Origin: Betaproteobacteria bacterium Ga0077523
GTDB lineage: Bacteria; Pseudomonadota; Gammaproteobacteria; Burkholderiales; Ga0077523
Length of the DNA: 64,000 nucleotides
NCBI GenBank assembly: GCA_001464695.1
Contig: LNDQ01000108.1
Coordinates: forward strand, 148,090 to 212,089
Direction: 5' to 3'
The notes under the pieces were generated by a model. It had not been told where the DNA came from, searched no databases, and was given only the letters and a program-made list of their open reading frames with translations. This document shows, in pieces, positions 1-64,000 of this stretch (positions are counted from its first letter, which is position 1; every line of letters begins with the position of its first letter). The translations under genes were made by a program, and so were the position numbers.

Positions 1-568
1 CGGTATCGGCCGCCGACGCTGCCTCGCGCTCCGATCCGCGTGCCGTCGATGCCGGAGACTCCGTCCGGTTCGCGAATACCTTGGACTTGGGCACATCCGT
101 GAGCTCCGCTGGCGCCATCTCGTACTCGGGAGACCCGGCGCCAGCGGAGTCCTTGCTGGCCGGTTCCGGTCCCCGCGCTCGACCATCGGTTCGCCTGGCG
201 GCAACCATATCGTCGGTAGTGCTTGGGGGCGTCCGGGACGCGGACGGCGCGGCGGGCGGCGACGCGCCGGGTTGCTCCGGGTACGGCTCCACCGTCAAAC
301 CGGGCTCGCTGCCCCGATCGACCATCAGCGAAAGACTGGTCGCCACCACCAGGACCGCTGCGGCGGCCAGCGGCACCTGCCAGCGGCGCCAGGGTGACCG
401 GCCGACCAGCGTCGGCCGCGCACTCACCGCGCGACGCGCGGCGGCAAGAATGGCCGCGTCGACATGCGGCGGCGGCGCTTCCGCGACGGACTCCGCCCGC
501 AGTCGTTGGCGCGCAGCGGCCGTAGCCGCCAGCAGCTCGTCGAGTTCGCGGTCGGATTCCGGCGTCAT
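1..568 (-). CDS. putative anti-sigma factor (partial; C-terminus lies beyond the left window edge)
   Basis: My own minus-strand translation from the ATG at 566-568 gives MTPESDRELDELLAATAAARQRLRAES.... The start forms an ATGA overlap with the stop of the upstream ECF sigma gene. There is a single hydrophobic span (WQVPLAAAAVLVVATSLSLMV) and the frame stays open to position 1. It is absent from the ORF track, probably because it is truncated. Confidence 0.6.
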   Translation of the reverse strand, partial: MTPESDRELDELLAATAAARQRLRAESVAEAPPPHVDAAILAAARRAVSARPTLVGRSPWRRWQVPLAAAAVLVVATSLSLMVDRGSEPGLTVEPYPEQPGASPPAAPSASRTPPSTTDDMVAARRTDGRARGPEPASKDSAGAGSPEYEMAPAELTDVPKSKVFANRTESPASTARGSEREAASAADT

Positions 569-1143
569 CAATCCATCTCCCCGGCGAGTTCCGCGCGCAG
601 GCGGACTAGCGCATAGCGCAGACGGCTCTTGGCTGTCTCGCGCCCGACACCGGTCAGTTCGGCGATCTCCTCGAGTGTCAGCTCACCCTCTTCGTGCAGC
701 AGGAAAGCCTCGCGCTGCGCTGCCGGCAACCGCTCGACCGCATCGGCCACCCGTTCGAGACGGCGCTTCATCGCCACGGCCGCCTCCGGCTGCTCGCGCA
801 CCGGCGCCGCCAGACTCGCCGCGATGGTCTCGCCGGCCTCGTCATCAAGCGACACGGTGCCGCTGCCGTCGCGACGCAGCACGTCGATCATGCGATTGTG
901 CGCAATCTGATAGAGAAACGTCTTGAAGCGCGCTTCCACGCGATAGCGTTCGCGCGCGTTGATGAGATTCATCCAGGCATCCTGAAATACTTCCTCGGCC
1001 CGTGCCGCATCCCGCCCCATGCGCAGGCAGAATCGATAGAGCCCGCCCCGGTGGCGTTCGTAGAGGATCGCGAACGCCCCGGCATCGCCGTCATCGCGAT
1101 AACGCAGCATCAGCGCCTCGTCGGTCGGATCCGCGTCCGTCAT
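568..1143 (-). CDS. RNA polymerase ECF-type sigma-70 factor
   Basis: Translation from MTDADPTDEALMLRYRDDGDAGAFAILYERHRGGLYRFC shows region 2 (FQDAWMNLI, YQIAHNRMID) and region 4 (LPAAQREAFLLHEEGELTLEEIAELTGVGRETAKSRLRYA). I chose the ATG at 1141-1143 rather than the longer track ORF. Confidence 0.9.
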   Translation of the reverse strand: MTDADPTDEALMLRYRDDGDAGAFAILYERHRGGLYRFCLRMGRDAARAEEVFQDAWMNLINARERYRVEARFKTFLYQIAHNRMIDVLRRDGSGTVSLDDEAGETIAASLAAPVREQPEAAVAMKRRLERVADAVERLPAAQREAFLLHEEGELTLEEIAELTGVGRETAKSRLRYALVRLRAELAGEMD

Positions 1144-1205
1144 GGCGCAAGAGTGTAGCGAACGCCGGGGCGACAGCGCAGAACCGGGTTGTTGAGGACT
1201 GAAAC

Positions 1206-1232
1206 GGAACCGGCGGCGCTTCGGGGTCGAAC
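1206..1232 (+). promoter_or_regulatory. candidate ECF-type promoter (GGAAC-N16-TCGAAC) facing the HlyD operon
   Basis: GGAAC at 1206-1210 is followed 16 nt later by TCGAAC at 1227-1232. The site lies in the divergent intergenic region between the ECF sigma gene and the adaptor gene. Motif match only. Confidence 0.25.
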
Positions 1233-1375
1233 AAGCGCCCTCAGGGATCCCATGATCGTGCAGGACTCCGACCGACGACGATATTTGCTTGCAAGCTCGA
1301 AGGTGCCGGCACCGGCTTCGCGCAAGCGCCTGCAAAGCGGCTCCGGAATTCGAAAAACTTTTTTATTTCCGGACC

Positions 1376-1404
1376 TTTACAATCGATTTCGGGCTCGCCA
1401 GAAT
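1376..1404 (+). promoter_or_regulatory. candidate sigma-70 promoter TTTACA-N17-CAGAAT
   Basis: TTTACA at 1376-1381 and CAGAAT at 1399-1404 are separated by a 17-nt spacer. They sit in the only AT-rich patch of the intergenic region, about 30 nt upstream of the ATG at 1433. A 7-bp inverted repeat (TCCGGAA 1342-1348, TTCCGGA 1367-1373) lies just upstream. Confidence 0.3.
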
Positions 1405-1432
1405 GCGCCGGCCTCAACCGAGACCCTGCTGC

Positions 1433-2254
1433 ATGAATGCTCAACGAATTGCCCCATTGGTGCTGTCGATCGCGCTCACCTGGGGTGCGAACGCCTGCGC
1501 CGCCGAACTGGCGGATGAGTATGACTGCCTCGTCGAAGCCCGCACCACCGCCGAGATCCGCAGCCCGATCGAAGGCCTGATCGAGCAGGTCCACGTCCGA
1601 CGGGGCGACTTCGTCCGCAAGGGCCAGGTGGTCGTCACCCTCGAGTCGGGGCCCGAACGGGCGGCGCTGGCGTTGGCCCGGTCCAAGGCCACCATGAAGG
1701 GGCCGCTCGAAGCCTCTGCGTCCCGACTCGACTTCGCTGTCAAGAAAGAGCAGCGCGCGATCGAACTCTACAAGCAGAAATTCGTCTCGGCCGGCGCGCT
1801 GGACGAAGCGCGCACCCAGCGCGAACTGGCGGAATCGGAGCTGAAGGAAGCGCGCGAGAACCAGAAACTGAACGAACTCGAGATGCAGCGCGCCGAGGAG
1901 GTGGTCAAGCTGCGCACCATCCGCAGCCCGTTCAACGGTGTGGTGATCGAGCGCTACCTTTCGAGCGGCGAATTCGCCACCGCCAACGTCAAGAATCCGA
2001 TCCTGAAGCTCGCCGAAGTGGACCCGCTCAACGTCGAAGTGATCCTGCCGGCCAACCTGTACGGCAAGATCAAGGTCGGTGCCCGCGCCAAGGTCGCACC
2101 CGAAGCACCCGGCGGCGAGTTCACCGCGGCGGTCGTGCTCGTGGACCGCGTCATCGATGCGGCCAGCGGTACCTTCGGCGTGCGCCTCGAACTGCCCAAC
2201 GCCAACCAGCAGATCCCGGCAGGCGCGAAGTGTCGCGTGAAGTTTCCGAAGTGA
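1433..2254 (+). CDS. HlyD/membrane-fusion-protein family periplasmic adaptor (secreted form)
   Basis: Signal peptide MNAQRIAPLVLSIALTWGANACAAE. Lipoyl-like hairpin halves (IRSPIEGLIEQVHVRRGDFVRKGQVVVTLE ... IRSPFNGVVIERYL) flank a coiled coil (ELAESELKEARENQKLNELEMQRAEE). An alternative ATG exists at 1403. Confidence 0.85.
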   Translation: MNAQRIAPLVLSIALTWGANACAAELADEYDCLVEARTTAEIRSPIEGLIEQVHVRRGDFVRKGQVVVTLESGPERAALALARSKATMKGPLEASASRLDFAVKKEQRAIELYKQKFVSAGALDEARTQRELAESELKEARENQKLNELEMQRAEEVVKLRTIRSPFNGVVIERYLSSGEFATANVKNPILKLAEVDPLNVEVILPANLYGKIKVGARAKVAPEAPGGEFTAAVVLVDRVIDAASGTFGVRLELPNANQQIPAGAKCRVKFPK

Positions 2255-2736
2255 TCCGGTCGGCGTTCATGGCCGTCGCGCTGCTCGCAGCGACGGCAGT
2301 CTCGCCCGTGGCTGCGCAACAGAATCAAGCGGCACTGACTGCGACCGTCCCTGCCGGCACTCACAAGACGCTGCGCTTGCGGAATCTGCCGAAGGACGCG
2401 CAGATCGCGGTCGCAGTCCAGGCCACCGGCCGCGTCGTCGTGACGTTTCTCACTGAAAGCGACTTCAAGCGCTATCCAAATCCGGAGGAGCCGGTGTTCA
2501 CCGCCCCGGTGGAGCGCCGCCTCTCCTTCGCGCTCGTCATGCCGGAGTCGGGCAACTACTATGTGGTGTTCGACAACACCAAGGGCACGGAAGAACGGAA
2601 GGTGCAGATGGTGATCCGCGCGGCGCGCGGCGCAGCGCAAGTGCCTGCGCCGGCCAATCCTTCAGCGCCAGGCGCCATCGTGCCCCCGGGACCACCACCA
2701 CCGACACAGCCGAAGGCGCAGCAGCACGACATGTAA
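2251..2736 (+). CDS. secreted protein of unknown function with Pro-rich C-terminal tail
   Basis: The GTG at 2251 forms a GTGA overlap with the adaptor stop (an alternative ATG lies at 2269). The signal peptide ends AVSPVAAQQ. The core is beta-rich and the tail reads PAPANPSAPGAIVPPGPPPPTQPK. I recognise no family. Confidence 0.6.
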   Translation: MIRSAFMAVALLAATAVSPVAAQQNQAALTATVPAGTHKTLRLRNLPKDAQIAVAVQATGRVVVTFLTESDFKRYPNPEEPVFTAPVERRLSFALVMPESGNYYVVFDNTKGTEERKVQMVIRAARGAAQVPAPANPSAPGAIVPPGPPPPTQPKAQQHDM

Positions 2737-2804
2737 GGTGCCGCGGCGATCAGGTCGCGGCGAATGTCTCTTGATCGCCGCGTGAATCTGTTCGGCCATC
2801 CGAG

Positions 2805-2899
2805 ATGCTCCGGGGTCAGAGATGCTCCGGGGTCAGGTCTTGCATTCATGCTCCGGGGTCAGGTCTTGCATTCATGCTCCGGGGTCAGGTCTTGCCTTC
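2805..2899. repeat. 26-bp tandem repeat (ATGCTCCGGGGTCAGGTCTTGCATTC), 3 full units plus 1 truncated unit
   Basis: Units at 2805-2819 (truncated), 2822-2847, 2848-2873 and 2874-2899. It lies in the 218-nt gap between two convergent stop codons (2736 and 2955). Confidence 0.9.
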
Positions 2900-2954
2900 A
2901 CGCATTCCCGCATCCTCACGACCAGACGAGCAGATCGCCACTTCCAACCATCGC

Positions 2955-4919
2955 CTACTCCGCCCGCCCCGCGAACGCCAGCAGATCTCCGAGATAATCG
3001 TCCATCTCGAGCACTTCCTTGCGCATCATGTAGTGCACCTGTTCGGCGCGTTTCTGCGCGAGGTTGAAGAGCAGCCGTCCGGCGTTCGCGTCCGACAATG
3101 CGCGTCCGAGCAGCTTGTGGAAGAAGCTGCCGTAGCGCTGGATCAGTTCGTCCTCGAGACTCACGAACACCTCGCAGCTTCCGGGGTCGCCCTGCCGTGC
3201 GCAGCGCCCGAAGAGCTGGCGATCGATACGGCCCGCTTCATTCATCTCGGTCGTGACCACGTGCAGGCCACCGGCTGCGAGTGACTCGGGGGTCAGTTTG
3301 ATATCGGTGCCGCGGCCTGCCATGTTGGTCGCCACGGTGATGCGGCCCGGTTGCCCGGCGGCGGCAACAATCTCCGCCTCTTCCTTGTCCTGTCGCGCAT
3401 TGAGCACGCGATGTTCAAGTCCTGCCGCCGTAAGAAGCGCCGCCAGACGCTCGGACGCTTCCACGGTCCGGGTGCCGACCAGCACCGGCCGACCCCGCTC
3501 GTGCTCGCGGCGGATCGACTCCAGCGCCGCCGCATACTTCTCCTCGAGCGTCGGCAGCAGCATCGGCGGTGCGATCCTGCGCAGCACCGGCTTGCGCGTC
3601 GGCACGCGCGTCACCTTGAGGCGATACACGGCCCAGAGCTCGGCCGAGATCTCCTTGGCAGTGCCGGTCATGCCGGACAATCGAAGATAGCGCCGGAAGA
3701 ACCGCTGGTACGAGATACGCGCCAGCGTCTCGCGCTGGCCGGTGAGTTCGCAACCTTCCTTCACCTCGATCAGCTGGTGCAGGCCACGCTCCCACGAGCG
3801 GTCCGCCATCGTGCGGCCGGTGTACTCGTCCACGATGACGATCTTGCCCTCTTCCACGAGGTAGTGCTTGTCGCGCTGGTACTGGTGCGTTGCCGACAGC
3901 GCCTGCTTCACGAGTTCCTCGCGCCGGTTGGGTCCGGTCCACAAGCCGCGCATGTCGGCGGCAAGCTCCTTCAATCGCTGTTTGCCGGTATCGGTGATAC
4001 GGATGCTGGTCTGGTGATGCTCGAGCACGAAATCCTCGTCACGCACGAGCTGCCCTGCGAGCCCGAGCGCTTCGCGATACAGGCGCTCCAGGCCCGAGTC
4101 GCCGGTGTCACCGGAGATGATGAGCGGCGTGCGCGCCTCGTCCACCAGGACGCTGTCGACCTCGTCGACGATCGCGAACGACAGTCCACGCAAGGTGAGA
4201 TCGCTGTCGCCGCCACCACCCGTGACCTTGTCGACGGCGTAGCGCAACGCGCGGGGCCGACCCTTCAGCTTCATGCGATCGCGCAGGTAGTCGAAGGTGA
4301 CGTCCTTGTTGGTGCAATACGTGATGTCGTTGCGGTACTGCGCGGGGCGATCTGGCAGCGCGACATCCTGGGTAACGCAGCCGACGGTGAGGCCGAGCGA
4401 GCGGTACAGCGGCCCCATCTCCTCGGCGTCGCGCGCGGCCAGGTAGTCGTTCACGGTCACCACATGCGTGGGCCACCCACCGAGCGCAGCGGTGGCGGCG
4501 GCGAGAGTTGCGGTGAGAGTCTTGCCTTCGCCGGTTTCCATCTCGGCGATGCGGCCCGACAGCAGGATCCAGCCGCCCGCCAGTTGGACGTCGTAGTGGC
4601 GCACACCGAGCGTGTGGCGGGCAGCAGCACGTACCAGCGCGAACGCCTGTGCGACCAGGGGATCGGTGAATCCGTCACGCTTCAGTTTCGGCCGCAGTTC
4701 CATGGCCCGCGCGCGCAACTGCTCCAGCGTCAGCTCGTCGCACTGCGGTCCCGCCGCGTTCACGGCGGCAATGAACGCATCGAAGCGGCCCTTGCGCATC
4801 GCATGCATCCGCTCGAGCCACAAGGCGGGGCGGCGGGCGGTGCGCTCCAGCCAGTTCTCGCGCGGTTCGAGCTTCTCCGGGTAGAACCCGTGACCGAGGA
4901 TCTGGGTGGTACTAGACAC
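2955..4919 (-). CDS. SecA-like DEAD-motor ATPase, C-terminally truncated relative to canonical SecA
   Basis: Walker A METGEGKTLTATL (GEGKT at 4518-4532), Walker B/DEAD FAIVDEVDSVLVDEARTPLIISG, and NBD2 motifs TNMAGRGTDIKL and GRCARQGDPGS. The protein is 654 aa and ends shortly after the start of the scaffold helix (AQKRAEQVHYMMRKEVLEMDDY). Its start overlaps the upstream gene by 8 nt. Confidence 0.85.
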   Translation of the reverse strand: MSSTTQILGHGFYPEKLEPRENWLERTARRPALWLERMHAMRKGRFDAFIAAVNAAGPQCDELTLEQLRARAMELRPKLKRDGFTDPLVAQAFALVRAAARHTLGVRHYDVQLAGGWILLSGRIAEMETGEGKTLTATLAAATAALGGWPTHVVTVNDYLAARDAEEMGPLYRSLGLTVGCVTQDVALPDRPAQYRNDITYCTNKDVTFDYLRDRMKLKGRPRALRYAVDKVTGGGGDSDLTLRGLSFAIVDEVDSVLVDEARTPLIISGDTGDSGLERLYREALGLAGQLVRDEDFVLEHHQTSIRITDTGKQRLKELAADMRGLWTGPNRREELVKQALSATHQYQRDKHYLVEEGKIVIVDEYTGRTMADRSWERGLHQLIEVKEGCELTGQRETLARISYQRFFRRYLRLSGMTGTAKEISAELWAVYRLKVTRVPTRKPVLRRIAPPMLLPTLEEKYAAALESIRREHERGRPVLVGTRTVEASERLAALLTAAGLEHRVLNARQDKEEAEIVAAAGQPGRITVATNMAGRGTDIKLTPESLAAGGLHVVTTEMNEAGRIDRQLFGRCARQGDPGSCEVFVSLEDELIQRYGSFFHKLLGRALSDANAGRLLFNLAQKRAEQVHYMMRKEVLEMDDYLGDLLAFAGRAE

Positions 4920-7059
4920 TGAAGCGCTTCAGGAACAAGCGCCGGACCGATCGAAAGGTCTGCGCCGCGAGCGGCTCGGCGTCGTGATCGAAGCGCACGA
5001 ACACGCGCCCGCCGATGTGCAGGTCGGAAGTGTTGGGCGGTAGTCGCAACTCGAAGTGGAATACCGGATCGAGCGCAACCGGTCGGTCGGTCTTGCGCGG
5101 ATCGAGCGGGATGGAGCCGCCGCCGCGGTCCGACAACGCGAGGCTCGGCAGCTCATTCGAAGCAGCCGGCACTTCACGGATCACCGAGGCGGTCAGGGTC
5201 TCCGCGACACGCTCGGTGAGCTTCACTTCGATCGATCGGGTGTGGCTGCGAACGTAGTCGACGTCGTCCTGGCGCACGATGACCCGCACGATGCGCTCCG
5301 ACGGCGGCGCCACGAAGCCCAGTTGTTCGCCCCGGCGCACGAACCGTAGCGGCATGTCGCTGGGGTTCGCCAGCACGAAGCGGCCGGCGGACGGCGCCGT
5401 CACGGTGAGCCCGGCCAGCCGCTCGCGCACGCGTTTGAGTTCCTTTTCCGTGTAGGCGATCTCGTCGCGCGTCATGCCGGCCTGCACGCGAGCGTCCTGC
5501 TGCAGCGCGCGCTGCTTGAAGTCGAGTTCTTCCAGCCGCGCTTCGAGTAACCGCTCCTGCGGTGCCAGCAGCGGATCTTCGATCTCGATCAGCGTGACGC
5601 CGGCGGCCACACTGGTACCCGGAGCGGTGGCGATACGCGTGACGAAGCCGTCGGCACCGGCGCGCACGACCGATTGGTCCGGCACCCACAGGACTCCTTC
5701 GGTGCGTGTCCATACCGGAAACGGCATGAGAAAGAAGGCACCCAGGAGGACGACGGCCGTCGAACCGGCCACCGTCCACGCCCGCTGCCGCCGGCGCCGC
5801 AGGGTCTTGCCGGACGCCAGATGGACGATGCCCTTGCCGATCGGCAGGAAGATCGACGAGAACCCGGCCCAGATGGCGAGGACCACGCCGATCACGAAAT
5901 ACTCACCGGCGATGAACAGGATGATCGCGAAGGTGATGAAGAGGCGATAGATGGTGGCCGAGATGGTGTAGCCGACGAACCAGCGCTTCTCGCCCTCGGT
6001 CGCTTCCGGCGCCTGCAACTCGCGCACGCCGAAGGCGTGCCGGTTGATGAGATAGAGGACGTACTTGTTGCCGCGCGGCCCGAGGTTGGGAATCTCGATC
6101 AGATCGGCCAGCATGTAGTAACCGTCGTAGCGCAACAACGGATTACCGTTGAACAGCACCGTGGAGATACCGGCGATCAGCATCACGTTGAAGGCCATCG
6201 CACGCACCAGGCCCGGCTCGACGTTGAGCCAGACGAACATCGCGATCGCCGCGAGCACCAGTTCCGCCATCATGCCGGCGCCGCCAACGACGAACCGCTC
6301 CCACTTGCTGCGGAAGGCCGACGAGGCCGATGCGTCGACGTAAGGTACGGGCAGGAACACGAGGAACATGACGCCCATCTCGTGAACTTCACCGCCTCTG
6401 GCGCGTACCGCGCACGCATGGCCGAACTCGTGCACCGTCTTCACGATCGGAAACAGCAAAAGCATGGTGAGCAGGTTGCTCGGCGCCAGCACGCGGTCCG
6501 ACAGGTTCTCGGTGAGCTCATGCCAGGAGAACGCCGCGGCGACGCACGCAGCCGCGACGATGGCCAACCAGACGAAGAACCCCCACCGGGAGAAGAGCGG
6601 AGCGTAGAAGCCATGGGTGGCGCGCAGAATCCGATCGGGGTCGATCAGCGGCAGCTTGATCGACATCGGGTTCTTGAAGTTGCGCCACCACTTGCCCTTC
6701 TGCTGTTTGCCATAGCGGCGCAGCAGCTCGTCGACGTCGGGCGGCAGATCGCTCTGCAGCAGGTCGGAACCGTGGAGCTGACCGAGCAGGCGGATCGATT
6801 CGTCCTGGGTCGGTGCGTCGTCGCCAAGTCGGTGGCAGGCGAGATCCCAGGCTTCCTGCACCGTGCGTTCGCCATCCAGCAGTCCGATCAACTGCCACGC
6901 GGCCGGGTTGAAGCGGTACATGCGGCGCGACGCGCGATCCTGCAGCACGTACCAGAGCTGGCCGCGGTAGTGGTGGCGGTGGACCTCCGCATGCGTCTTC
7001 AGCCGCGGCTTGAGTGCCGCGACGCGGTACCAGGAGGGGCTGTGGAGTTCGGAGCTCAT
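4912..7059 (-). CDS. fusion protein: PqqD/RRE-like N-domain, M50 (site-2 protease family) zinc metalloprotease membrane domain, HlyD-type adaptor C-domain
   Basis: Start MSSELHSPSWYR (ATG 7057-7059); the longer track ORF would run into a REP element. HEFGH is encoded at 6418-6432 inside a polytopic hydrophobic region. The N-terminus WYVLQDRASRRMYRFNPAAWQLIGLLDGERTVQEAWDL looks PqqD-like. The C-terminal third has lipoyl-like and coiled-coil features of membrane-fusion proteins. Confidence 0.85.
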   Translation of the reverse strand: MSSELHSPSWYRVAALKPRLKTHAEVHRHHYRGQLWYVLQDRASRRMYRFNPAAWQLIGLLDGERTVQEAWDLACHRLGDDAPTQDESIRLLGQLHGSDLLQSDLPPDVDELLRRYGKQQKGKWWRNFKNPMSIKLPLIDPDRILRATHGFYAPLFSRWGFFVWLAIVAAACVAAAFSWHELTENLSDRVLAPSNLLTMLLLFPIVKTVHEFGHACAVRARGGEVHEMGVMFLVFLPVPYVDASASSAFRSKWERFVVGGAGMMAELVLAAIAMFVWLNVEPGLVRAMAFNVMLIAGISTVLFNGNPLLRYDGYYMLADLIEIPNLGPRGNKYVLYLINRHAFGVRELQAPEATEGEKRWFVGYTISATIYRLFITFAIILFIAGEYFVIGVVLAIWAGFSSIFLPIGKGIVHLASGKTLRRRRQRAWTVAGSTAVVLLGAFFLMPFPVWTRTEGVLWVPDQSVVRAGADGFVTRIATAPGTSVAAGVTLIEIEDPLLAPQERLLEARLEELDFKQRALQQDARVQAGMTRDEIAYTEKELKRVRERLAGLTVTAPSAGRFVLANPSDMPLRFVRRGEQLGFVAPPSERIVRVIVRQDDVDYVRSHTRSIEVKLTERVAETLTASVIREVPAASNELPSLALSDRGGGSIPLDPRKTDRPVALDPVFHFELRLPPNTSDLHIGGRVFVRFDHDAEPLAAQTFRSVRRLFLKRFSV

Positions 7060-7085
7060 CGCGTCTGGCGCCGCCGAAAAATCTC

Positions 7086-7190
7086 TTCCACCACGAAGGA
7101 CTCGAAGGACACGAAGGGCCGCGAGGGAGGTCGCGGCTTGCCGGCCTTTCCTTCGTGCACCTTCGTGTCCTTCGAGTCCTTCGTGGTGAA
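7086..7190. repeat. REP-type long inverted repeat ('HEGLEGHEG/FVSFESFVV' element) inside the operon
   Basis: Arms at 7086-7117 and 7160-7190 are near-perfect reverse complements (about 30 bp). An inner hairpin GCCGCGA-GGGAGG-TCGCGGC lies at 7118-7137. The element sits in the 155-nt gap between gene 1 and gene 2 of the operon. Confidence 0.85.
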
Positions 7191-7214
7191 GCTTTGCATT
7201 GCTGTTCCCGCCAG

Positions 7215-9089
7215 CTAGGGCACCAGCGACCAAACCTGCAACCGCACCCAGTCCAGCAGGTACCGAGTCCAGATCCAGATCAGCTTCCGGTCGCCCACGC
7301 TCACCTTGCCCACACCTTCCATCCCGGGGCGCAGCCGTTCGATGCCGCGATCGAGCTTCGCTTCCACGCGGAAATAGTTGCGCCCGTCTTCCGGCGTGCT
7401 CACGGGAGTGACCCGCGCCACGGTGATCGGCTGCTTCTGCGAGGGCATCGACTGCAACACCAGTTCGCCCTTCTGGCCCACGGCCACGTCGCGGATGTCG
7501 CGCTCGTCCACTTTCAGCACCACGCGATAATCCTCGAGGGGCGCAATCTCGAACAACACGTCACCGCGCTGCACCGGCGCCCCCAGCTTCTGCGTGAGAT
7601 CGCCGCTCACCACTACGCCGTCGAACGGCGCGGCGATGACCGTGCGCGCGAGCTTTTCTTCCACGATGGCAAGTTCGGCTTCGGCCTGCTCCACCTGCGA
7701 ACCGATCACGCGGATGTCTGCGCGTTCATGGTTGGCGAGCGCTTCGCGATACTGCTTGGTGAGTTGCTCGCGCTTGGCCGACAGCTTCATGCGCTCCAGT
7801 TGCAGGTCACGATCCTCGAGGCGCGCCACGGCTTCGCCCTCCTTCACCAGGTCGCCGGGACGCTTGGCCGCTTCGCCGACGTAGCCATCGAAGGGTGCCG
7901 CCAGCGCCCGCTGGATCGAGCCCTCGACCTTGGTGTCCGCGGCGATGCGATACGTCCCGGTGGCGAACGTGAAGAACAGCGTGGCGACCGCAATGATGAT
8001 GGCGGCCAGCTTCCAGGCGACATGGCCCGGGCCGAAGAAGCGGAACCAGAGGGCCTTCATCGCATCCCACGTGCGCGCTGCCGGACCGCGGTCCGCCTCG
8101 CGCTGGATCTCGGTCAACGGACCGAGGAGAGCCGCGAGCCCGTCCGCCAGTTCGATGTCTTCGTGCGTGAACGGTCGGCTGCGCTCCAGGCACAACGCCC
8201 CGACGCCTTCGCCCATGCGCGTGAGAGGGATCGTCAACACCGCTGCCGACCCGTGGACCTGCGCGAGCTTCTCGTGGGCGCGCACAACGTGGCCCTCGAC
8301 GCCCTCCTCGCCCGGCCACACCAGCCGCGTCTTCTGATCGACCGCTTCGTCCATGGCGGTCTCGATGGCGCGGGTCAGCTCGGCATTCTTCTCGAACTGA
8401 ACCGTGTGCGACAGCGCCTTCACTTGCGAACGCTTCCCCCGCTGGATGCCGAGCGAGACGCGATCGCAGTCGAGCAGCGACGCAAGCTCGGTGGCAGTGG
8501 CGGTGGCCGCCGGCACGAAACCGTGGTGTTCCAGGGCGGCACTGAACACGTCGAACACCCGCCGCAACCTCGCGGCCGCCGCAGCATCCCCGGCGCCCAT
8601 GTGCCGGCGCAGCAGCGCCTCGAGCCAACCGGCACCCCACGCGAGGTCACGGGCAAGGCCCTTCAATTCGCGTTCGGCGCGTCCTTCCACGTCCACCGCG
8701 ACCGCACCGAGGACGGTGCCGTCGGCCTGGATCGGCTGGGCCACGTGCGACCTGGCACCGTTCTCACCGGCGGGGACAGCGATCAGCGCGTTTTCGTGGA
8801 TCGCACGCTCGATGGCCTCGCCGAGCTTGGCTCGATCGCGCTTGGTATCGGGCCAGACCGCGGCCGGAACGAATCCTCCACCGCCCGGCTGCGCCAAAAC
8901 CAGAATGCCGTCGGCCGCACCTGCCTTGATGCAGGTGACTGCGAGCCAGGCCTGGCAGAACGCTTCGGCGTTCTCGGCCTGGGCAAAACGCATCCACGCG
9001 TCGTCCTCGGCGGCAGCCCGCAGCCGTGCCGGATCGGCAACCTGGAGGTGCGGGCGTCCTTCCGCCGGCGTCGGCGTGGAAGAATTCAT
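7215..9089 (-). CDS. GAF-domain (probably two) - transmembrane - HlyD-family adaptor fusion protein
   Basis: Start MNSSTPTP (ATG 9087-9089) preceded by AAAGGAAATTCTCC. The N-terminal half resembles GAF domains (GILVLAQPGGGGFVPAAVWPD...; LLDCDRVSLGIQRGKRSQVKAL...GALCLERSRPF). TM helix WKLAAIIIAVATLFFTF. The adaptor core has lipoyl-like halves and a coiled coil. Confidence 0.8.
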   Translation of the reverse strand: MNSSTPTPAEGRPHLQVADPARLRAAAEDDAWMRFAQAENAEAFCQAWLAVTCIKAGAADGILVLAQPGGGGFVPAAVWPDTKRDRAKLGEAIERAIHENALIAVPAGENGARSHVAQPIQADGTVLGAVAVDVEGRAERELKGLARDLAWGAGWLEALLRRHMGAGDAAAAARLRRVFDVFSAALEHHGFVPAATATATELASLLDCDRVSLGIQRGKRSQVKALSHTVQFEKNAELTRAIETAMDEAVDQKTRLVWPGEEGVEGHVVRAHEKLAQVHGSAAVLTIPLTRMGEGVGALCLERSRPFTHEDIELADGLAALLGPLTEIQREADRGPAARTWDAMKALWFRFFGPGHVAWKLAAIIIAVATLFFTFATGTYRIAADTKVEGSIQRALAAPFDGYVGEAAKRPGDLVKEGEAVARLEDRDLQLERMKLSAKREQLTKQYREALANHERADIRVIGSQVEQAEAELAIVEEKLARTVIAAPFDGVVVSGDLTQKLGAPVQRGDVLFEIAPLEDYRVVLKVDERDIRDVAVGQKGELVLQSMPSQKQPITVARVTPVSTPEDGRNYFRVEAKLDRGIERLRPGMEGVGKVSVGDRKLIWIWTRYLLDWVRLQVWSLVP

Positions 9090-9158
9090 GGAGAATTTCC
9101 TTTTTTTATCAGTAGCCTGAGGGTCTGGACTGGCAACCTCTGGAAGCATACACCTGCA

Positions 9159-9174
9159 AGCACAGGACCTGCCA
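9159..9174 (-). promoter_or_regulatory. candidate sigma-54 (-24/-12) promoter TGGCAG-N5-GTGCT upstream of the GAF-HlyD operon
   Basis: The minus-strand sequence TGGCAGGTCCTGTGCT matches TGGCAC-N5-TTGCW at the key GG/GC positions with correct spacing. It lies about 70 nt upstream of the ATG at 9089. No enhancer-binding protein is present in the window. Confidence 0.25.
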
Positions 9175-9182
9175 GAATCTCC

Positions 9183-9935
9183 TTACGGCAAGGCTTCGCG
9201 ATCCTTCCAGGGAAATCCCAGCCGCGTCACACCCGCCCGAATCTCGCCCATGGCAGTCTCGACCACGGCAGCATCGCCCCTCACCCCCAGTTCGATGTGC
9301 CGTCCCTCGGCACCGATGTGCGGCAGGCTGAACAGCTTCAGCGTCGGATAGCGCTGCACGATGTCCTGCATGAGGTCGATCAGCTGGCTCTCGCCGGCCT
9401 CGCGCACGATGATGGCCTCGTCCCGCTCGCGCGAGGTGCTATGCAGGTGCGCGTAACGCTGGTCCAGAACCCATTCCATCATCGGCCACGCCATCTCCGG
9501 AAAGCCCGGCAGGAAATGGTGATCGCCGTAGCTGAATCCCGGCACCCGGTTGTACGGGTTCGGAATGATCCGCGCACCGACGGGAAACTCCCCCATGAGT
9601 ATGCGTTTGGGGTAGGCCTCGGCGCCGAAGCGCGCCTCGATTTCGGCCTTCGCCTCGGGATGCAGCGCCAGTTGCACCCCGCCCGCCTCGGCTGCCGCCT
9701 GGCGCGTGTGGTCATCGGGGGTGGCACCGATCCCGCCGAAACTGAACACGATGTCGCTCGTCGCGAACGTGCGAAACAGCGTCTCGACGATCAGCCGCCG
9801 GTCGTCGCCGAGGTAATGGGCCCAGGCCAGCGCGAGGCCGCGCTGGCGGAGCAGTTCGATTGCCTTGGCGAGATGTTTGTCCTGCCGCTTGCCGGACAGG
9901 ATCTCGTCGCCGATGATGAGTACGCCGAACGCCAT
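9183..9935 (-). CDS. CinA-like / MoCF-biosynthesis (molybdopterin-binding) domain protein
   Basis: MAFGVLIIGDEILSGKRQDKHL...DIVFSFGGIGATPDDHTRQA is typical of the MoaB/MogA/CinA N-domain fold. I chose the ATG at 9933-9935. Confidence 0.75.
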   Translation of the reverse strand: MAFGVLIIGDEILSGKRQDKHLAKAIELLRQRGLALAWAHYLGDDRRLIVETLFRTFATSDIVFSFGGIGATPDDHTRQAAAEAGGVQLALHPEAKAEIEARFGAEAYPKRILMGEFPVGARIIPNPYNRVPGFSYGDHHFLPGFPEMAWPMMEWVLDQRYAHLHSTSRERDEAIIVREAGESQLIDLMQDIVQRYPTLKLFSLPHIGAEGRHIELGVRGDAAVVETAMGEIRAGVTRLGFPWKDREALP

Positions 9936-10026
9936 GGGTGCAATCCGCGAAGATGACGCGGACATCATAAGCGGCCGAGGCGAAGAGTGCGGCTGGGCCG
10001 GGGCCTGGCAACGCGGGGAACGGACC

Positions 10027-10272
10027 CTAGGTGCAACCCTCGTCGGCCCTGGCCGGCCGGCATTCGAGCCGCGTCTTGTCGGCGTTGCCGACGCACTTGT
10101 AAATGCTGTCCTTGCAGCGTGCGCACCACACCGTGGTGCTGCCCTCGCGCTTGTATTGGCTGTTGAGAATGTCGAGGTCGGTACGCCGACAACCGACGGC
10201 ATCGGCCGTGCGCGAAATCTGCGTGGCGCATCCCGCGAGCGCAAGCAATACGAATAGGCAAGCGTATCTCAT
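10027..10272 (-). CDS. small Cys-rich lipoprotein, unknown function
   Basis: Lipobox in MRYACLFVLLALAGC. The mature part is 81 aa with 8 Cys. An alternative start lies at 10281. Confidence 0.55.
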   Translation of the reverse strand: MRYACLFVLLALAGCATQISRTADAVGCRRTDLDILNSQYKREGSTTVWCARCKDSIYKCVGNADKTRLECRPARADEGCT

Positions 10273-10373
10273 CGATGTCATTCTTCGAGACGCCGACGAC
10301 CCCGCAGAATGAGCGGCGCGCAACGCGCGTCCGCTCGATTCCGCGGAAGTTGAGGGTCGGCTCCGCCGGCCCT

Positions 10374-10802
10374 CTAACCGGCTATGTATTGTTCGAGTTG
10401 TTCGATCGTCTGCCGCTGATCCGCGATCGTCTCCTTGACCACGTCCCCGATCGAAATCACGCCGGTCACCCGGTTCGCATCCAGCACCGGGAGGTGCCGC
10501 ACGCGCTTGTCGGTCATCAACCCCATGCACTCTTCCATGGTCGCGGTCGGCGGCACGCACAATACTTTCTCGGTCATGATCTCGCGCACCTGCGTCTCGC
10601 GCGAAGACTTGCCGAAGAGGATCACCTTACGTGCATAGTCGCGCTCGGAAAAGATCCCCGCCAACCGCTCGCCCTCCAGCACCAGCAGGGCCCCGACATC
10701 GCGCTCCGCCATGAGCTTGAGCGCGTCATAGACCGACGAGGTCGGCGCCACCGACAATACCTTGACCTTCTTTTCTTCCAGGACCTGTTCCACGGTCTTC
10801 AT
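10374..10802 (-). CDS. CBS-pair domain protein
   Basis: Two CBS repeats (VAPTSSVYDALKLMAERDVGALLVL; MEECMGLMTDKRVRHLPVLD...GVISIGDVV). Confidence 0.85.
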   Translation of the reverse strand: MKTVEQVLEEKKVKVLSVAPTSSVYDALKLMAERDVGALLVLEGERLAGIFSERDYARKVILFGKSSRETQVREIMTEKVLCVPPTATMEECMGLMTDKRVRHLPVLDANRVTGVISIGDVVKETIADQRQTIEQLEQYIAG

Positions 10803-10914
10803 GTCGTCACCCCTCCACGGTGTCCGGCCTCACTCCGGGACCATGGCAGTGTAGGCAAATCCGCCGCCCGGAGGAAGCGTCACCCTCGCCCTTGAGTCGC
10901 CGGACGGCGACCCC

Positions 10915-11367
10915 ATGTTGGGCGGGATGGACGAGACATTGCACATACCCTGCCCCCACTGCGCGGCCCTCAACCGCGTCCCGCGGGCGCGCCTGCGGCA
11001 GTCACCCAACTGCGGGAAGTGCAAGCAGCCGTTGTTCACCGGCACACCGGTCAAGCTCGACGAAACGACTTTCGATCGCCACATCGGCGCCGAACTGCCC
11101 GTGGTCGTGGATTTCTGGGCCGACTGGTGCGGCCCCTGCAAGATGATGGCACCGCATTTCGAGCGCGCTGCGCGCGAGCTCGAACCTGCCGTTCGCCTGG
11201 CCAAGCTCGACACCGAGGCGGCACCCGCGATCGCCGGCCGCTATGGCATCCGCTCCATTCCGACCGTCATCGCTTTCCGTGGCGGCCGCGAGATCGCCCG
11301 CCAGTCGGGCGCCATGGATCAGGGGACACTCGAGCGCTGGGTCCATTCGGCGCTGTCCGGAAGCTGA
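10915..11367 (+). CDS. trxC: thioredoxin 2 (zinc-finger N-terminal extension)
   Basis: CPHC...CGKC zinc finger followed by a thioredoxin fold with WCGPC. The start could instead be the ATG at 10927. Confidence 0.9.
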   Translation: MLGGMDETLHIPCPHCAALNRVPRARLRQSPNCGKCKQPLFTGTPVKLDETTFDRHIGAELPVVVDFWADWCGPCKMMAPHFERAARELEPAVRLAKLDTEAAPAIAGRYGIRSIPTVIAFRGGREIARQSGAMDQGTLERWVHSALSGS

Positions 11368-11451
11368 CGAGCGCTAGCCGCAGCCGGCGCCGGGTTGGCC
11401 CGTTTGGGCGAAGTGCCTCTGGCCGTTCGGGGGGAGTAGTCACCACACCCG

Positions 11452-14400
11452 TCAGATCTCCTCCCAGGCCTTCTCCACGCGCTTGAACGAAACCGGATAG
11501 GGTGTCTTCAACTGCTGGGCCCAGAGCGAGACGCGCAGCTCCTCCAGCATCCAGCGGAATTCCTCGAGCTTCGGATTGCGCACGCCGCGCGCTCGGTCCA
11601 TCTCGAGACGCTGGCTCCATGATCGCCACCAGTTGGCTAGCGTGTCCTGCCACTGGGCATCGCGGGTCGGGTTGGACGGAAACTTGGTGAGCCGCACGTC
11701 GATCGCCTTCAGGTAGCGCGGGTAGTGCTTGAGGCGCGCGTACGGTGCGCTCACGATGAAACCGTTGGGCAGCAGCGCCTTCAATTGCGCCTTGATGTCG
11801 TTCATCAACCGCTGCCAGGCCTGGGCGCCGGGCTGCTGGATGCGAGGCCGCAGCGCGTAGTACTCGGTCAGGATCTCGTTCACGAGGCTGCACACTTCGT
11901 TCGCGACATCGGTGAGCCGTGTGCGCGCCTTGACAACCCGCGCATCGAAAGCCGCCTTGTCGCGGATGCGGTCTTCCTCCACGAAGAACGCACGATCGCA
12001 GATGGCGGTGACCAGTTCCTCCTGCAGCTTCTCGATGGCGGACGCCTTGTCGTGCGCCCGCGTGCCGTCGATCTCGGCGAGCAGCGTGTACTTGAGCGCC
12101 ATCTCCTGCAGGCCGCGCAAGCTGCGCCCCAGATGCCGCACCTGTTCCACCGCCGACAACTGGAACAACCGGCGCAAGCCCCGATGAGTCGCCGCTTCCG
12201 CCTCCTGCTCGGTGTCGAGCAACCCCAGCGACACCGACTTTCCCTCGTCGACGATGGCCGGATAGCCCACCAGCTTCTGCCCCGCGCGCACGAACTCCAC
12301 CTGCTCCGGCAGTTCACCGAAATCCCAGGTGGTGACACCCTGGCGTTCGAACGAGCTGCGCGCCGTTTCGGTGAATTGCCGGCGCGCCTTCACACCGAGC
12401 TGCAGGCGCAGCGCCGGCAGATCGCGCCCCGTCGCCACTTCCGCACCGTGATCGTCGACCACGCGAAAGTTCATGCGGAGGTGCGAGGGGACATCCGCCG
12501 TGTTCCACGCATCCTTGGATACTTCCACGCCGGTCTGCTGCAGCAACACCTCCGACAGGATCTCGGTGAGAGGTACCGCATCGGGCTCGATCGCACCGAG
12601 CACGGCCGTCACCACCTGCGGCACCGGCACGAAATGCTTGCGCAGGCCCTTGGGCAGATCCTTCACGAGGTGGGTGACCTTGTCGCGCAACAGTCCCGGC
12701 ACCAGCCACTCGCAGCGCCGCTCGTCCACCTGGTTCAACAGATGCAGCGGCACGGTCATGGTCACGCCATCGAACGGATGGCCGGGTTCGAACCGATACT
12801 TGAGCGCGTACGTGACCCCGTTCATCTCGATCGAGTCGGGAAAACGCGCGGCGGTGATGTCCTGCGCCGCGTGCAGCATCAACGCCTCGCGCGTCATGTA
12901 GAGCAGGCGCGGGTTGGCGCGCTCGGCCTCCTTGCGCCAGTGCTCGAACGCGCCGACGTTCCAGATACCCTCCGGGACCACTTTGCCGTAGAACGCGACC
13001 ATCACCTCGGGATCGACCAGCACGTCGTGGCGCCGCGATTTGTGTTCGAGTGCCTCCACGTCCTTCACCAGCGCACGATTGGCCCGCAGGAACGGCGCAT
13101 CGAGTTTCGAGTCGCCGTCCACCAGCGCACCCCGGATGAAGATCTCGCGCGCTTCCTTGGGCGCTATGGGTCCGTAGCTCACGCGGCGACGAGCCACCAC
13201 CGTCAACCCGTAGACGATCACGCGCTCGTAGGCGATGACCTGCCCCGAAGCCTTCTCCCAATGCGGATCGAAATGCTGCCGATTCGCGAGGTGGGCGCCG
13301 ACCTGCTCGATCCATTCGGGTTCGACGGTGGCAACACTCCGCGCGAACAGGCGCGTGGTCTCGGTCAACTCCGCGGCCATCACCCACTTCGGCTGCTTCC
13401 GGCGCAGCGCCGATCCGGGAAACACGTGGAAACGGATGCCGCGCGCGCCCAGATAGTCGCCGCCGTCCTCGCTCTTCATGCCGATGTTGCCGAGCAGCCC
13501 TGCCAGCAGCGCGCGATGAACCTGCGCATAGTCTCCAGGCTTCTCGTTCTCGCGCCAGCCGAGCTCCGACACCAGGGCATGGAGTTGCCCGTGCAGGTCG
13601 CGCCACTCGCGCAGCCGCAGCCACGACAGGAAGCGGTCACGGCAGTCCGCCTGCAGCTTGCGCGTGGATTTCTTGTGCTTCAGCAGCTCGTCGTAGAACT
13701 CCCACATCTTGAGATAGGCGAGGAAGTCCGAGCGCTCATCGACGAACAACGCATGCGCCTGGTCGGCAGCGTCGGCTTTCTCCATCGGGCGGTCGCGCGG
13801 ATCCTGCACCGACAACGCCGCCGCGATGATCAGCCCTTCCTTCAGGCAGTTCTCCTGCTTCGCCGCGACGATCATGCGGGCGATACGCGGGTCGATCGGC
13901 AGCTTCGCGAGCTGGGCACCGACCGCCGTGAGGGTGTGCCGCTCGTCCACCGCGTTGAGTTCGGTCAGGAGCTGGTAGCCGTCGGCGATCATCCGCGGCT
14001 GCGGCGCCTCCACGAACGGGAAGCTTTCCGGTTCGCCCAGCTTGAGCGCCTTCATGCGCAGGATCACCGACGCGAGCGACGAGCGCAGAATCTCCGGATC
14101 CGTGAACTCGGGCCGGGCGTCAAACTCGTCCTCGCCATACAAGCGCACGCACACGCCGCTCGACACGCGCCCGCAGCGCCCCGCGCGCTGGTTGGCCGAC
14201 GCGCGCGAGATCGGCTCCACCTGCAGCATTTCCACCTTGTTGCGGTAGCTGTAACGGTTGATGCGTGCAAAACCCGGATCGACCACGTAGCGGATGCGCG
14301 GCACCGTGAGCGAAGTCTCCGCCACGTTGGTCGCGAGCACCACGCGATGTCCCGTGTCGGGCTTGAACACGCGGTCCTGCTCGGCCGCCGACAAGCGGGC

Positions 14401-15477
14401 GAACAGCGGCAGAATCTCGACCATCCCGGCGCGGTGTCGTCCTACCGGATGCTTGCGCAGGTGCTCGGCCGTCTCGCGGATCTCGCGTTCGCCGGGCAGG
14501 AACACCAGCGCATCGCCAGGTCCATGCGCGTGATACAGATCGTCGAGCGCATCGGCGATAGCTTCACCGAGATCGGGGGCCTCGCCCTGCTCGTCCGGCT
14601 TGAGCGGCCGGTATTTCACTTCCACCGGATACAGCCGTCCCGATACTTCCACCACGGGGGCGTCGAAGAAATGCTTCGCGAAGCGCTCGGCGTCGATGGT
14701 CGCCGAGGTGATGATCAGCTTGAGATCCGGCCGCCGCGGCAGCAGCTGGCGCAAGTAACCAAGCAGGAAATCGATGTTGAGACTGCGCTCGTGCGCTTCG
14801 TCGACGATGATGGTGTCGTAGGCGCGCAGGCTGCGATCCGTCTGAGTTTCGGCAAGCAGGATGCCGTCGGTCATCAGTTTCACGAACGGCTCGGGGCCGA
14901 TCTGATCGTGGAACCGCACCTTGTAGCCGACCAGATCGCCCAGCGGTGACCCGAGTTCCTGCGCGATGCGCGCAGCGACGGTGCGCGCCGCGATCCGGCG
15001 CGGCTGCGTGTGCCCGATCAGTCCGGTTACGCCGCGTCCGATCTCCAGACAGATCTTGGGCAGCTGCGTGGTCTTTCCCGACCCCGTTTCGCCGCAGACG
15101 ATGACCACCTGATTGGTGCGCAGCGCCGCCGCAATGTCGTCGCGACGCTCGCTCACGGGCAGCTCTTCCGGGTATCGCAGTGCGGGCATCCTCGAACGCC
15201 GCTGCGCCACGCGGGCGATCGAAGTGTCGATCGCCTTGACTATCGCCTCGATCTGGTCCGGCGGCGGTTGCTGCGCATCGCGCAGACGGGCGAGCTGCGC
15301 GCGCAGGCGGCCCTGATCGGCAAGCATGCAATCCGCGATGCGGGCGAACAGCGGATCGAGGGCAGAGCGGGGAGCGGCGGTTCTGGAGGCGGGCGCGGAC
15401 AACGCGGCAGGACGAAGGGGAGCAGCGGGGTGCAATTCTATCCCGAGCACCCTGCCGGAGCAGCAGTCGACTACCAT
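11452..15477 (-). CDS. hrpA: ATP-dependent RNA helicase HrpA (DEAH-box)
   Basis: GETGSGKTTQLPK, DEAHERS, TNVAETSLT and QRAGRCGR motifs, with the long C-terminal HrpA-specific region. The start is uncertain: 15477 overlaps the divergent eamA start, and an alternative Met lies at 15327. Confidence 0.9.
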   Translation of the reverse strand: MVVDCCSGRVLGIELHPAAPLRPAALSAPASRTAAPRSALDPLFARIADCMLADQGRLRAQLARLRDAQQPPPDQIEAIVKAIDTSIARVAQRRSRMPALRYPEELPVSERRDDIAAALRTNQVVIVCGETGSGKTTQLPKICLEIGRGVTGLIGHTQPRRIAARTVAARIAQELGSPLGDLVGYKVRFHDQIGPEPFVKLMTDGILLAETQTDRSLRAYDTIIVDEAHERSLNIDFLLGYLRQLLPRRPDLKLIITSATIDAERFAKHFFDAPVVEVSGRLYPVEVKYRPLKPDEQGEAPDLGEAIADALDDLYHAHGPGDALVFLPGEREIRETAEHLRKHPVGRHRAGMVEILPLFARLSAAEQDRVFKPDTGHRVVLATNVAETSLTVPRIRYVVDPGFARINRYSYRNKVEMLQVEPISRASANQRAGRCGRVSSGVCVRLYGEDEFDARPEFTDPEILRSSLASVILRMKALKLGEPESFPFVEAPQPRMIADGYQLLTELNAVDERHTLTAVGAQLAKLPIDPRIARMIVAAKQENCLKEGLIIAAALSVQDPRDRPMEKADAADQAHALFVDERSDFLAYLKMWEFYDELLKHKKSTRKLQADCRDRFLSWLRLREWRDLHGQLHALVSELGWRENEKPGDYAQVHRALLAGLLGNIGMKSEDGGDYLGARGIRFHVFPGSALRRKQPKWVMAAELTETTRLFARSVATVEPEWIEQVGAHLANRQHFDPHWEKASGQVIAYERVIVYGLTVVARRRVSYGPIAPKEAREIFIRGALVDGDSKLDAPFLRANRALVKDVEALEHKSRRHDVLVDPEVMVAFYGKVVPEGIWNVGAFEHWRKEAERANPRLLYMTREALMLHAAQDITAARFPDSIEMNGVTYALKYRFEPGHPFDGVTMTVPLHLLNQVDERRCEWLVPGLLRDKVTHLVKDLPKGLRKHFVPVPQVVTAVLGAIEPDAVPLTEILSEVLLQQTGVEVSKDAWNTADVPSHLRMNFRVVDDHGAEVATGRDLPALRLQLGVKARRQFTETARSSFERQGVTTWDFGELPEQVEFVRAGQKLVGYPAIVDEGKSVSLGLLDTEQEAEAATHRGLRRLFQLSAVEQVRHLGRSLRGLQEMALKYTLLAEIDGTRAHDKASAIEKLQEELVTAICDRAFFVEEDRIRDKAAFDARVVKARTRLTDVANEVCSLVNEILTEYYALRPRIQQPGAQAWQRLMNDIKAQLKALLPNGFIVSAPYARLKHYPRYLKAIDVRLTKFPSNPTRDAQWQDTLANWWRSWSQRLEMDRARGVRNPKLEEFRWMLEELRVSLWAQQLKTPYPVSFKRVEKAWEEI

Positions 15478-16387
15478 GCCGGGTTTCGCGCACCGCCTGC
15501 AGCCCTTGCCAACTCTCGCGCTCTACTGGATCTGCGTCCTGATCTGGGGTTCCACCTGGATCGCCATCACCTACCAGCTGGGCATCGTCGAGCCCGTCGT
15601 GTCCGTGGCATGGCGCTTCGTGGCTGCCGCGCTGCTGCTCTTCGGCATCTGCTTCGTCCGCAATGAGCGCCTGCGGTACGGTCGCCGCGAACACGCGTAT
15701 CTCGCGCTGCAGGGGCTGCTCATGTACAGCGCGGGCTACGTATGCGTCTACGAAGCCGAAGCGCGCGTGGTGTCGGGTCTCGTCGCCGTCGGCTATTCCG
15801 CCAGCCCGATCGCCAACATGCTGTGTGCTCGCCTGTTGTACGGGACCCCATTGAGTCGGCGCGTGGCCTTCGGCGGCGTGTTCGGCATCGCCGGGATCCT
15901 GCTGGTGTTCTCACCGGAACTCGCCCGGCTGTCGGCGAGCCCGACCGCTCTGGTCGGCATCGCGCTTACCGCCATCGCCGTGTCGGTCCAGGCCTTCGCA
16001 TCGGCCATCGCCGTGCGCAACGGCGAGCGCGGCATCGCGGTGTGGCCCGCCCTCGCGTGGGGCATGACCTATGGTGCGATCGGTTGCACCGCGTGGGTCC
16101 TATTCACGGGGACACCGATCGCCTTCGACGTACGTCCCGGCTATATCCTGTCGTGGGCCTGGCTCACGATCTTCGGCTCGATCATCGCATTCGGTTCGTA
16201 CCTGACGCTGCTCGGCCGCATCGGCACGGGCCGCGCCGGCTACATCGGCGTGATGGTGCCGGTCATCGCGCTGATCATCTCGGCATTCTTCGAGAACTAC
16301 CGTTGGACCTCCGCCACCTGGATCGGCATCGGTCTCGCGGTGGCGGGCAACTTCGTGGCGATGCGCGGCTACGGCCGGAAGGCCTGA
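15476..16387 (+). CDS. EamA/DMT-family transporter
   Basis: About 10 hydrophobic helices with two EamA-like halves (LALYWICVLIWGSTWIAI...). Start at MPGFAHRL (ATG 15476). Confidence 0.8.
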   Translation: MPGFAHRLQPLPTLALYWICVLIWGSTWIAITYQLGIVEPVVSVAWRFVAAALLLFGICFVRNERLRYGRREHAYLALQGLLMYSAGYVCVYEAEARVVSGLVAVGYSASPIANMLCARLLYGTPLSRRVAFGGVFGIAGILLVFSPELARLSASPTALVGIALTAIAVSVQAFASAIAVRNGERGIAVWPALAWGMTYGAIGCTAWVLFTGTPIAFDVRPGYILSWAWLTIFGSIIAFGSYLTLLGRIGTGRAGYIGVMVPVIALIISAFFENYRWTSATWIGIGLAVAGNFVAMRGYGRKA

Positions 16388-16537
16388 GGTGACGCCCCCC
16401 CGATGGGCCTGCGGCCCTTCCCCCCAAGGGGCCAGCCCTCTTGTGGGCTGAGGTCGGACACAGACAGTCCCTGCGGACTGTCTGTGCCTACCGAAGGCGA
16501 TCGGTCTCCGACCGATGGCGGCCCGGCGAGGGCTGAG
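16384..16537 (+). repeat. approx. 155-bp structured dispersed repeat, copy 1 (MITE/REP-like)
   Basis: It is near-identical to 45656-45816 and contains perfect hairpins CACAGACAGTCC-CTGC-GGACTGTCTGTG and CGATCGGTC-TCC-GACCGATCG. It starts at the eamA stop codon and overlaps the last ~16 codons of the convergent gene. Confidence 0.85.
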
Positions 16538-17738
16538 GCCGCCGCCGCAAGGCGAGCAGTACCAACCCCGCGCCCAGCAGCGCATAGGTTTCCGGTTCCG
16601 GAATCGGGGCCGTCAGGCCGAGAGCGACGAACTGGGTGAACTGCGTGCCGGAGAAGTTGTTGTCGGAGACCAGGATGAGCGTCTGCGCGTACGGTCCGAA
16701 CCCGGGACCGAACGTGATGCCCTCGATATTGTCGAGAAGCAAAGGGGAACCATCGTCGTTGGTCAATGTGTTGAGATCGAGCAGCAGTTGTTTGCTCATG
16801 GGTGTGAACGTCGCACCTTCGAGCGAGTCGAGGGCGGAGACGTCCGAAGCATTGCGGGCGTCGGCGAGGTAGATGCGGATGCCGTTGCCCGGCACGCCGG
16901 TCGCGAACGACCGCTCGACCGTCAGGAACTGGCGATCGCCGACCGCGAGCATCTCCACCAGGCCATTGGTCGCAAAGGCGCTGGCGGGGGACGGCAGCGC
17001 AGTCAGCGGCCCTACCTCATAGGCGTATTCCGCCTGGGCGGAACGGGTCGCGACATCGAACTCCACGACGCGTGTCGTCGACGGTTGGTTGGTGGCCTGG
17101 GTCACCGGCAACGAATCCTGGGCAAGCCCGTTTTCCGCCGCGACGTACAGCTTGGTGCGGTCGGTGGACAGCGTGAGGCTCTCGAAGGCGAGGTTGTTGT
17201 AGATGCCCGCGTCGCCCGCCACCAGACCCGAGGCGTCGCCGACAGGGTTGAAGCGCGTCGGCACGGCAAAGTCCCCCGTGTGGTTGCCGGCAAGGTCCAT
17301 CGAGCGGACGGTGGGATTCTGGAATCCCGCGGCGGTCCGTTGACCTTCGTTGGACCAGTACAGGGTGTCTCCCACCTTGCGGATCGACTCCGGATCGACC
17401 GTCAACGCCGCGAAGTCGGTGCCCGCCACCGTCTTGAGATTCGTGACCCCGGTGAACGTCACGCCGGCCGAACCGGGCGCGCTCGACCGCGCGAACTGCG
17501 ACAGATCGAGCGTGAGGTCATAGAAACGCGCCGGGTTCAACTGGCTGCGGTCATCGCTGATGGCCCAGTACCGGCTCGCCGCGGCATCGAAGTCGATGCC
17601 CGAAAGGCCGCCGATCGTCGTGCCGGCGTACTGAGCGCCCGTCGGAACGATGTTCTGCCCGATGTACTCGAGAGGTGCGGCAGCGGCCGCGACGGCATGA
17701 AGTCCGAATACGAGTGCACAAACAAGTCTTCTTCGCAT
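16488..17738 (-). CDS. phytase-like (esterase-like activity of phytase family) protein with PEP-CTERM anchor
   Basis: Signal peptide MRRRLVCALVFGLHAVAAAAA. GLSGIDFD...YWAISDD and NIEGITFGP are typical of the phytase-like family. The C-terminal PEP-CTERM reads PIPEPETYALLGAGLVLLALRRR, followed by an unusual 18-aa tail. Confidence 0.75.
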   Translation of the reverse strand: MRRRLVCALVFGLHAVAAAAAPLEYIGQNIVPTGAQYAGTTIGGLSGIDFDAAASRYWAISDDRSQLNPARFYDLTLDLSQFARSSAPGSAGVTFTGVTNLKTVAGTDFAALTVDPESIRKVGDTLYWSNEGQRTAAGFQNPTVRSMDLAGNHTGDFAVPTRFNPVGDASGLVAGDAGIYNNLAFESLTLSTDRTKLYVAAENGLAQDSLPVTQATNQPSTTRVVEFDVATRSAQAEYAYEVGPLTALPSPASAFATNGLVEMLAVGDRQFLTVERSFATGVPGNGIRIYLADARNASDVSALDSLEGATFTPMSKQLLLDLNTLTNDDGSPLLLDNIEGITFGPGFGPYAQTLILVSDNNFSGTQFTQFVALGLTAPIPEPETYALLGAGLVLLALRRRPQPSPGRHRSETDRLR

Positions 17739-17752
17739 GGGAATGCTCCGGT

Positions 17753-19144
17753 TCAATGATTGGCACGACGGCGGGTCGCGGCACCGGCCAGAACGGCGAG
17801 ACCGAGACCCATGAAGCCCCAAGTGCCCGGCTCGGGGACGGGCATCGCCACATCCGCCCACACCGCGCGATGGTCCGAAGTGGGGAATCCGCTGAACAGA
17901 TTCGGATTGCCGAAGGTGCCGACGAGCGGGAACAGGGGATCCGTCGATTCCGGCCAGAACACGCCGCTGCCGACGATGGTCGTGTTGCTCGACGGCAGCA
18001 CGTAGTCGACGCGCAGATTGCCCGCGGCCGTCCCGGCCGGCGTGTCGGCGAAGTCGGCGGTGTCATAGCGGGGATCGCCGACGTCGTTCGCATTGGCACC
18101 GCCCTGCAGGGCGGACTGCTCGGTGCCGCCGGGGGCTTGCGGCGTCACGCTCGTATTCACCTTCGGATCGTTCAGCAGTTGTCCGATGGCGTTGAACGGT
18201 GCATCGCGAAAGCTGTCGCCGTCGAGCAGGTCGGCGTTGTAGTCGCCCGCGATCACGAATACGGCGTCGGACGTCAGCCCACCGGTACCGCCCTGGTCGT
18301 CGTAGATATACGAAGCGCCATTGACGTAGTCCTTCCAGAAGCGGATTTCGTCGTGGTTGCGCTTGCCGTTGCGATCTTCCGAGCCGTCGAACACCGGCGG
18401 TGTCGGATGCGCGGTGAGAAAATGCACCTCCTGCCCGTCGATGTTGAGGACCACGTCGACGTGATTCTTGGAGGACAGGCGCAGCACGTCGATCTCCTCG
18501 GGCGAGTAGAACGCCGCGAGATCATTCGCGGTGGGATCGCTGGTGAGCAGGTTGTCCGGCATGTCCTTCCACAGGAAATTCTGGAAGGTGCGCACGCCGA
18601 CGATCTCGTACTTCGAATAGATCGTCATCCCGAACTGCCCGGCGAAGTTGCCGAAGCCGAAGGCGTCGTCGCCGCCGCCGATGGAACCGTTGTTGTTGAG
18701 ATCGAAACCCGAGGCGATCCCGGTGTTCGTGGTCGGCGTGTAGCCGTACGCATACGAGATGGCGCTTGCCCCGCCCTGCGGAACGCCGAGGAAGTTGCTC
18801 TGGAAGCGCTGGTGCGCGAGGCTCGTGTAGCCGAGCGCGTTCGCCGTGCTCGAAGAGCCTGCGATGCCCGCGTGGTCGTGATCGAACTCGTTGATGAGCA
18901 CTACATCCGGTGCGATGCGCTGGATGACCTGCGCGACGTTCTGCGCCTGGAGGATGCGCCGGGAAACCGGATCCCCGAGACCCGCTCCGGCCGGGTTCGC
19001 GAGATCCGACAGGAGCTCGCCCGACGCATTGCGGTTGAGCGACGCGTTGAACGTGGCGAAGCGGACTGTGGTCGCCGTTTCCGACTGGGCCGCAACCGCG
19101 ACCGGCAGGACGAGCAGCGCTGACGCAAGGATTCTGATGGCCAT
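17753..19144 (-). CDS. endonuclease/exonuclease/phosphatase (EEP) family protein with PEP-CTERM anchor
   Basis: Start MAIRILAS preceded by GAGGAGG. EEP hallmarks are FATFNASLNR, INEFD, GDYNAD and SDHRAVWADV. C-terminal PEP-CTERM VPEPGTWGFMGLGLAVLAGAATRRR. Confidence 0.8.
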   Translation of the reverse strand: MAIRILASALLVLPVAVAAQSETATTVRFATFNASLNRNASGELLSDLANPAGAGLGDPVSRRILQAQNVAQVIQRIAPDVVLINEFDHDHAGIAGSSSTANALGYTSLAHQRFQSNFLGVPQGGASAISYAYGYTPTTNTGIASGFDLNNNGSIGGGDDAFGFGNFAGQFGMTIYSKYEIVGVRTFQNFLWKDMPDNLLTSDPTANDLAAFYSPEEIDVLRLSSKNHVDVVLNIDGQEVHFLTAHPTPPVFDGSEDRNGKRNHDEIRFWKDYVNGASYIYDDQGGTGGLTSDAVFVIAGDYNADLLDGDSFRDAPFNAIGQLLNDPKVNTSVTPQAPGGTEQSALQGGANANDVGDPRYDTADFADTPAGTAAGNLRVDYVLPSSNTTIVGSGVFWPESTDPLFPLVGTFGNPNLFSGFPTSDHRAVWADVAMPVPEPGTWGFMGLGLAVLAGAATRRRANH

Positions 19145-19382
19145 CGGGTTGCCTCCTCGGGATCGACCGCCTGCGAAGACTTCATGCCTGGCGGATAGCG
19201 AGGCAAGCCTAGGGGACCGATTTGACAATCCGGTTCCGCGGTCCGGCAGAAGGCGTAAGCCGATGGAATCACCGGGCAAAACGTAGTTCTTTCGGATCAC
19301 TCACCACATCAGACCAATGTCACACGGCGTGGGTACTTTCAGGAGTCAGGCCCACACCCAAGAACAGCAACCGGAGACCACC

Positions 19383-21020
19383 ATGGCCGTTTCACATCGA
19401 TTGATGCCGACACTGCTCGGCGTCCTCTTCCTCACCACCGCCGGAACGACACCTGCCGCCGGTCCGATCCAGGCGGTCGAGAAGCAATGGTCCTTCGACC
19501 ATTTCGCCGCCAACGCCGGCCGCTCCTCCGAGATCGTGGCGTTCGACGGTGCCAACCAGAATCTCTGGGTGATCGGCGGCAACGGCATCGACGTGCTCGA
19601 CCTCGGTGGCAATCTGTTGAAGTCCTTCGAGACCACCAGCGTGTACGGCGGCGTGAACAGCATCTCGATTCGCAACGGCGTGGCGGCCGTCGCCTTCGGC
19701 AACGCCGTCGCGCGCGACGGTCTCGGCAGCGTGCAGTTCTTCGACACCACTGCGTTCCTCAGTGCCGCCACCGTCGGCGCCGCCAATCTCGGCGGTGTCG
19801 CCGTCGGCAACGTACCCGACATGGTGACCTGGAGTGCCGACGGCTCCATGGTGCTCGTTGCCAATGAAGGCGAGCGCTACGTGGCTTCGGGCACGACGTT
19901 CAATCCGGCCGGCAGCGTCAGCATCATCGACTTCAACGCAGCGGCACCGGGCAGCTCGGTCGTGCATACGGTCGGCTTCACCGCCTTCGACGGACAGGAG
20001 TCGGCGTTGCGCTCGGCTGGCGTGCGGATTCAGGCCGGGCTCGCGGCATCGATCGCGCTCGAACCGGAGTACATCGCGATCTCACCCGACGGCAACACGG
20101 CCCACGTGACGCTGCAGGAAGCCAATGCGATCGGCGTCCTCGACCTCAACACCAGGACCTTCACGAGCATCGTGCCGCTGGGCCTCAAGGACTACAGCCT
20201 GCCCGGCAACCAGATCGATCCCACCGACCAGGACGCCGGCGTGGCGTTCCGCAACGTGCCGGTAAAGAGCATGTACATGCCCGACGGCATCGCTTCCTAC
20301 TCCGCGGGCGGCAGCACGTTCTACGTCATGGCGAACGAGGGCGACGCATTCACCGACGACGGCGACCTGCGCCGCCTCAGCAGTTCCGCAATCGTCCTGG
20401 ATCCGACAGCGTTCCCGAACGCTGCCGACCTCAAGCAGCCGGGTAACCTCGGGCGTCTCAATGTGTCGCTGATCGGTGCGGACGGCCTCGGCGCAGGGCC
20501 TACCGGATTCACCGAAATCGTTTCTTACGGTGGCCGTTCCTTCTCGATCCGCGACGCCAATGGCGCGTTGGTCTTCGACAGCGGCGACATCCTCGACAAG
20601 CAGGCCCACGCGCTCGGCCTGTACGCCGACGGTCGCAGCGACGACAAGGGCGTCGAGCCCGAGGGCGTCGCCTTGTTCACGATCGCCGGTCGCACGCTCG
20701 CCTTCATCGGAATGGAGCGCACCACGCGCAGCGCAGTCGCCGTGTTCGACATCACCGATCCGGCCAACGCGACCTTCCTGCAGATGATCGTCGGCGATCT
20801 CGCCTCGGAAGTCCGGCCCGAAGGTCTGCTCGCCTTCGAGGCCAACGGGAAGATCTTTCTCGCGGTCGCCAACGAGGCGCTGGAGGACATTCCCACCGCC
20901 GCCGGCTCGAACCGGACCGTCCTCTACGAGATCACGCCGGTGCCGGAACCTTCGACCTATGCACTAATGGGTCTCGGTCTTGTCGGCCTGGGGTGGGTCG
21001 CACGGCGCAAACGCGGCTAG
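19383..21020 (+). CDS. choice-of-anchor-I-like / alkaline-phosphatase-like beta-propeller protein with PEP-CTERM anchor
   Basis: Signal peptide. Repeated motifs PDMVTWSADGSMVLVANEGE, EPEYIAISPDGNTAHVTLQEANAIGVLD, MANEGDA, EPEGVALF and AVANE. C-terminal VPEPSTYALMGLGLVGLGWVARRKRG. Confidence 0.7.
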   Translation: MAVSHRLMPTLLGVLFLTTAGTTPAAGPIQAVEKQWSFDHFAANAGRSSEIVAFDGANQNLWVIGGNGIDVLDLGGNLLKSFETTSVYGGVNSISIRNGVAAVAFGNAVARDGLGSVQFFDTTAFLSAATVGAANLGGVAVGNVPDMVTWSADGSMVLVANEGERYVASGTTFNPAGSVSIIDFNAAAPGSSVVHTVGFTAFDGQESALRSAGVRIQAGLAASIALEPEYIAISPDGNTAHVTLQEANAIGVLDLNTRTFTSIVPLGLKDYSLPGNQIDPTDQDAGVAFRNVPVKSMYMPDGIASYSAGGSTFYVMANEGDAFTDDGDLRRLSSSAIVLDPTAFPNAADLKQPGNLGRLNVSLIGADGLGAGPTGFTEIVSYGGRSFSIRDANGALVFDSGDILDKQAHALGLYADGRSDDKGVEPEGVALFTIAGRTLAFIGMERTTRSAVAVFDITDPANATFLQMIVGDLASEVRPEGLLAFEANGKIFLAVANEALEDIPTAAGSNRTVLYEITPVPEPSTYALMGLGLVGLGWVARRKRG

Positions 21021-21042
21021 AGTCGTCGGCCCGCATCCCGGC

Positions 21043-21124
21043 CTTCCCCCGACGACGTCGGGGGAAGGGGTGTACGGCTCCCTCCCCCGGCTTTGCCGGG
21101 GGAGGGCTGGGGTGGGGGCAGCCA
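21043..21124. repeat. G/C-rich REP element (family 'CCCTCCCCC-loop-GGGGGAGGG ... GGGGTGGGGGC'), copy 1
   Basis: Two hairpins, CTTCCCCCGACGACGTCGGGGGAAG and CCCTCCCCCGGCTTTGCCGGGGGAGGG, followed by CTGGGGTGGGGGCAGCC. It lies between convergent stops. Confidence 0.8.
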
Positions 21125-21138
21125 CCCGCCGACCAGCG

Positions 21139-21372
21139 CTACTTCTTCTCGCCCTTGACCGTGTCCTCGATCTTCTCCCCGGCTTTCTCGAGGGCATCGC
21201 CGGTCTTCTCACCGGCCTTCTCGAGCGCTTCGCCGGTCTTCTCGACCGCGTTGTCGATCTTCTTGCCGGCGGTTTCCGCAGGACCTTCCTGCTTGCAGCC
21301 ATACAAGCCGCCTACCGCCAGGGCGGCGGCCAGCAGCAGCGCGAGATGGGAGCGCTTGTCGATTCCGTTCAT
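21139..21372 (-). CDS. small lipoprotein with tandem EKxGE/ALEKAGEK repeats
   Basis: The lipobox AVGGLYGC is followed by VEKTGEALEKAGEKTGDALEKAGEKIEDTVKGEKK. Confidence 0.6.
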   Translation of the reverse strand: MNGIDKRSHLALLLAAALAVGGLYGCKQEGPAETAGKKIDNAVEKTGEALEKAGEKTGDALEKAGEKIEDTVKGEKK

Positions 21373-21496
21373 GTCGTCGTCTCCTGGAAAAGTTGGATAC
21401 CGCGCGCTTGCAGCGCAGTGATGACAAGGTAATCGCTGGCCCGCTCCCCGACTGTGCGGAAACGCACGGATTCCGGAGGCATGGCACGACCCTGGA

Positions 21497-21814
21497 CTAG
21501 GGCGAGTGCGGCGGCTCCGGGCGCTTCCGGTCGGACGCTTTCCGTGCCGCCATCGCGATCAACTGTGCGCTCACCGGCGTCGTGATCGCGACGAACAGCG
21601 TGATCAGCAACTCGTGCAGACTCACACCGTCACCGCGGGTGGAGAAGAACACGATCGAGGCCAGCAGCAATCCGCCGATGCCCAGCGTCGTCGCCTTGCT
21701 CGGCCCGTGCAGTCGCGTCAGCAGATCGGGGAAACGCGCGAGCCCGATGGAACCGAGCAGCGCAAAGACCGCGCCCACGAGTACCAGGATCGAAACCACG
21801 GCATCGACGATCAC
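21497..21814 (-). CDS. mnhG: monovalent cation/H+ antiporter subunit G
   Basis: GTG start at 21812-21814 preceded by GAGGGA. (M)IVDAVVSILVLVGAVFALLGSIGLARFPDLLTRLH is typical of MnhG/PhaG. It is the last gene of the Mrp operon. Confidence 0.8.
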   Translation of the reverse strand: MIVDAVVSILVLVGAVFALLGSIGLARFPDLLTRLHGPSKATTLGIGGLLLASIVFFSTRGDGVSLHELLITLFVAITTPVSAQLIAMAARKASDRKRPEPPHSP

Positions 21815-21824
21815 GGCATTTCCC

Positions 21825-22094
21825 TCATTCGATGATGTCGCCGCGCAGCAGATACTTCGCCAACGCGACGGTCCCGATGAAGCCAAGCGCGGCGATGAGC
21901 AGCGCGGCCTCGAAGTAGAGCGGACTTCCCGTCCGGATGCAGAACAGGATGAGCAATGCCGCGACGTTGATGCTCATGGTATCCAGCGCGAGGATGCGGT
22001 CCACGGCGTCCGGTCCGACGACGAGCCGCCAGACGTTGAGCAGGAGCGCGCAGCCGAACAGCAGCGCGGCGATGACGAGGGCGTTACTCAGCAT
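21825..22094 (-). CDS. mnhF: monovalent cation/H+ antiporter subunit F
   Basis: 89 aa with 3 TM helices; DRILALDT motif; operon position. Confidence 0.8.
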   Translation of the reverse strand: MLSNALVIAALLFGCALLLNVWRLVVGPDAVDRILALDTMSINVAALLILFCIRTGSPLYFEAALLIAALGFIGTVALAKYLLRGDIIE

Positions 22095-22579
22095 ACGAAA
22101 ATCTCCTTCAGCCTCCGCTCGTACCGGGACTTGACCGCCTCGATCACCGTCGCATCATCCTCGGCATCAAGCGCGTGAATGGTGAGCTCGCGAGCACCCA
22201 GATCGAGGTCCACCGAGACCGTGCCGGGGGTGAGAGTGACAGTCACAGCGAGCAAGCTCGCCACCATCGGCTGGTCGATATCGAGCGGCACCACGACGAT
22301 CCTCGGCCGCAAGCGCGCGAGCGGGCTCAGCACCAGGCGCGCGACGTCGACGTTGGCCACGAGGATGTCGCGCAGCACCAGTCCCACGTAGAGCAGTGCC
22401 TTCATCGGCGCTCGGATGCGCGGCAACGTCGGCACGGTCGCTTGAACCGCCCGCCCGATGACGAACCCGAGCACCACCCCGAGGAGCACGTGGCCGACCG
22501 TCAGCGATTGGTTGAACAGCAGCCAGAGCAAGGCCAGCGCCAGCGACAGGCGCGGGTGCGGCAGCAGGCGCGCCATCAT
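22088..22579 (-). CDS. mnhE: monovalent cation/H+ antiporter subunit E
   Basis: Start MMARLLPHPRLSLALALLWLLFNQS. It overlaps the subunit D stop by 4 nt. The 699-aa track ORF is an upstream out-of-gene extension. Confidence 0.8.
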   Translation of the reverse strand: MMARLLPHPRLSLALALLWLLFNQSLTVGHVLLGVVLGFVIGRAVQATVPTLPRIRAPMKALLYVGLVLRDILVANVDVARLVLSPLARLRPRIVVVPLDIDQPMVASLLAVTVTLTPGTVSVDLDLGARELTIHALDAEDDATVIEAVKSRYERRLKEIFVC

Positions 22580-24117
22580 TGCCGCGCCCCCTCTGCCGCG
22601 TCCGGCTCCACCCGAATCGTCCAGCGCAACGCCGTTGCTCCGAGCACCCGATCGACGTAGTCGCCGGGCGTGACCACGTCCTGGGCGGCCTGGCGCACAT
22701 ACCGATCCACGGGACCCGCAAAGATCGTGAGCGCCATGATCGCCGCAACCAGCAACCCTACGGGCGCCAGGCGCGCGGCCGAGGCCGCGGATGGCAGTCC
22801 GTTGCATGGGTCCGGCGCCGCAGACCAGAACAGACGAGTACCCGCACGGACCAGTGCCACCAGGTTGAGCAGCGAGGTGCAAAGGATGATCCCCCACACC
22901 CACGGCATGGCGCCCGCCCCTTGCAGGATCGAGACCTTGCCGAGAAATCCGGCGAGCGGCGGCAAGCCTGCCACTACGACAGCCACGACGACGTAGAGCA
23001 CTCCGATCGCCGCGGCTCCATGCATGCGCGGTGCGCGACACAGCCGATCGCCGAAGCTGCCCCGGGCGCCGCCGAGCGCGTCGGCGAGCAGGAACAATGC
23101 TGGGATGGCGAGCGTGCTCGCGAGCAGGTAATACAGCCCGCCACCAAGACCCGCGATCGAGAACAGCCCGACGGCCGCCAGGGCCATGGCGCTCGACGCA
23201 AGCGCCAGCCACGATGCGAGCTGGGTCAGGGTAACGGCAGCGAAAGCACCCAACGCCGCGCAGACGAGCGAAACCAGTGCCGCCGGCAGCACGATAGCCG
23301 CGAACGCCTCCATGACGTTGCTCGCGCCGAACACGATCCACGCGACGCGGGCCACCGCATAGACCCCCACCTTGGTGAGGACCGAAAACAATCCTGCAAC
23401 GGGTGCCGATGCAGCGGCGTAGGTGCCGGGCAACCACAGATACAACGGTGCCGCTGCCGCCTTCAGCAGGAACACGATCACGAGCAGCAGTCCCCCGGAT
23501 CGGATCCACGGCCCCTGCTCCGGCGGCGCGTTGGCGAGCGCGACGGCGAGATCGGCCATATTGAGAGTCCCGCCGACGCGATAGAGCATGCTCACGGCCA
23601 CGAGGAACAGCGCCGAACCGAGCAGATTCAGCACCACGTAATGGATTCCGACCTTCAAGCGCTGTGCACCGCCGCCGTGCTGCAGCAGTGCGTACGACGC
23701 GATCAGCATCAGCTCGAAGCACACGAACAGGTTGAACAGGTCGCCCGTCAGGAATGCGCCGTTCAACCCCATCAACTGGAAGTGGAAGAGCGCGTGGAAA
23801 TGCGCGCCGCGACTGTCCCAACCCTGGACCGCGTAGAGCACGCTCGCGCACGCCACGACCGCGGTGAGGCAGACCATCAGGGCCGACAGCCGGTCGAGCA
23901 CGAAGACGATGCCGATCCGGGCCGGCCAGTCGCCGAAGGCGTAGACGCCGAAGTCGCCGCCGGCAGCCTGATGGACGAGGACCGCGGACACCACCAGCAA
24001 TGCCAGCACCGACACCAGCGACACCACACGTTGCGTCGCCAGCCGTTCGCGCACCAACAGTAGTCCGCACGCCGTCAGTGCCGGGAGCAGGAACGGGACG
24101 ACGATCCAGTGGTTCAT
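22576..24117 (-). CDS. mnhD: monovalent cation/H+ antiporter subunit D (NuoN/NuoM-like)
   Basis: 513 aa, polytopic, proton-conducting membrane-transporter family. ATGA overlap with subunit C. Confidence 0.85.
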   Translation of the reverse strand: MNHWIVVPFLLPALTACGLLLVRERLATQRVVSLVSVLALLVVSAVLVHQAAGGDFGVYAFGDWPARIGIVFVLDRLSALMVCLTAVVACASVLYAVQGWDSRGAHFHALFHFQLMGLNGAFLTGDLFNLFVCFELMLIASYALLQHGGGAQRLKVGIHYVVLNLLGSALFLVAVSMLYRVGGTLNMADLAVALANAPPEQGPWIRSGGLLLVIVFLLKAAAAPLYLWLPGTYAAASAPVAGLFSVLTKVGVYAVARVAWIVFGASNVMEAFAAIVLPAALVSLVCAALGAFAAVTLTQLASWLALASSAMALAAVGLFSIAGLGGGLYYLLASTLAIPALFLLADALGGARGSFGDRLCRAPRMHGAAAIGVLYVVVAVVVAGLPPLAGFLGKVSILQGAGAMPWVWGIILCTSLLNLVALVRAGTRLFWSAAPDPCNGLPSAASAARLAPVGLLVAAIMALTIFAGPVDRYVRQAAQDVVTPGDYVDRVLGATALRWTIRVEPDAAEGARQ

Positions 24118-24443
24118 CGCGGCGTATCGCCTCCGTCCACATGATCGCTCGCCGTGGTTGCCCGCGCGCGCATGGACAGGACGACAAGATAGGCCGTCAT
24201 GCCGAATCCGATCACGATGGCGGTCAGCACCAGCGCTTGCGGCAACGGGTCGGCCATTGCCACCGCAGCACCGACGATCGGCGGCTGTCCGATGCGAATG
24301 CCGCCGGCCACGAAAACGAACAGGTTGACGGCGTAGGACAGCAAGGCGAGTCCGAGCACCACGGCAAACGTGCGTGCCCGCAGGCAGAGATAGACGCCCG
24401 CTGCAGCGAGCAGGCCGATCGCGGAGGCCAGCAGGAGTTCCAT
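24114..24443 (-). CDS. mnhC: monovalent cation/H+ antiporter subunit C (NuoK-like)
   Basis: 109 aa with 3 TM helices. Its start abuts the stop of subunit A/B. Confidence 0.85.
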   Translation of the reverse strand: MELLLASAIGLLAAAGVYLCLRARTFAVVLGLALLSYAVNLFVFVAGGIRIGQPPIVGAAVAMADPLPQALVLTAIVIGFGMTAYLVVLSMRARATTASDHVDGGDTPR

Positions 24444-27227
24444 TCAGCTATCGACCTCCCGCCGGGGTACCAAGCGTCCCAGCTGTTCCAGGATCAGCAT
24501 GGTCACGCCCACCACCACGAGGTAGACGCCGAGATCGAACAACGCGGCTGTCGCGAGATGCAGTTCGCCGATGATCGGTGGATGCACGTGTCCATGCGCG
24601 CTGGTGAGGAAGGGCCGTCCGAACAGCCAGGCGCCGAGCCCGGTCGCAGCCGCGATCGCCAGACCTGCCACCATCAGGCCCGGGAAATCGAGCGGCAACT
24701 GCCGCCGGCTCCACGCCGCTCCGTTGCCCACGTACAGCACTGCCAGGATGGCCCCGGTGATGAGCCCGGCCACGAATCCGCCGCCCGGCAGATTGTGCCC
24801 ACGCAGGAACAGGTACGCACTGAGCAGCAGCGCCAGCGGGAGCAGCGCGCGTGCGAGCAGTGCCAGCATGGCAGGGCGGAACGCCGGTGCTTCGCCGGAT
24901 TCCCGCTCGCTCGGTGCCCCCGCCAGAAGCGCGACGATACCAAGCGCGGCGACCACCAGCACGGTGATCTCGCCGTAGGTATCGAAACCGCGAAAGTCCA
25001 CCAGGATCACGTTGACGACATTGGTACCCCCGCCACCCGGCACGCTGCGCGCGACGTGCTCGGACGACACCGAGGATCCTGCGCTCGTCATCATCCACCA
25101 CGCGGCACCGCCCAGCCCGAGACCGCACGCGGCCGCAATGACACCGTCGCGTGCGCGCCGCAGCCGCGACGATTCGATCGGTGTCGTGGCCGGCAGAAAC
25201 GGCAGAGCGAGGAGCATCAGCAGGATCGTCGCTACCTCGACCGTGAGCTGCGTGAGCGCCAGATCCGGTGCCGAGAACCAGGCGAACGCCGCCGCCACCA
25301 TGAGTCCCACGGCCCCGACGAGAATCAGCGCGGTCAAGCGCTGCCGGTGCATGGCGATGGTGGCGCCAAGCGCGATCACCAGCACGAGCCAACCGATCAC
25401 CGCGATCGCGTCGAGCGGCGTGTAGCGATCGAGCACCCGCTCGGGGATACCGCCTGCGAATGGCCACCAGCCCACGGCCAGCATCACCGCCACCAACACG
25501 GCTACCTGTCGCTGCAGGCTGCCGTTCGCGGTGAAATGGGTGAACCGCCGCGCGAACTTCGTGAGCGACACGATCACGATCTGGTAGAGGCGCGCGCCGG
25601 TCCACGGGCTGCGCCCCTCGAAAGCATGCAGGTTGTAGAGGCGCTGGGCGCCGAAATACAGCACGAGTCCCAGCACGGTGGCGATGAGACTCATGGCGAG
25701 CGGCAGGTTGAATCCGTGCCAGATCGCCAGGCTGTATTCGGGCAGGGTGCCGCCGACCACGCTGGCCCCCGCCACCGCGAGGATCGGCCCCACCGTCAGG
25801 TTCGGCGCCATGCCGACCAGCAGGCACAGCGCCACGAGGACTTCCACGGGAATACGCATCCACCTCGGCGGTTCGTGCGGCACGCGTTCGCTCGCATCCC
25901 ATTCACCGTTGAAGAACACGTCGTGGATGAAGCGCGTGGAGTAGGCCACGCTGAAGACACCGGCGAAAGTTGCGACCGCCGGCACGATCCAGGACAACGC
26001 CCCGACATCCCGCAACGTCAACGTTTCCGCGAAGAACATCTCTTTCGAGAGAAAGCCATTCAGCAGCGGCACGCCGGCCATGGCCGCTGCAGCGACCGTC
26101 GCGAGCACGGCCGTGTACGGGAGGTAGCGCCACAACCCCGCCAGCTTGCGCATGTCGCGCGTGCCGGTCTCGTGGTCGATGATGCCGGCGGCCATGAACA
26201 GCGATGCCTTGAAGGTCGCATGGTTGATGATGTGGAAGACCGCGGCCACGGCCGCGAGCTTGGTGTTCATGCCGAGCAGCAGCACGATCAGTCCAAGGTG
26301 GCTGATGGTCGAATAGGCGAGCAGGCCCTTGAGATCATGGCGGAACAATGCGGTGTAGGCACCGAACACCAGGGTGACGAGCCCGGAACCGGCCACGAGG
26401 TAGAACCACAGCTCGGTGCCCGACAGTGCCGGCCACAATCGCGCGAGCAGGAAGATGCCGGCCTTTACCATCGTGGCCGAGTGCAGGTAGGCCGAGACCG
26501 GCGTCGGCGCCGCCATGGCATTGGGTAACCAGAACTGGAAAGGAAACTGCGCCGACTTGGTGAAGGCACCGACGAGGATCAGCACCAGCGCCACGGCGTA
26601 GTGCGGATGCGCGCGAATGGTGTCCCCGCGGCGCACCAGTTCCGAGATCTCGAAGGTGCCGGCCATGTCGCCTAGCAACAGGGCGCCGCCGAGCAAGGCG
26701 AGCCCGCCCATTCCGGTCACCGCCAGTGCCATGCGTGCGCCCTGGCGCGCATCGGGTCGATGGCTCCAGTAGCCGATCAGCAGGAACGACGTGAGACTGG
26801 TGAGCTCCCAGAACACCAGGGTGAGCAGCAGGTTGTCGGACAGTGCGATTCCGATCATGGCACCCATGAAAGCCAGCAGCAGTGCCAGCAGGCGGGCGAG
26901 CGGATCTTCCGCCGCCAGGTAGTAGCGCGCGTACAGGATCACCAGCAGGCCGATGACGAAGATCAGCCCGCAGAACAGCAGTGCGAGGCCATCGAGCCGG
27001 AACGAAAGGTGCAGCCCCAGCGTCTCGATCCAGGGAACGCTCACGCGCCAGGCCCCGCCGTCGAACACCTGGGAACCGAGGAGCCAGAGCAGCACCAGGC
27101 CTGCGATGGGCACCAGCGCGGCGGCCCAGCCGATCATGGTCCGGCCACGGGCATGCAACAGGGCCGGCAGCGCCGCGCCCACGAACGGCAGGGCCACGAG
27201 CGCGTAGAGCAGCGCGGACTGCGTCAT
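24444..27227 (-). CDS. mnhA: monovalent cation/H+ antiporter fused subunit A/B (NuoL-like plus MnhB domain)
   Basis: 927 aa. The N-terminal part is NuoL/MrpA-like (WELTSLTSFLLIGYW, AMAAPTPVSAYLHSATMVKAG). The C-terminal MnhB-like part makes this a group-2 (six-gene) Mrp/Pha layout. Confidence 0.9.
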   Translation of the reverse strand: MTQSALLYALVALPFVGAALPALLHARGRTMIGWAAALVPIAGLVLLWLLGSQVFDGGAWRVSVPWIETLGLHLSFRLDGLALLFCGLIFVIGLLVILYARYYLAAEDPLARLLALLLAFMGAMIGIALSDNLLLTLVFWELTSLTSFLLIGYWSHRPDARQGARMALAVTGMGGLALLGGALLLGDMAGTFEISELVRRGDTIRAHPHYAVALVLILVGAFTKSAQFPFQFWLPNAMAAPTPVSAYLHSATMVKAGIFLLARLWPALSGTELWFYLVAGSGLVTLVFGAYTALFRHDLKGLLAYSTISHLGLIVLLLGMNTKLAAVAAVFHIINHATFKASLFMAAGIIDHETGTRDMRKLAGLWRYLPYTAVLATVAAAAMAGVPLLNGFLSKEMFFAETLTLRDVGALSWIVPAVATFAGVFSVAYSTRFIHDVFFNGEWDASERVPHEPPRWMRIPVEVLVALCLLVGMAPNLTVGPILAVAGASVVGGTLPEYSLAIWHGFNLPLAMSLIATVLGLVLYFGAQRLYNLHAFEGRSPWTGARLYQIVIVSLTKFARRFTHFTANGSLQRQVAVLVAVMLAVGWWPFAGGIPERVLDRYTPLDAIAVIGWLVLVIALGATIAMHRQRLTALILVGAVGLMVAAAFAWFSAPDLALTQLTVEVATILLMLLALPFLPATTPIESSRLRRARDGVIAAACGLGLGGAAWWMMTSAGSSVSSEHVARSVPGGGGTNVVNVILVDFRGFDTYGEITVLVVAALGIVALLAGAPSERESGEAPAFRPAMLALLARALLPLALLLSAYLFLRGHNLPGGGFVAGLITGAILAVLYVGNGAAWSRRQLPLDFPGLMVAGLAIAAATGLGAWLFGRPFLTSAHGHVHPPIIGELHLATAALFDLGVYLVVVGVTMLILEQLGRLVPRREVDS

Positions 27228-27482
27228 CGATGCGTCGTTCCGCCGGGCAACTTCATGGCGGCGCCGGGCGGGGGCGGCGGTAAGGTCATCGAAGGGTCCA
27301 GATTCGGGCGGATATGGTGCGTCCGCCGGTCCGGATGCCCGACAGCCGCGCCGGTGGATGGTAAGCGATCGGTGCGCTCGCAGGAGCCCGACCGCCCGAC
27401 CATCCGAAGGTTCCGGTGGCAGGCCCGACTATTGCAAATCTCGCCTGCCATGCGATCCCGAACGCTTTCCGGAGCCCGCACC

Positions 27483-27926
27483 ATGAAAAAACTCGCCGCC
27501 TTGATCCCGGCCGCGGCAATCCTTGCCGCCTGCGGGAGCGAACCGCTCATCCCCGACGAGAGCGTGATGATCTCGCCGGGCTTCCATCCGCCGCTCGAGG
27601 CGGTCGTCGGTGTCGTCATTGTCGGCGTGGTCGCCTACTACGTCATCGACCCGCTCGCCCCCAACTGGGAAGTGAAGATCAACCAGCTCGACGAGACGCG
27701 GGTGGCGATCGACCTGCGCAAGAAGCGCTTCTCCACCGGCGGCGACGGCGAGGCCCGCGAGATCTTCCGGCGACGCGCCCAGGAGATCGTCGACGACAAC
27801 GGTTTCACCGGCTACGCGATCCTCCAGTACAGCGAGAGCATCGACTCGGAAACCGCCTTCGCCCGGCGAGTTGCGCGCGGCGTCATCGTGGTGCAGAAGC
27901 CACCGCCCGCGACACCGGCAGGCTGA
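27483..27926 (+). CDS. lipoprotein, unknown function
   Basis: Lipobox in MKKLAALIPAAAILAAC, one further hydrophobic helix, then a soluble domain. Confidence 0.6.
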   Translation: MKKLAALIPAAAILAACGSEPLIPDESVMISPGFHPPLEAVVGVVIVGVVAYYVIDPLAPNWEVKINQLDETRVAIDLRKKRFSTGGDGEAREIFRRRAQEIVDDNGFTGYAILQYSESIDSETAFARRVARGVIVVQKPPPATPAG

Positions 27927-27955
27927 CCACTTCGGTCAGTGCCTTGCGGATCGCG

Positions 27956-28411
27956 CTAGCGACCTGCCCTGCCCGCCTGCAGGCGCGCTTTCACGCGCGC
28001 CCGGCCGACATCATCGCGCAGCATCAGGACCAGCAGGGCGATCAGGCTCGCGTGGAACAGGAATGCCGCCACGCCGATGAACGTGAGCTGCCAGACCAGG
28101 GCCGACGCGAAACTCATGACGCCGACAGCCGCAGCATAGGACACGACCAGCGGCCGGAACGTGAGCCACCGCAAACGCCACGACAGGAGTGCGAGAACGG
28201 CCAGCAGGATGATCGACTTGACGATCGCCATTCCGCGCAACAACCGGATCAGTTCGAGGTCGGACGCGTAGCGTCCGGCCGGATCGCCCAGCACGAACCC
28301 GACGGCCGCAGCGACGATGCACACGGCGATCAGCATCGCGCGCAACCGCGCCGTGCGCGAAGGTGACCACAGGCGGGTCTCGAGAGTCGATTCGAAGGTC
28401 GTGGGATTCAT
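27956..28411 (-). CDS. membrane protein, unknown function
   Basis: 151 aa with 4 predicted TM helices. No motif recognised. Confidence 0.55.
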   Translation of the reverse strand: MNPTTFESTLETRLWSPSRTARLRAMLIAVCIVAAAVGFVLGDPAGRYASDLELIRLLRGMAIVKSIILLAVLALLSWRLRWLTFRPLVVSYAAAVGVMSFASALVWQLTFIGVAAFLFHASLIALLVLMLRDDVGRARVKARLQAGRAGR

Positions 28412-28474
28412 GGGACACCTGCCGCGTCGTGTTCGGATCAGGAGTCTACGCCCAACCGCCGCCCGTCCATACCA

Positions 28475-29851
28475 TCACGATGACCGCTCCCCGCGCGCCA
28501 GCATGCCCTTGAATCCCATGCGCGCCTCGCACCACGCAGCCACCGCGAGCAAGTGGTTCGATTCCCCGGCGCGGCCCACGATCTGCAGACCGAGCGGCAA
28601 TCCTCGCGGTCCGAATCCGGTGGGAATGGTGATGGCAGGCACACCGCAAAGACTCCAGAGCGTGCAGAACGCCGGATCGCCGGTGGACTCAAGGGTGGGC
28701 GCCTCGCCCGTGGTCGGCGGCGTGATGATCGCCTCGCAGCGATCGTCGAGAAATTTTCCCAACATTTCGGTGAGTTCCTCCCGCAACCCGAGCGCGCGAC
28801 GATAGTCTTCGTCCGCAATGCCGTCGCCCTCGTCGAGCGCGTCGCGCAACAAGGGGGTGATCTGGGCACCGTGGTGCCTGCGCACCGCCCGCGATGCCCG
28901 TGCGGCTTCGTACAGCATGATCACGCGATGGGTTCGATACCCGTCGTCGAAAGCGTGAGGCAGTTCACGTTCCGTCACCGTGGCTCCGCCCGCACGCAAC
29001 GCAGCGATGTCCGCCACGAAGCGGGCGCGCATCGGCTCTTCCGCCTTGTGCCAGACCGGCGAGCCGAGCGCGATCACGCTCGGCGCAGTCCGCAGCGCCG
29101 CGATGCGCCGGCTGATCACGCCATCGGAGTGGGTCAACCACGACGCGAGCAAACCGGCATCGGCCACGCTGCGGGCAAAGACGCCTGGTTGATCGAGTGT
29201 GGTCGAGAACGGCAACATGCCCGCGGTCGAGATGCGACCCTTGCCGGGCTTGTACCCGACCACGCCGCAATAGGCCGCCGGCCGGATCACCGACCCGTTG
29301 GTCTGCGTGCCGATTGCACCCGGCACCATGCCGCACGCCACGGCAGCGGCCGATCCGCTCGAGGAACCGCCCGGCGAGTGCGCGAGGTTCCACGGATTGC
29401 GGGTCCGGCTCGGCACCGTGAAAGCGAACTCGGTCGCCACGGTCTTGCCCAGCATGAATGCGCCCGACGCCGCCAGGCGATCGAGCAGCGGCGCCGAGCG
29501 CTGAGGCACGTAGTCGCGATAAATCGCAGAGCCCATGCGGGTCGGGATGCCCGCCGTCTCGATGATGTCCTTCACACCGACCGGAATGCCGGCGAGCGAG
29601 CCTCGTTCCGTGAGCGGCAGCACATCGGCCGCATTCGCACTGCCGCCGGCGCGCGCGGCGAGGCGACGTTCGTCCGCCTTGCGTGCCAGTCGCAAGGCGC
29701 GCGTGTCGTCGATCCATTCCCACGCCTCGACCTGCGGTTCGAGTGCGGCGATGCGCCGGATGCAACTCGCCGTGAGCGCTTCGCTGGTGAACTCGCCGCG
29801 CGCCAGGCGCTCGGATGCGTCGCGCAGGCCGAGCGTGAACAATGCCTTCAT
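28475..29851 (-). CDS. amidase (amidase-signature family)
   Basis: GGSSSGSAAAV amidase-signature motif, plus GIPVGVKD and GTQTNGSVIRPAAYCG. Start MKALFTL preceded by GGGGGAGA. Confidence 0.9.
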   Translation of the reverse strand: MKALFTLGLRDASERLARGEFTSEALTASCIRRIAALEPQVEAWEWIDDTRALRLARKADERRLAARAGGSANAADVLPLTERGSLAGIPVGVKDIIETAGIPTRMGSAIYRDYVPQRSAPLLDRLAASGAFMLGKTVATEFAFTVPSRTRNPWNLAHSPGGSSSGSAAAVACGMVPGAIGTQTNGSVIRPAAYCGVVGYKPGKGRISTAGMLPFSTTLDQPGVFARSVADAGLLASWLTHSDGVISRRIAALRTAPSVIALGSPVWHKAEEPMRARFVADIAALRAGGATVTERELPHAFDDGYRTHRVIMLYEAARASRAVRRHHGAQITPLLRDALDEGDGIADEDYRRALGLREELTEMLGKFLDDRCEAIITPPTTGEAPTLESTGDPAFCTLWSLCGVPAITIPTGFGPRGLPLGLQIVGRAGESNHLLAVAAWCEARMGFKGMLARGERSS

Positions 29852-29889
29852 GCGTCTCCCCCCTTGCTCCCGCTGGTTCGCGGGGCCCT

Positions 29890-30870
29890 TCAACGCTTGC
29901 GCTGCACCTCCGGATTGAGCAGGTTCGGCGGCTCGCCGCCGGTCAGCGCCGCGATGCAGTTGCGTGCGGCCGTCGCCGCCATCGCCTTGCGCGTCGGTTC
30001 AGAAGCGGACGCGAGATGCGGCGACAGCACCACGTTCTTGAGCGGCAGGAACCCGGGGTTCAGTGCCGGTTCGTTCTCGTACACGTCGAGTCCGGCCGCC
30101 AGGATGCGCTTCGCCTTCAGCGCCTCGATGAGTGCCGCATCATCGACGATGCCGCCGCGCGCCACGTTGATGAGTACCGCACTCGGCTTCATGAGCGCGA
30201 TCTCGGCAGCGCCGATGGTGTGGTGGCTCTCGGCGCTGTAAGGCGTGAGCAGCACCACGATGTCAGCCTCGCGCAGCAGATCGTGCTTGCCTCGGTAGTG
30301 CGCGCCGAGCTGTGCTTCCTCCGCCGGCTTCAGTCGCGTGCGGTTGTGATAGAGGATCTTCATGTCGAAGCCGCTCGCGCGTCGGGCGACGGTCTGCCCG
30401 ATACGCCCGAAACCGAGGATGCCCAGCGTCGCGCCGTGCACGTCGACCCCCAGCATCTGCTTCAGGTGCGAGCCTTTCCACTCGCCGGCGCGCAGGAAGT
30501 GCTCGCCCTCGGTGAGGCGGCGGCAGGTCGCGATGATCAGTCCGAAGGTGTAGTCGGCCACCGAATTGGTGAGCACGTCAGGCGTGTTGGTCGCCATGAC
30601 GCCGTGCGCGGTCAACGCCGGCAGGTCGAGGTTGTTGTAGCCGACACCGACGTTGGCGACTACCTTGAGCCGCGGGCACCGGTCGAGCAGCGCGCCGTCG
30701 ATGCGATCGGAGGTGGAAACGAGGGCGCCGTCCTTGTCGGCCAATGCGGCCGCCAGTTGCTCCGGGGTGTGCTTCAAGTCGGCCTGGTTGGATTCGACCT
30801 CGAAATGCTCAGCGAGCATTTCGAGCGTTTCGTCGAACACTTCGCGGCTCACGAGTACGCGTGGTTTCAT
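29890..30870 (-). CDS. D-isomer-specific 2-hydroxyacid dehydrogenase (glyoxylate/hydroxypyruvate reductase-like)
   Basis: GILGFGRIGQTVARR NAD-binding motif, plus LINVARGGIVD and SPHLASAS. The 666-aa track ORF is an artefactual extension. Confidence 0.9.
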   Translation of the reverse strand: MKPRVLVSREVFDETLEMLAEHFEVESNQADLKHTPEQLAAALADKDGALVSTSDRIDGALLDRCPRLKVVANVGVGYNNLDLPALTAHGVMATNTPDVLTNSVADYTFGLIIATCRRLTEGEHFLRAGEWKGSHLKQMLGVDVHGATLGILGFGRIGQTVARRASGFDMKILYHNRTRLKPAEEAQLGAHYRGKHDLLREADIVVLLTPYSAESHHTIGAAEIALMKPSAVLINVARGGIVDDAALIEALKAKRILAAGLDVYENEPALNPGFLPLKNVVLSPHLASASEPTRKAMAATAARNCIAALTGGEPPNLLNPEVQRKR

Positions 30871-30884
30871 GTCGGCAGTCGGTT

Positions 30885-32324
30885 CTACTTGTACAGTGCG
30901 GTCGGAAGCCAGAGACCGATCGCCGGGAACAGCGCGAGCAGGAACAGCGCGAATAGCTGGATCAGCATGAAGGGCACCATGCCCATGAAGATCTGCGCGA
31001 GAGTCACATGCGGCGGAGCCACGCCCTTGAGGTAGTAGGCGGCCATGGCCATCGGCGGAGTCAGAAAGGCGCTTTGCAGGTTGAGCGCGGTCAGCAGGCC
31101 GAAGAACAGCGGGTCGATGCCGAAGTGCGTGAGCATCGGCAGGAAGATGGGCACGAAGATGATGATGATCACGGTCCAGTCGAGCGGCCAGCCGAGCAGG
31201 AAGATGAGCAGCTGCGACAGGAACAGGAAGCCCGCCGGCGACAGGTCGAGCGCATACACCCAGCCCTCGAGGATGTGCTGCCCGCCCAGGACCGCGAAGG
31301 TGGACGAGAACACCCACGAACCCACCAGCAGCCAGCACACCATCGCGGTGGTACGGCTGGTGAGGAAGACCGCGTCGGTGAGCCGCTCCCACGTGAGGCG
31401 CCGGTACCCGATCGCGAGAATGATGGCGCCGATCGCACCGAGCGCTGCGGCTTCGCTCGCCGTGGCCCAACCGGCGGTAATGCTGCCGAGTACGGCCAGG
31501 ATGAGCAGCGCGATCGGCACGAACGAGGTGACCAGCATGCGCGCGATCACCCGGCGCGGTACGTTGCGCTCCTCCATCGGCAGCGGCGGCGCCATCTTCG
31601 GATTGAGCTTCGCGCGCAGCATCACGTAACCGATATACAGCATCGACAGCATGATCCCCGGGATCAGCGCACCGGCATACAACTGCACGACAGAGACGCC
31701 GGCGGTGGCCCCGTAGAGAATCAGCATCACGCTCGGCGGAATGAGGATGCCGAGGCAGCCGCCGGCGGCGATGGCGCCAGTGGCGAGCTTCACGTCGTAG
31801 CCGGCCTTCAGCATCGGCTGCAGGACCAGCAGCCCCATGAGGGTGACCACGGCACCGACGATGCCGGTGGCCGCCGCGAACACCGCACACGTGGCGATGG
31901 TCGCCACGGCGAGCGCGGCCGGCACCCTCGCCATCGACAGCTCGAGACTCTTGAACAGGCGGTCGATGATGCCCGACCGCTCGACGATGTAGCCCATGAA
32001 GATGAACAGCGGCACCGAGATGATGATGTCGTTGGTCATCACCCCGTAGGTGCGCAGCACCATCTGGTCGAACACCGGGTTGTCCGCGAACGGCATGCCC
32101 GGGCGCCAGAATGCGTAGACGCCGAACAGGATGCCGAGTCCCATCAGGGTGAACGCGATGGGAAACCCGAGCAGGATCGCCGCGATGATGAGACCCAGCA
32201 TCACCATGCCCATGTGGGCGTTGGTGATCTGCCCGGGCGGCGGCAGGAACAGGACGTATGCGAGGACGATCAGCCCGAGGAAGCCGAAGCCGATGGTGCG
32301 GGTGTCTAGACGCAGCATCCTCAT
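30885..32324 (-). CDS. dctM: TRAP transporter large permease
   Basis: 479 aa, polytopic. ATGA overlap with the upstream small permease. Typical DctM-family sequence. Confidence 0.85.
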   Translation of the reverse strand: MRMLRLDTRTIGFGFLGLIVLAYVLFLPPPGQITNAHMGMVMLGLIIAAILLGFPIAFTLMGLGILFGVYAFWRPGMPFADNPVFDQMVLRTYGVMTNDIIISVPLFIFMGYIVERSGIIDRLFKSLELSMARVPAALAVATIATCAVFAAATGIVGAVVTLMGLLVLQPMLKAGYDVKLATGAIAAGGCLGILIPPSVMLILYGATAGVSVVQLYAGALIPGIMLSMLYIGYVMLRAKLNPKMAPPLPMEERNVPRRVIARMLVTSFVPIALLILAVLGSITAGWATASEAAALGAIGAIILAIGYRRLTWERLTDAVFLTSRTTAMVCWLLVGSWVFSSTFAVLGGQHILEGWVYALDLSPAGFLFLSQLLIFLLGWPLDWTVIIIIFVPIFLPMLTHFGIDPLFFGLLTALNLQSAFLTPPMAMAAYYLKGVAPPHVTLAQIFMGMVPFMLIQLFALFLLALFPAIGLWLPTALYK

Positions 32325-32908
32325 CGCGCCGCTCCCTTCACTTCGGCCGCCTGGACGATGGCCTTCAGCTGCTCGACGTCGGCTTCCTCCACGTCTTGCA
32401 GGCGGTCCGGCCAGCGGCCGGTGCGGATGCACAGCACGCAGCGGATCATCTCGGCCAGCGCTTGCAGCAGCAGGAAGGCGCCGGCGATCGGGATGATCGT
32501 CTTGAACGGGTAGACCGGCAGCCCGCTTCCGGTGACGCTGGATGCCTCGTGCAGCGCCCACGACTTGCCCGCGAACTCCCAGCCGGCATACACCAGCGCA
32601 GCGATGCCGGGGATGAAGAACACGACGTAGAGCACGAGGTCCATCCACGCCTGTATCCGCGGCGACAATGTGCGGTACAGCAGGTCACCGCGGACGTGAC
32701 CGTTACGCGACAACGTATAGGCGCCACCCATCATGAACAGCGTGCCGAACAGCATGAACGCCACATCGAAAGCCCAATTGGTCGGCGCCCCGAGCTTGCG
32801 CACGATGACCTCGTAGCCCACGACCGCGGTGAGCAGCACGATGGTCCAGGCGAAGGCCTTGCCGGACCAGGCACTGATGCGGTCGATCGTCAACAGAAAG
32901 GAATTCAC
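32321..32908 (-). CDS. dctQ: TRAP transporter small permease
   Basis: 195 aa with 4 TM helices; position between the P and M subunits. Confidence 0.8.
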   Translation of the reverse strand: MNSFLLTIDRISAWSGKAFAWTIVLLTAVVGYEVIVRKLGAPTNWAFDVAFMLFGTLFMMGGAYTLSRNGHVRGDLLYRTLSPRIQAWMDLVLYVVFFIPGIAALVYAGWEFAGKSWALHEASSVTGSGLPVYPFKTIIPIAGAFLLLQALAEMIRCVLCIRTGRWPDRLQDVEEADVEQLKAIVQAAEVKGAAR

Positions 32909-33009
32909 GCCCCGTTCTCCTCGTTTTGGGTATCGCTGCTGCGGCGCTGCGGCGCACTGGGGTCGCCGCGATCTTCAGCGCGAAGCGCGTTCGGATCGCG
33001 GCGCGACTC

Positions 33010-34203
33010 TCATGCCTTGCCGAAGAAGTGCTCGTAGGCCTGGCGCGGATCGTTCGTGAACTTGACCTGGTAACCCACCGCGCGCTTCATGAACGCGCGC
33101 TGCGAATCGAGCACTTTCGCGAAGAACGGATTGGCCGACGACTTCGCCGCCATCACCCGGTCCCACGCGTTCAACTGGGCCTCGAGCAGGTCCTTCGGCG
33201 TCTCGACGAACCGCACGCCCTGCTTGTCGCGCATCTCCTCCCACGCTTGCGAGTAGGCATCGAGATTGCGCCAGCTCATTTCGGCGGTGGCCGCCTTGGC
33301 TGCGTAGCGGAAGATCTGCTGGTAGGCCGGCGGCATGGCGTCGTGCACGCGCTTGCTGAGCAGCATCTCGAGGCATTCGCTGGGCTGGTGGTAGCTCTTG
33401 ACCATGCAGACCTTCGCGACGTCGGGGAAGCCCAGGGCCTGGTCGCTGGCGGGATTGTTGTACTCCGCCGCGTCGATGACGCCGCGTTCCAGCGCCGGCA
33501 CGATCTCGCCGCCCGGCAGCGCGACCACCGACGCCCCCATCTCGGTGAAGAGGTCGATGGACAGGCCCACCGTCCGGTACTTGACGCCCTTGATCGCGGC
33601 CGCGGACTTCAGTTCCTGCTTGAACCAGCCGAATGGTTGCGTGCCCATGGGGCCCCACAGGATCGGGACCACGTCGAGCTTGAGGACGTCGCGATAGAGT
33701 TCTTCGTAGAGCGCCTTGCCGCCCCCGAACTCCATCCACGCGAGCAGCGTGTTGGCGTCCTGACCCAAGGCCGGGCCGGTGCCGAACAGCGAGAGCGCAT
33801 TGTCCTTGCCGTACCAGAAGGCCGGCACCGCCATGCAGCCGTCGAGAATGCCCTTGTGCACGGCGTCGGCCATGTCGAACGCACCGACCACGGCGCCGGA
33901 AGGCAGCAGCTCGATCTTGATCTGCCCGCCCGAAAGATCGGAGACGGTGCGGATCAGCATCGAGGACAGCTCATAGAACAGATCCTTGTTGGGGAATCCG
34001 GCCTGGAACCGCAGGTTGAGTTGCGGGCCGAGCGCCCCGCCGGCGGCGCCCGATTGCGCCTGCGGCGCGGACCCGTTGCTCCCGACCCCGCACCCGGCCG
34101 TGACGGCAAGTGCCGCGCTGCCGCCCGCAACGGCGGCTCCCCGCAGGAATTTCCTCCGCCCGTTCGCCTTCTCGCCCGCACGCTGATTCCTGGCGTTCTT
34201 CAT
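33010..34203 (-). CDS. dctP: TRAP transporter substrate-binding protein with twin-arginine signal
   Basis: RRKFLRGAAVAGGSAALAV Tat motif, a DctP-family body, and a GGAGGAG RBS. Confidence 0.8.
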   Translation of the reverse strand: MKNARNQRAGEKANGRRKFLRGAAVAGGSAALAVTAGCGVGSNGSAPQAQSGAAGGALGPQLNLRFQAGFPNKDLFYELSSMLIRTVSDLSGGQIKIELLPSGAVVGAFDMADAVHKGILDGCMAVPAFWYGKDNALSLFGTGPALGQDANTLLAWMEFGGGKALYEELYRDVLKLDVVPILWGPMGTQPFGWFKQELKSAAAIKGVKYRTVGLSIDLFTEMGASVVALPGGEIVPALERGVIDAAEYNNPASDQALGFPDVAKVCMVKSYHQPSECLEMLLSKRVHDAMPPAYQQIFRYAAKAATAEMSWRNLDAYSQAWEEMRDKQGVRFVETPKDLLEAQLNAWDRVMAAKSSANPFFAKVLDSQRAFMKRAVGYQVKFTNDPRQAYEHFFGKA

Positions 34204-34309
34204 CGGTACTCCTCCTCGTAGTCGTTATGGTCGGCCGGAAAGCCGCTGCTTTGTCATTCGAACACGCGACGGGTTCCCGCTGGCTCCCGTTGCGTTGCAA
34301 CAGCCGATC

Positions 34310-35662
34310 TTAGCCTGAGGGGGCCTGCCGGCGGATCAGCCACGCCAGTATCGGCGGGGTCACGAGCGTCGTCACGACCACCATGATGACGATGACCGAA
34401 AACGTCGATGCCGTCACGACACCGAGCCCCATGCCGGTCGCGGCGAAGATGAGGCCCACCTCGCCGCGCGGCACCATGCCCCACCCTACGACCCAGCGGT
34501 TCACCGGCCCGGCCGGGAGGCCCGCGACGATCTTCCCGGCGATGGCCGCCACCGCAAGTGCAAGGGCGATCGCCAGCGCGTGCGGGTCCGCCAGCAGATC
34601 GAGCTTCACGTGCATGCCGGTCACCACGAAGAAGAACGGCACGAGAAAATGGCCGATGGGCGCGATCAACTCTTCCAGGTGCCGGTGCCGGTGGGCCTGC
34701 ACGGCGGCCCCGACCCGCGTTCGCGTGTCGGCATCGGCCTCGGCCAATGCCCGATCGATGTCGGTTTCCAGCTGCGGCCGGTCGTAGTCGCGGAAGATCA
34801 CATCGTCGAGCACCAGGCCCGCCGCAAAGGCACCGACGATGGGGGCCAGATCCATGAGGCTCGCGAGCCACGCGAAGACGAGGCCGGTCGCCAGAGCCAC
34901 GGTGAGCTTCATGCCGACGCCGGTGTTGATGTGCGCGAAGCCGCGCGAGAACCATGGCGCGGCGAGCTGGCCCAGCACGATGGCCCCGGTCAGGAAGAGC
35001 ACGGCCTTGGCGATGATCCAGGCGAGCCCGGTCGGGTCGAGCGAGCCGGTGGTGACGATCGCCGAGACCACCGCGAGAATCACGAGTCCGAGCACGTCGT
35101 CGATCACCGCTGCGCCGAGAACGATGCGGGCCTCGGGCGACTGCAGGCAGCCCAGATCGCGGAACACGCGCCCGGTGATGCCGACCGAAGTGGCGGTGAG
35201 CGTGGCACCGATGAACAGGTACGCCTGCGCATCCAGGCCGGGCAGGAGCCACGGCCCGACGATGATGGTGCCGAGGACGAACGGCACGACGACGCCGACC
35301 ACCGCCACGGCCGTCGCCCGCGCACCGACGGCCAGCATCTGCTGTACGTTCGATTCGAGGCCGATCTGGAACAGCAGCACGACCACGCCGAGTTCGGCGA
35401 GGAAGGCGATGATGGGCTCCGTGGGCAGCCCCGCCGCCACATCGATGCCGATCAGCCCCAGATTGCCCAGCAGGATGCCGACGAGAAGCTCGCCGAGGAC
35501 CGCCGGCTGCTTCACGCGCTCGACCAGGCTGCCCAGCTTCGCCGCGATCAGGATCACGGCGATCCACAGGAGCAGCGTGGCATGGTGGGCAGCGTCGGCC
35601 CCGCCCGAGGCGATGGCGGCGACCGGGACCAGGAGTAGACAGAGGGCGAGCGCGCGGTTCAT
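34310..35662 (-). CDS. cation:proton antiporter (CPA2 / Kef-type Na+/H+ exchanger family)
   Basis: Start MNRALALCLLLVPVAA. QPAVLGELLVGILLG, about 12 TM helices, and no RCK/KTN domain. Confidence 0.85.
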   Translation of the reverse strand: MNRALALCLLLVPVAAIASGGADAAHHATLLLWIAVILIAAKLGSLVERVKQPAVLGELLVGILLGNLGLIGIDVAAGLPTEPIIAFLAELGVVVLLFQIGLESNVQQMLAVGARATAVAVVGVVVPFVLGTIIVGPWLLPGLDAQAYLFIGATLTATSVGITGRVFRDLGCLQSPEARIVLGAAVIDDVLGLVILAVVSAIVTTGSLDPTGLAWIIAKAVLFLTGAIVLGQLAAPWFSRGFAHINTGVGMKLTVALATGLVFAWLASLMDLAPIVGAFAAGLVLDDVIFRDYDRPQLETDIDRALAEADADTRTRVGAAVQAHRHRHLEELIAPIGHFLVPFFFVVTGMHVKLDLLADPHALAIALALAVAAIAGKIVAGLPAGPVNRWVVGWGMVPRGEVGLIFAATGMGLGVVTASTFSVIVIMVVVTTLVTPPILAWLIRRQAPSG

Positions 35663-35753
35663 CCCCGAAGGGTATCGGCTGTCGACCGCTTGCGCCACCG
35701 GATGCGATGGGGTGAGGGGCGGTGCGATAATTCTCCGCAGCATCGCTGAACGC

Positions 35754-35872
35754 AGCCCCCACCCCAACCCTCCCCCACCTTCGGCGGGGGAGGGAGCGTA
35801 CTACTCTGCCCCGTCACCTGAGGCACTCCCTCCCCCACCTTCGGTGGGGGAGGGCTGGGGTGGGGGCAAACG
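35754..35872. repeat. G/C-rich REP element pair (inverted dimer), copy 2
   Basis: GCCCCCACCCCAACCCTCCCCCACCTTCGGCGGGGGAGGGA and its inverted partner TCCCTCCCCCACCTTCGGTGGGGGAGGGCTGGGGTGGGGGC. Confidence 0.85.
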
Positions 35873-35915
35873 CACCCCGCACACCACAAGACCCATCAAC
35901 CCGGAAGATCCTCCA

Positions 35916-37049
35916 GTGGCCACCATCAACTACCTCACCACCGTGCAGTTCGACTTCGGCGCCATCAAGCTGGTGAGCGACGAGTGCAAGCGTCTCAACA
36001 TCAAGCGTCCGCTGATCGTCACCGACCGCGGCATTCGCGCCTCGGGGCTGCTCGACCGGTTGCGCGAGCACCTCGATCCCGGCCTGGGTTTCGAGGTCTA
36101 CGACGGCACGCCGCCCAATCCGACCGAAGCGGCGGCCCTGGACGCCATGGCGCAGTACCGCAAGGCGGGTGCCGACGGCATCATCGCCATGGGCGGCGGT
36201 TCCTCGCTCGATCTGGGCAAGGCCGTCGCCCTGCTGGCCACGCATCCCGGACCGTTCGTGCAGTACGCCGCGGTGGAAGGCGGCGTCGCGAAGATCACCG
36301 CCGCGGTTGCACCGCTGATCGCGATACCGACCACCGCCGGCACCGGCAGCGAAGTGGGCCGCGGTTCCGTGATGGTGCTGAACGACGGCCGCAAGCTGGG
36401 GTTCCTCTCCCCTTACCTGCTGCCGAAGGTCGCCATCTGTGATCCGGAACTCACGTTCGGTCTGCCCTCGATGCTCACGGCGGCGACCGGGATGGACGCC
36501 ATCGCCCATTGCATCGAGACGTTCCTGTCGCCGCTGGTGAATCCGCCCGCGGAAGCCATCGCGATCGACGGTCTCACGCGCGCATCCGCTCATATCGAGC
36601 GCGCCACGCGCGACGGCCAGGATCGCGACGCACGCTGGAACATGATGATGGCCGCGATGGAAGGCGCCATGGCCTTCCAGAAAGGGCTCGGTGCCGTGCA
36701 CGCGCTGTCGCATCCGCTGGGTGCGTTGCACGAACTCAAGCTGCATCACGGCACGCTCAACGCCGTGTTGCTGCCCGCGGTGATCCAGTACAACACGCCT
36801 GCCGTAGGCGACAAGATCGCCCGGCTTGCGGCCGCGATGGGGTTACCGAAGGGCGCGGATGTCGCGCAGGCCATTCACGATCTCAACGCGAAACTCGGCC
36901 TGCCGATCGGATTGAAGGCGATGGGCGTGCCGAAGGATGCGCTGCAGGGCATCGCCGAAGCAGCGCCGAAGGATCACTGCCACGGCACCAATCCGCGCCA
37001 GCCGACGGTGGCGGAGTATCGGACGTTGTTGGAAGAGGCGTACGTGTAG
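35916..37049 (+). CDS. iron-containing (group III) alcohol dehydrogenase
   Basis: GTG start at 35916 (VATINYLT). GGGSSLDLGKA, IPTTAGTGSE and metal ligands (AIAHCIE, HALSHPLG, HG). Confidence 0.85.
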   Translation: MATINYLTTVQFDFGAIKLVSDECKRLNIKRPLIVTDRGIRASGLLDRLREHLDPGLGFEVYDGTPPNPTEAAALDAMAQYRKAGADGIIAMGGGSSLDLGKAVALLATHPGPFVQYAAVEGGVAKITAAVAPLIAIPTTAGTGSEVGRGSVMVLNDGRKLGFLSPYLLPKVAICDPELTFGLPSMLTAATGMDAIAHCIETFLSPLVNPPAEAIAIDGLTRASAHIERATRDGQDRDARWNMMMAAMEGAMAFQKGLGAVHALSHPLGALHELKLHHGTLNAVLLPAVIQYNTPAVGDKIARLAAAMGLPKGADVAQAIHDLNAKLGLPIGLKAMGVPKDALQGIAEAAPKDHCHGTNPRQPTVAEYRTLLEEAYV

Positions 37050-37059
37050 TCGGGCTGCT

Positions 37060-37110
37060 TGCCCCCACCCCAACCCTCCCCCGGCGAAGCCGGGGGGGAT
37101 GGGGCAGCGC
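37060..37110. repeat. G/C-rich REP element, copy 3 (single unit)
   Basis: GCCCCCACCCCAACCCTCCCCCGGCGAAGCCGGGGGGGATGGGGCAGCGC. Confidence 0.75.
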
Positions 37111-37208
37111 AGCGCCCGCTTCATTGGGAAAGGCTGTGATGGGGGCATTCCCCGGCGGACCGAACGACTAGAATCGCGTTCGTCCCATCACGCCTGTTGA
37201 CGGTCCGA

Positions 37209-37862
37209 ATGCTCTCACACATCCCCGTCGCCAAGACGCTGCTGATCCTGCTCGCGGTGGCAGCCTGGACGATCGGGGCTCACGTGGTATTCGCCACTGG
37301 CGAGCCCTCGCGTCTCGCGACCTGCTATGCCGGCGCACCCATCGCGGTCACCGCTGCCTGGCTCCTGCGTCATGCGCGCTGGAGGCAACTCTGGTTCGCA
37401 TTGATCGCAGGGGCACTGCTCGCGGCAGTGCTGATCGTGCCCGTGAATCGCACCGACGCGAGCCTCGTCTATCAGCTCCAGTACCTCGCCATGCAGGGTG
37501 CGCTGGCGGTGCTGTTCGGCCGCACGCTCCTGGCGGGACGCGAACCGCTGGTCACCCGCTTCGCACGCATCGTCCGTGGCGAGCTGCAGCCCGCCATCGA
37601 GCGCTACACGCGTTCGGTCACGCTGGCATGGACCCTCTTCTTCATTGTCATGGCATTGATCGCGGTCGTGCTGTACTCCGCCGCACCGCGCGAAACCTGG
37701 TCAGCGTTCGTGAACCTGTTGACCCTCCCGTGCGTACTCGCCATGTTCGTCGCGGAATACGCGGTGCGACGCATCCGCTTTCCGGCGCTGCAACACTCGT
37801 CGATCCTCGCGGGCGCGCGCGCGTTCCAGCGCGCCTTCACATCGCGCGAACCGCCGCCGTGA
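37209..37862 (+). CDS. integral membrane protein of aryl-polyene-type clusters (COG4648-like)
   Basis: About 5 TM helices. It is the first gene of a tightly coupled lipid/polyketide operon. An alternative TTG start lies at 37197. Confidence 0.6.
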   Translation: MLSHIPVAKTLLILLAVAAWTIGAHVVFATGEPSRLATCYAGAPIAVTAAWLLRHARWRQLWFALIAGALLAAVLIVPVNRTDASLVYQLQYLAMQGALAVLFGRTLLAGREPLVTRFARIVRGELQPAIERYTRSVTLAWTLFFIVMALIAVVLYSAAPRETWSAFVNLLTLPCVLAMFVAEYAVRRIRFPALQHSSILAGARAFQRAFTSREPPP

Positions 37863-38662
37863 GCGCCCGGCGCTGGCAGCCCTCGCCGCTCATCCTCGGC
37901 TCCTTCGGGTTGCACGCCGGTGCCGCGGCCGGCCTGATGCTGGCGCCGGGTGAGTGGCCGACCATCGCCGGCGCCATCGTCGCCAACCACGCGTTGTTGA
38001 CGGCCGCGGGGCTCTGGCCGCGCAGCCGCCTGTTGGGGCCGAACCTGCTGCGGCTGCCGGCGAGTGCCATCGCGCGCCGCGAAGTCGCCATCACCATCGA
38101 CGACGGGCCCGATCCCGAAGTCACTCCCCATGTGCTCGACCTGCTCGAGGCGCGCGCGGCGCGTGCGACCTTTTTCTGCATTGGCGCACGCGCTCTGCGC
38201 AGCCGCGACCTGTGCGCCGAGATCGTCCGTCGCGGTCATGTCGTGGAGAATCACACCCAGCACCATGCACATCACTTTTCGATGCTCGGACCCGGTGCAA
38301 TGAAACGCGAGATCGCTGCCGCCCAGGACACGCTGGAAGGTATCACCGGATCGCGACCGTGTTTCTTCCGCGCGCCGGCGGGACTGCGCAATCCGTTTCT
38401 CGAGCCAGTGCTCGCGAAGCTCGACCTGCAACTCGCCAGCTGGACCCGTCGCGGCTTCGACACGGTGCGGCGAAATCCCGACTACGTCGCCGGTCGACTA
38501 CTGGACAAACTGGCCGCAGGCGACATCCTGTTGTTGCACGACGGTCACGCGGCGCGGACCGCAGCGGACCGACCGGTGGTGCTGGAAGTCCTGCCGCGCC
38601 TGCTCGATGCCTGCGCCGGGCGCGGCCTCACGCCGGTCACCTTGCGGGAAGGCACTACGTGA
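37859..38662 (+). CDS. polysaccharide deacetylase (NodB/CE4-like) family protein
   Basis: GTGA overlap with the upstream gene. ITIDDGPDP, HTQHH and an N-terminal TM segment. Confidence 0.8.
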   Translation: MSARRWQPSPLILGSFGLHAGAAAGLMLAPGEWPTIAGAIVANHALLTAAGLWPRSRLLGPNLLRLPASAIARREVAITIDDGPDPEVTPHVLDLLEARAARATFFCIGARALRSRDLCAEIVRRGHVVENHTQHHAHHFSMLGPGAMKREIAAAQDTLEGITGSRPCFFRAPAGLRNPFLEPVLAKLDLQLASWTRRGFDTVRRNPDYVAGRLLDKLAAGDILLLHDGHAARTAADRPVVLEVLPRLLDACAGRGLTPVTLREGTT

Positions 38663-39372
38663 ACGAGCGCGAGTTTCGCGCGGCACTGGTCGACACAGCC
38701 GCCGCACCGTACCGGCAGGCAGGCCGCTTCGCGTGGCATTTCGCGCGCGGCAAGATCGGGAGCGATCCGGCGTTCGTCGGGATGCTGCGACTCGGCCTCT
38801 TCCGCCCGAACGCACGCGTCCTCGACCTCGGTTGCGGTCAGGGCCTGCTGGCATCCACTCTGGTGGCGGCCGACAGGTTGCACGCGCGCGGCGCCTGGCC
38901 CTCAGGCTGGCCGCCGGCACCGTCGGGCATTCGGGTACGCGGCATCGAACTCATGCCGCGCGACGTGGAGCGGGCCCGGCACGCACTCGGCGATGGTGCA
39001 GAAGTCGAACAAGGCGACATCCGATCGGCAGCCTTCGATGCAGTGGATGCGGTGGTCATCCTGGACGTCCTGCACTACATCCCCCGCGCGGAGCAGGAGG
39101 CGGTGCTGGTGCGCGTGCGCCATGCGCTGTCGCCGGGCGGCGTTCTGCTGTTGCGCGTGGGCGATGCCGCGGCCGGGTTGCCGTTCCGGGTGAGCCAGGG
39201 CGTCGATCGGGTCGTGACGTTCGTCCGCGGTCATCGATTGGCGCAATTGTACTGCCGGCCGTTGCGCGAGTGGATCGACGTGCTGACGGCCATCGGTTTC
39301 GAGGTGCAGGCGCTGCCCATGAGTGAGGGGACGCCGTTTGCGAATGTGTTGTTGGTGGGGCGGGTGAGATAG
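38659..39372 (+). CDS. class I SAM-dependent methyltransferase
   Basis: GTGA overlap with the upstream gene. Motif I VLDLGCGQGLL, plus DAVVILDVLHYI. Confidence 0.8.
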   Translation: MNEREFRAALVDTAAAPYRQAGRFAWHFARGKIGSDPAFVGMLRLGLFRPNARVLDLGCGQGLLASTLVAADRLHARGAWPSGWPPAPSGIRVRGIELMPRDVERARHALGDGAEVEQGDIRSAAFDAVDAVVILDVLHYIPRAEQEAVLVRVRHALSPGGVLLLRVGDAAAGLPFRVSQGVDRVVTFVRGHRLAQLYCRPLREWIDVLTAIGFEVQALPMSEGTPFANVLLVGRVR

Positions 39373-39480
39373 GCAGCGCTGCCCCCTCCCTCCGCCCTCC
39401 CCCGGCATAGCCGGGGGAGGGGACGTACACCCCTTCCCCCATCGAAGATGGGGGAAGGCTGGGATGGGGGCAGCGCCGCC
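39372..39480. repeat. G/C-rich REP element pair, copy 4
   Basis: CCCTCCCCCGGCATAGCCGGGGGAGGGG and CCCTTCCCCCATCGAAGATGGGGGAAGGCTGGGATGGGGGCAGCGCC, between convergent stops. Confidence 0.8.
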
Positions 39481-40256
39481 TACCCCTCGCGAACCGCCCG
39501 GTACTCCGAAAAGATCCCCGCCTCCACGTGACGCTCGACCCGCGTGAAGCCGACGTGCGTCAGCGTCGCGAGCACCCGCTCGGGCGGCACGCACGTTTCG
39601 ATCGTGTCCCAGTAGTAGCGCATCAGCTCGGGCGTGTCGGCATTGCGCGCCACGAACCACGACAACGCCGGCACGACGCCGCGCATGTAGGTCTTCAGCA
39701 GCCAGGTGCGCAACGCGGTCGCCGGGCGGGTGATCTCGAGCACGCACACGATGCCGCCGGGCTTCAGCACGCGCCGGAACTCGCTGAACGCTTCGGCGAG
39801 ATCGCCGATGTGGCGCAACGCGTAGCCCATGCTCACGAAGTCGGCGCACGCATCGGGCAACGGGATGGATTCGGCGCGACCCTCGAGCAGCGTCACACCT
39901 GCAGGCACGTGCGCGGCGCCGAGCATGCCGGGGCTCGGATCGACGCCCGTCACCAAGGTGGGGGCACCGACGATGCGAGCCGCCTCGCGCGACACCAGGC
40001 CGGTTCCCACACCCACGTCGACCACGCGCATGCCGGCAGCGAGTCCGGCACGCAGCAGCGCCTGTCGTCGATACCACGACCCGGTACCGAGCGCCATCAT
40101 GCGTTCGACCCGATCGTAGTCGGGAGCGGAGCGATCGAAGATGCCGCGCACCCAATCGCGCCGCTGCGTCTCGCCGTCGTAGTAGCCCTCGAGCGGCGGA
40201 TGCGGAGCATGCACCACCGTACCCTCGCCCACCGGCGGCGTGGTCGAATCAACCAT
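39480..40256 (-). CDS. class I SAM-dependent methyltransferase (UbiE/MenG-like)
   Basis: VVDVGVGTGLV motif I, plus LKPGGIVCVLE. 8-nt overlap with the upstream acyltransferase gene. Confidence 0.8.
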   Translation of the reverse strand: MVDSTTPPVGEGTVVHAPHPPLEGYYDGETQRRDWVRGIFDRSAPDYDRVERMMALGTGSWYRRQALLRAGLAAGMRVVDVGVGTGLVSREAARIVGAPTLVTGVDPSPGMLGAAHVPAGVTLLEGRAESIPLPDACADFVSMGYALRHIGDLAEAFSEFRRVLKPGGIVCVLEITRPATALRTWLLKTYMRGVVPALSWFVARNADTPELMRYYWDTIETCVPPERVLATLTHVGFTRVERHVEAGIFSEYRAVREG

Positions 40257-41109
40257 CGCGATGCACCGGTGGCGTCACGCGCATTTCATCTTCGAAGTAC
40301 TGCTCGAGCATCGCGCTGAAGGCTTTCACGTCCCTGTCCACCATGAATCGCCGGCCCAGCCGCACCCGGTAGCGGATCGGCATGGACGGCCGTCGCCACC
40401 AGGGCCAGCCTTTGCCGAGGAACGGCGCAGCCGTCTCGATGAAGACTGTCTGCACCGGCACACCTGCGCGCCGCGCGATCAGGGCGAACCCCGGCTTGAA
40501 CGGATTGACCGGCCGCCGCACCGAACGCGTACCTTCCGGAAACACCAGCAGTTGACTGCCGCGCCCGATTTCCTCGACTGCACGCTTCACCATGCTGCAC
40601 GGCGAATCGTTGCGGATATAGCCCGCCAGGCGTGCACCGCCGCCCAGCAGGACGTTGTTCCACAGGTCGGCCTTCATGATGCCGGTGATCCGCGGGAGAC
40701 GCGAGGCCACCAGCAATACGTCCAGCAGCGCCGGATGATTCGGCGCGATGACGAGGCCGCCCTCCTTCCGCAACGGATCGAGCGCGCCCAGATCGAACTC
40801 GAAACGCCCGGTCAGCCGCAGGAACCCGAGTTGCATGCGAAACGCGGCCATGATCATCCACTGCCCCACACGCGTGCCGGTGCGCCGGGGGAGCAGCCGC
40901 CACAACACCGCCGCGAGCAAGCCGGCGAAGAGCGTGATGGCGACGAAGACCGCATAGCCGGCCCAGAACGCCGCGATGTCGCCGGCTTCGCGCCATCCGC
41001 CCGGGTCGGCCGTACCGGCATCCGTCACGCCTACCCGCCAACCGCCTCCGGCCCGCGTGGTCTCGTCCTCGAGTTGCTCCCGGACCGGATCAGTGCGCGG
41101 CGGATTCAT
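40249..41109 (-). CDS. lysophospholipid (PlsC-type) acyltransferase family protein
   Basis: NHPALLD (HX4D-type block) and FPEGTRS, with an N-terminal TM segment. Confidence 0.8.
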   Translation of the reverse strand: MNPPRTDPVREQLEDETTRAGGGWRVGVTDAGTADPGGWREAGDIAAFWAGYAVFVAITLFAGLLAAVLWRLLPRRTGTRVGQWMIMAAFRMQLGFLRLTGRFEFDLGALDPLRKEGGLVIAPNHPALLDVLLVASRLPRITGIMKADLWNNVLLGGGARLAGYIRNDSPCSMVKRAVEEIGRGSQLLVFPEGTRSVRRPVNPFKPGFALIARRAGVPVQTVFIETAAPFLGKGWPWWRRPSMPIRYRVRLGRRFMVDRDVKAFSAMLEQYFEDEMRVTPPVHRDG

Positions 41110-42406
41110 GCAGCGTCTCTCCCACGATGCGCCGCCGCCGCAGCCACGCGAGGAGCGACCGCCTCGGCCTCAGCACGCAGTTGAACAGGTAGATCGCCTT
41201 GAACATCGACAACCGGAAACCGATCGGCGTGCCACGGAAGATGTCGCCCGCCAGCACCGCGAGCAACGCCTCCTTGACCCGCCAGTCGTTGCGCGGGTGC
41301 ATGAACAGCTCGCGCATCGCCGGATTCGTGACGCGATAGATGAACCACGAGAACTGCTTGGGCCCGCGCCGCATCACGCGGTCGAAGCGCCGCAGCGCCG
41401 CTGCCGCCTCCTGCGGCTGGTCGAGGCAGGTGCGCACCGTCTCGGCGCCCTCGAACGCGCTGTTCATCGCGAGGAAGACTCCGGACGAGAACACCGGATC
41501 GACGAAGGCGAAGGCATCGCCCAGCATCAGGTAGTTGTGACCGAACGAGCGCCGCGCCGAGTAGGAGTAGTTGCCGGTAGCCGTGGCCGGTTCGACCAGT
41601 TGCGCGCCTTCGAGCCGCCGGGCGAGCAGCGGGCACAGCGCGATCGTGTCGTGGAAGAAGCTGGTGACGTCCTTCTTGCGCGACTTGAGGTAGTAGGGCC
41701 AGCAGACCGCGCCGACGCTGGTGGTGCCGTCGGCGAGCGGAATGAACCAGAACCAGCCGTGATCGAACCAGAAGATGCTGATGTTGCCTTCGGCCGCGCC
41801 CGGCAGGCGTTGCGCCCCGGTGAAGTGACCGTACACGGCGGCGCTGTTGTGGCGCCGATTCTTCTCCTTCAACTGCAGCTGGTTGGCGAGCAGCGTGTCG
41901 CGCCCGGAAGCGTCGATCACGAATCGCGCCTGCCACTGCAGCAGCTGGCCGGACTCGTCCTTGGCGGTGACCAGCGCACCGCGACCTGCCGCCTCGAAGT
42001 CGATCCGGTTCGCACGCACGCCCTCCAGCAGCTCGGCGCCCTTGCGGCCGGCGTTGCGGAACAGGATGTGATCGAACTCCGAGCGCCGCACCTGGTAGGC
42101 ATAGGGGAAACTCTTGTCCCACGCGTCGGAGAAATCGAGGGTCACCGGCGCATCATGGGTCGGCGAGTTGAACTCGACGCCGTTCTTGCGCATGCCGATC
42201 GCCTCGACCTCGTCGCGCACGCCGAGCCGATCGAACAACGGAAGGTTGAGCGGCAGCAGCGACTCGCCGATGTGAAAGCGCGGATGCCGTGTCTTCTCCA
42301 GGACGACCACATGGCGGCCCTGCTGGGCGAGCAACGCGGCAATGGTGGACCCGGCCGGACCGCCGCCCACGACCAGCACCTCACACGACTTCACCGGATC
42401 CGACAT
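41090..42406 (-). CDS. FAD-dependent halogenase-like oxidoreductase
   Basis: GGGPAGS dinucleotide fold at residues 14-20, HPRFHIGESLLP, GWFWFIP (encoded at 41738-41758, a WxWxIP-type motif) and FVDPVFSSGV. Start MSDPV (ATG 42404-42406); an alternative GTG lies at 42433. Confidence 0.75.
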   Translation of the reverse strand: MSDPVKSCEVLVVGGGPAGSTIAALLAQQGRHVVVLEKTRHPRFHIGESLLPLNLPLFDRLGVRDEVEAIGMRKNGVEFNSPTHDAPVTLDFSDAWDKSFPYAYQVRRSEFDHILFRNAGRKGAELLEGVRANRIDFEAAGRGALVTAKDESGQLLQWQARFVIDASGRDTLLANQLQLKEKNRRHNSAAVYGHFTGAQRLPGAAEGNISIFWFDHGWFWFIPLADGTTSVGAVCWPYYLKSRKKDVTSFFHDTIALCPLLARRLEGAQLVEPATATGNYSYSARRSFGHNYLMLGDAFAFVDPVFSSGVFLAMNSAFEGAETVRTCLDQPQEAAAALRRFDRVMRRGPKQFSWFIYRVTNPAMRELFMHPRNDWRVKEALLAVLAGDIFRGTPIGFRLSMFKAIYLFNCVLRPRRSLLAWLRRRRIVGETLHESAAH

Positions 42407-42589
42407 GGGTTCGCTCTCTCGAGGCACCGGCACGACTCCGAACGCACCCGGTCGATGCCAGTGCGCTGCATTCTAGTGCACTTCCCGCCATCGATCGACC
42501 ATGGGAGCGGCAGCGGGCCTTGTTAGAATGACCGGAATGACGATCGTACCAGCGCCGCACCGCGGCCCGGCCGCCGTGCCGGTGTCCCC

Positions 42590-43309
42590 ATGAAGCGCGC
42601 CCTCGTGACGGGCGCCAGCGGAGGTGTCGGTGCCGCGATCTGCCGAACGCTGGCAACCGAGGGTCTGCACGTGATCGCACACGCGAACGCCCATCCTGAC
42701 GCGGCCGCCGCGCTCGCCGGCGAGATCGTCGCGGCCGGCGGCTCGGCGGAGACAGTCTGTTTCGACGTGACCGACGCGCAAGCAACGCGCGCTGCCCTCG
42801 AAGCGCTGATCGCCCGCGGTGCGATCCAGGTGCTGGTGAACAACGCCGGCCTGCACGAGGATGCGCCGCTGCCCGGCATGACCGGGGAGCAGTGGTCGCG
42901 GGTGATCGACGTCAGCCTGAACGGCTTCTTCAACGTGACCCAGCCGCTGCTGCTGCCGATGATCCGCACCCGCTGGGGCCGCATCATCAGCATCTCGTCG
43001 GTGAGTGCCCTGATCGGCAATCGCGGGCAGGCGAACTACGCGGCGGCCAAGGCCGGGCTGCATGGCGCCTCGCGCTCGCTGGCGCTGGAAGTGGCCACGC
43101 GCGGCATCACCGCCAACATCGTGGCCCCGGGCGTGATCGACGCCGGCACGACGGCCACCGCATTCTCCGAGGAGCGCGTGAAATCCGTCGTGCCGATGCA
43201 GCGCACCGGCACGCCCGACGAAGTGGCGGCGCTGGTCCGGTTCCTCGCGTCCGATGAGGCGGGGTACATCACCGGGCAGGTGATCGCGGTATCGGGCGGG
43301 CTCGGCTAG
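42590..43309 (+). CDS. fabG: 3-oxoacyl-ACP reductase (SDR family)
   Basis: TGASGGVG, NNAG and S...YAAAK catalytic triad spacing; PG motif. Confidence 0.85.
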   Translation: MKRALVTGASGGVGAAICRTLATEGLHVIAHANAHPDAAAALAGEIVAAGGSAETVCFDVTDAQATRAALEALIARGAIQVLVNNAGLHEDAPLPGMTGEQWSRVIDVSLNGFFNVTQPLLLPMIRTRWGRIISISSVSALIGNRGQANYAAAKAGLHGASRSLALEVATRGITANIVAPGVIDAGTTATAFSEERVKSVVPMQRTGTPDEVAALVRFLASDEAGYITGQVIAVSGGLG

Positions 43310-43325
43310 TCGCCGCTCCAGACCC

Positions 43326-44498
43326 GTGACCCTCCCTCCCTCCAGCGGTACGCAGCGAGCCCTGGACGAAGTGTTGCCCGCCGAGCTGCTCGGCGCCTTT
43401 GATGATCGCTTCATTCGCTCGTGCGAGTTCGTCGAGGAGTACGTGCACCGGCTGACGCTTCAGGTGTTCCGCGACACCGGACTCGAGGAAGCCTGTGCGC
43501 AACCGGTCACCGTCGACGAAGCGGTCCGGCGCGCCGGACTGGCCCCCGACATCGCGCTCGTACCTTGCACCTGGATCCTCCGCACCCTGGCCGCGCGCGG
43601 CTGGTTGGAGCGGGTGGACACGGCACGCTTTCGCGCCTCGGCGGTACCCCGGCTCGATCCGGTTGAACTCGCCGCCGCCCAGAACGCCCACGACCCGGCA
43701 TGCCTCCCCACCTACCGTATTGCCGCGCTGGCCGCCGAATCGTATCCAAGCGTGCTGCAGGGCCACACGACCGGCGAGGATGCGCTCTTCGCACCGGACC
43801 ACATCGGCACCTGGCTCGAGTACTTCTCCAACGCCAACCCGCTGTACGCCATCGCGAACACCGTCGGCGCGATCGCGGCCGAGCAGGCGCTGCCCGCCGA
43901 GGGCGGCACCGTCCTGGAACTGGGCGGCGGCCTGGGCAGCGGCGCCGAGGCGTTGCTCGCACGCCTCGATACGGCCGGTCATGGCAAGTCGCTCGCCGCC
44001 TATCGGTTCACCGAGATCGTGCCGGCGTTCCTGCGACGCGCGCGCAAATCTCTGCCCGACTATCGCGCCGGACTACCCCTGTCGTTCACCTGGCTCGACA
44101 TCGACGCGCCGTTCGCCAAGGCTGGCATCGAACCGGCTTCGTGCTCCCTGGTTTACGGCGTGAACGTCATGCACGTGGCGAAGGATCTCGCGGCAACCCT
44201 GGCGGAGGTCCGCCTGGCCCTCAGCGACGGCGGCGCGCTGGTGCTGGGTGAATGCGTCCGCCCGTTCGCGGACCGGCCCATCTACGTCGAATTCGTCTTC
44301 AATCTGCTCGCGTCATTCCGCGCGCCGCTGCTGGTGCCCGCATGGCGGCCCAACGGCGGCTTCCTCACGCCCGAGCAATGGTGCGCCGCGTTGGCGGCGA
44401 ACGGCTTCGACCAGGTCACCATCCTGCCCGACATCGTGGCGCTGCGCGATGCCTACCCTTCGTTCGTGGTCGCCGCCATCACCGCCCGCTGCCAATGA
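43326..44498 (+). CDS. SAM-dependent methyltransferase with N-terminal dimerisation/winged-helix-like domain (O-methyltransferase-like)
   Basis: GTG start. VLELGGGLGSGAEALL motif I, and a size and layout like small-molecule O-methyltransferases. Confidence 0.7.
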   Translation: MTLPPSSGTQRALDEVLPAELLGAFDDRFIRSCEFVEEYVHRLTLQVFRDTGLEEACAQPVTVDEAVRRAGLAPDIALVPCTWILRTLAARGWLERVDTARFRASAVPRLDPVELAAAQNAHDPACLPTYRIAALAAESYPSVLQGHTTGEDALFAPDHIGTWLEYFSNANPLYAIANTVGAIAAEQALPAEGGTVLELGGGLGSGAEALLARLDTAGHGKSLAAYRFTEIVPAFLRRARKSLPDYRAGLPLSFTWLDIDAPFAKAGIEPASCSLVYGVNVMHVAKDLAATLAEVRLALSDGGALVLGECVRPFADRPIYVEFVFNLLASFRAPLLVPAWRPNGGFLTPEQWCAALAANGFDQVTILPDIVALRDAYPSFVVAAITARCQ

Positions 44499-45268
44499 AC
44501 GAACCCATGGATCTCGAGGTAGGCAACGCCTGGTTCGAAGGGCATTTCCCCGGCCGACCGATCCTGCCGGGCGTAGCCCAGCTCGCGTTGGTCTTCGACG
44601 CCCTCACCAAGACGCAAGGCAGACCGGTGCCGGTCAACGGCATCGCATTCGCGCGCATGCGGCAGCCGGTGCTGCCCGGCGAACCGTTGCAGCTCGTCGC
44701 CAGCATGCGGGCCGACGGTACCATCCGATTCGCCGTCACCCGTGCCGGGTCCATCGTCACCAATGGCGAGTTGCGCACCGCCAATCCCGACCCCGGCACG
44801 ACACCGGCCATCGCCCGCAGTCGCCACGTGGCCGATCATCCTGCCGTGGAAACGCTCCTGCCGCACCAGCCGCCGATGCGTTTCGTCACGGCGATCCTCG
44901 ATCAATCCCCCGAGCACCTGACCACGGAAGCCCGCATCCCGCCGACGTGCGCGCTCGCGACGGATGGCGTCGTCCCGGCGGTCGCCGCGATCGAAGCGGC
45001 CGCACAGACCGCGGCTCTTTGGGAAGCGCTGCGCCGGGTCACGGCACCCGAGCCCGCACACCCCCGTGTGGGTTACCTGGTCGGGCTGCGTGAAGTGCGC
45101 CTGCATGCCGCACGCATCCCGGCCGGCACTGCCTTCGTGGTTTCGGTCCGACTCGAAGCGGCGACACCACCGCTCGCGCACTATGCGATGCAGGTCGAGC
45201 TCGAGGGCAAGTCCATACTCGATGGCACGCTCGCGACCTACCTCGCCGAGGAAACCCTGCCCGGCTGA
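44495..45268 (+). CDS. double hot-dog (FabA/FabZ-like) dehydratase
   Basis: ATGA overlap with the upstream gene. The N-terminal half has HFPGRPILPGV (FabZ-like His motif). The second half is hot-dog-like (LLPHQPPMRFV). Confidence 0.75.
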   Translation: MNEPMDLEVGNAWFEGHFPGRPILPGVAQLALVFDALTKTQGRPVPVNGIAFARMRQPVLPGEPLQLVASMRADGTIRFAVTRAGSIVTNGELRTANPDPGTTPAIARSRHVADHPAVETLLPHQPPMRFVTAILDQSPEHLTTEARIPPTCALATDGVVPAVAAIEAAAQTAALWEALRRVTAPEPAHPRVGYLVGLREVRLHAARIPAGTAFVVSVRLEAATPPLAHYAMQVELEGKSILDGTLATYLAEETLPG

Positions 45269-45274
45269 TGCCGC

Positions 45275-45625
45275 TTGCCGCGGCATTCTTGTTTCCCTGA
45301 GGGGGCACCTTTACACTCGCGGCTGTCTCGACCCACCGAATGCAACGCCTTGAGCACCGCCACAGCACTGACCGATCACGAAGCGAAACTCGCGGCGCTG
45401 ATCATCGAGGCCCTCAACCTGGAGATGACACCCCAGGAGATCGATGCGGGCGCCCCCCTCTATCGTGAAGGTCTGGGGCTCGATTCCATCGACATCCTCG
45501 AAATCGCGCTGGTGATCTCCAAGACCTACGGGGTGCAGTTGAAGGCCGACGATGCCGACAACGTGCGCATCTTCGGGTCGTTGCGCAGCCTGAACGAGCA
45601 CTTGCAACAGCATCGCTCCAAGTGA
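45275..45625 (+). CDS. acyl carrier protein
   Basis: LGLDSIDILEIA phosphopantetheine attachment motif. The start is uncertain: ATG 45275 gives 116 aa, and an in-frame TTG at 45350 gives about 91 aa. Confidence 0.8.
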   Translation: MPRHSCFPEGAPLHSRLSRPTECNALSTATALTDHEAKLAALIIEALNLEMTPQEIDAGAPLYREGLGLDSIDILEIALVISKTYGVQLKADDADNVRIFGSLRSLNEHLQQHRSK

Positions 45626-45655
45626 GCGTGCCGCCGGAGCGCCGCTGAGCTGACG

Positions 45656-45816
45656 GCTGAGGTGATGTGACGTCCCCCCCGAAAGGCCTCGCGGCCTCTC
45701 CCCCCAGGGGGCCAGCCCGCTTGTGGGCTGAGGTCGGACACAGACAGTCCCTGCGGACTGTCTGTGCCTACCGAAGGCCATCGGCCTCCGGCCGATGGCG
45801 GCCCGGCGCGGGCTGA
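45656..45816 (+). repeat. approx. 155-bp structured dispersed repeat, copy 2
   Basis: It aligns by eye to 16384-16537 at roughly nine positions in ten, in the same orientation. It lies between the ACP stop and the AMP-ligase start inside the operon. Confidence 0.85.
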
Positions 45817-45857
45817 GTGAACCGTCGGCCCGGGCGCCGACGGGTAGACTGCGCCCC

Positions 45858-47216
45858 ATGCCCCATCCGGATTCGACGCCCCTGCCCTTGTTCGTGCACG
45901 CGAGCCCGGACCTGCCGGTCGCGTTCACGCGAGACGGCATCGTGAACGCGCACCAGTTCGTTGCCGACGTGCACGCATTCGCGGACCGACTGCCGGATGC
46001 GCCGCACATTCTCAACGCCTGTGGCGATCGCTATCTGTTCGCCGTGGGGTTCGGTGCGGCGTTGTTGCGCGGCCAGCGAACCCTCCTGCCGGCGAATCAC
46101 GCACCGGCCACCCTCGAACGCCTCGCCCGGAGCCACCCGGGCCTGCAAGCCCTGACGGACGCGCTCGCACCCTCGCTCGAACTGCCCGCACTCGCGGTGA
46201 CCCGTGAGGGCGACACGCACGTGACACCATTCGAAGCGCCTGCAATTCCCGGCGATCGCGTGGCCGCCGTACTGTTCACCTCGGGGTCCACCGGCGAACC
46301 GGTGCCGACGGTGAAGTCGTGGGCCTTGCTGGCGGCGAGCGGTCGCAACGAAGCCAGGGCTCTCGAACTCGGCGACTTGCCGGCGCTCGCCATCGTCGGC
46401 ACGGTGCCGCCGCAACACTCCTACGGCCTCGAGTCGACGGTACTGATCGCACTGCAGGGCGGGTTCGCGTTCGACGCCGGCCGGCCGTTCTTTCCAGCGG
46501 ACATCTGCGCGGCACTCGCGGTGCTGCCACGCCCGCGCATGCTGGTCACCACCCCAGTGCACCTGCGCGCCCTGGTCGCGAGCGAGGATCACCCGCCCGA
46601 AGTGGACCTGCTGCTGAGCGCCACGGCGCCCCTCGCTCCGCAACTTGCGGCCGATGCCGAGCAGCGTTTCGGTGCGCCGGTCAAGGAGATCTACGGTTGC
46701 AGCGAGGCCGGTCAGCTCGCGACCCGCCACCTGCTCGCCGGCGCCGAGTGGCGACTGATGGGTGACATCGCATTGCGACAGGACGAGCGCGGCACCTGGG
46801 CAAGCGGCGGCCACGTGCCTGGCGACATCCTGCTCGCCGACGTGATCGAACTCGTCGATCGCGAGCGCTTCATCCTGCACGGGCGCACCGCGGACCTCAT
46901 CAACATCGCCGGCAAGCGCACGTCGCTCGCCCACCTCGACTTGCAGTTGAACACTGTCGACGGTGTACGCGACGGCGCGTTTCTCATGCCCGACGATGCC
47001 GAAGACCGCGTCGTGCGCCTCGCGGCCTTCGTGGTCGCCCCCGGGCGCACGGCACGCGAGATTCTCGACGCGCTGCAGGAGCGCATCGACACCGCCTTCC
47101 TCCCGCGCCCGCTCCACCTGGTGGACAGCCTGCCGCGCAACGCCACCGGCAAGATCCCGCGTGAAGCCCTCCTGGCACTGGCCGAGCAATTGAGCAAGCG
47201 CCGGGACGTGCCGTGA
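45858..47216 (+). CDS. AMP-dependent synthetase/ligase (aryl or acyl:ACP ligase-like)
   Basis: LFTSGSTGEPV (A3 core), YGCSEAG, GRTADLINIAGKR and ATGKIPR. Start MPHPDS. Confidence 0.85.
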   Translation: MPHPDSTPLPLFVHASPDLPVAFTRDGIVNAHQFVADVHAFADRLPDAPHILNACGDRYLFAVGFGAALLRGQRTLLPANHAPATLERLARSHPGLQALTDALAPSLELPALAVTREGDTHVTPFEAPAIPGDRVAAVLFTSGSTGEPVPTVKSWALLAASGRNEARALELGDLPALAIVGTVPPQHSYGLESTVLIALQGGFAFDAGRPFFPADICAALAVLPRPRMLVTTPVHLRALVASEDHPPEVDLLLSATAPLAPQLAADAEQRFGAPVKEIYGCSEAGQLATRHLLAGAEWRLMGDIALRQDERGTWASGGHVPGDILLADVIELVDRERFILHGRTADLINIAGKRTSLAHLDLQLNTVDGVRDGAFLMPDDAEDRVVRLAAFVVAPGRTAREILDALQERIDTAFLPRPLHLVDSLPRNATGKIPREALLALAEQLSKRRDVP

Positions 47217-48082
47217 GTGCCGCCACGCAAGCGTGGGCCGCACGGCCGGAGCGCAGCAACACCCTCGCCCTGCGCATCATCGTCTGGGTCGCACTGCATC
47301 TGGGCCGCACCGCTGCGCGCGTGCTGCTGCATCCGATCTCCTGCTACTTCCTGCTGTTCTCGACCGCGTCGCGCCGTGCATCCCGCGCCTGGCTCGAACA
47401 GGCGTTGGCGCGCCCGCCAACCTGGGGCGATCGATACCGTCACTACTTCACCTTCGCCGCCACCATCCTCGATCGCGTGTTCCTGCTGAACGACCGTTTC
47501 GAGCTGTTCCAGCTCGAACTGCACGGCACGGACGCGATGCGTGAAGTGCACGCCGGGCACACCGGCTGCTTCCTGCTCGGGGCCCATTTCGGCAGCTTCG
47601 AAGTGACGCGCGCGGTTGGGCGGATGCAGCCCGGGCTCGAAGTGAGCCTGCTCATGTACGAGGCGAACGCAGCACGCATCGGCGCGATCATCCGCACCAT
47701 CAACCCGGCGCTCGGCACCAAGGTCATCGGCCTCGGCTCCGTGGATTCCATGCTGCGGGTGCGCGCATGCCTCGACGCCGGCGAGTTCGTCGGCATGCTC
47801 GCCGATCGCCGCCTGGGCGACGAGGAGAGCACGCCCGTCACGTTCTTCGGCCGGCCCGCGCGTTTGCCGGCGGGACCGTTCCGTCTCGCGTGCCTGCTGC
47901 GCCGACCGGTCGTGCTGATGTTCGGCATCTACCGCGGCGGCAACCGCTACGAGGTGCACTACGAGCGCATGCCGATGGACGGCGATGCCGCCCGTCTCGC
48001 GGCGCGATACGCCGAACGGCTCGAACACCACGCGCGCAGTGCGCCCTACAACTGGTTCAACTTCCATGATTTCTGGGAGTAG
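47213..48082 (+). CDS. LpxL/HtrB-like (lipid A biosynthesis) acyltransferase family protein
   Basis: GTGA overlap with the upstream gene. GAHFGSFE (HX4E/D-type block), an N-terminal TM segment, and family-typical length. Confidence 0.7.
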   Translation: MSAATQAWAARPERSNTLALRIIVWVALHLGRTAARVLLHPISCYFLLFSTASRRASRAWLEQALARPPTWGDRYRHYFTFAATILDRVFLLNDRFELFQLELHGTDAMREVHAGHTGCFLLGAHFGSFEVTRAVGRMQPGLEVSLLMYEANAARIGAIIRTINPALGTKVIGLGSVDSMLRVRACLDAGEFVGMLADRRLGDEESTPVTFFGRPARLPAGPFRLACLLRRPVVLMFGIYRGGNRYEVHYERMPMDGDAARLAARYAERLEHHARSAPYNWFNFHDFWE

Positions 48083-48092
48083 TTCTGGGAGG

Positions 48093-48686
48093 ATGCGCGC
48101 GGCGCTCGCCGGCATCGTCGCGGCGCTGCTGACAGTCTGTGGTGGCGCCTTCGGCGAAGAAAGCAGCGCCGGTCCGTGGGACCTCCCTCAGCTCATGCGT
48201 GAACTCGCGAGCGTGAACACGGCGCGCGCGCGCTTCACCGAGAAGCGCTTCCTGAAGATGCTCGACCGGCCGATCGAATCGTCCGGCACGCTGGCCTTCG
48301 AAGCCCCCGCACACCTGGAGAAGCTCACCTTGCTGCCGAAGCGCGAGCTGCTGCGCGTGGAACAGGACAAGGTCACTCTGGAAGTCGGCGCGAAGCCGAA
48401 GCGGCGCATCCTGTCTCTGTCCGAACATCCGCCGTTGCGCGCGTTCGTCGAGAGTATCCGCGCCACGCTGGCGGGCGACCAGGCGGCACTGGAGCGGTTC
48501 TACCGGGTGCAGTTCAGCGGCGACGCCGAGCGCTGGCGACTCACGCTGCAGCCTGCCGATGCGAAGTCGAGGTCGTTCATCCGCGAGATCCGCATCAGCG
48601 GCAAGCGCAACGCGGTGACCGGCGTCGAAGTGGATCAGGCCGACGGCGATCGCTCGGTGATGTCGATGGTGCCCGATGATTCGTAG
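48093..48686 (+). CDS. LolA-like outer-membrane lipoprotein carrier family protein
   Basis: Signal peptide MRAALAGIVAALLTVCGGAFG, a GGGAGG RBS, ARARFTEKRFLKMLDRPIESSGTLAF typical of the LolA fold, and a position directly upstream of the MMPL exporter. Confidence 0.7.
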   Translation: MRAALAGIVAALLTVCGGAFGEESSAGPWDLPQLMRELASVNTARARFTEKRFLKMLDRPIESSGTLAFEAPAHLEKLTLLPKRELLRVEQDKVTLEVGAKPKRRILSLSEHPPLRAFVESIRATLAGDQAALERFYRVQFSGDAERWRLTLQPADAKSRSFIREIRISGKRNAVTGVEVDQADGDRSVMSMVPDDS

Positions 48687-50997
48687 TCGTATCGCCATCG
48701 CGCTGTGGCTCGCGGTGCTGGCGGCCGCCGCGGTGGTCATCGCCGGCGCCCGTTTTTCGACGGACCTCTCGGCGTTCCTCCCCAGGCAGCCGACCGCGGC
48801 CCAGCAGTTGCTGGTGGACGAACTGCGCGATGGCGTGGTGTCGAAGCTGATACTGGTCAGCGTGGCCGGTGCACCGCCCGACACCCTGGCCGCCGCAAGC
48901 CGCGCGCTGGCGGCGCGCCTGCGCACGGATCGGCGCTTCGCCTCGGTCGACAACGGCGACGAGGCGCAGCTCGAACACGACCGCGCGTTCGTGTTCGAGC
49001 ATCGCTACCTGCTGAGTCCAGCGGTGGATGCCGCGCACTTCACCGTGAAGGCGTTGCGCATCGCCCTCGACGAATCGCTCGAACTGCTCGGGTCGCCGGC
49101 CGGGATGATGGCGAAGTCGCTCGTCCCGGCCGATCCCACCGGGGAAGTGTTGCGATTGATCGACCGCATGGCCGGCATGTCCCCACCGGCAACGCACGAG
49201 GGTGTCTGGGTCAATCCCGAAGCCACGGAGGCACTGCTGGTGCTGCAGACCCGAGCTCCGGGGTTCGACATCGATGCGCAGGAACAGGCCCTCGCGAGCA
49301 TCCGCGCCGCCTTCGCCGAAGTGCAACGGAGCCCCGGCGCGGGCACGCTGAAACTCGCGTCGACCGGCCCGGGCGTGTTCGCCGTTCAGACCCGCGCGGC
49401 GATCAAGCGCGATGCCGTGCGCTATTCGACGCTGGCGACCATCTTCATCGCAGCGTTGCTGCTGACGATCTTCCGCTCGCCGCGAGTGCTGATTCTCGGA
49501 TTGCTGCCCGTGGCGAGTGGTGCCGCCGTCGGCATCGCGGCCGTCGCACTGCACTTCGGCGAAGTGCACGGCATCACCCTCGGCTTTGGTGCCACGCTGA
49601 TCGGCGAGTCGGTCGACTATGCGATCTATCTGTTCATGCAGACCGACCCGCGGCGCGGTGCCGCCGGCACGCTCGCCCGTATCTGGCCCACACTGCGGCT
49701 CGGCGTCGCGACCTCCATCTGCGGCTTCTCGGCGATGCTGCTGTCCGGTTTTCCCGGGCTCGCGCAACTGGGGCTGTTCTCGATCGCCGGCATTGCCACC
49801 GCTGCCCTGGTGACGCGCTTCGTCCTGCCGGTGCTGCTCCCGCCGGATTTCGCCGTCACCGGTGTCGAGCATATCGCCGCACGGGTCCGCTCGGCGTTCT
49901 CGAGAGCCCGAGTGCTATGGCCGGTGCTGGTACTCGCCGTGATCGGAGCCATCGCCGTCTGGAGCATGCGTGACCAGCGCTGGAGCGATGAACTTGCGAG
50001 CCTGAGTCCGATCTCGGTCGCCCAGCAGCAGCTCGATCAGCGCCTGCGCGATGCACTGGGTGCTGCCGATGTCCGCCATGTGGTGGTGGCGCGTGCGGCG
50101 AGTTCCGATCAGGCACTGGCACTCGCGGAGCGCGTCGGAGCGGCGCTCGATGGCGCCGTGAGCGCCGACGTGATCGACGGCTACGAATCGCCGGCGCGCA
50201 TTCTGCCCTCGGCAGCGACGCAGATGCGCCGCCGCGAAAGCCTCCCCGAAGCTCCGGTCCTGCGCGCCCGCATCGCCGAAGCTGCCCGCGGCACCCCGTT
50301 TCGCGCGGGCACGTTCGAACCCTTTGTCAACGCCGCGCAGCGAACACGGACCGGACCGCTGCTCGAGCGCGAGTCGTTCGGCGGCACGAAACTGGGTGTC
50401 CGGCTCGACGCGTTGCTGGTGCGGCGTGATAACGCGTGGTACGCAATGCTGCCGCTGTCGGGCGTCGGGGACGTCGCGAACCTGAAGCGCGCGCTGGCCC
50501 CGTTGTACGACGCCCAAGTGGTGCTGCTCGACACCAAGACCGAGACGGACGCGATATACGGTACCTATCGCCGCGAGGCCATCTCGTTGTCGCTGCTCGG
50601 TGCGGTCGCCATCGTCGTGCTGCTGGCAGCGGCGATGCGCAGCGCACGTCGCGCGCTGGCCGTCTGCCTGCCACTCGCGGCAGCCGTGCTGGTCACTTCC
50701 GGTCTGCTGCTGGCGCTCGGGCCGCCGCTCACCATGTTCCATCTGGTCGGCATGCTGCTGGTCGTGGCCGTGGGCTCCAATTACGCGCTGTTCTTCGACG
50801 GCTCCCTGGCGGGCGGTTCGAACGATCGCACGGCGCTGTCACTCGCTCTGGCGAACATCACCACGGTCATCGGCTTCGGCATGCTCGGCTTCTCGAGCGT
50901 GCCGGTGCTGTCGGCCATCGGCAGTACCGTCGGCATCGGCGCCGCGCTGAGCCTGATCTTCGCCGCGGCGCTGGCACCACGCCCGCGCCCGGGCTGA
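48676..50997 (+). CDS. MMPL/RND-superfamily exporter
   Basis: 773 aa with two 6-TM bundles, each preceded by a large periplasmic loop. GESVDYAIY-type motif. Confidence 0.85.
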   Translation: MIRSRIAIALWLAVLAAAAVVIAGARFSTDLSAFLPRQPTAAQQLLVDELRDGVVSKLILVSVAGAPPDTLAAASRALAARLRTDRRFASVDNGDEAQLEHDRAFVFEHRYLLSPAVDAAHFTVKALRIALDESLELLGSPAGMMAKSLVPADPTGEVLRLIDRMAGMSPPATHEGVWVNPEATEALLVLQTRAPGFDIDAQEQALASIRAAFAEVQRSPGAGTLKLASTGPGVFAVQTRAAIKRDAVRYSTLATIFIAALLLTIFRSPRVLILGLLPVASGAAVGIAAVALHFGEVHGITLGFGATLIGESVDYAIYLFMQTDPRRGAAGTLARIWPTLRLGVATSICGFSAMLLSGFPGLAQLGLFSIAGIATAALVTRFVLPVLLPPDFAVTGVEHIAARVRSAFSRARVLWPVLVLAVIGAIAVWSMRDQRWSDELASLSPISVAQQQLDQRLRDALGAADVRHVVVARAASSDQALALAERVGAALDGAVSADVIDGYESPARILPSAATQMRRRESLPEAPVLRARIAEAARGTPFRAGTFEPFVNAAQRTRTGPLLERESFGGTKLGVRLDALLVRRDNAWYAMLPLSGVGDVANLKRALAPLYDAQVVLLDTKTETDAIYGTYRREAISLSLLGAVAIVVLLAAAMRSARRALAVCLPLAAAVLVTSGLLLALGPPLTMFHLVGMLLVVAVGSNYALFFDGSLAGGSNDRTALSLALANITTVIGFGMLGFSSVPVLSAIGSTVGIGAALSLIFAAALAPRPRPG

Positions 50998-51650
50998 TGG
51001 AGACCATTGCGGACTGCGCGGGCGACCCGCGCGAGCGCACGTTGCTGGTGCTGCTGCCCCCCGCGTTCGGGACGCCGGGCGACTTCATCGAGCACGGGTT
51101 CGTCACGACGATCCGCGAACGGAAACTGCCAGTCGACGTGATCGCGGCCGGTGCGATCGCCGATCACTATCTCGATCAGTCCGTCGTGGCGCGATTGCAC
51201 GCAGAAGTAATCGCGCCAGCGCGCGCACGCGGTTATGGGCGCCTGTGGCTGGGCGGCATTTCCATCGGCGGCTTCGGCAGCCTGTTGTATCGGGCGCGGC
51301 ACGACGCGGTGGATGGACTGCTGTTGCTCGCACCCTACCTCGGTTCGCGACCGGTGTTGAACGAGGTGGTGCGGGCGGGCGGGCTCGCGCGCTGGCAACC
51401 GGACGCGGATGCGCCGCGCGACCACGAGCGGGAGTTGCTCACATGGTTGCAGGGCGCGTTGACGGATTCCGACGTGCGGGCACGGATCTTCGTGGGGTAT
51501 GGGATCGACGATCGCTTCGCGCCTTCGATCGAGTTGCTGGCGAACGCGCTGCCGCAGGAGCAGGTGGTACGCGCGGCCGGAGGGCACGATTGGGGGACGT
51601 GGGCGGGTTTGTGGCGGGAGGTGATCGGGAGGTGGTGGTATTCGAAGTAG
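50997..51650 (+). CDS. alpha/beta hydrolase (possible thioesterase/esterase)
   Basis: The start shares one nucleotide with the MMPL stop (TGATG). GISIGG nucleophile elbow (GxSxG), with later D and H candidates. Confidence 0.65.
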   Translation: METIADCAGDPRERTLLVLLPPAFGTPGDFIEHGFVTTIRERKLPVDVIAAGAIADHYLDQSVVARLHAEVIAPARARGYGRLWLGGISIGGFGSLLYRARHDAVDGLLLLAPYLGSRPVLNEVVRAGGLARWQPDADAPRDHERELLTWLQGALTDSDVRARIFVGYGIDDRFAPSIELLANALPQEQVVRAAGGHDWGTWAGLWREVIGRWWYSK

Positions 51651-51651
51651 G

Positions 51652-51742
51652 GCAGCCCCCATCCCGACCTTCCCCCACCGGAGGTGGGGGAAGGGGTGTA
51701 CGGCTCCCTTACCCGGCTTCGCCGGGGGGATGGGGGCAACAA
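51652..51742. repeat. G/C-rich REP element pair, copy 5
   Basis: CCTTCCCCCACCGGAGGTGGGGGAAGG and CCCTTACCCGGCTTCGCCGGGGGGATGGGGGC, inside the biosynthetic cluster. Confidence 0.8.
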
Positions 51743-51801
51743 CGCCACTCCCCACCCACCTGAGCTAACATCCCCACCCCACACCCGGCTACCCGCGAAG
51801 T

Positions 51802-52989
51802 TTGGAACCACTCGCCCTCTCCGCCTGTTCGATCGTCACGTGCCTCGGTGCCGGACGGGAAGCGAATGTGGCTGCGCTGCGTGAACGGCGATCGGGTCTG
51901 GCGCGTTGTGCCTTCGAGACCGTCGAACTCGACACCTACGTCGGCGAAGTCGCCGGCGTCGACCAGGTCGCCATGCCGGCCAACCTGCGCGACTACGACT
52001 GCCGCAACAACCGCCTCGCCCAGTTCGCGTTGGACAGCGACGGATTCGTCGAACACGCGCGCGCAGCGCGCGCACGCTACGGCGCCGAGCGCATCGGCGT
52101 GTTCCTGGGCACCAGCACGGCCGGCATCCTCGAAACTGAGCTTGCGTATCGGCGCCGCGATGCCGAAGGACGGTTGCCGTCGGACTTCCACTATCGCGAA
52201 ACCCACAACACCTTTTCGCTGGCGGACTACGTAGCCCACGCCCTCGAACTCACCGGCCCTGCCGTCGTCGTGTCGGCGGCGTGTGCATCGAGCGCCAAGG
52301 TCTTCGGCAATGCCGCGCGGGCCATGGCCACCGGTCTGTGCGACGCGGCGATCGTGGGCGGCGTCGATACGTTGTGCCTCACTACGTTGTACGGCTTTCA
52401 CTCGCTCGGCCTGACGTCAACGCGCCCGTGCCGGCCCTTCGATGCGGCGCGCGATGGAATCTCCATCTCCGAAGGTGCAGCGTTCGTACTGCTCGAACGC
52501 ACATCGGAGGCGATGTCCCGGGTGAGCTTGCTTGGCGTCGGCGAAAGCAGCGACGCACACCACATGTCCACCCCGCACCCGGAAGGCCTGGGAGCGCGCC
52601 TGGCGATGCAAGGCGCGCTGACCAGCGCCGGTCTCACTGCCGATCGTGTCGGCTACGTCAACCTGCATGGCACTGCCAGCCGTACCAACGACTCTTCCGA
52701 GGCAGCGGCTATCGCTCACATCTTCGGTCATCAGGTACCTTGCAGTTCCACCAAGGGACTCACCGGTCATGCACTGGGTGCAGCCGGTGCGATCGAGGCG
52801 TTGCTCGCCGCCTTCGCTCTCGAGGAAGGCTTCCTTCCTGCCGGGGCGCATACCGAAGCGCTGGACCCGGCGCTGAACGTGGACTACCTGTTGGCATCCC
52901 GCCCCGGCACAGCCTCCGTCGCGATGAGCAACTCCTTCGGCTTCGGCGGTGCCAACTGCGCGTTGCTCTTCGGCCTCGGCAAACGATGA
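51802..52989 (+). CDS. beta-ketoacyl-ACP synthase (KS, FabB/FabF-like)
   Basis: Active-site Cys in VVSAACASS, His residues in SDAHHMSTP and NLHGTAS, and C-terminal SNSFGFGGAN. The start is uncertain (TTG at 51802). Confidence 0.85.
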   Translation: MEPLALSACSIVTCLGAGREANVAALRERRSGLARCAFETVELDTYVGEVAGVDQVAMPANLRDYDCRNNRLAQFALDSDGFVEHARAARARYGAERIGVFLGTSTAGILETELAYRRRDAEGRLPSDFHYRETHNTFSLADYVAHALELTGPAVVVSAACASSAKVFGNAARAMATGLCDAAIVGGVDTLCLTTLYGFHSLGLTSTRPCRPFDAARDGISISEGAAFVLLERTSEAMSRVSLLGVGESSDAHHMSTPHPEGLGARLAMQGALTSAGLTADRVGYVNLHGTASRTNDSSEAAAIAHIFGHQVPCSSTKGLTGHALGAAGAIEALLAAFALEEGFLPAGAHTEALDPALNVDYLLASRPGTASVAMSNSFGFGGANCALLFGLGKR

Positions 52990-53783
52990 TGAAAGCCTTC
53001 ATCGAAGGCATCGGCCTGCTCGGTCCGGGACTGCCCGGCTGGAGCACGAGCCGCTCCATCCTCGCTGGCGCGAAACCGCACACCGCGGAACCCATGACGA
53101 TCCCGACGAGCGACTGGCTCCCGCCTGCCGAACGACGCCGCACCGGCGTCAGCGTGCGCCTGGCACTCGCCACGGGCCGTGAAGCATGCGAACACGCCCA
53201 GCGCGACCCGCGCAGTCTCGCCACCGTCTTCACCTCCTCCGGCGGTGATGGTGACAACCAGCACGTCATCTGCGAGTCGCTCGCGACGGCAGCGCGGGAG
53301 GTGTCGCCCACGAGGTTCCACAACTCGGTGCACAACGCCCCCGCCGGCTACTGGGGCGTGGCGACCGGCGCGATGGCGAGCTCGACATCGCTGTGCGCCT
53401 TCGACTGGAGTTTCGGCGCCGGGCTCATCGAGGCGTTGACGTGGATTGCCTGCGAGCGGCAACCGATGCTGCTCATGGCCTACGACGCCCCGTACCCCGA
53501 GCCGATGCGGGCCGTGCGGGCGATCTCGTTCCCGTTCGGCATGGCGCTGATGCTCGCGCCGGAGCGCAGCGCTCGCACCATCACGCAACTCGCGGTCGAC
53601 CTGGAGCCCTCGTCGCGCACGACCGCGGCCGGACTTCCCGAGGGTCTGAAGCAGCTCCACGACGCGATCCCGGCGGCCCGCAGCCTGCCGTTGCTGTGTG
53701 CGCTGGCGCGCGAGCAGCGCGCCGAAGTGCCCGTCGACTACCTCGACGGCCGCCAGCTCCGCGCCACCGTCACACCGCCATGA
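52986..53783 (+). CDS. KS-related chain-length-factor-like protein (no active-site Cys)
   Basis: ATGA overlap with the KS gene. KS-fold remnants (FHNSVHNAPAGYW) but no CxSS catalytic motif. This resembles the small KS partner of aryl-polyene clusters. Confidence 0.7.
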   Translation: MMKAFIEGIGLLGPGLPGWSTSRSILAGAKPHTAEPMTIPTSDWLPPAERRRTGVSVRLALATGREACEHAQRDPRSLATVFTSSGGDGDNQHVICESLATAAREVSPTRFHNSVHNAPAGYWGVATGAMASSTSLCAFDWSFGAGLIEALTWIACERQPMLLMAYDAPYPEPMRAVRAISFPFGMALMLAPERSARTITQLAVDLEPSSRTTAAGLPEGLKQLHDAIPAARSLPLLCALAREQRAEVPVDYLDGRQLRATVTPP

Positions 53784-53835
53784 AGCGCGGCCATCGGCAC
53801 GGGCCGTGCAGCCCGTGCTCGATGACCGCCCTGAC

Positions 53836-55170
53836 CTACTTCACGATCGCCTGATACACGGCGGCGTGCACTTTCTCCTCGATGTCCGGCAGGCGCGGAA
53901 TGCGCTGGCTCATGAACACGATGGCGAGGTCTTCCTTCGGGTCCATCCAGTAGCGCGTGTTGTAGATGCCGGCCCACATGAATTCGCCGACGGAACCGAG
54001 TTCGGTCAATCCGCGCTCGGAGCGGATGCCGAACCCGAGGCCGAACTTGTCGCCGAGGTTGCCGGTGGCGGCAGGATCGAGGCGATCCCAAAGGCTGATG
54101 GACCCGATGGCGTTGGTGCGCATCAGCTCCACCGATTTCGGGCCGAGCACCCGATTGCCGTCCAGCGTGCCGCCGTTCAGCAGCATCTGCATGAAACGCA
54201 GGTAGTCCATGGCGGTGGACGTTAGCCCGGCGCCGCCGGAGAAGTAGGTGCGCTGCTCCTGATACGGCAGGTTCGCGGCGAACATCAGCGTGCCCCAGCG
54301 GATCGGCTCGTCGCTCGCCCGCATCATCGCGCCCTTGCCGTCGGGGATGTACAGGCTCGCCACGCGGCTGCGCTGCGCGGGCGAGATGTAGAACTGCGTA
54401 TCCTTCATGCCGAGCGGCGTGAAGATGCGATCCTTCATGAAGCGGTCGAGCGGCATGCCCGACACCACTTCGACCAGGCAACCGAGCACGTCGGTGTTGA
54501 GGCCGTACTCGTACACCGACCCCGGCTGGTGCAGCAGCGGCAAGCGCGCCAGCTTGCGCACCGCGTCGCACACCTCACCACCGTTCGGCGACAGTCCATC
54601 GGGGACACCGCCCTCTTCATACACGGCTGCCGCGGGATTCCCCCAGAACCGGTACGTGATGCCTGACGTGTGGGCGAGCAGATCCCGGATGGTCACTTCG
54701 CGATTCGCCGGGACGGTGTCGTAACCTGCCTTCGCGTCCTTCGGCTCGCGCGGCACCATCACCTTCGGCTCCTTGAACTCGGGGATGTACTTCGACACCG
54801 GATCCTTCACCAGCAGCTTGCCGTCTTCCTGCAGCATCATCACTGCCACGCTGGTGATCGCCTTGGTCATGGAGGCGATGCGGAAGATGGCGTCGTCCTT
54901 CATCGGCGTGCCGGACTCGGCATCGGCCGAGCCGAAGCTCTTCAGATAGACGAGCTTGCCGTGCCGCGCAACGCCCACCACCGCGCCGGCGAGCTGCTTG
55001 TCGGCGATGTAGGGCTTCAGCGCGCCTTCGATCCGATCCAGTCGCTCCGCAGATAAGCCGGCATCACCCGGCGCTGCCTTGGCGAGGTCGGCCGCCACGG
55101 CGGGCGCCAACGAGAACTGCAGTGCGAGCCCGGCCGCAGCCAGGTGCAGGAACATCCGCTCCAGCGACAT
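53836..55170 (-). CDS. serine hydrolase (class C beta-lactamase/penicillin-binding family)
   Basis: Signal peptide, SMTK (SxxK) motif, YxN-like region, and a GGAGGA RBS. The 742-aa track ORF is an upstream extension through REPs. Confidence 0.85.
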   Translation of the reverse strand: MSLERMFLHLAAAGLALQFSLAPAVAADLAKAAPGDAGLSAERLDRIEGALKPYIADKQLAGAVVGVARHGKLVYLKSFGSADAESGTPMKDDAIFRIASMTKAITSVAVMMLQEDGKLLVKDPVSKYIPEFKEPKVMVPREPKDAKAGYDTVPANREVTIRDLLAHTSGITYRFWGNPAAAVYEEGGVPDGLSPNGGEVCDAVRKLARLPLLHQPGSVYEYGLNTDVLGCLVEVVSGMPLDRFMKDRIFTPLGMKDTQFYISPAQRSRVASLYIPDGKGAMMRASDEPIRWGTLMFAANLPYQEQRTYFSGGAGLTSTAMDYLRFMQMLLNGGTLDGNRVLGPKSVELMRTNAIGSISLWDRLDPAATGNLGDKFGLGFGIRSERGLTELGSVGEFMWAGIYNTRYWMDPKEDLAIVFMSQRIPRLPDIEEKVHAAVYQAIVK

Positions 55171-55293
55171 GGTGATTCCTCCGTTGTGGTTGCCGGCAGT
55201 GTCGACGCCTGCCTGCGGGCAGTCTACTCTCGACCCGAGCGACCGAGAGTAGACTGCCGGCTCCGCCGAACACCGACCGCCCGACCTCGCAAC

Positions 55294-55563
55294 GTGCCCA
55301 AGGTGATCTTCGCTTCTCACGTGCAACGTCACGTCGCCGCGCCGGACAGCGTGGTGGATGGCAGCACCGTGCGCGCCGCCCTCGACGCCGTCTTCGTCGA
55401 CAACCGCCCTCTGCGCGGCTACGTGCTGGACGACCAGGGTCATCTGCGCAAGCACGTGGTGATCTTCGTGGACGGCGCACGTGTGGTCGATCGCGAAGGG
55501 CTTTCGGAAGGCGTGCGGCCAGACAGTGAAATCTATGTGCTGCAAGCCCTGAGCGGCGGCTGA
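55294..55563 (+). CDS. MoaD/ThiS-family ubiquitin-like beta-grasp protein ending in Gly-Gly
   Basis: 89 aa from the GTG at 55294. The C-terminus reads ...IYVLQALSGG-stop. Confidence 0.65.
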   Translation: MPKVIFASHVQRHVAAPDSVVDGSTVRAALDAVFVDNRPLRGYVLDDQGHLRKHVVIFVDGARVVDREGLSEGVRPDSEIYVLQALSGG

Positions 55564-55565
55564 TC

Positions 55566-55710
55566 TTCTCCCTTCTCCCTCCGGGAGAAGGGTCGGGGAT
55601 GAGGGGGACCACCCAGACACCTCGCAGAGGTCGGCGCAGCCGGCCTCTCCCCGCGGGAGAGGGAGGTACACTCCCTTCTCCCTTCGGGAGAAGGGTTGGG
55701 GATGAGGGAA
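55566..55710. repeat. REP elements of the 'CTCCCTTCTCCC-loop-GGGAGAAGGG..GGGGATGAGGG' family (3 hairpin units)
   Basis: TTCTCCCTTCTCCCTCCGGGAGAAGGGTCGGGGATGAGGGGG, CCTCTCCCCGCGGGAGAGGGAGG and CTCCCTTCTCCCTTCGGGAGAAGGGTTGGGGATGAGGG. Confidence 0.85.
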
Positions 55711-55749
55711 AGTACTTGCGCAAGCAAAGCGAAGAGAAAGGATCCATCG

Positions 55750-56838
55750 ATGACCACCCGCCTCCGCGTCGCCACCCGCAAGGGCCTCTTCACGTTCACA
55801 CGCGAGAGCACCCAATGGCGCATCGGCGAGCCCGCCTTCCTCGGCGACCCGGTCTCGATGATGCTTGACGACCCACGCGACGGCACGGTCTACGCCGCGC
55901 TGAATCTGGGCCACTTCGGCGTCAAGCTGCGGCGCTCGCGCGACGACGGCAAAACCTGGGAAGAGCTCGAGGCTCCGACCTATCCGCCTCAACCCGAAGC
56001 GGCCGAGGGTCCACCATGGAAGCTCGTGCAGATATGGGCTCTCGAAACCGGCACCAAGGACCAACCCGGCGTGCTATGGGCCGGCACCATTCCGGGCGGC
56101 CTGTTCCGCTCCGGTGACCACGGCACCACCTGGCAACTCGTGCGCTCGCTCTGGGACAAGCCGGAGCGGGTGGGGTGGTTCGGCGGCGGCTATGACGCAC
56201 CCGGCATCCACTCCATCGTCGTCGACCCGCGCAACGGCAAGCGCGTGGCCGTCGGCATCTCCTGTGGAGGGGTCTGGCAGACGGAAGACAGCGGAACGAC
56301 GTGGCGCAATATCGCCCAAGGCATGCGCGCCGGCTTCATGCCGCCGGATCAAGCCGGCGACCCGAACATCCAGGACCCGCATCGCGTGGTCGCCAGCCCG
56401 AAGGACCCGGATACGCTGTGGACGCAGCATCACAGCGGAATCTTCCGCCGCCCGGCGAAAGCCGATCGGTGGAGCGAAATCACCACGTCCCCCGTCTCGA
56501 GCTTCGGCTTCGCCGTGGCGACCCACCCGACCGATCCGAACACTGCCTGGTTCGTGCCCGCCATGAGCGACGAGAAGCGCGTGCCGGTGGACGGACGCAT
56601 GGTCGTGAACCGCACCCGCGACGGCGGCAAGTCGTTCGAGACGTTGACCCAAGGCTTGCCGCAGACGGCGTGCTATGACCTCGTGTATCGGCACGGGCTG
56701 GATGTCGATTCGACGGGGCGGTGGTTGGCGGTCGGGTCGACGTCGGGCGGGCTCTGGATTTCGGCCGATCAGGGGGATACCTGGGATACCGTTGCGGGGA
56801 ACCTGCCGCCGATTTATGCGATAAGGTTTGTGGGGTAA
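55750..56838 (+). CDS. BNR/Asp-box repeat beta-propeller protein (sialidase-fold, Ycf48-like)
   Basis: Five Asp-box motifs: SRDDGKTW, SGDHGTTW, TEDSGTTW, TRDGGKSF and SADQGDTW. Confidence 0.8.
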   Translation: MTTRLRVATRKGLFTFTRESTQWRIGEPAFLGDPVSMMLDDPRDGTVYAALNLGHFGVKLRRSRDDGKTWEELEAPTYPPQPEAAEGPPWKLVQIWALETGTKDQPGVLWAGTIPGGLFRSGDHGTTWQLVRSLWDKPERVGWFGGGYDAPGIHSIVVDPRNGKRVAVGISCGGVWQTEDSGTTWRNIAQGMRAGFMPPDQAGDPNIQDPHRVVASPKDPDTLWTQHHSGIFRRPAKADRWSEITTSPVSSFGFAVATHPTDPNTAWFVPAMSDEKRVPVDGRMVVNRTRDGGKSFETLTQGLPQTACYDLVYRHGLDVDSTGRWLAVGSTSGGLWISADQGDTWDTVAGNLPPIYAIRFVG

Positions 56839-57141
56839 CCGCGGTTTGGCAACAGGCTGATGCGCCGATGAAGCTCTTGCCACTTGGAATTGGGATCTAC
56901 CAAACGGCACCAACCCGTCGACTACGTTGCGGCGCAATGCAATTCCCCAATTTGGATTTGGGTCACCAGTTCACGGTATCCCGAAGGTCGGCGGAGGATC
57001 ACTGGCGCTCTGAGATCCATGACGCAGGACTGGCGAGGTGACCGGGAACGCGGTAACGTTTATTGGCGGGTAGCGGGCCGTTCCGCAGCCGCCCGCGCGT
57101 TATCCTGAACAACACCCCAATCAACAAATACGGGAGGAGTC

Positions 57142-57627
57142 ATGAAGAGACTAGGTATGATCGGGCTAGGCTGTACCGTCTTTGTGGCTGTACCAAGCTT
57201 CGCCCAAACGCCACCCCAACTGGACGACTTTAGGTGGCAGGTCGGGTCATACAAATGCACCGGGAACACAGCCGGAGAAGGCGCTCATCCTTTCACGGCA
57301 ACGTACAGCCTGACCCGGGACCTCGACGGCGGAGTTTATGTCGAGCGTTACGTCGAAGCGAAAACCGCTCAGCACCAGCAACCATTCTCGATCATTCATC
57401 TCTATACCTACGACACCAAGAACCAGCGGTACGTACGAAACGGCGTTGACGGAAACGGGGGGCGGCACGAGCATACCTCGACTGGCTGGACTGACGGGGT
57501 GTGGACGTGGGATGCAGGTGGGTTCCGGATTCCGATCACGCGCGGTGAGAATCAGTTCAGCTTCAAGGCCGAGCTGATGAAAGATGGTAACTGGGTGCTC
57601 CTAGCAAGCGGCGTTTGCAAAAAGTAG
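57142..57627 (+). CDS. secreted hypothetical protein
   Basis: GGGAGGAG RBS and signal peptide MKRLGMIGLGCTVFVAVPSFAQ. G+C is lower than in the flanks. Confidence 0.6.
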   Translation: MKRLGMIGLGCTVFVAVPSFAQTPPQLDDFRWQVGSYKCTGNTAGEGAHPFTATYSLTRDLDGGVYVERYVEAKTAQHQQPFSIIHLYTYDTKNQRYVRNGVDGNGGRHEHTSTGWTDGVWTWDAGGFRIPITRGENQFSFKAELMKDGNWVLLASGVCKK

Positions 57628-57815
57628 CCGATAGCGCGAAAGGGGGGTACGCTCAAGCGCCCCCCCCAATTGACACCGAGCCATGACGCCGAACATCGCG
57701 TTGCAAGGGGAAGCGAACAGCGGCAGGCCTTGCATCGTGCACGCATGAGCCGGCCGATCGCGCCACTCATCAACCCGAAGATGTACGCACACCATCGTCA
57801 CGTCGACGCGAACGC

Positions 57816-58292
57816 TTGCCTGACATGGACGTGCAAGACTACGTAAAGCGGCTGTACCAGGCCTTCGCCGATGCGCCTCGACCGGAGAGGGATGAGATCG
57901 CGCCGCATCGCTGCAGCGAGTGCGACGAAGTGGAGGTGCGTTTGTCACCGCATCTCGCGCGCGACGTACCGCCAGATGACATGAATTGGCTCTGGGACAC
58001 TTTGCCGCTGCTGAGCCCCAAGGCATTTCGCTACTACTTGCCACGGTTCATCGAGTGCTGCGTAGTGACGCCAGAATGCAGCGTTGAGGCCATGATCAAC
58101 TGCAACCTGGCGCCCGCCGGCGAACTGGATGTGGGCGCGAGAAATCGCTTTGCTCAGTTCAACGACGCGGAACGCAGAGCCCTGCTCGAATTCGTGGACT
58201 ATCGGATTGCTTCGGCAGACACCGAAATTGATCGGGCGCAATTGGAGGATGCTCGCCTGTTCTGGAGCGCGAGCGTTGTGAGCGATAGGTAA
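57816..58292 (+). CDS. hypothetical cytoplasmic protein
   Basis: A 158-aa ORF in the low-G+C islet with no recognised motif beyond HRCSECDE. An alternative start lies at 57825. Confidence 0.45.
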   Translation: MPDMDVQDYVKRLYQAFADAPRPERDEIAPHRCSECDEVEVRLSPHLARDVPPDDMNWLWDTLPLLSPKAFRYYLPRFIECCVVTPECSVEAMINCNLAPAGELDVGARNRFAQFNDAERRALLEFVDYRIASADTEIDRAQLEDARLFWSASVVSDR

Positions 58293-58410
58293 GGCAAATG
58301 GTCGGCGGCAGAATGGTCGACGGGTCGACGGGGTCAGGGTCGCCGGGGTAAGGTCTTGCATCTTGCACACATAGGGGTGGTGGTCCGGACGCGCTCCAAA
58401 TCCGAGAACG

Positions 58411-59070
58411 ATGACCCACCACAACTCCGTACGAGATCTCGGCCTCTGGGCCGCAACCCTCTGCACCGTCTTCAGCGTCGCCTACGTCATCGCCCAGCTT
58501 GGCGAGTGGGCCGGTCTCCTCGGGTCGGCCGGAGGACCCCACAGCCGAAGCACGCCCCTGGGCCTGGCGTTGCTCCTCACGCCCTCGCTGCTCCTGGGTA
58601 TCGCGTTCGTCGCTCTGACGGTAGCCATCCACCACCAGGCAAGGTCTTCAGCGCGAGTGTGGACCCATCTCGCCGTGGCATGCGCGACGATGTACGCCAC
58701 GTTGATCGGCATCGTCTACTACGTGCAACTCGCTTTCGTGCTGCCGCGCATCGCACGCGGCAACGTCGATGACATCCAACTCCTCATCTTCAAGCCGTTC
58801 GACTCTTTCCTGTACGCCGTGGACATGCTGGGCTACAGCCTGATGAGTCTGTCGACGTTGTTCGCCGCCGCGGCATTCCGGGAGCCGGGCCTCGAGCGCT
58901 GGATACGCCGGGCTCTCATCGTGAACGGCTGCCTCATTCCGTTCCTGGCGCTGCAGATGTACTTTCCCCGGCTCATCTGGGGCGGCAGTCTCTGGGCCAT
59001 CACGTTTCCGACGGCGACGTGGCTGCTGGCGACGCACTTCAAGCGGCTGCCGGTGCATTCGGACGACTGA
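58411..59070 (+). CDS. hypothetical integral membrane protein
   Basis: 219 aa with about 6 TM helices. Confidence 0.5.
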   Translation: MTHHNSVRDLGLWAATLCTVFSVAYVIAQLGEWAGLLGSAGGPHSRSTPLGLALLLTPSLLLGIAFVALTVAIHHQARSSARVWTHLAVACATMYATLIGIVYYVQLAFVLPRIARGNVDDIQLLIFKPFDSFLYAVDMLGYSLMSLSTLFAAAAFREPGLERWIRRALIVNGCLIPFLALQMYFPRLIWGGSLWAITFPTATWLLATHFKRLPVHSDD

Positions 59071-59224
59071 CTCCGACCACGAATGTGGTTGCCACCCGCA
59101 CCTTCGTGCTGATGCACAATACGGTCGGCATGTCATGGGGATATCCGATGCCGGCGCCGGGGTGGCGTCGCATTGACCTGATTACTCCATGGTCCCATGC
59201 CGTCGACTGTCATGAGGGGGATAC

Positions 59225-59911
59225 ATGAAACAATATGGCGCGGAGTTTCTCGGAACGTTCTGGCTGATCCTGGGCGGATGCGGCAGCGCCGTGCTCGCTG
59301 CGACTTTTCCGGATGTCGGCATCGGGCTCACGGGCGTTTCGCTGGCCTTCGGCCTGACCGTTCTCACCATGGCGTTTGCGATCGGGCATATCTCCGGCTG
59401 CCATCTGAACCCGGCAGTCTCCATCGGCCTCTGGGCCAGCGGTCGCTTCCCGGCCGGCAAGCTCGGCCCCTACATCGTCGCTCAGGTGCTCGGTGGGGTG
59501 GTGGCCGGCGGCGTGCTGTTCTTCATCGCCGGCGGCGCCCCGGGGTTCGATGTGTCGCAGGGGTTCGCGGCGAACGGTTACGACGCCCACTCACCCGGCG
59601 GCTACTCGCTGTTTTCAGCGCTGCTCTGCGAGATCGTGATGACCATGTTCTTCCTGATCGTCATCCTCGGCGCCACCGACAAGCGCGCCCCCGCAGGCTT
59701 CGCTCCCATCGCGATCGGCCTGGCGCTGACTCTCATTCACCTCATCAGCATTCCGGTGACCAACACGTCGGTCAACCCGGCCCGCAGCACGGGGGTTGCC
59801 GTCTTCGTCGGCGATTGGGCCTTGGCTCAGCTCTGGCTCTTCTGGGTCGCACCGATCATCGGCGCGTTGCTGGGGGCCGCCGCCTATCGATCCATCGGCA
59901 AGGAAGGCTGA
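59225..59911 (+). CDS. aqpZ: aquaporin Z
   Basis: Two NPA boxes (HLNPAVS, SVNPARS) and high similarity to the AqpZ N-terminus [26 protein letters not shown]. Confidence 0.95.
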
Positions 59912-59954
59912 GGCACTCGACCCGTCGAGTTCGCAAACTTCTCAGGAGGTCGTA

Positions 59955-60380
59955 TTGAGCACAGTCCTGTGGGCCAACCTGCTGGTGGACGGCGTCGTTC
60001 AGTCGGATCAGGAGGATCGCTACGCCTTGTACAACCATGGCGACAAGCTCGACAGTCTCTGCAAGACCCTCGGGCTCCCCAGCTTCCTCGAGATCTGCGA
60101 CACCACCGACCTGCGCTTCAACAACGACGACGACCTGGAGCTTCCACCCGGCGTCGAGTCCACCAACGAAGTGATGGCGACCGAAGGGGCCTGGATCGCA
60201 GTCGAGGATGCGATGCGGATGCTCGAGGCCCTGCTCGCCCACATTCGCGCCAAGGGAACCCGCTTCGGTCTGCTGAACAATCAGCACACGGACGTGGTGA
60301 CCGAACTGTCCGAAGTCATCGCGTACCTGCAGGCCAACGCCACCACCGCGCAGAAGTTCAATTTCTGCGTTGTGATGTAA
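59955..60380 (+). CDS. hypothetical protein
   Basis: The TTG at 59955 lies a few nt downstream of GGAGG. 141 aa, acidic, with no recognised motif. Confidence 0.45.
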   Translation: MSTVLWANLLVDGVVQSDQEDRYALYNHGDKLDSLCKTLGLPSFLEICDTTDLRFNNDDDLELPPGVESTNEVMATEGAWIAVEDAMRMLEALLAHIRAKGTRFGLLNNQHTDVVTELSEVIAYLQANATTAQKFNFCVVM

Positions 60381-60389
60381 CCGATCGGA

Positions 60390-60998
60390 TCACTCGTCCT
60401 TCGGCCGCGCCGGATCGCCCTTGGGCAGATAGTCCTTGAAGATGTCGAAGGTCTTCCACACCGGCACCGGCGGGACCACCCCGGCCTCCGGCACGTAGGG
60501 CGAAGCCTCGACGATCTGCATCTTGTGGATGTAGCGCGGGCAGTTCGGAAAGATGTGATGCGCCCGCACCCGGACGATGGCCTGTGCCCCCGGGACCAAG
60601 GGCATGAGTGGGTCGTCCGTGCTGACGACGGCCGTGCCGTTCACCCGCAGCCGCCTGGGCTTCTCGAAGTCGATGAACAGGATGCCGACCTTCGGATTGG
60701 CGCGCACGTTGCCCAGGCTCTTGAACATGCCGTTGCCGTCGAAGCTCGGGAACGCGAGGGTCTCATCGTCGACCAGCCGGACGAACCCCGGCGCACCGCC
60801 CTTGTAGGAGCAATCCGGAAAGCCGTCGGCGTCCGCCGTCGCGAGGAAGAACAAGCTCCGTTGCTCAATGAACGCGCGGTCCTCGTCGGTGAAGCGCGTG
60901 CGGAACAGCTTCTCCACCAGGCGATCGGCCAGGCGCCGCGTATCGAACTCGTCCTGCAGTTCGCGGTTGCGGGCGTGGTACATGGGCGGGTCGGCCAT
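60390..60998 (-). CDS. pyridoxamine 5'-phosphate oxidase-family (FMN-binding split barrel) protein
   Basis: Start MADPPMYH preceded by GGAGGA. FFLATADADGFPDCSYKGG...NPKVGILFIDF resembles the PNPOx fold. Confidence 0.7.
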   Translation of the reverse strand: MADPPMYHARNRELQDEFDTRRLADRLVEKLFRTRFTDEDRAFIEQRSLFFLATADADGFPDCSYKGGAPGFVRLVDDETLAFPSFDGNGMFKSLGNVRANPKVGILFIDFEKPRRLRVNGTAVVSTDDPLMPLVPGAQAIVRVRAHHIFPNCPRYIHKMQIVEASPYVPEAGVVPPVPVWKTFDIFKDYLPKGDPARPKDE

Positions 60999-61075
60999 GG
61001 CGGATCCTCCAGGTAGTGAGGGCGTTGATGAACATGGTACGCCGCCCGCGGCAGCGTGCCGGAGGTGCAGGCGGT

Positions 61076-61834
61076 TCAGCGTGTCGCGAGCTTCCGCGCT
61101 GCAAGGACCGGCAGGCGCAGCAGGAATCCGCTGAGCAACCGCGTATGCATCCACGCCAGCAATGCGTTGTCGCGCACGTAGTTGAAGTGGGAAACTCCGC
61201 CTTCGTCCTTGCCGAGATACTTGACCGGTGCATCGATGTTCACCGCCGGCAGCCCGCGCCAGATCAACCGCACCGCGGCTTCCACGTCGAAATCGAAGCG
61301 CCGCATCCACACCGTGCGTGTCATGATGTCCGCGAGCGGGGCGATCGGGTACACGCGAAAGCCATAGAGCGAATCGTCGATGCCCATCCACAGCGTCTCG
61401 AGATTCGCCCACCAGTTGGAGACCCGCCGGCCGCGCACACGCAGTAGTGGTGCGCTGGCATCGAACACGGGGCGGCCGAGCACCAGGGCCTCGGGGCGGC
61501 GCTGCGATTCGCGCATGAACGCGTCGATCATCGCGGCCGGATGCTGCCCATCCGCATCCATGGTGAGCGCATGGGTGAAGCCGGCCTTGCGAGCCTCGAT
61601 CAGTCCATGCAGCACGGCCGCACCCTTGCCGCGATTCGTCGGCAACACGAACACACGCAGGTTCGGTTCGGTGTGCTCGAGTTCCTGCAGCAACTCGGCC
61701 GAGCCGTCGGTACTGCCGTCGACCACGACCCAGACCGGCGCCCAGTGCGCGAGCGCATCGCGCACCGTGCGCACGACGAGCGGCCCGGTGTCGAAGCTCG
61801 GAATCAGGACGAGATGGGTGGCCGACGGGGTCAT
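61076..61834 (-). CDS. family 2 glycosyltransferase
   Basis: LIPSFDTG...VVVDGSTDGS and TMDADGQH (DxD). The ATG at 61832-61834 forms an ATGA overlap with the P-type ATPase stop. An alternative start lies at 61852. Confidence 0.8.
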   Translation of the reverse strand: MTPSATHLVLIPSFDTGPLVVRTVRDALAHWAPVWVVVDGSTDGSAELLQELEHTEPNLRVFVLPTNRGKGAAVLHGLIEARKAGFTHALTMDADGQHPAAMIDAFMRESQRRPEALVLGRPVFDASAPLLRVRGRRVSNWWANLETLWMGIDDSLYGFRVYPIAPLADIMTRTVWMRRFDFDVEAAVRLIWRGLPAVNIDAPVKYLGKDEGGVSHFNYVRDNALLAWMHTRLLSGFLLRLPVLAARKLATR

Positions 61835-64000
61835 GAGCTGCCGGGATTCCATCTCATCACAGCGAATTTTTCCAGTTCGACCATGACGAAGACCAGGGCA
61901 CCAACCAGCAGGCAGCTCAACCAGGCGAACGCGTCCAGGCCGCCGGTGCCGAACAGGCGCTGCATCGGCGGCAAGTACGTGAAGCCGATCTGCAACAACA
62001 GCAACAGAACGACCCCCGGCAGCGCATAGCGATTGCCGACCAGCAACTCGCGATTCAGCACCGAACGCCCGGTGCGCCGCATGTTGAAGAGGTAGAAGAT
62101 CTCACCCATCACCAAGGCATTGACCGCTGCCGTTCGCGCAGCCGCCTCGGACAGGCCACGCTCCAGCTCCATGTAGTGCAGCAACAGGACGCCACCGGCC
62201 AGCAGCCCCGTTACCAGTATCGTGCGCCAGATCAGCAGCCGCGACAGCAACGGCTCCTCGCGCGACCGGGGCGGCCGCAGCATGATGTGGCCCTCGACCG
62301 GTTCGAACGCGATCACCAGGGAGAGCAGCGTCGCCGTGACCATGTTCACCCACAGGATCTGCACCGCCGTGACGGGCGCGGTCCATCCGGCCATGATGGC
62401 AATGACCAGGACACCGGCCTGGGCACTGCTGGTGGGCAGGATGTACAGGATCGCCTTGCGGATGTTTTCGTAGACCGCTCGCCCCTCCTCGACGGCATGG
62501 GCGATCGATGCAAAATTGTCGTCCGCCAGGACGATCGCCGCCGCTTCCTTCGCGGCCTCGGTGCCCTTGTGCCCCATCGCGACGCCGACGTCGGCCCGCT
62601 TCAGTGCCGGGGCATCGTTGACGCCGTCGCCGGTCATGGCCACGACGTCGCCGTCGTGCTGCAAGGCGCTGACGAGCATGAGCTTGTGTTCGGGGCTGGT
62701 GCGGGCGAAGACGTCCGCATCCTCGATCGCATGGATCAGCTTGTCCGGTTCGATGCGGTCGAGATCGGTTCCCGTCAGGACGCGGTCGCCGTCGAGTCCC
62801 AGGTCACGCGCCACGGCGCGTGCGGTGAGCGCGTGATCGCCGGTGATCATCTTCACGCGGATCCCGGCAGCATGGCAGCGGGCGATTGCTGCGACCGCTT
62901 CGTCGCGCGGCGGGTCGATGCTGCCGATGAGGCCGAGGAGGGTGAGATTGGACAGGGATGCGCCATGCAAGGGGCTTCCCTCATCCCCAGTCCTTCTCCC
63001 GGTGGGAGAAGGGGGCGTTCCTCCCTCTCCCTCCGGGAGAGGGATAGAGGGTGAGGGAAAAGCGGCGTCTCCCTCTTCCACGAACCGCGCGGCCACCGCG
63101 AGCACTCGCATGCCGCTGTCGGTGAGCCCGTCGAGCACCATGTTCCAGTAGCCGTGTTCCAGCGGCAGTTCGCCCGCCGCGGTGAGTTGCAGCGGGCACA
63201 TCGCGAGGACGGTTTCCGGAGCGCCCTTCACGACGATCATGGTGTCGGCGCCCGGCTGACGATGGACGGTGGCCATCCAGCGGCGGTCGGCCTCGAACGG
63301 GACGGCATCGACGCGCTCGGCACGAGCCCGTTCCGCCTCCACGTCGAGGCCGCTCTTGAGCGCCAGGGTGACGAGTGCTCCCTCCGTGGGGTCACCCTCC
63401 ATGCGCCAACCGGCGCCGGTGCGCAGGACCGCTGCGTCGTTGCAGAGAATGGCCGCGCGCACCAGCGCCGCGAGCGCGGAATGCTGGAACACGTCGACGC
63501 GCGATCCCTTGTGGTGCACTTCACCCTCCGGCGCATAGCCGGTGCCCGTGACGTCGTACTCCCCTTCGAAGGTCACGGCACGCCGCACCGTCATCTCGTT
63601 GCGCGTCAGTGTCCCGGTCTTGTCGGTGCAGATGACGGTCACGGCACCCAGGGTCTCGACCGACGGCAAGCGCCGCACGATGGCGTTGCGCCGAGCCATC
63701 CGGCCCACGCCGATGGCGAGTGCGATCGTGACGATCGCGGGCAGACCCTCGGGGATGGCCGCCACCGCAATGCCGACGACCGCGAGGAACGTGTCGGCCA
63801 TGTCGCGTCCGCGCGCGATACCCACGGCAAAGACACCTACGGCCGCGAGCACGACGGCAATCGTGAGGTGTCGACCGAACCGGGCGAGCTTGATGGAGAG
63901 CGGCGTCTCCAGGGTCTCGACACCTGCCACCAGACGCGACACCGCACCGATCTCGGTGTTGCTGCCGGTTGCGACGACCACACCCGTCGCCTGCCCGTGC
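61831..64000 (-). CDS. cation-transporting P-type ATPase (type II/III-like), partial; N-terminus beyond the right window edge
   Basis: ICTDKTGTLT phosphorylation motif, MITGD, TGDGVNDAPALK, and 6 C-terminal TM helices. The frame stays open to position 64000 (...HGQATGVVVATGSNTEIG), so the track start at 63981 is not the real start. Confidence 0.9.
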   Translation of the reverse strand, partial: HGQATGVVVATGSNTEIGAVSRLVAGVETLETPLSIKLARFGRHLTIAVVLAAVGVFAVGIARGRDMADTFLAVVGIAVAAIPEGLPAIVTIALAIGVGRMARRNAIVRRLPSVETLGAVTVICTDKTGTLTRNEMTVRRAVTFEGEYDVTGTGYAPEGEVHHKGSRVDVFQHSALAALVRAAILCNDAAVLRTGAGWRMEGDPTEGALVTLALKSGLDVEAERARAERVDAVPFEADRRWMATVHRQPGADTMIVVKGAPETVLAMCPLQLTAAGELPLEHGYWNMVLDGLTDSGMRVLAVAARFVEEGDAAFPSPSIPLPEGEGGTPPSPTGRRTGDEGSPLHGASLSNLTLLGLIGSIDPPRDEAVAAIARCHAAGIRVKMITGDHALTARAVARDLGLDGDRVLTGTDLDRIEPDKLIHAIEDADVFARTSPEHKLMLVSALQHDGDVVAMTGDGVNDAPALKRADVGVAMGHKGTEAAKEAAAIVLADDNFASIAHAVEEGRAVYENIRKAILYILPTSSAQAGVLVIAIMAGWTAPVTAVQILWVNMVTATLLSLVIAFEPVEGHIMLRPPRSREEPLLSRLLIWRTILVTGLLAGGVLLLHYMELERGLSEAAARTAAVNALVMGEIFYLFNMRRTGRSVLNRELLVGNRYALPGVVLLLLLQIGFTYLPPMQRLFGTGGLDAFAWLSCLLVGALVFVMVELEKFAVMRWNPGSS
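62974..63059. repeat. REP element (same family as 55566-55710) embedded in-frame in the P-type ATPase CDS
   Basis: CTTCCCTCATCCCCAGTCCTTCTCCCGGTGGGAGAAGGGG...CCTCTCCCTCCGGGAGAGGGATAGAGGGTGAGGGAAAAG is translated as FPSPSIPLPEGEGGTPPSPTGRRTGDEGS. Confidence 0.8.

What the first reader, a model, noticed from the sequence alone, without database searches (positions are those of the whole stretch)
62940..63075. REP element inserted in-frame into the cytoplasmic domain of a P-type ATPase
The hairpin-forming element at 62974-63059 belongs to the same family as the intergenic copies at 55566-55710. Here it lies inside the ATPase ORF and is translated as FPSPSIPLPEGEGGTPPSPTGRRTGDEGS. It sits just upstream of the conserved LTLLGLIGSIDPPRDEA segment, in a surface loop of the nucleotide-binding domain. 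The reading frame is preserved through the phosphorylation and hinge motifs. Either the protein tolerates a ~29-aa low-complexity insertion, or the gene is a recent pseudogene-in-waiting.
Basis: seen in the sequence. Interest (0 to 1): 0.55.

Follow-up and report, generated by a model that had tools for sequence, protein, structure and literature searches.

The report
Repeat doublet translated inside ATPase gene
An 87-base copy of a widespread bacterial DNA repeat (a "triplex-motif" or boxC-type inverted pair) sits in frame inside an otherwise intact calcium-pump-type ATPase gene and is read as a 29-residue floppy surface loop; repeats translated inside genes are already known, but this repeat family also led to a possible mobility partner, the DUF559 endonuclease.

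Summary
Window 62977-63063 (minus strand) is an 87-nt, 29-codon insertion in a P2-type ATPase gene. It lies between the last N-domain strand and the strand that leads to the DPPR hinge. It is absent from 114 homologues, including syntenic orthologues at 88-92% DNA identity. Two further assembly records encode the identical insert peptide, and a third differs by one residue. AlphaFold2 models it as a disordered loop (pLDDT <50) in a confident SERCA/SPCA-like fold. The gene is intact, and dN/dS against the orthologues is about 0.1, so tolerance is favoured over decay. A borderline excess of amino-acid changes in the insert lineage remains.

The element is not a classical RAYT-type REP. It is an inverted doublet of the G/C-rich intrastrand triplex motif (TM / TMECO / boxC; Holder 2015). 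That family is reported as always intergenic in E. coli, with no known mobility gene. The consensus unit is stop-free in five of six frames. At least 8 of 83 metagenomic copies of the same unit are also in frame inside real genes.

Side lead: TM units bracket DUF559 (Vsr-like endonuclease) genes in several phyla, so doublets may be cassettes that lost DUF559.

Verdict: a real, ordinary-kind event and a new member of a known class.

The parts
61831..64000 (-). P2-type (SERCA/SPCA/LMCA1-like) cation ATPase gene. It is partial in the window: 722 codons plus the stop, with the N-terminal 202 codons beyond 64000.
   Evidence: Pfam hits: E1-E2_ATPase, Cation_ATPase, Hydrolase, Cation_ATPase_C. PDB phmmer hits SPCA1, LMCA1 and SERCA at 1e-103 to 1e-125. 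The full-length 924-aa forms P0001, P0123 and P0124 exist.
62977..63063 (-). The in-frame 87-nt (29-codon) insertion, an inverted doublet of two triplex-motif units. It is translated as AFPSPSIPLPEGEGGTPPSPTGRRTGDEG (P0001 residues 515-543).
   Evidence: Absent from the orthologues (alignments A1 and A2; blastn break points). AF2 pLDDT is below 50 for residues 518-542. Hairpin -68.7 kcal/mol.
63022..63057 (+). TM unit 1 (GTGAGGG type), on the template strand of the ATPase: TCCCTCTCCC-TCC-GGGAGAGGG-ATAGA-GGGTGAGGG.
   Evidence: Detected by my triplex-architecture finder. It nearly fits the TMECO pattern CCCTCNCCC-N3-6-GGGNGAGGG-N3-GGGNGAGGG of Holder 2015, except that the second loop is 5 nt instead of 3.
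62978..63012 (-). TM unit 2 (GATGAGGG type), on the sense strand: CCTTCTCCC-ACC-GGGAGAAGG-ACT-GGGGATGAGGG.
63013..63021 (.). Spacer between the two units; it forms the apex of the long hairpin.
55565..55708 (+). Intergenic cluster of the same family: two full units (55565-55605 and 55673-55708) plus a hairpin-only remnant (55644-55662). It lies between an 89-aa GG-ending protein gene and a BNR/sortilin-like gene.
   Evidence: The relative L083 has 30 nt where the window has 167 nt.
21030..21118 (.). Doublet of a sister subfamily (CCTYCCCCC / GGGGGARGG / GGGRTGGGGG), intergenic. Further copies lie at 35756-35866, 37053-37096, 39382-39470 and 51656-51728.
   Evidence: Intergenic positions were checked with open frames and Pfam.

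Best explanation
An inverted doublet of the G/C-rich intrastrand triplex motif repeat (the boxC/TMECO family) was inserted into the ATPase gene of this Burkholderiales lineage. Three properties let the insertion survive.

1. It is 87 nt long, a multiple of three.
2. Its pyrimidine-only and purine-only blocks almost cannot make stop codons. The consensus unit is open in 5 of 6 frames, and the actual insert is open in 2 of 3 sense frames.
3. It landed in a surface loop at the C-terminal end of the nucleotide-binding domain, just before the strand that returns to the P domain (DPPR hinge).

The insert is translated as a 29-residue Pro/Gly/Ser/Glu-rich disordered loop, and the pump most likely still works.

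**Shown:** the insertion, its family, its frame, its position, the predicted disorder, and purifying selection on the gene.

**Inferred:** that the protein is made and active, and how the element got there. No TM mobility enzyme is known. My data point to DUF559 endonuclease cassettes as the likely source, with doublets being cassettes that lost the gene.
For: - **Insertion relative to orthologues.**. Gene order is the same in L081, L082 and L083.
- **Loop length.** The loop is a unique outlier: 46 aa against 15-18 aa in 112 of 115 homologues.
- **Known structures.** SPCA1 has one residue where this protein has about 42.
- **AF2 model.** Mean pLDDT 86.8, pTM 0.80. Residues 518-542 have pLDDT below 50 and are coil, between strand 500-509 and strand 555-563. 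The model matches SERCA and SPCA1 at TM-score up to 0.82.
- **Selection.** dN/dS is 0.086 and 0.115 against the two nearest orthologues.
- **Several assemblies.** The insert-bearing allele appears in three assembly records: ENA k127 contig, NCBI LNFM01 226-kb contig, JGI 144-kb contig. The ENA contig differs from the window by 2 SNPs in 5858 nt.
- **Family identity.** Three-block architecture, with the stem and the third block covarying across four subfamilies. The motif is described in Holder 2015.
- **Generality.** At least 8 of 83 metagenomic copies of the same unit lie in frame inside Pfam-supported genes: HsdM x4, HsdR, GatB, NRPS/PKS and heparinase. They reuse the same peptide frames (PSPxGRRxGDEG, PSSPxLLPxGEG).
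- **Recent gain.** Both sites of this subfamily in the region comparable with L083 are absent from L083.
Against: - No expression or activity data exist.
- The insert-bearing lineage has 22-23 unique amino-acid changes against 8 in its sister, with L083 as outgroup (binomial p = 0.011). Four neighbouring genes show 12 against 13 (Fisher p = 0.056). Mild relaxation, or compensation, cannot be excluded.
- The three assemblies may derive from one sampling project, so independence is limited.
- Exact insertion boundaries and any target-site duplication cannot be read, because the flanking loop is itself diverged.
- No DUF559 gene and no transposase were found in the window or in L081-L083.
Confidence: 0.85

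Rival explanations
1. The gene is a young pseudogene. The insertion inactivated the pump, and there has not yet been time for stops or frameshifts to accumulate.
For: - Amino-acid changes are in excess on the insert lineage: 22-23 against 8.
- Three-point decomposition of the distances (my arithmetic) gives a branch omega of about 0.13 for the insert lineage and about 0.04 for the sister.
- One of only two SNPs between the window and L081 is a non-synonymous change inside the insert.
Against: - An omega of about 0.13 is still strong purifying selection.
- The 924-codon ORF is intact, and DKTGT, TGES, PEGL, KGAPE, DPPR, MITGD and GDGVNDAP are all present.
- None of the lineage-specific changes I checked fall in the invariant columns of the 115-sequence alignment.
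- The insert lies in a loop that is much longer in eukaryotic SERCA (plus established SERCA knowledge).
- The same element family sits in frame in the essential gene GatB elsewhere.
Confidence: 0.1
2. It is a classical REPIN: a doublet of RAYT-mobilised REP sequences inserted by a REP-associated tyrosine transposase.
For: The inverted-doublet architecture with a short spacer that forms one long hairpin is the REPIN layout. Intragenic REP dimers encoding 20-30 aa are documented for GTAG/CGTC REPs.
Against: - No GTAG or CGTC tag is visible at the unit ends in the printed unit sequences (by inspection).
- The unit has a third block that mirrors the stem (triplex architecture), which REPs lack.
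- The identical unit occurs in contigs of 51-67% GC with unrelated flanks, unlike lineage-specific REPINs.
- Holder 2015 found no transposase near the E. coli copies.
- No RAYT-like match appeared in 842 kb of unit-bearing DNA. This is a weak test, because the probe was a protein sequence recalled from memory.
- No Y1_Tnp was found among the window ORFs scanned.
Confidence: 0.07
3. The insert is an assembly artefact: a repeat collapsed or spliced into the gene.
For: Repeats are classic sites of misassembly, and the source is a metagenome.
Against: - The insert (87 nt) is shorter than the final k-mer (127) of the ENA assembly that also carries it. Single k-mers can therefore span it with unique flanks on both sides (inference).
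- Three assembly records agree.
- The frame is exactly preserved.
Confidence: 0.02
4. The insert has been co-opted. The loop, or the DNA/RNA structure it encodes, has a regulatory role, such as a flexible tether, a protease or interaction site, translational pausing, or local recombination or phase variation.
For: - Both units keep perfect three-block architecture in the window allele.
- TM loci are associated with genomic variability in E. coli.
- The mRNA hairpin is very stable.
Against: - The insert is present in one shallow lineage only.
- The L081 allele already carries a mismatch in a third block.
- No promoter or terminator signals were found.
- The peptide is low-complexity and predicted disordered.
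- Nothing in the data requires a function.
Confidence: 0.05

Closest known systems
G/C-rich intrastrand triplex motif repeats (TM / TMECO; earlier called boxC in E. coli), Holder et al., NAR 2015 (PMC4666352)
   Same: - The same three-block unit of 34-38 nt: a C/T block, its complement after a 3-6 nt loop, then a third purine block mirroring the second.
- Unit 1 nearly fits the published TMECO pattern.
- It is multi-copy, often occurs as tandem inverted pairs, and is found across many bacteria.
   Different: - In E. coli K-12 all 23 copies are reported as intergenic. Here a doublet is translated inside a gene.
- The subfamilies here (GGGAGAAGG / GGGGATGAGGG and GGGGGAGGG / GGGGTGGGGG) differ in sequence from TMECO.
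- Triplex formation by these copies was not tested.
Rickettsia palindromic elements (RPE), Ogata et al. 2000, as summarised in PMC10969869 and PMC3733652
   Same: A palindromic repeat inserted in frame into unrelated, apparently functional protein genes, adding a peptide segment that is compatible with the fold.
   Different: RPEs are about 100-150 bp and confined to Rickettsia, an unrelated sequence family. This element is 87 nt, G/C-rich and built of triplex-type units.
Intragenic GTAG/CGTC REPs and REP dimers (Di Nocera et al. 2013, PMC3733652)
   Same: REP dimers inside ORFs that encode 20-30 amino acids, in several phyla including Betaproteobacteria (Thauera). This is the same phenomenon and the same size.
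   Different: Those REPs carry a GTAG or CGTC tag and are linked to RAYT or TIRYT tyrosine transposases. This family shows neither.
REPINs (Bertels & Rainey 2011, PMC3116915)
   Same: Two inverted repeat units plus a spacer that form one hairpin. They behave as a non-autonomous unit, and presence or absence differs between close relatives.
   Different: REPINs are mobilised by a single-copy RAYT, are vertically inherited and are lineage-specific. This unit is found with identical sequence in very different genomes, and its recurring gene neighbour is DUF559, not RAYT.
MITEs derived from an autonomous element by internal deletion
   Same: The two end types of the doublet (inverted GTGAGGG-type unit, forward GATGAGGG-type unit) equal the two ends of the TM-DUF559-TM cassettes in L088 and L162 when those cassettes are flipped.
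   Different: No target-site duplication could be read. DUF559 is a Vsr-like PD-(D/E)XK nuclease, not a known transposase. End orientation is not uniform across all cassettes.

Membership tests
Intrastrand triplex motif (TM/TMECO/boxC) repeats | Three consecutive blocks: a pyrimidine block, a Watson-Crick complementary purine block, and a third purine block that mirrors the second (G*G, A*A or T*A). | tested here: met
   Both units of the insert and 9 other units in the window pass a strict finder (8-nt blocks, perfect stem, at most 1 third-block mismatch). Twenty Markov resamples gave 0 hits. The third block covaries with the stem in 4 subfamilies.
Intrastrand triplex motif (TM/TMECO/boxC) repeats | Fits the published pattern CCCTCNCCC-N3-6-GGGNGAGGG-N3-GGGNGAGGG. 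| tested here: inconclusive
   Unit 1 fits except that loop 2 is 5 nt. Unit 2 is a 10-nt-block variant (CCCTTCTCCC...). The comparison is.
Intrastrand triplex motif (TM/TMECO/boxC) repeats | Intergenic location. | tested here: not met
   This copy lies inside the ATPase ORF. The six other sites in the window are intergenic. Intergenic location is a reported property in E. coli, not a structural definition.
Intrastrand triplex motif (TM/TMECO/boxC) repeats | Forms a triplex in vitro or in vivo. | not testable with these tools
   Only duplex hairpin energies could be computed.
RAYT-associated REP / REPIN | GTAG or CGTC tetranucleotide at one end of the palindrome. | tested here: not met
   The unit ends are (C)T-CCCTTCTCCC... 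and ...GGGGATGAGGG. Conservation stops at these ends across 78 aligned metagenomic contexts, and no GTAG or CGTC is visible there (judged by inspection, not by a dedicated search).
RAYT-associated REP / REPIN | A RAYT (Y1 transposase) gene flanked by the same repeats in the genome. | tested here: inconclusive
   None was found among the window ORFs scanned with Pfam. A tblastn search of 842 kb with a remembered E. coli RayT sequence also found nothing. The complete genome was not available.
RAYT-associated REP / REPIN | Inverted doublet with a spacer that forms a single long hairpin. | tested here: met
   RNA -68.7 kcal/mol, z = -4.86. DNA -33.6 kcal/mol, z = -4.53.
In-frame palindromic insertions of the RPE kind | A repeat-family member inside an ORF that keeps the frame, has no stop, and is absent from orthologues. 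| tested here: met
In-frame palindromic insertions of the RPE kind | The insert lies on the protein surface and is compatible with the fold. | tested here: met
   In the AF2 model the insert is a low-confidence coil between confident N-domain and P-domain strands. The fold matches SERCA and SPCA1. This is a prediction, not an experiment.
In-frame palindromic insertions of the RPE kind | The host protein is expressed and functional. | not testable with these tools
   Only indirect evidence is available: dN/dS of 0.09-0.12.
P2-type P-type ATPase (host gene) | DKTGT phosphorylation motif, TGES, PEGL, the N-domain KGAPE motif, DPPR, MITGD and GDGVNDAP hinge motifs, and a C-terminal membrane domain. 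| tested here: met
   All motifs are present in the translation and alignment. Pfam domains are, and the PDB matches.

The most novel reading that the evidence does not exclude
The boxC / triplex-motif repeats, for which no mobility function has been found since they were first described, may be the ends of small cassettes that carry a DUF559 (Vsr-like PD-(D/E)XK) endonuclease gene. On this reading, TM doublets such as the one in this ATPase are the cassette with the gene deleted, a MITE-like derivative. The whole family would be built to be readable in frame, so that it can sit inside host genes without breaking them. In two metagenomic HsdM genes the entire TM-DUF559-TM cassette is an in-frame insertion.

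Evidence so far:
- All 7 DUF559 genes in 842 kb of TM-selected DNA lie 0-82 nt from a unit.
- 9 of 14 DUF559 genes from plasmid or chromid records of five phyla or classes, chosen without regard to TMs, have units within about 180 nt, several on both sides and in inverted orientation.
- In 50 kb of a Deinococcus plasmid, the only two units bracket the DUF559 gene.
- E. coli ycjD ends in a degenerate unit and has TMECO #9 168 nt downstream.
- The Vsr/DUF559 clan already contains a group I intron homing endonuclease.
- I found no paper in the held library that links DUF559/YcjD to boxC/TM repeats.
Probability: 0.45. Interest if true: 0.75.

Novelty: new member of a known kind. Interest (0 to 1): 0.42.

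Why it matters
**For the finding itself.** This is a clean, datable example of a protein gaining a 29-residue disordered loop in one step from a genomic repeat, inside a well-understood molecular machine. The insert-free form survives in close relatives, so tolerance of the N-domain loop to insertion can be tested directly. It also corrects the picture that boxC/triplex-motif repeats are strictly intergenic: about one in ten metagenomic copies of this unit is translated inside a real gene.

**For the side lead.** If DUF559 cassettes are the source of these repeats, three loose ends connect. These are the origin and spread of boxC/TM repeats, the function of the widespread orphan family DUF559/YcjD, and the genomic instability reported around TM sites. 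The idea is testable in E. coli K-12 using ycjD.

Tried and rejected
- **Rfam.** The gathering-threshold scan of the whole window gave no family.
- **tRNA scan.** None found.
- **Orthologue retrieval from genome contigs.** The close orthologues came from the protein search and exact-protein look-ups instead.
- **RAYT.** No Y1 transposase was found among 20 window ORFs scanned with Pfam. A tblastn search with an E. coli RayT sequence recalled from memory gave no hit with E-value below 2 in 842 kb. This is a weak negative.
- **Target-site duplication.** It cannot be read, because the loop flanking the insert has diverged between orthologues.
- **Internal promoter or terminator at the insert.** None was predicted.
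- **E. coli presence/absence test of the ycjD cassette.** Uninformative for mobility. Genomes lacking the K-12 arrangement carry a different island next to fabI rather than an empty site.
- **First regex for units.** My first attempt returned nothing and was replaced by an explicit finder.
- **Peptide search.** I ran no further search on the insert peptide, because the DNA scan already gave in-frame cases.
Full report
**1. What is in the sequence**

The ATPase gene is on the minus strand, from its stop at 61831 to beyond the window end at 64000 (722 codons in the window).

The segment shares a repeat with the intergenic region 55566-55710:
- Direct family D8: 55568-55605, 55671-55708 and 63020-63057, at 79-95% identity.
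- Inverted matches: 83% over 76 nt and 89% over 36 nt.

A hairpin listing shows that the ATPase copy consists of two units in inverted orientation around a 9-nt spacer. The whole segment folds into one long hairpin. As RNA it gives -68.7 kcal/mol (z = -4.86, 0 of 200 shuffles as stable). As DNA it gives -33.6 kcal/mol (z = -4.53).

**2. It is an insertion, and it is real**

Pfam and PDB searches identify a P2-type pump whose closest solved relatives are SPCA1, Listeria LMCA1 and SERCA. In the SPCA1 alignment, query residues 304-345 face a single SPCA1 residue.

A search of 5.8 billion proteins returned one near-identical 924-aa protein with the insert (P0001). It also returned a graded series of orthologues of 884-891 aa without it, P0002 to P0009, at 92% down to 72% identity over the query. 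Their contigs have the same gene order: LutB, LutC, GGDEF, ATPase, glycosyltransferase, PNPOx, hypothetical, MIP.

At DNA level, window 62950-63070 (121 nt) faces 28 nt in L082, and the equivalent stretch faces 39 nt in L083. The net difference is 93 nt in both. Codon by codon this resolves into two events:
- an 87-nt, 29-codon block at window 62977-63063 (AFPSPSIPLPEGEGGTPPSPTGRRTGDEG);
- a separate 2-codon difference further on (HGASLS against EGIE).

Among 115 aligned homologues, the loop between MRVLAVAA and NLTLLG is 15-18 residues in 112, then 20 and 25 in one each, and 46 only in this protein.

The 90% cluster of P0001 holds two more 924-aa members, from NCBI LNFM01 (226-kb contig) and JGI (144-kb contig). 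Both carry exactly the window's insert peptide. The ENA contig L081 is 99.966% identical to the window over 5858 nt, with two SNPs:
- one synonymous (63301);
- one Pro-to-Leu change inside the insert (63056).

L081 comes from a k = 127 assembly, longer than the 87-nt insert. An assembly artefact is therefore very unlikely. The three records may still stem from one sampling project.

The nearest named relative of the ATPase is from a Burkholderiales MAG.

**3. Where it sits in the protein, and whether the gene is alive**

AlphaFold2, run with the 115-sequence alignment, gives a confident model (mean pLDDT 86.8, pTM 0.80). Residues 518-542 are coil with pLDDT below 50. They lie between strand 500-509 with helix 511-516 on one side and helix 545-548 with strand 555-563 on the other. 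The insert is residues 515-543, so the low-confidence stretch is the insert. The model superposes on SERCA, SPCA1 and LMCA1 structures with TM-scores up to 0.82.

From established SERCA structure, which is my own knowledge and not tested here, the preceding strand carries the ATP-binding arginine (Arg560 in SERCA1a; the aligned R500 is invariant). The following strand leads into the DPPR hinge. The site is therefore the last surface loop of the N domain, a loop that is about 25 residues long in SERCA itself.

All catalytic motifs are present.

Pairwise dN/dS against the two nearest orthologues is 0.086 and 0.115. A relative-rate test with L083 as outgroup shows 22-23 amino-acid changes unique to the insert-bearing lineage against 8 in its sister (binomial p = 0.011). 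Four neighbouring genes together show 12 against 13 (Fisher p = 0.056). Splitting the distances over three branches (my arithmetic) gives omega of about 0.13 on the insert lineage and about 0.04 on the sister.

My reading is that the gene is under clear purifying selection. There is a borderline signal of some relaxation or compensation since the lineages split. That fits a tolerated insertion better than a dead gene. Only expression data can settle it.

No promoter-like or terminator-like site is predicted around the insert.

**4. What the element is**

Rfam has no family for it. Each unit has three blocks:
- a C/T-only block;
- its Watson-Crick complement after a 3-9 nt loop;
- after 2-5 nt, a third purine block that is the mirror image of the second, with T or A opposite A.

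A strict finder for this architecture finds 11 units in the 64-kb window and none in 20 Markov resamples.

The third block changes together with the stem in four subfamilies:

| Stem | Third block |
|---|---|
| GGGGGAGGG | GGGGTGGGGG |
| GGGGGAAGG | GGGATGGGGG |
| GGGAGAAGG | GGGGATGAGGG |
| GGGAGAGGG | GGGTGAGGG |

A full-text search for the tail sequences led to Holder et al. 2015. That paper describes this motif as a G/C-rich intrastrand triplex motif:
- It is named TMECO, and was known earlier as boxC.
- It shows triplex formation in vitro.
- It counts 3610 copies in 262 proteobacterial genomes, and notes related G/C-rich motifs in Cyanobacteria and others.
- It finds 23 copies in E. coli K-12, five sites being tandem inverted pairs.
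- It states that the motif is always intergenic there.
- It states that no transposase or integrase was ever found nearby.

Unit 1 of the insert nearly fits their published pattern. Unit 2 is a 10-nt-block variant.

The defining marks of RAYT-type REPs, a GTAG or CGTC tag and a flanking Y1 transposase, were not found.

**5. Why it can be translated, and how general that is**

Pyrimidine-only and purine-only blocks cannot contain stop codons. In the consensus unit, only the TGA in G(A)TGAGGG closes one frame, so 5 of 6 frames are open (read directly from the sequence). The actual insert is open in 2 of 3 sense frames and 1 of 3 antisense frames.

These lie in contigs of 51-67% GC, and conservation stops sharply at the unit ends.

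Of 83 unit matches in the 80 listed loci, 14 lie in long open frames. Pfam confirms 8 as in-frame parts of real genes:
- four HsdM genes (L088, L162, L123, L117);
- one HsdR (L116);
- GatB (L142);
- an NRPS/PKS linker (L084);
- a heparinase II/III (L121).

The same peptide frames recur: PSPxGRRxGDEG and PSSPxLLPxGEG, both also present in the ATPase insert.

In-frame palindromic repeats are a known phenomenon: the Rickettsia RPEs, and GTAG/CGTC REP dimers encoding 20-30 aa. This case is therefore a new member of a known kind, and extends that kind to the boxC/TM family.

**6. How it got there**

This part is inference. Both sites of this subfamily that can be compared with the relative L083 are absent there: the ATPase insert, and the intergenic cluster, where the window has 167 nt and L083 has 30 nt. 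Gain is therefore recent.

No mobility gene is in the window. While classifying the metagenomic copies, I found that two HsdM genes carry, in frame, a cassette of unit - DUF559 domain - unit. It lies at the loop where a third HsdM has units only.

I followed this up.
- A profile built from these DUF559 domains finds 7 DUF559 genes in the 842 kb of unit-bearing loci. All are 0-82 nt from a unit, and six of the ORFs overlap a unit, at the 3' end in the loci inspected in detail.
- In a set chosen without regard to TMs (14 DUF559 genes from plasmid or chromid records of Cyanobacteria, Deinococcota, and Alpha-, Beta- and Gammaproteobacteria), 9 have units within about 180 nt. Synechocystis and two Deinococcus species have inverted units on both sides. 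The unit sequence differs by lineage.
- In 50 kb of Deinococcus proteolyticus pDEIPR03, the only two units lie 18 nt before and 3 nt after the DUF559 gene, inside the hpa operon. Related species carry the cassette at other sites.
- E. coli K-12 ycjD (DUF559) ends in a degenerate unit and has TMECO #9 168 nt downstream.
- The two end types of the ATPase doublet equal the two ends of the L088 and L162 cassettes when these are flipped.
- The Vsr/DUF559 clan includes a group I intron homing endonuclease.
- I found no paper in the held library that links DUF559 or YcjD to these repeats.

The association is strong, but three limits remain:
- 5 of 14 DUF559 genes have no unit nearby;
- end orientation varies among cassettes;
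- nothing shows that DUF559 moves the units.

I rate the cassette-origin reading at about 0.45.

**7. Verdict**

The event itself is ordinary in kind: a repeat doublet tolerated as a disordered loop. It is well documented here and mildly interesting for P-type ATPase structure and for the biology of boxC/TM repeats. The more novel outcome is the DUF559 lead, which I report separately and did not prove.

Noticed in passing
L088:3165-3586 and L162:2983-3404 (metagenome loci); compare L123:1072-2973 (minus strand): Two type I R-M methylase (HsdM) genes carry a complete unit - DUF559 endonuclease - unit cassette (116 aa). It is in frame in the loop between WFxDRxK and VLxIDAR, and the HsdM sequence continues after it. 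A third HsdM has units only at the same loop.
   Followed up: partly
L220:38453-38877 (Deinococcus proteolyticus pDEIPR03); L205, L207, L213, L218; L204:1705-1740 with ycjD at 1908-2261: DUF559 genes are bracketed by triplex-motif units in several phyla. In 50 kb of pDEIPR03, the only two units flank the DUF559 gene. E. coli ycjD has TMECO #9 168 nt downstream. This suggests that boxC/TM repeats are the ends of DUF559 cassettes.
   Followed up: partly
Metagenome loci L088, L162, L123, L117 (HsdM) and L116 (HsdR): Five of the eight verified in-frame copies of the unit are in type I restriction-modification genes. I have no explanation for this enrichment.
   Followed up: no
window 55572-55738 versus L083:20528-20557: The intergenic cluster of the same repeat family is absent from the relative L083 (167 nt against 30 nt). 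Both copies of this subfamily in the comparable region are therefore lineage-specific.
   Followed up: yes
window 16395-16537 and 45675-45817: A second, unrelated intergenic repeat of about 145 nt, 90% identical between its two copies, with an internal perfect hairpin (ACACAGACAGTCC-CTGC-GGACTGTCTGTG). It looks like another small mobile or structured element.
   Followed up: partly
window 7089-7188: A 100-nt near-perfect palindrome (40-nt arms, 90% complementary) built from CGAAGGA-like repeats, in an intergenic position.
   Followed up: no
window 2822-2903: Three tandem copies of a 26-nt unit (ATGCTCCGGGGTCAGGTCTTGCATTC), just downstream of the stop of a minus-strand 654-codon ORF (2955-4919).
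   Followed up: no
window 55294-55563 (+): An 89-aa ORF ending in Gly-Gly, a ubiquitin-like/MoaD/ThiS-type C-terminus. It has no Pfam hit and lies directly upstream of the repeat cluster. It is conserved in L083.
   Followed up: no
P0001 residues 661-692 (AF2 model m9792dd825167): The highly conserved GDGVNDAP...VGVAMG hinge region is modelled with pLDDT below 50 although the rest of the P domain is confident. This is probably a modelling quirk and is unrelated to the insert.
   Followed up: no
L219 (E. coli O157:H7 ATCC 43889) versus L204 (K-12): About 2080 of 5426 complete E. coli genomes lack the K-12 fabI-TM-ycjD-sapF arrangement. In O157:H7 a TetR/RND efflux island follows fabI instead. 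This fits the reported instability of TM loci.
   Followed up: partly
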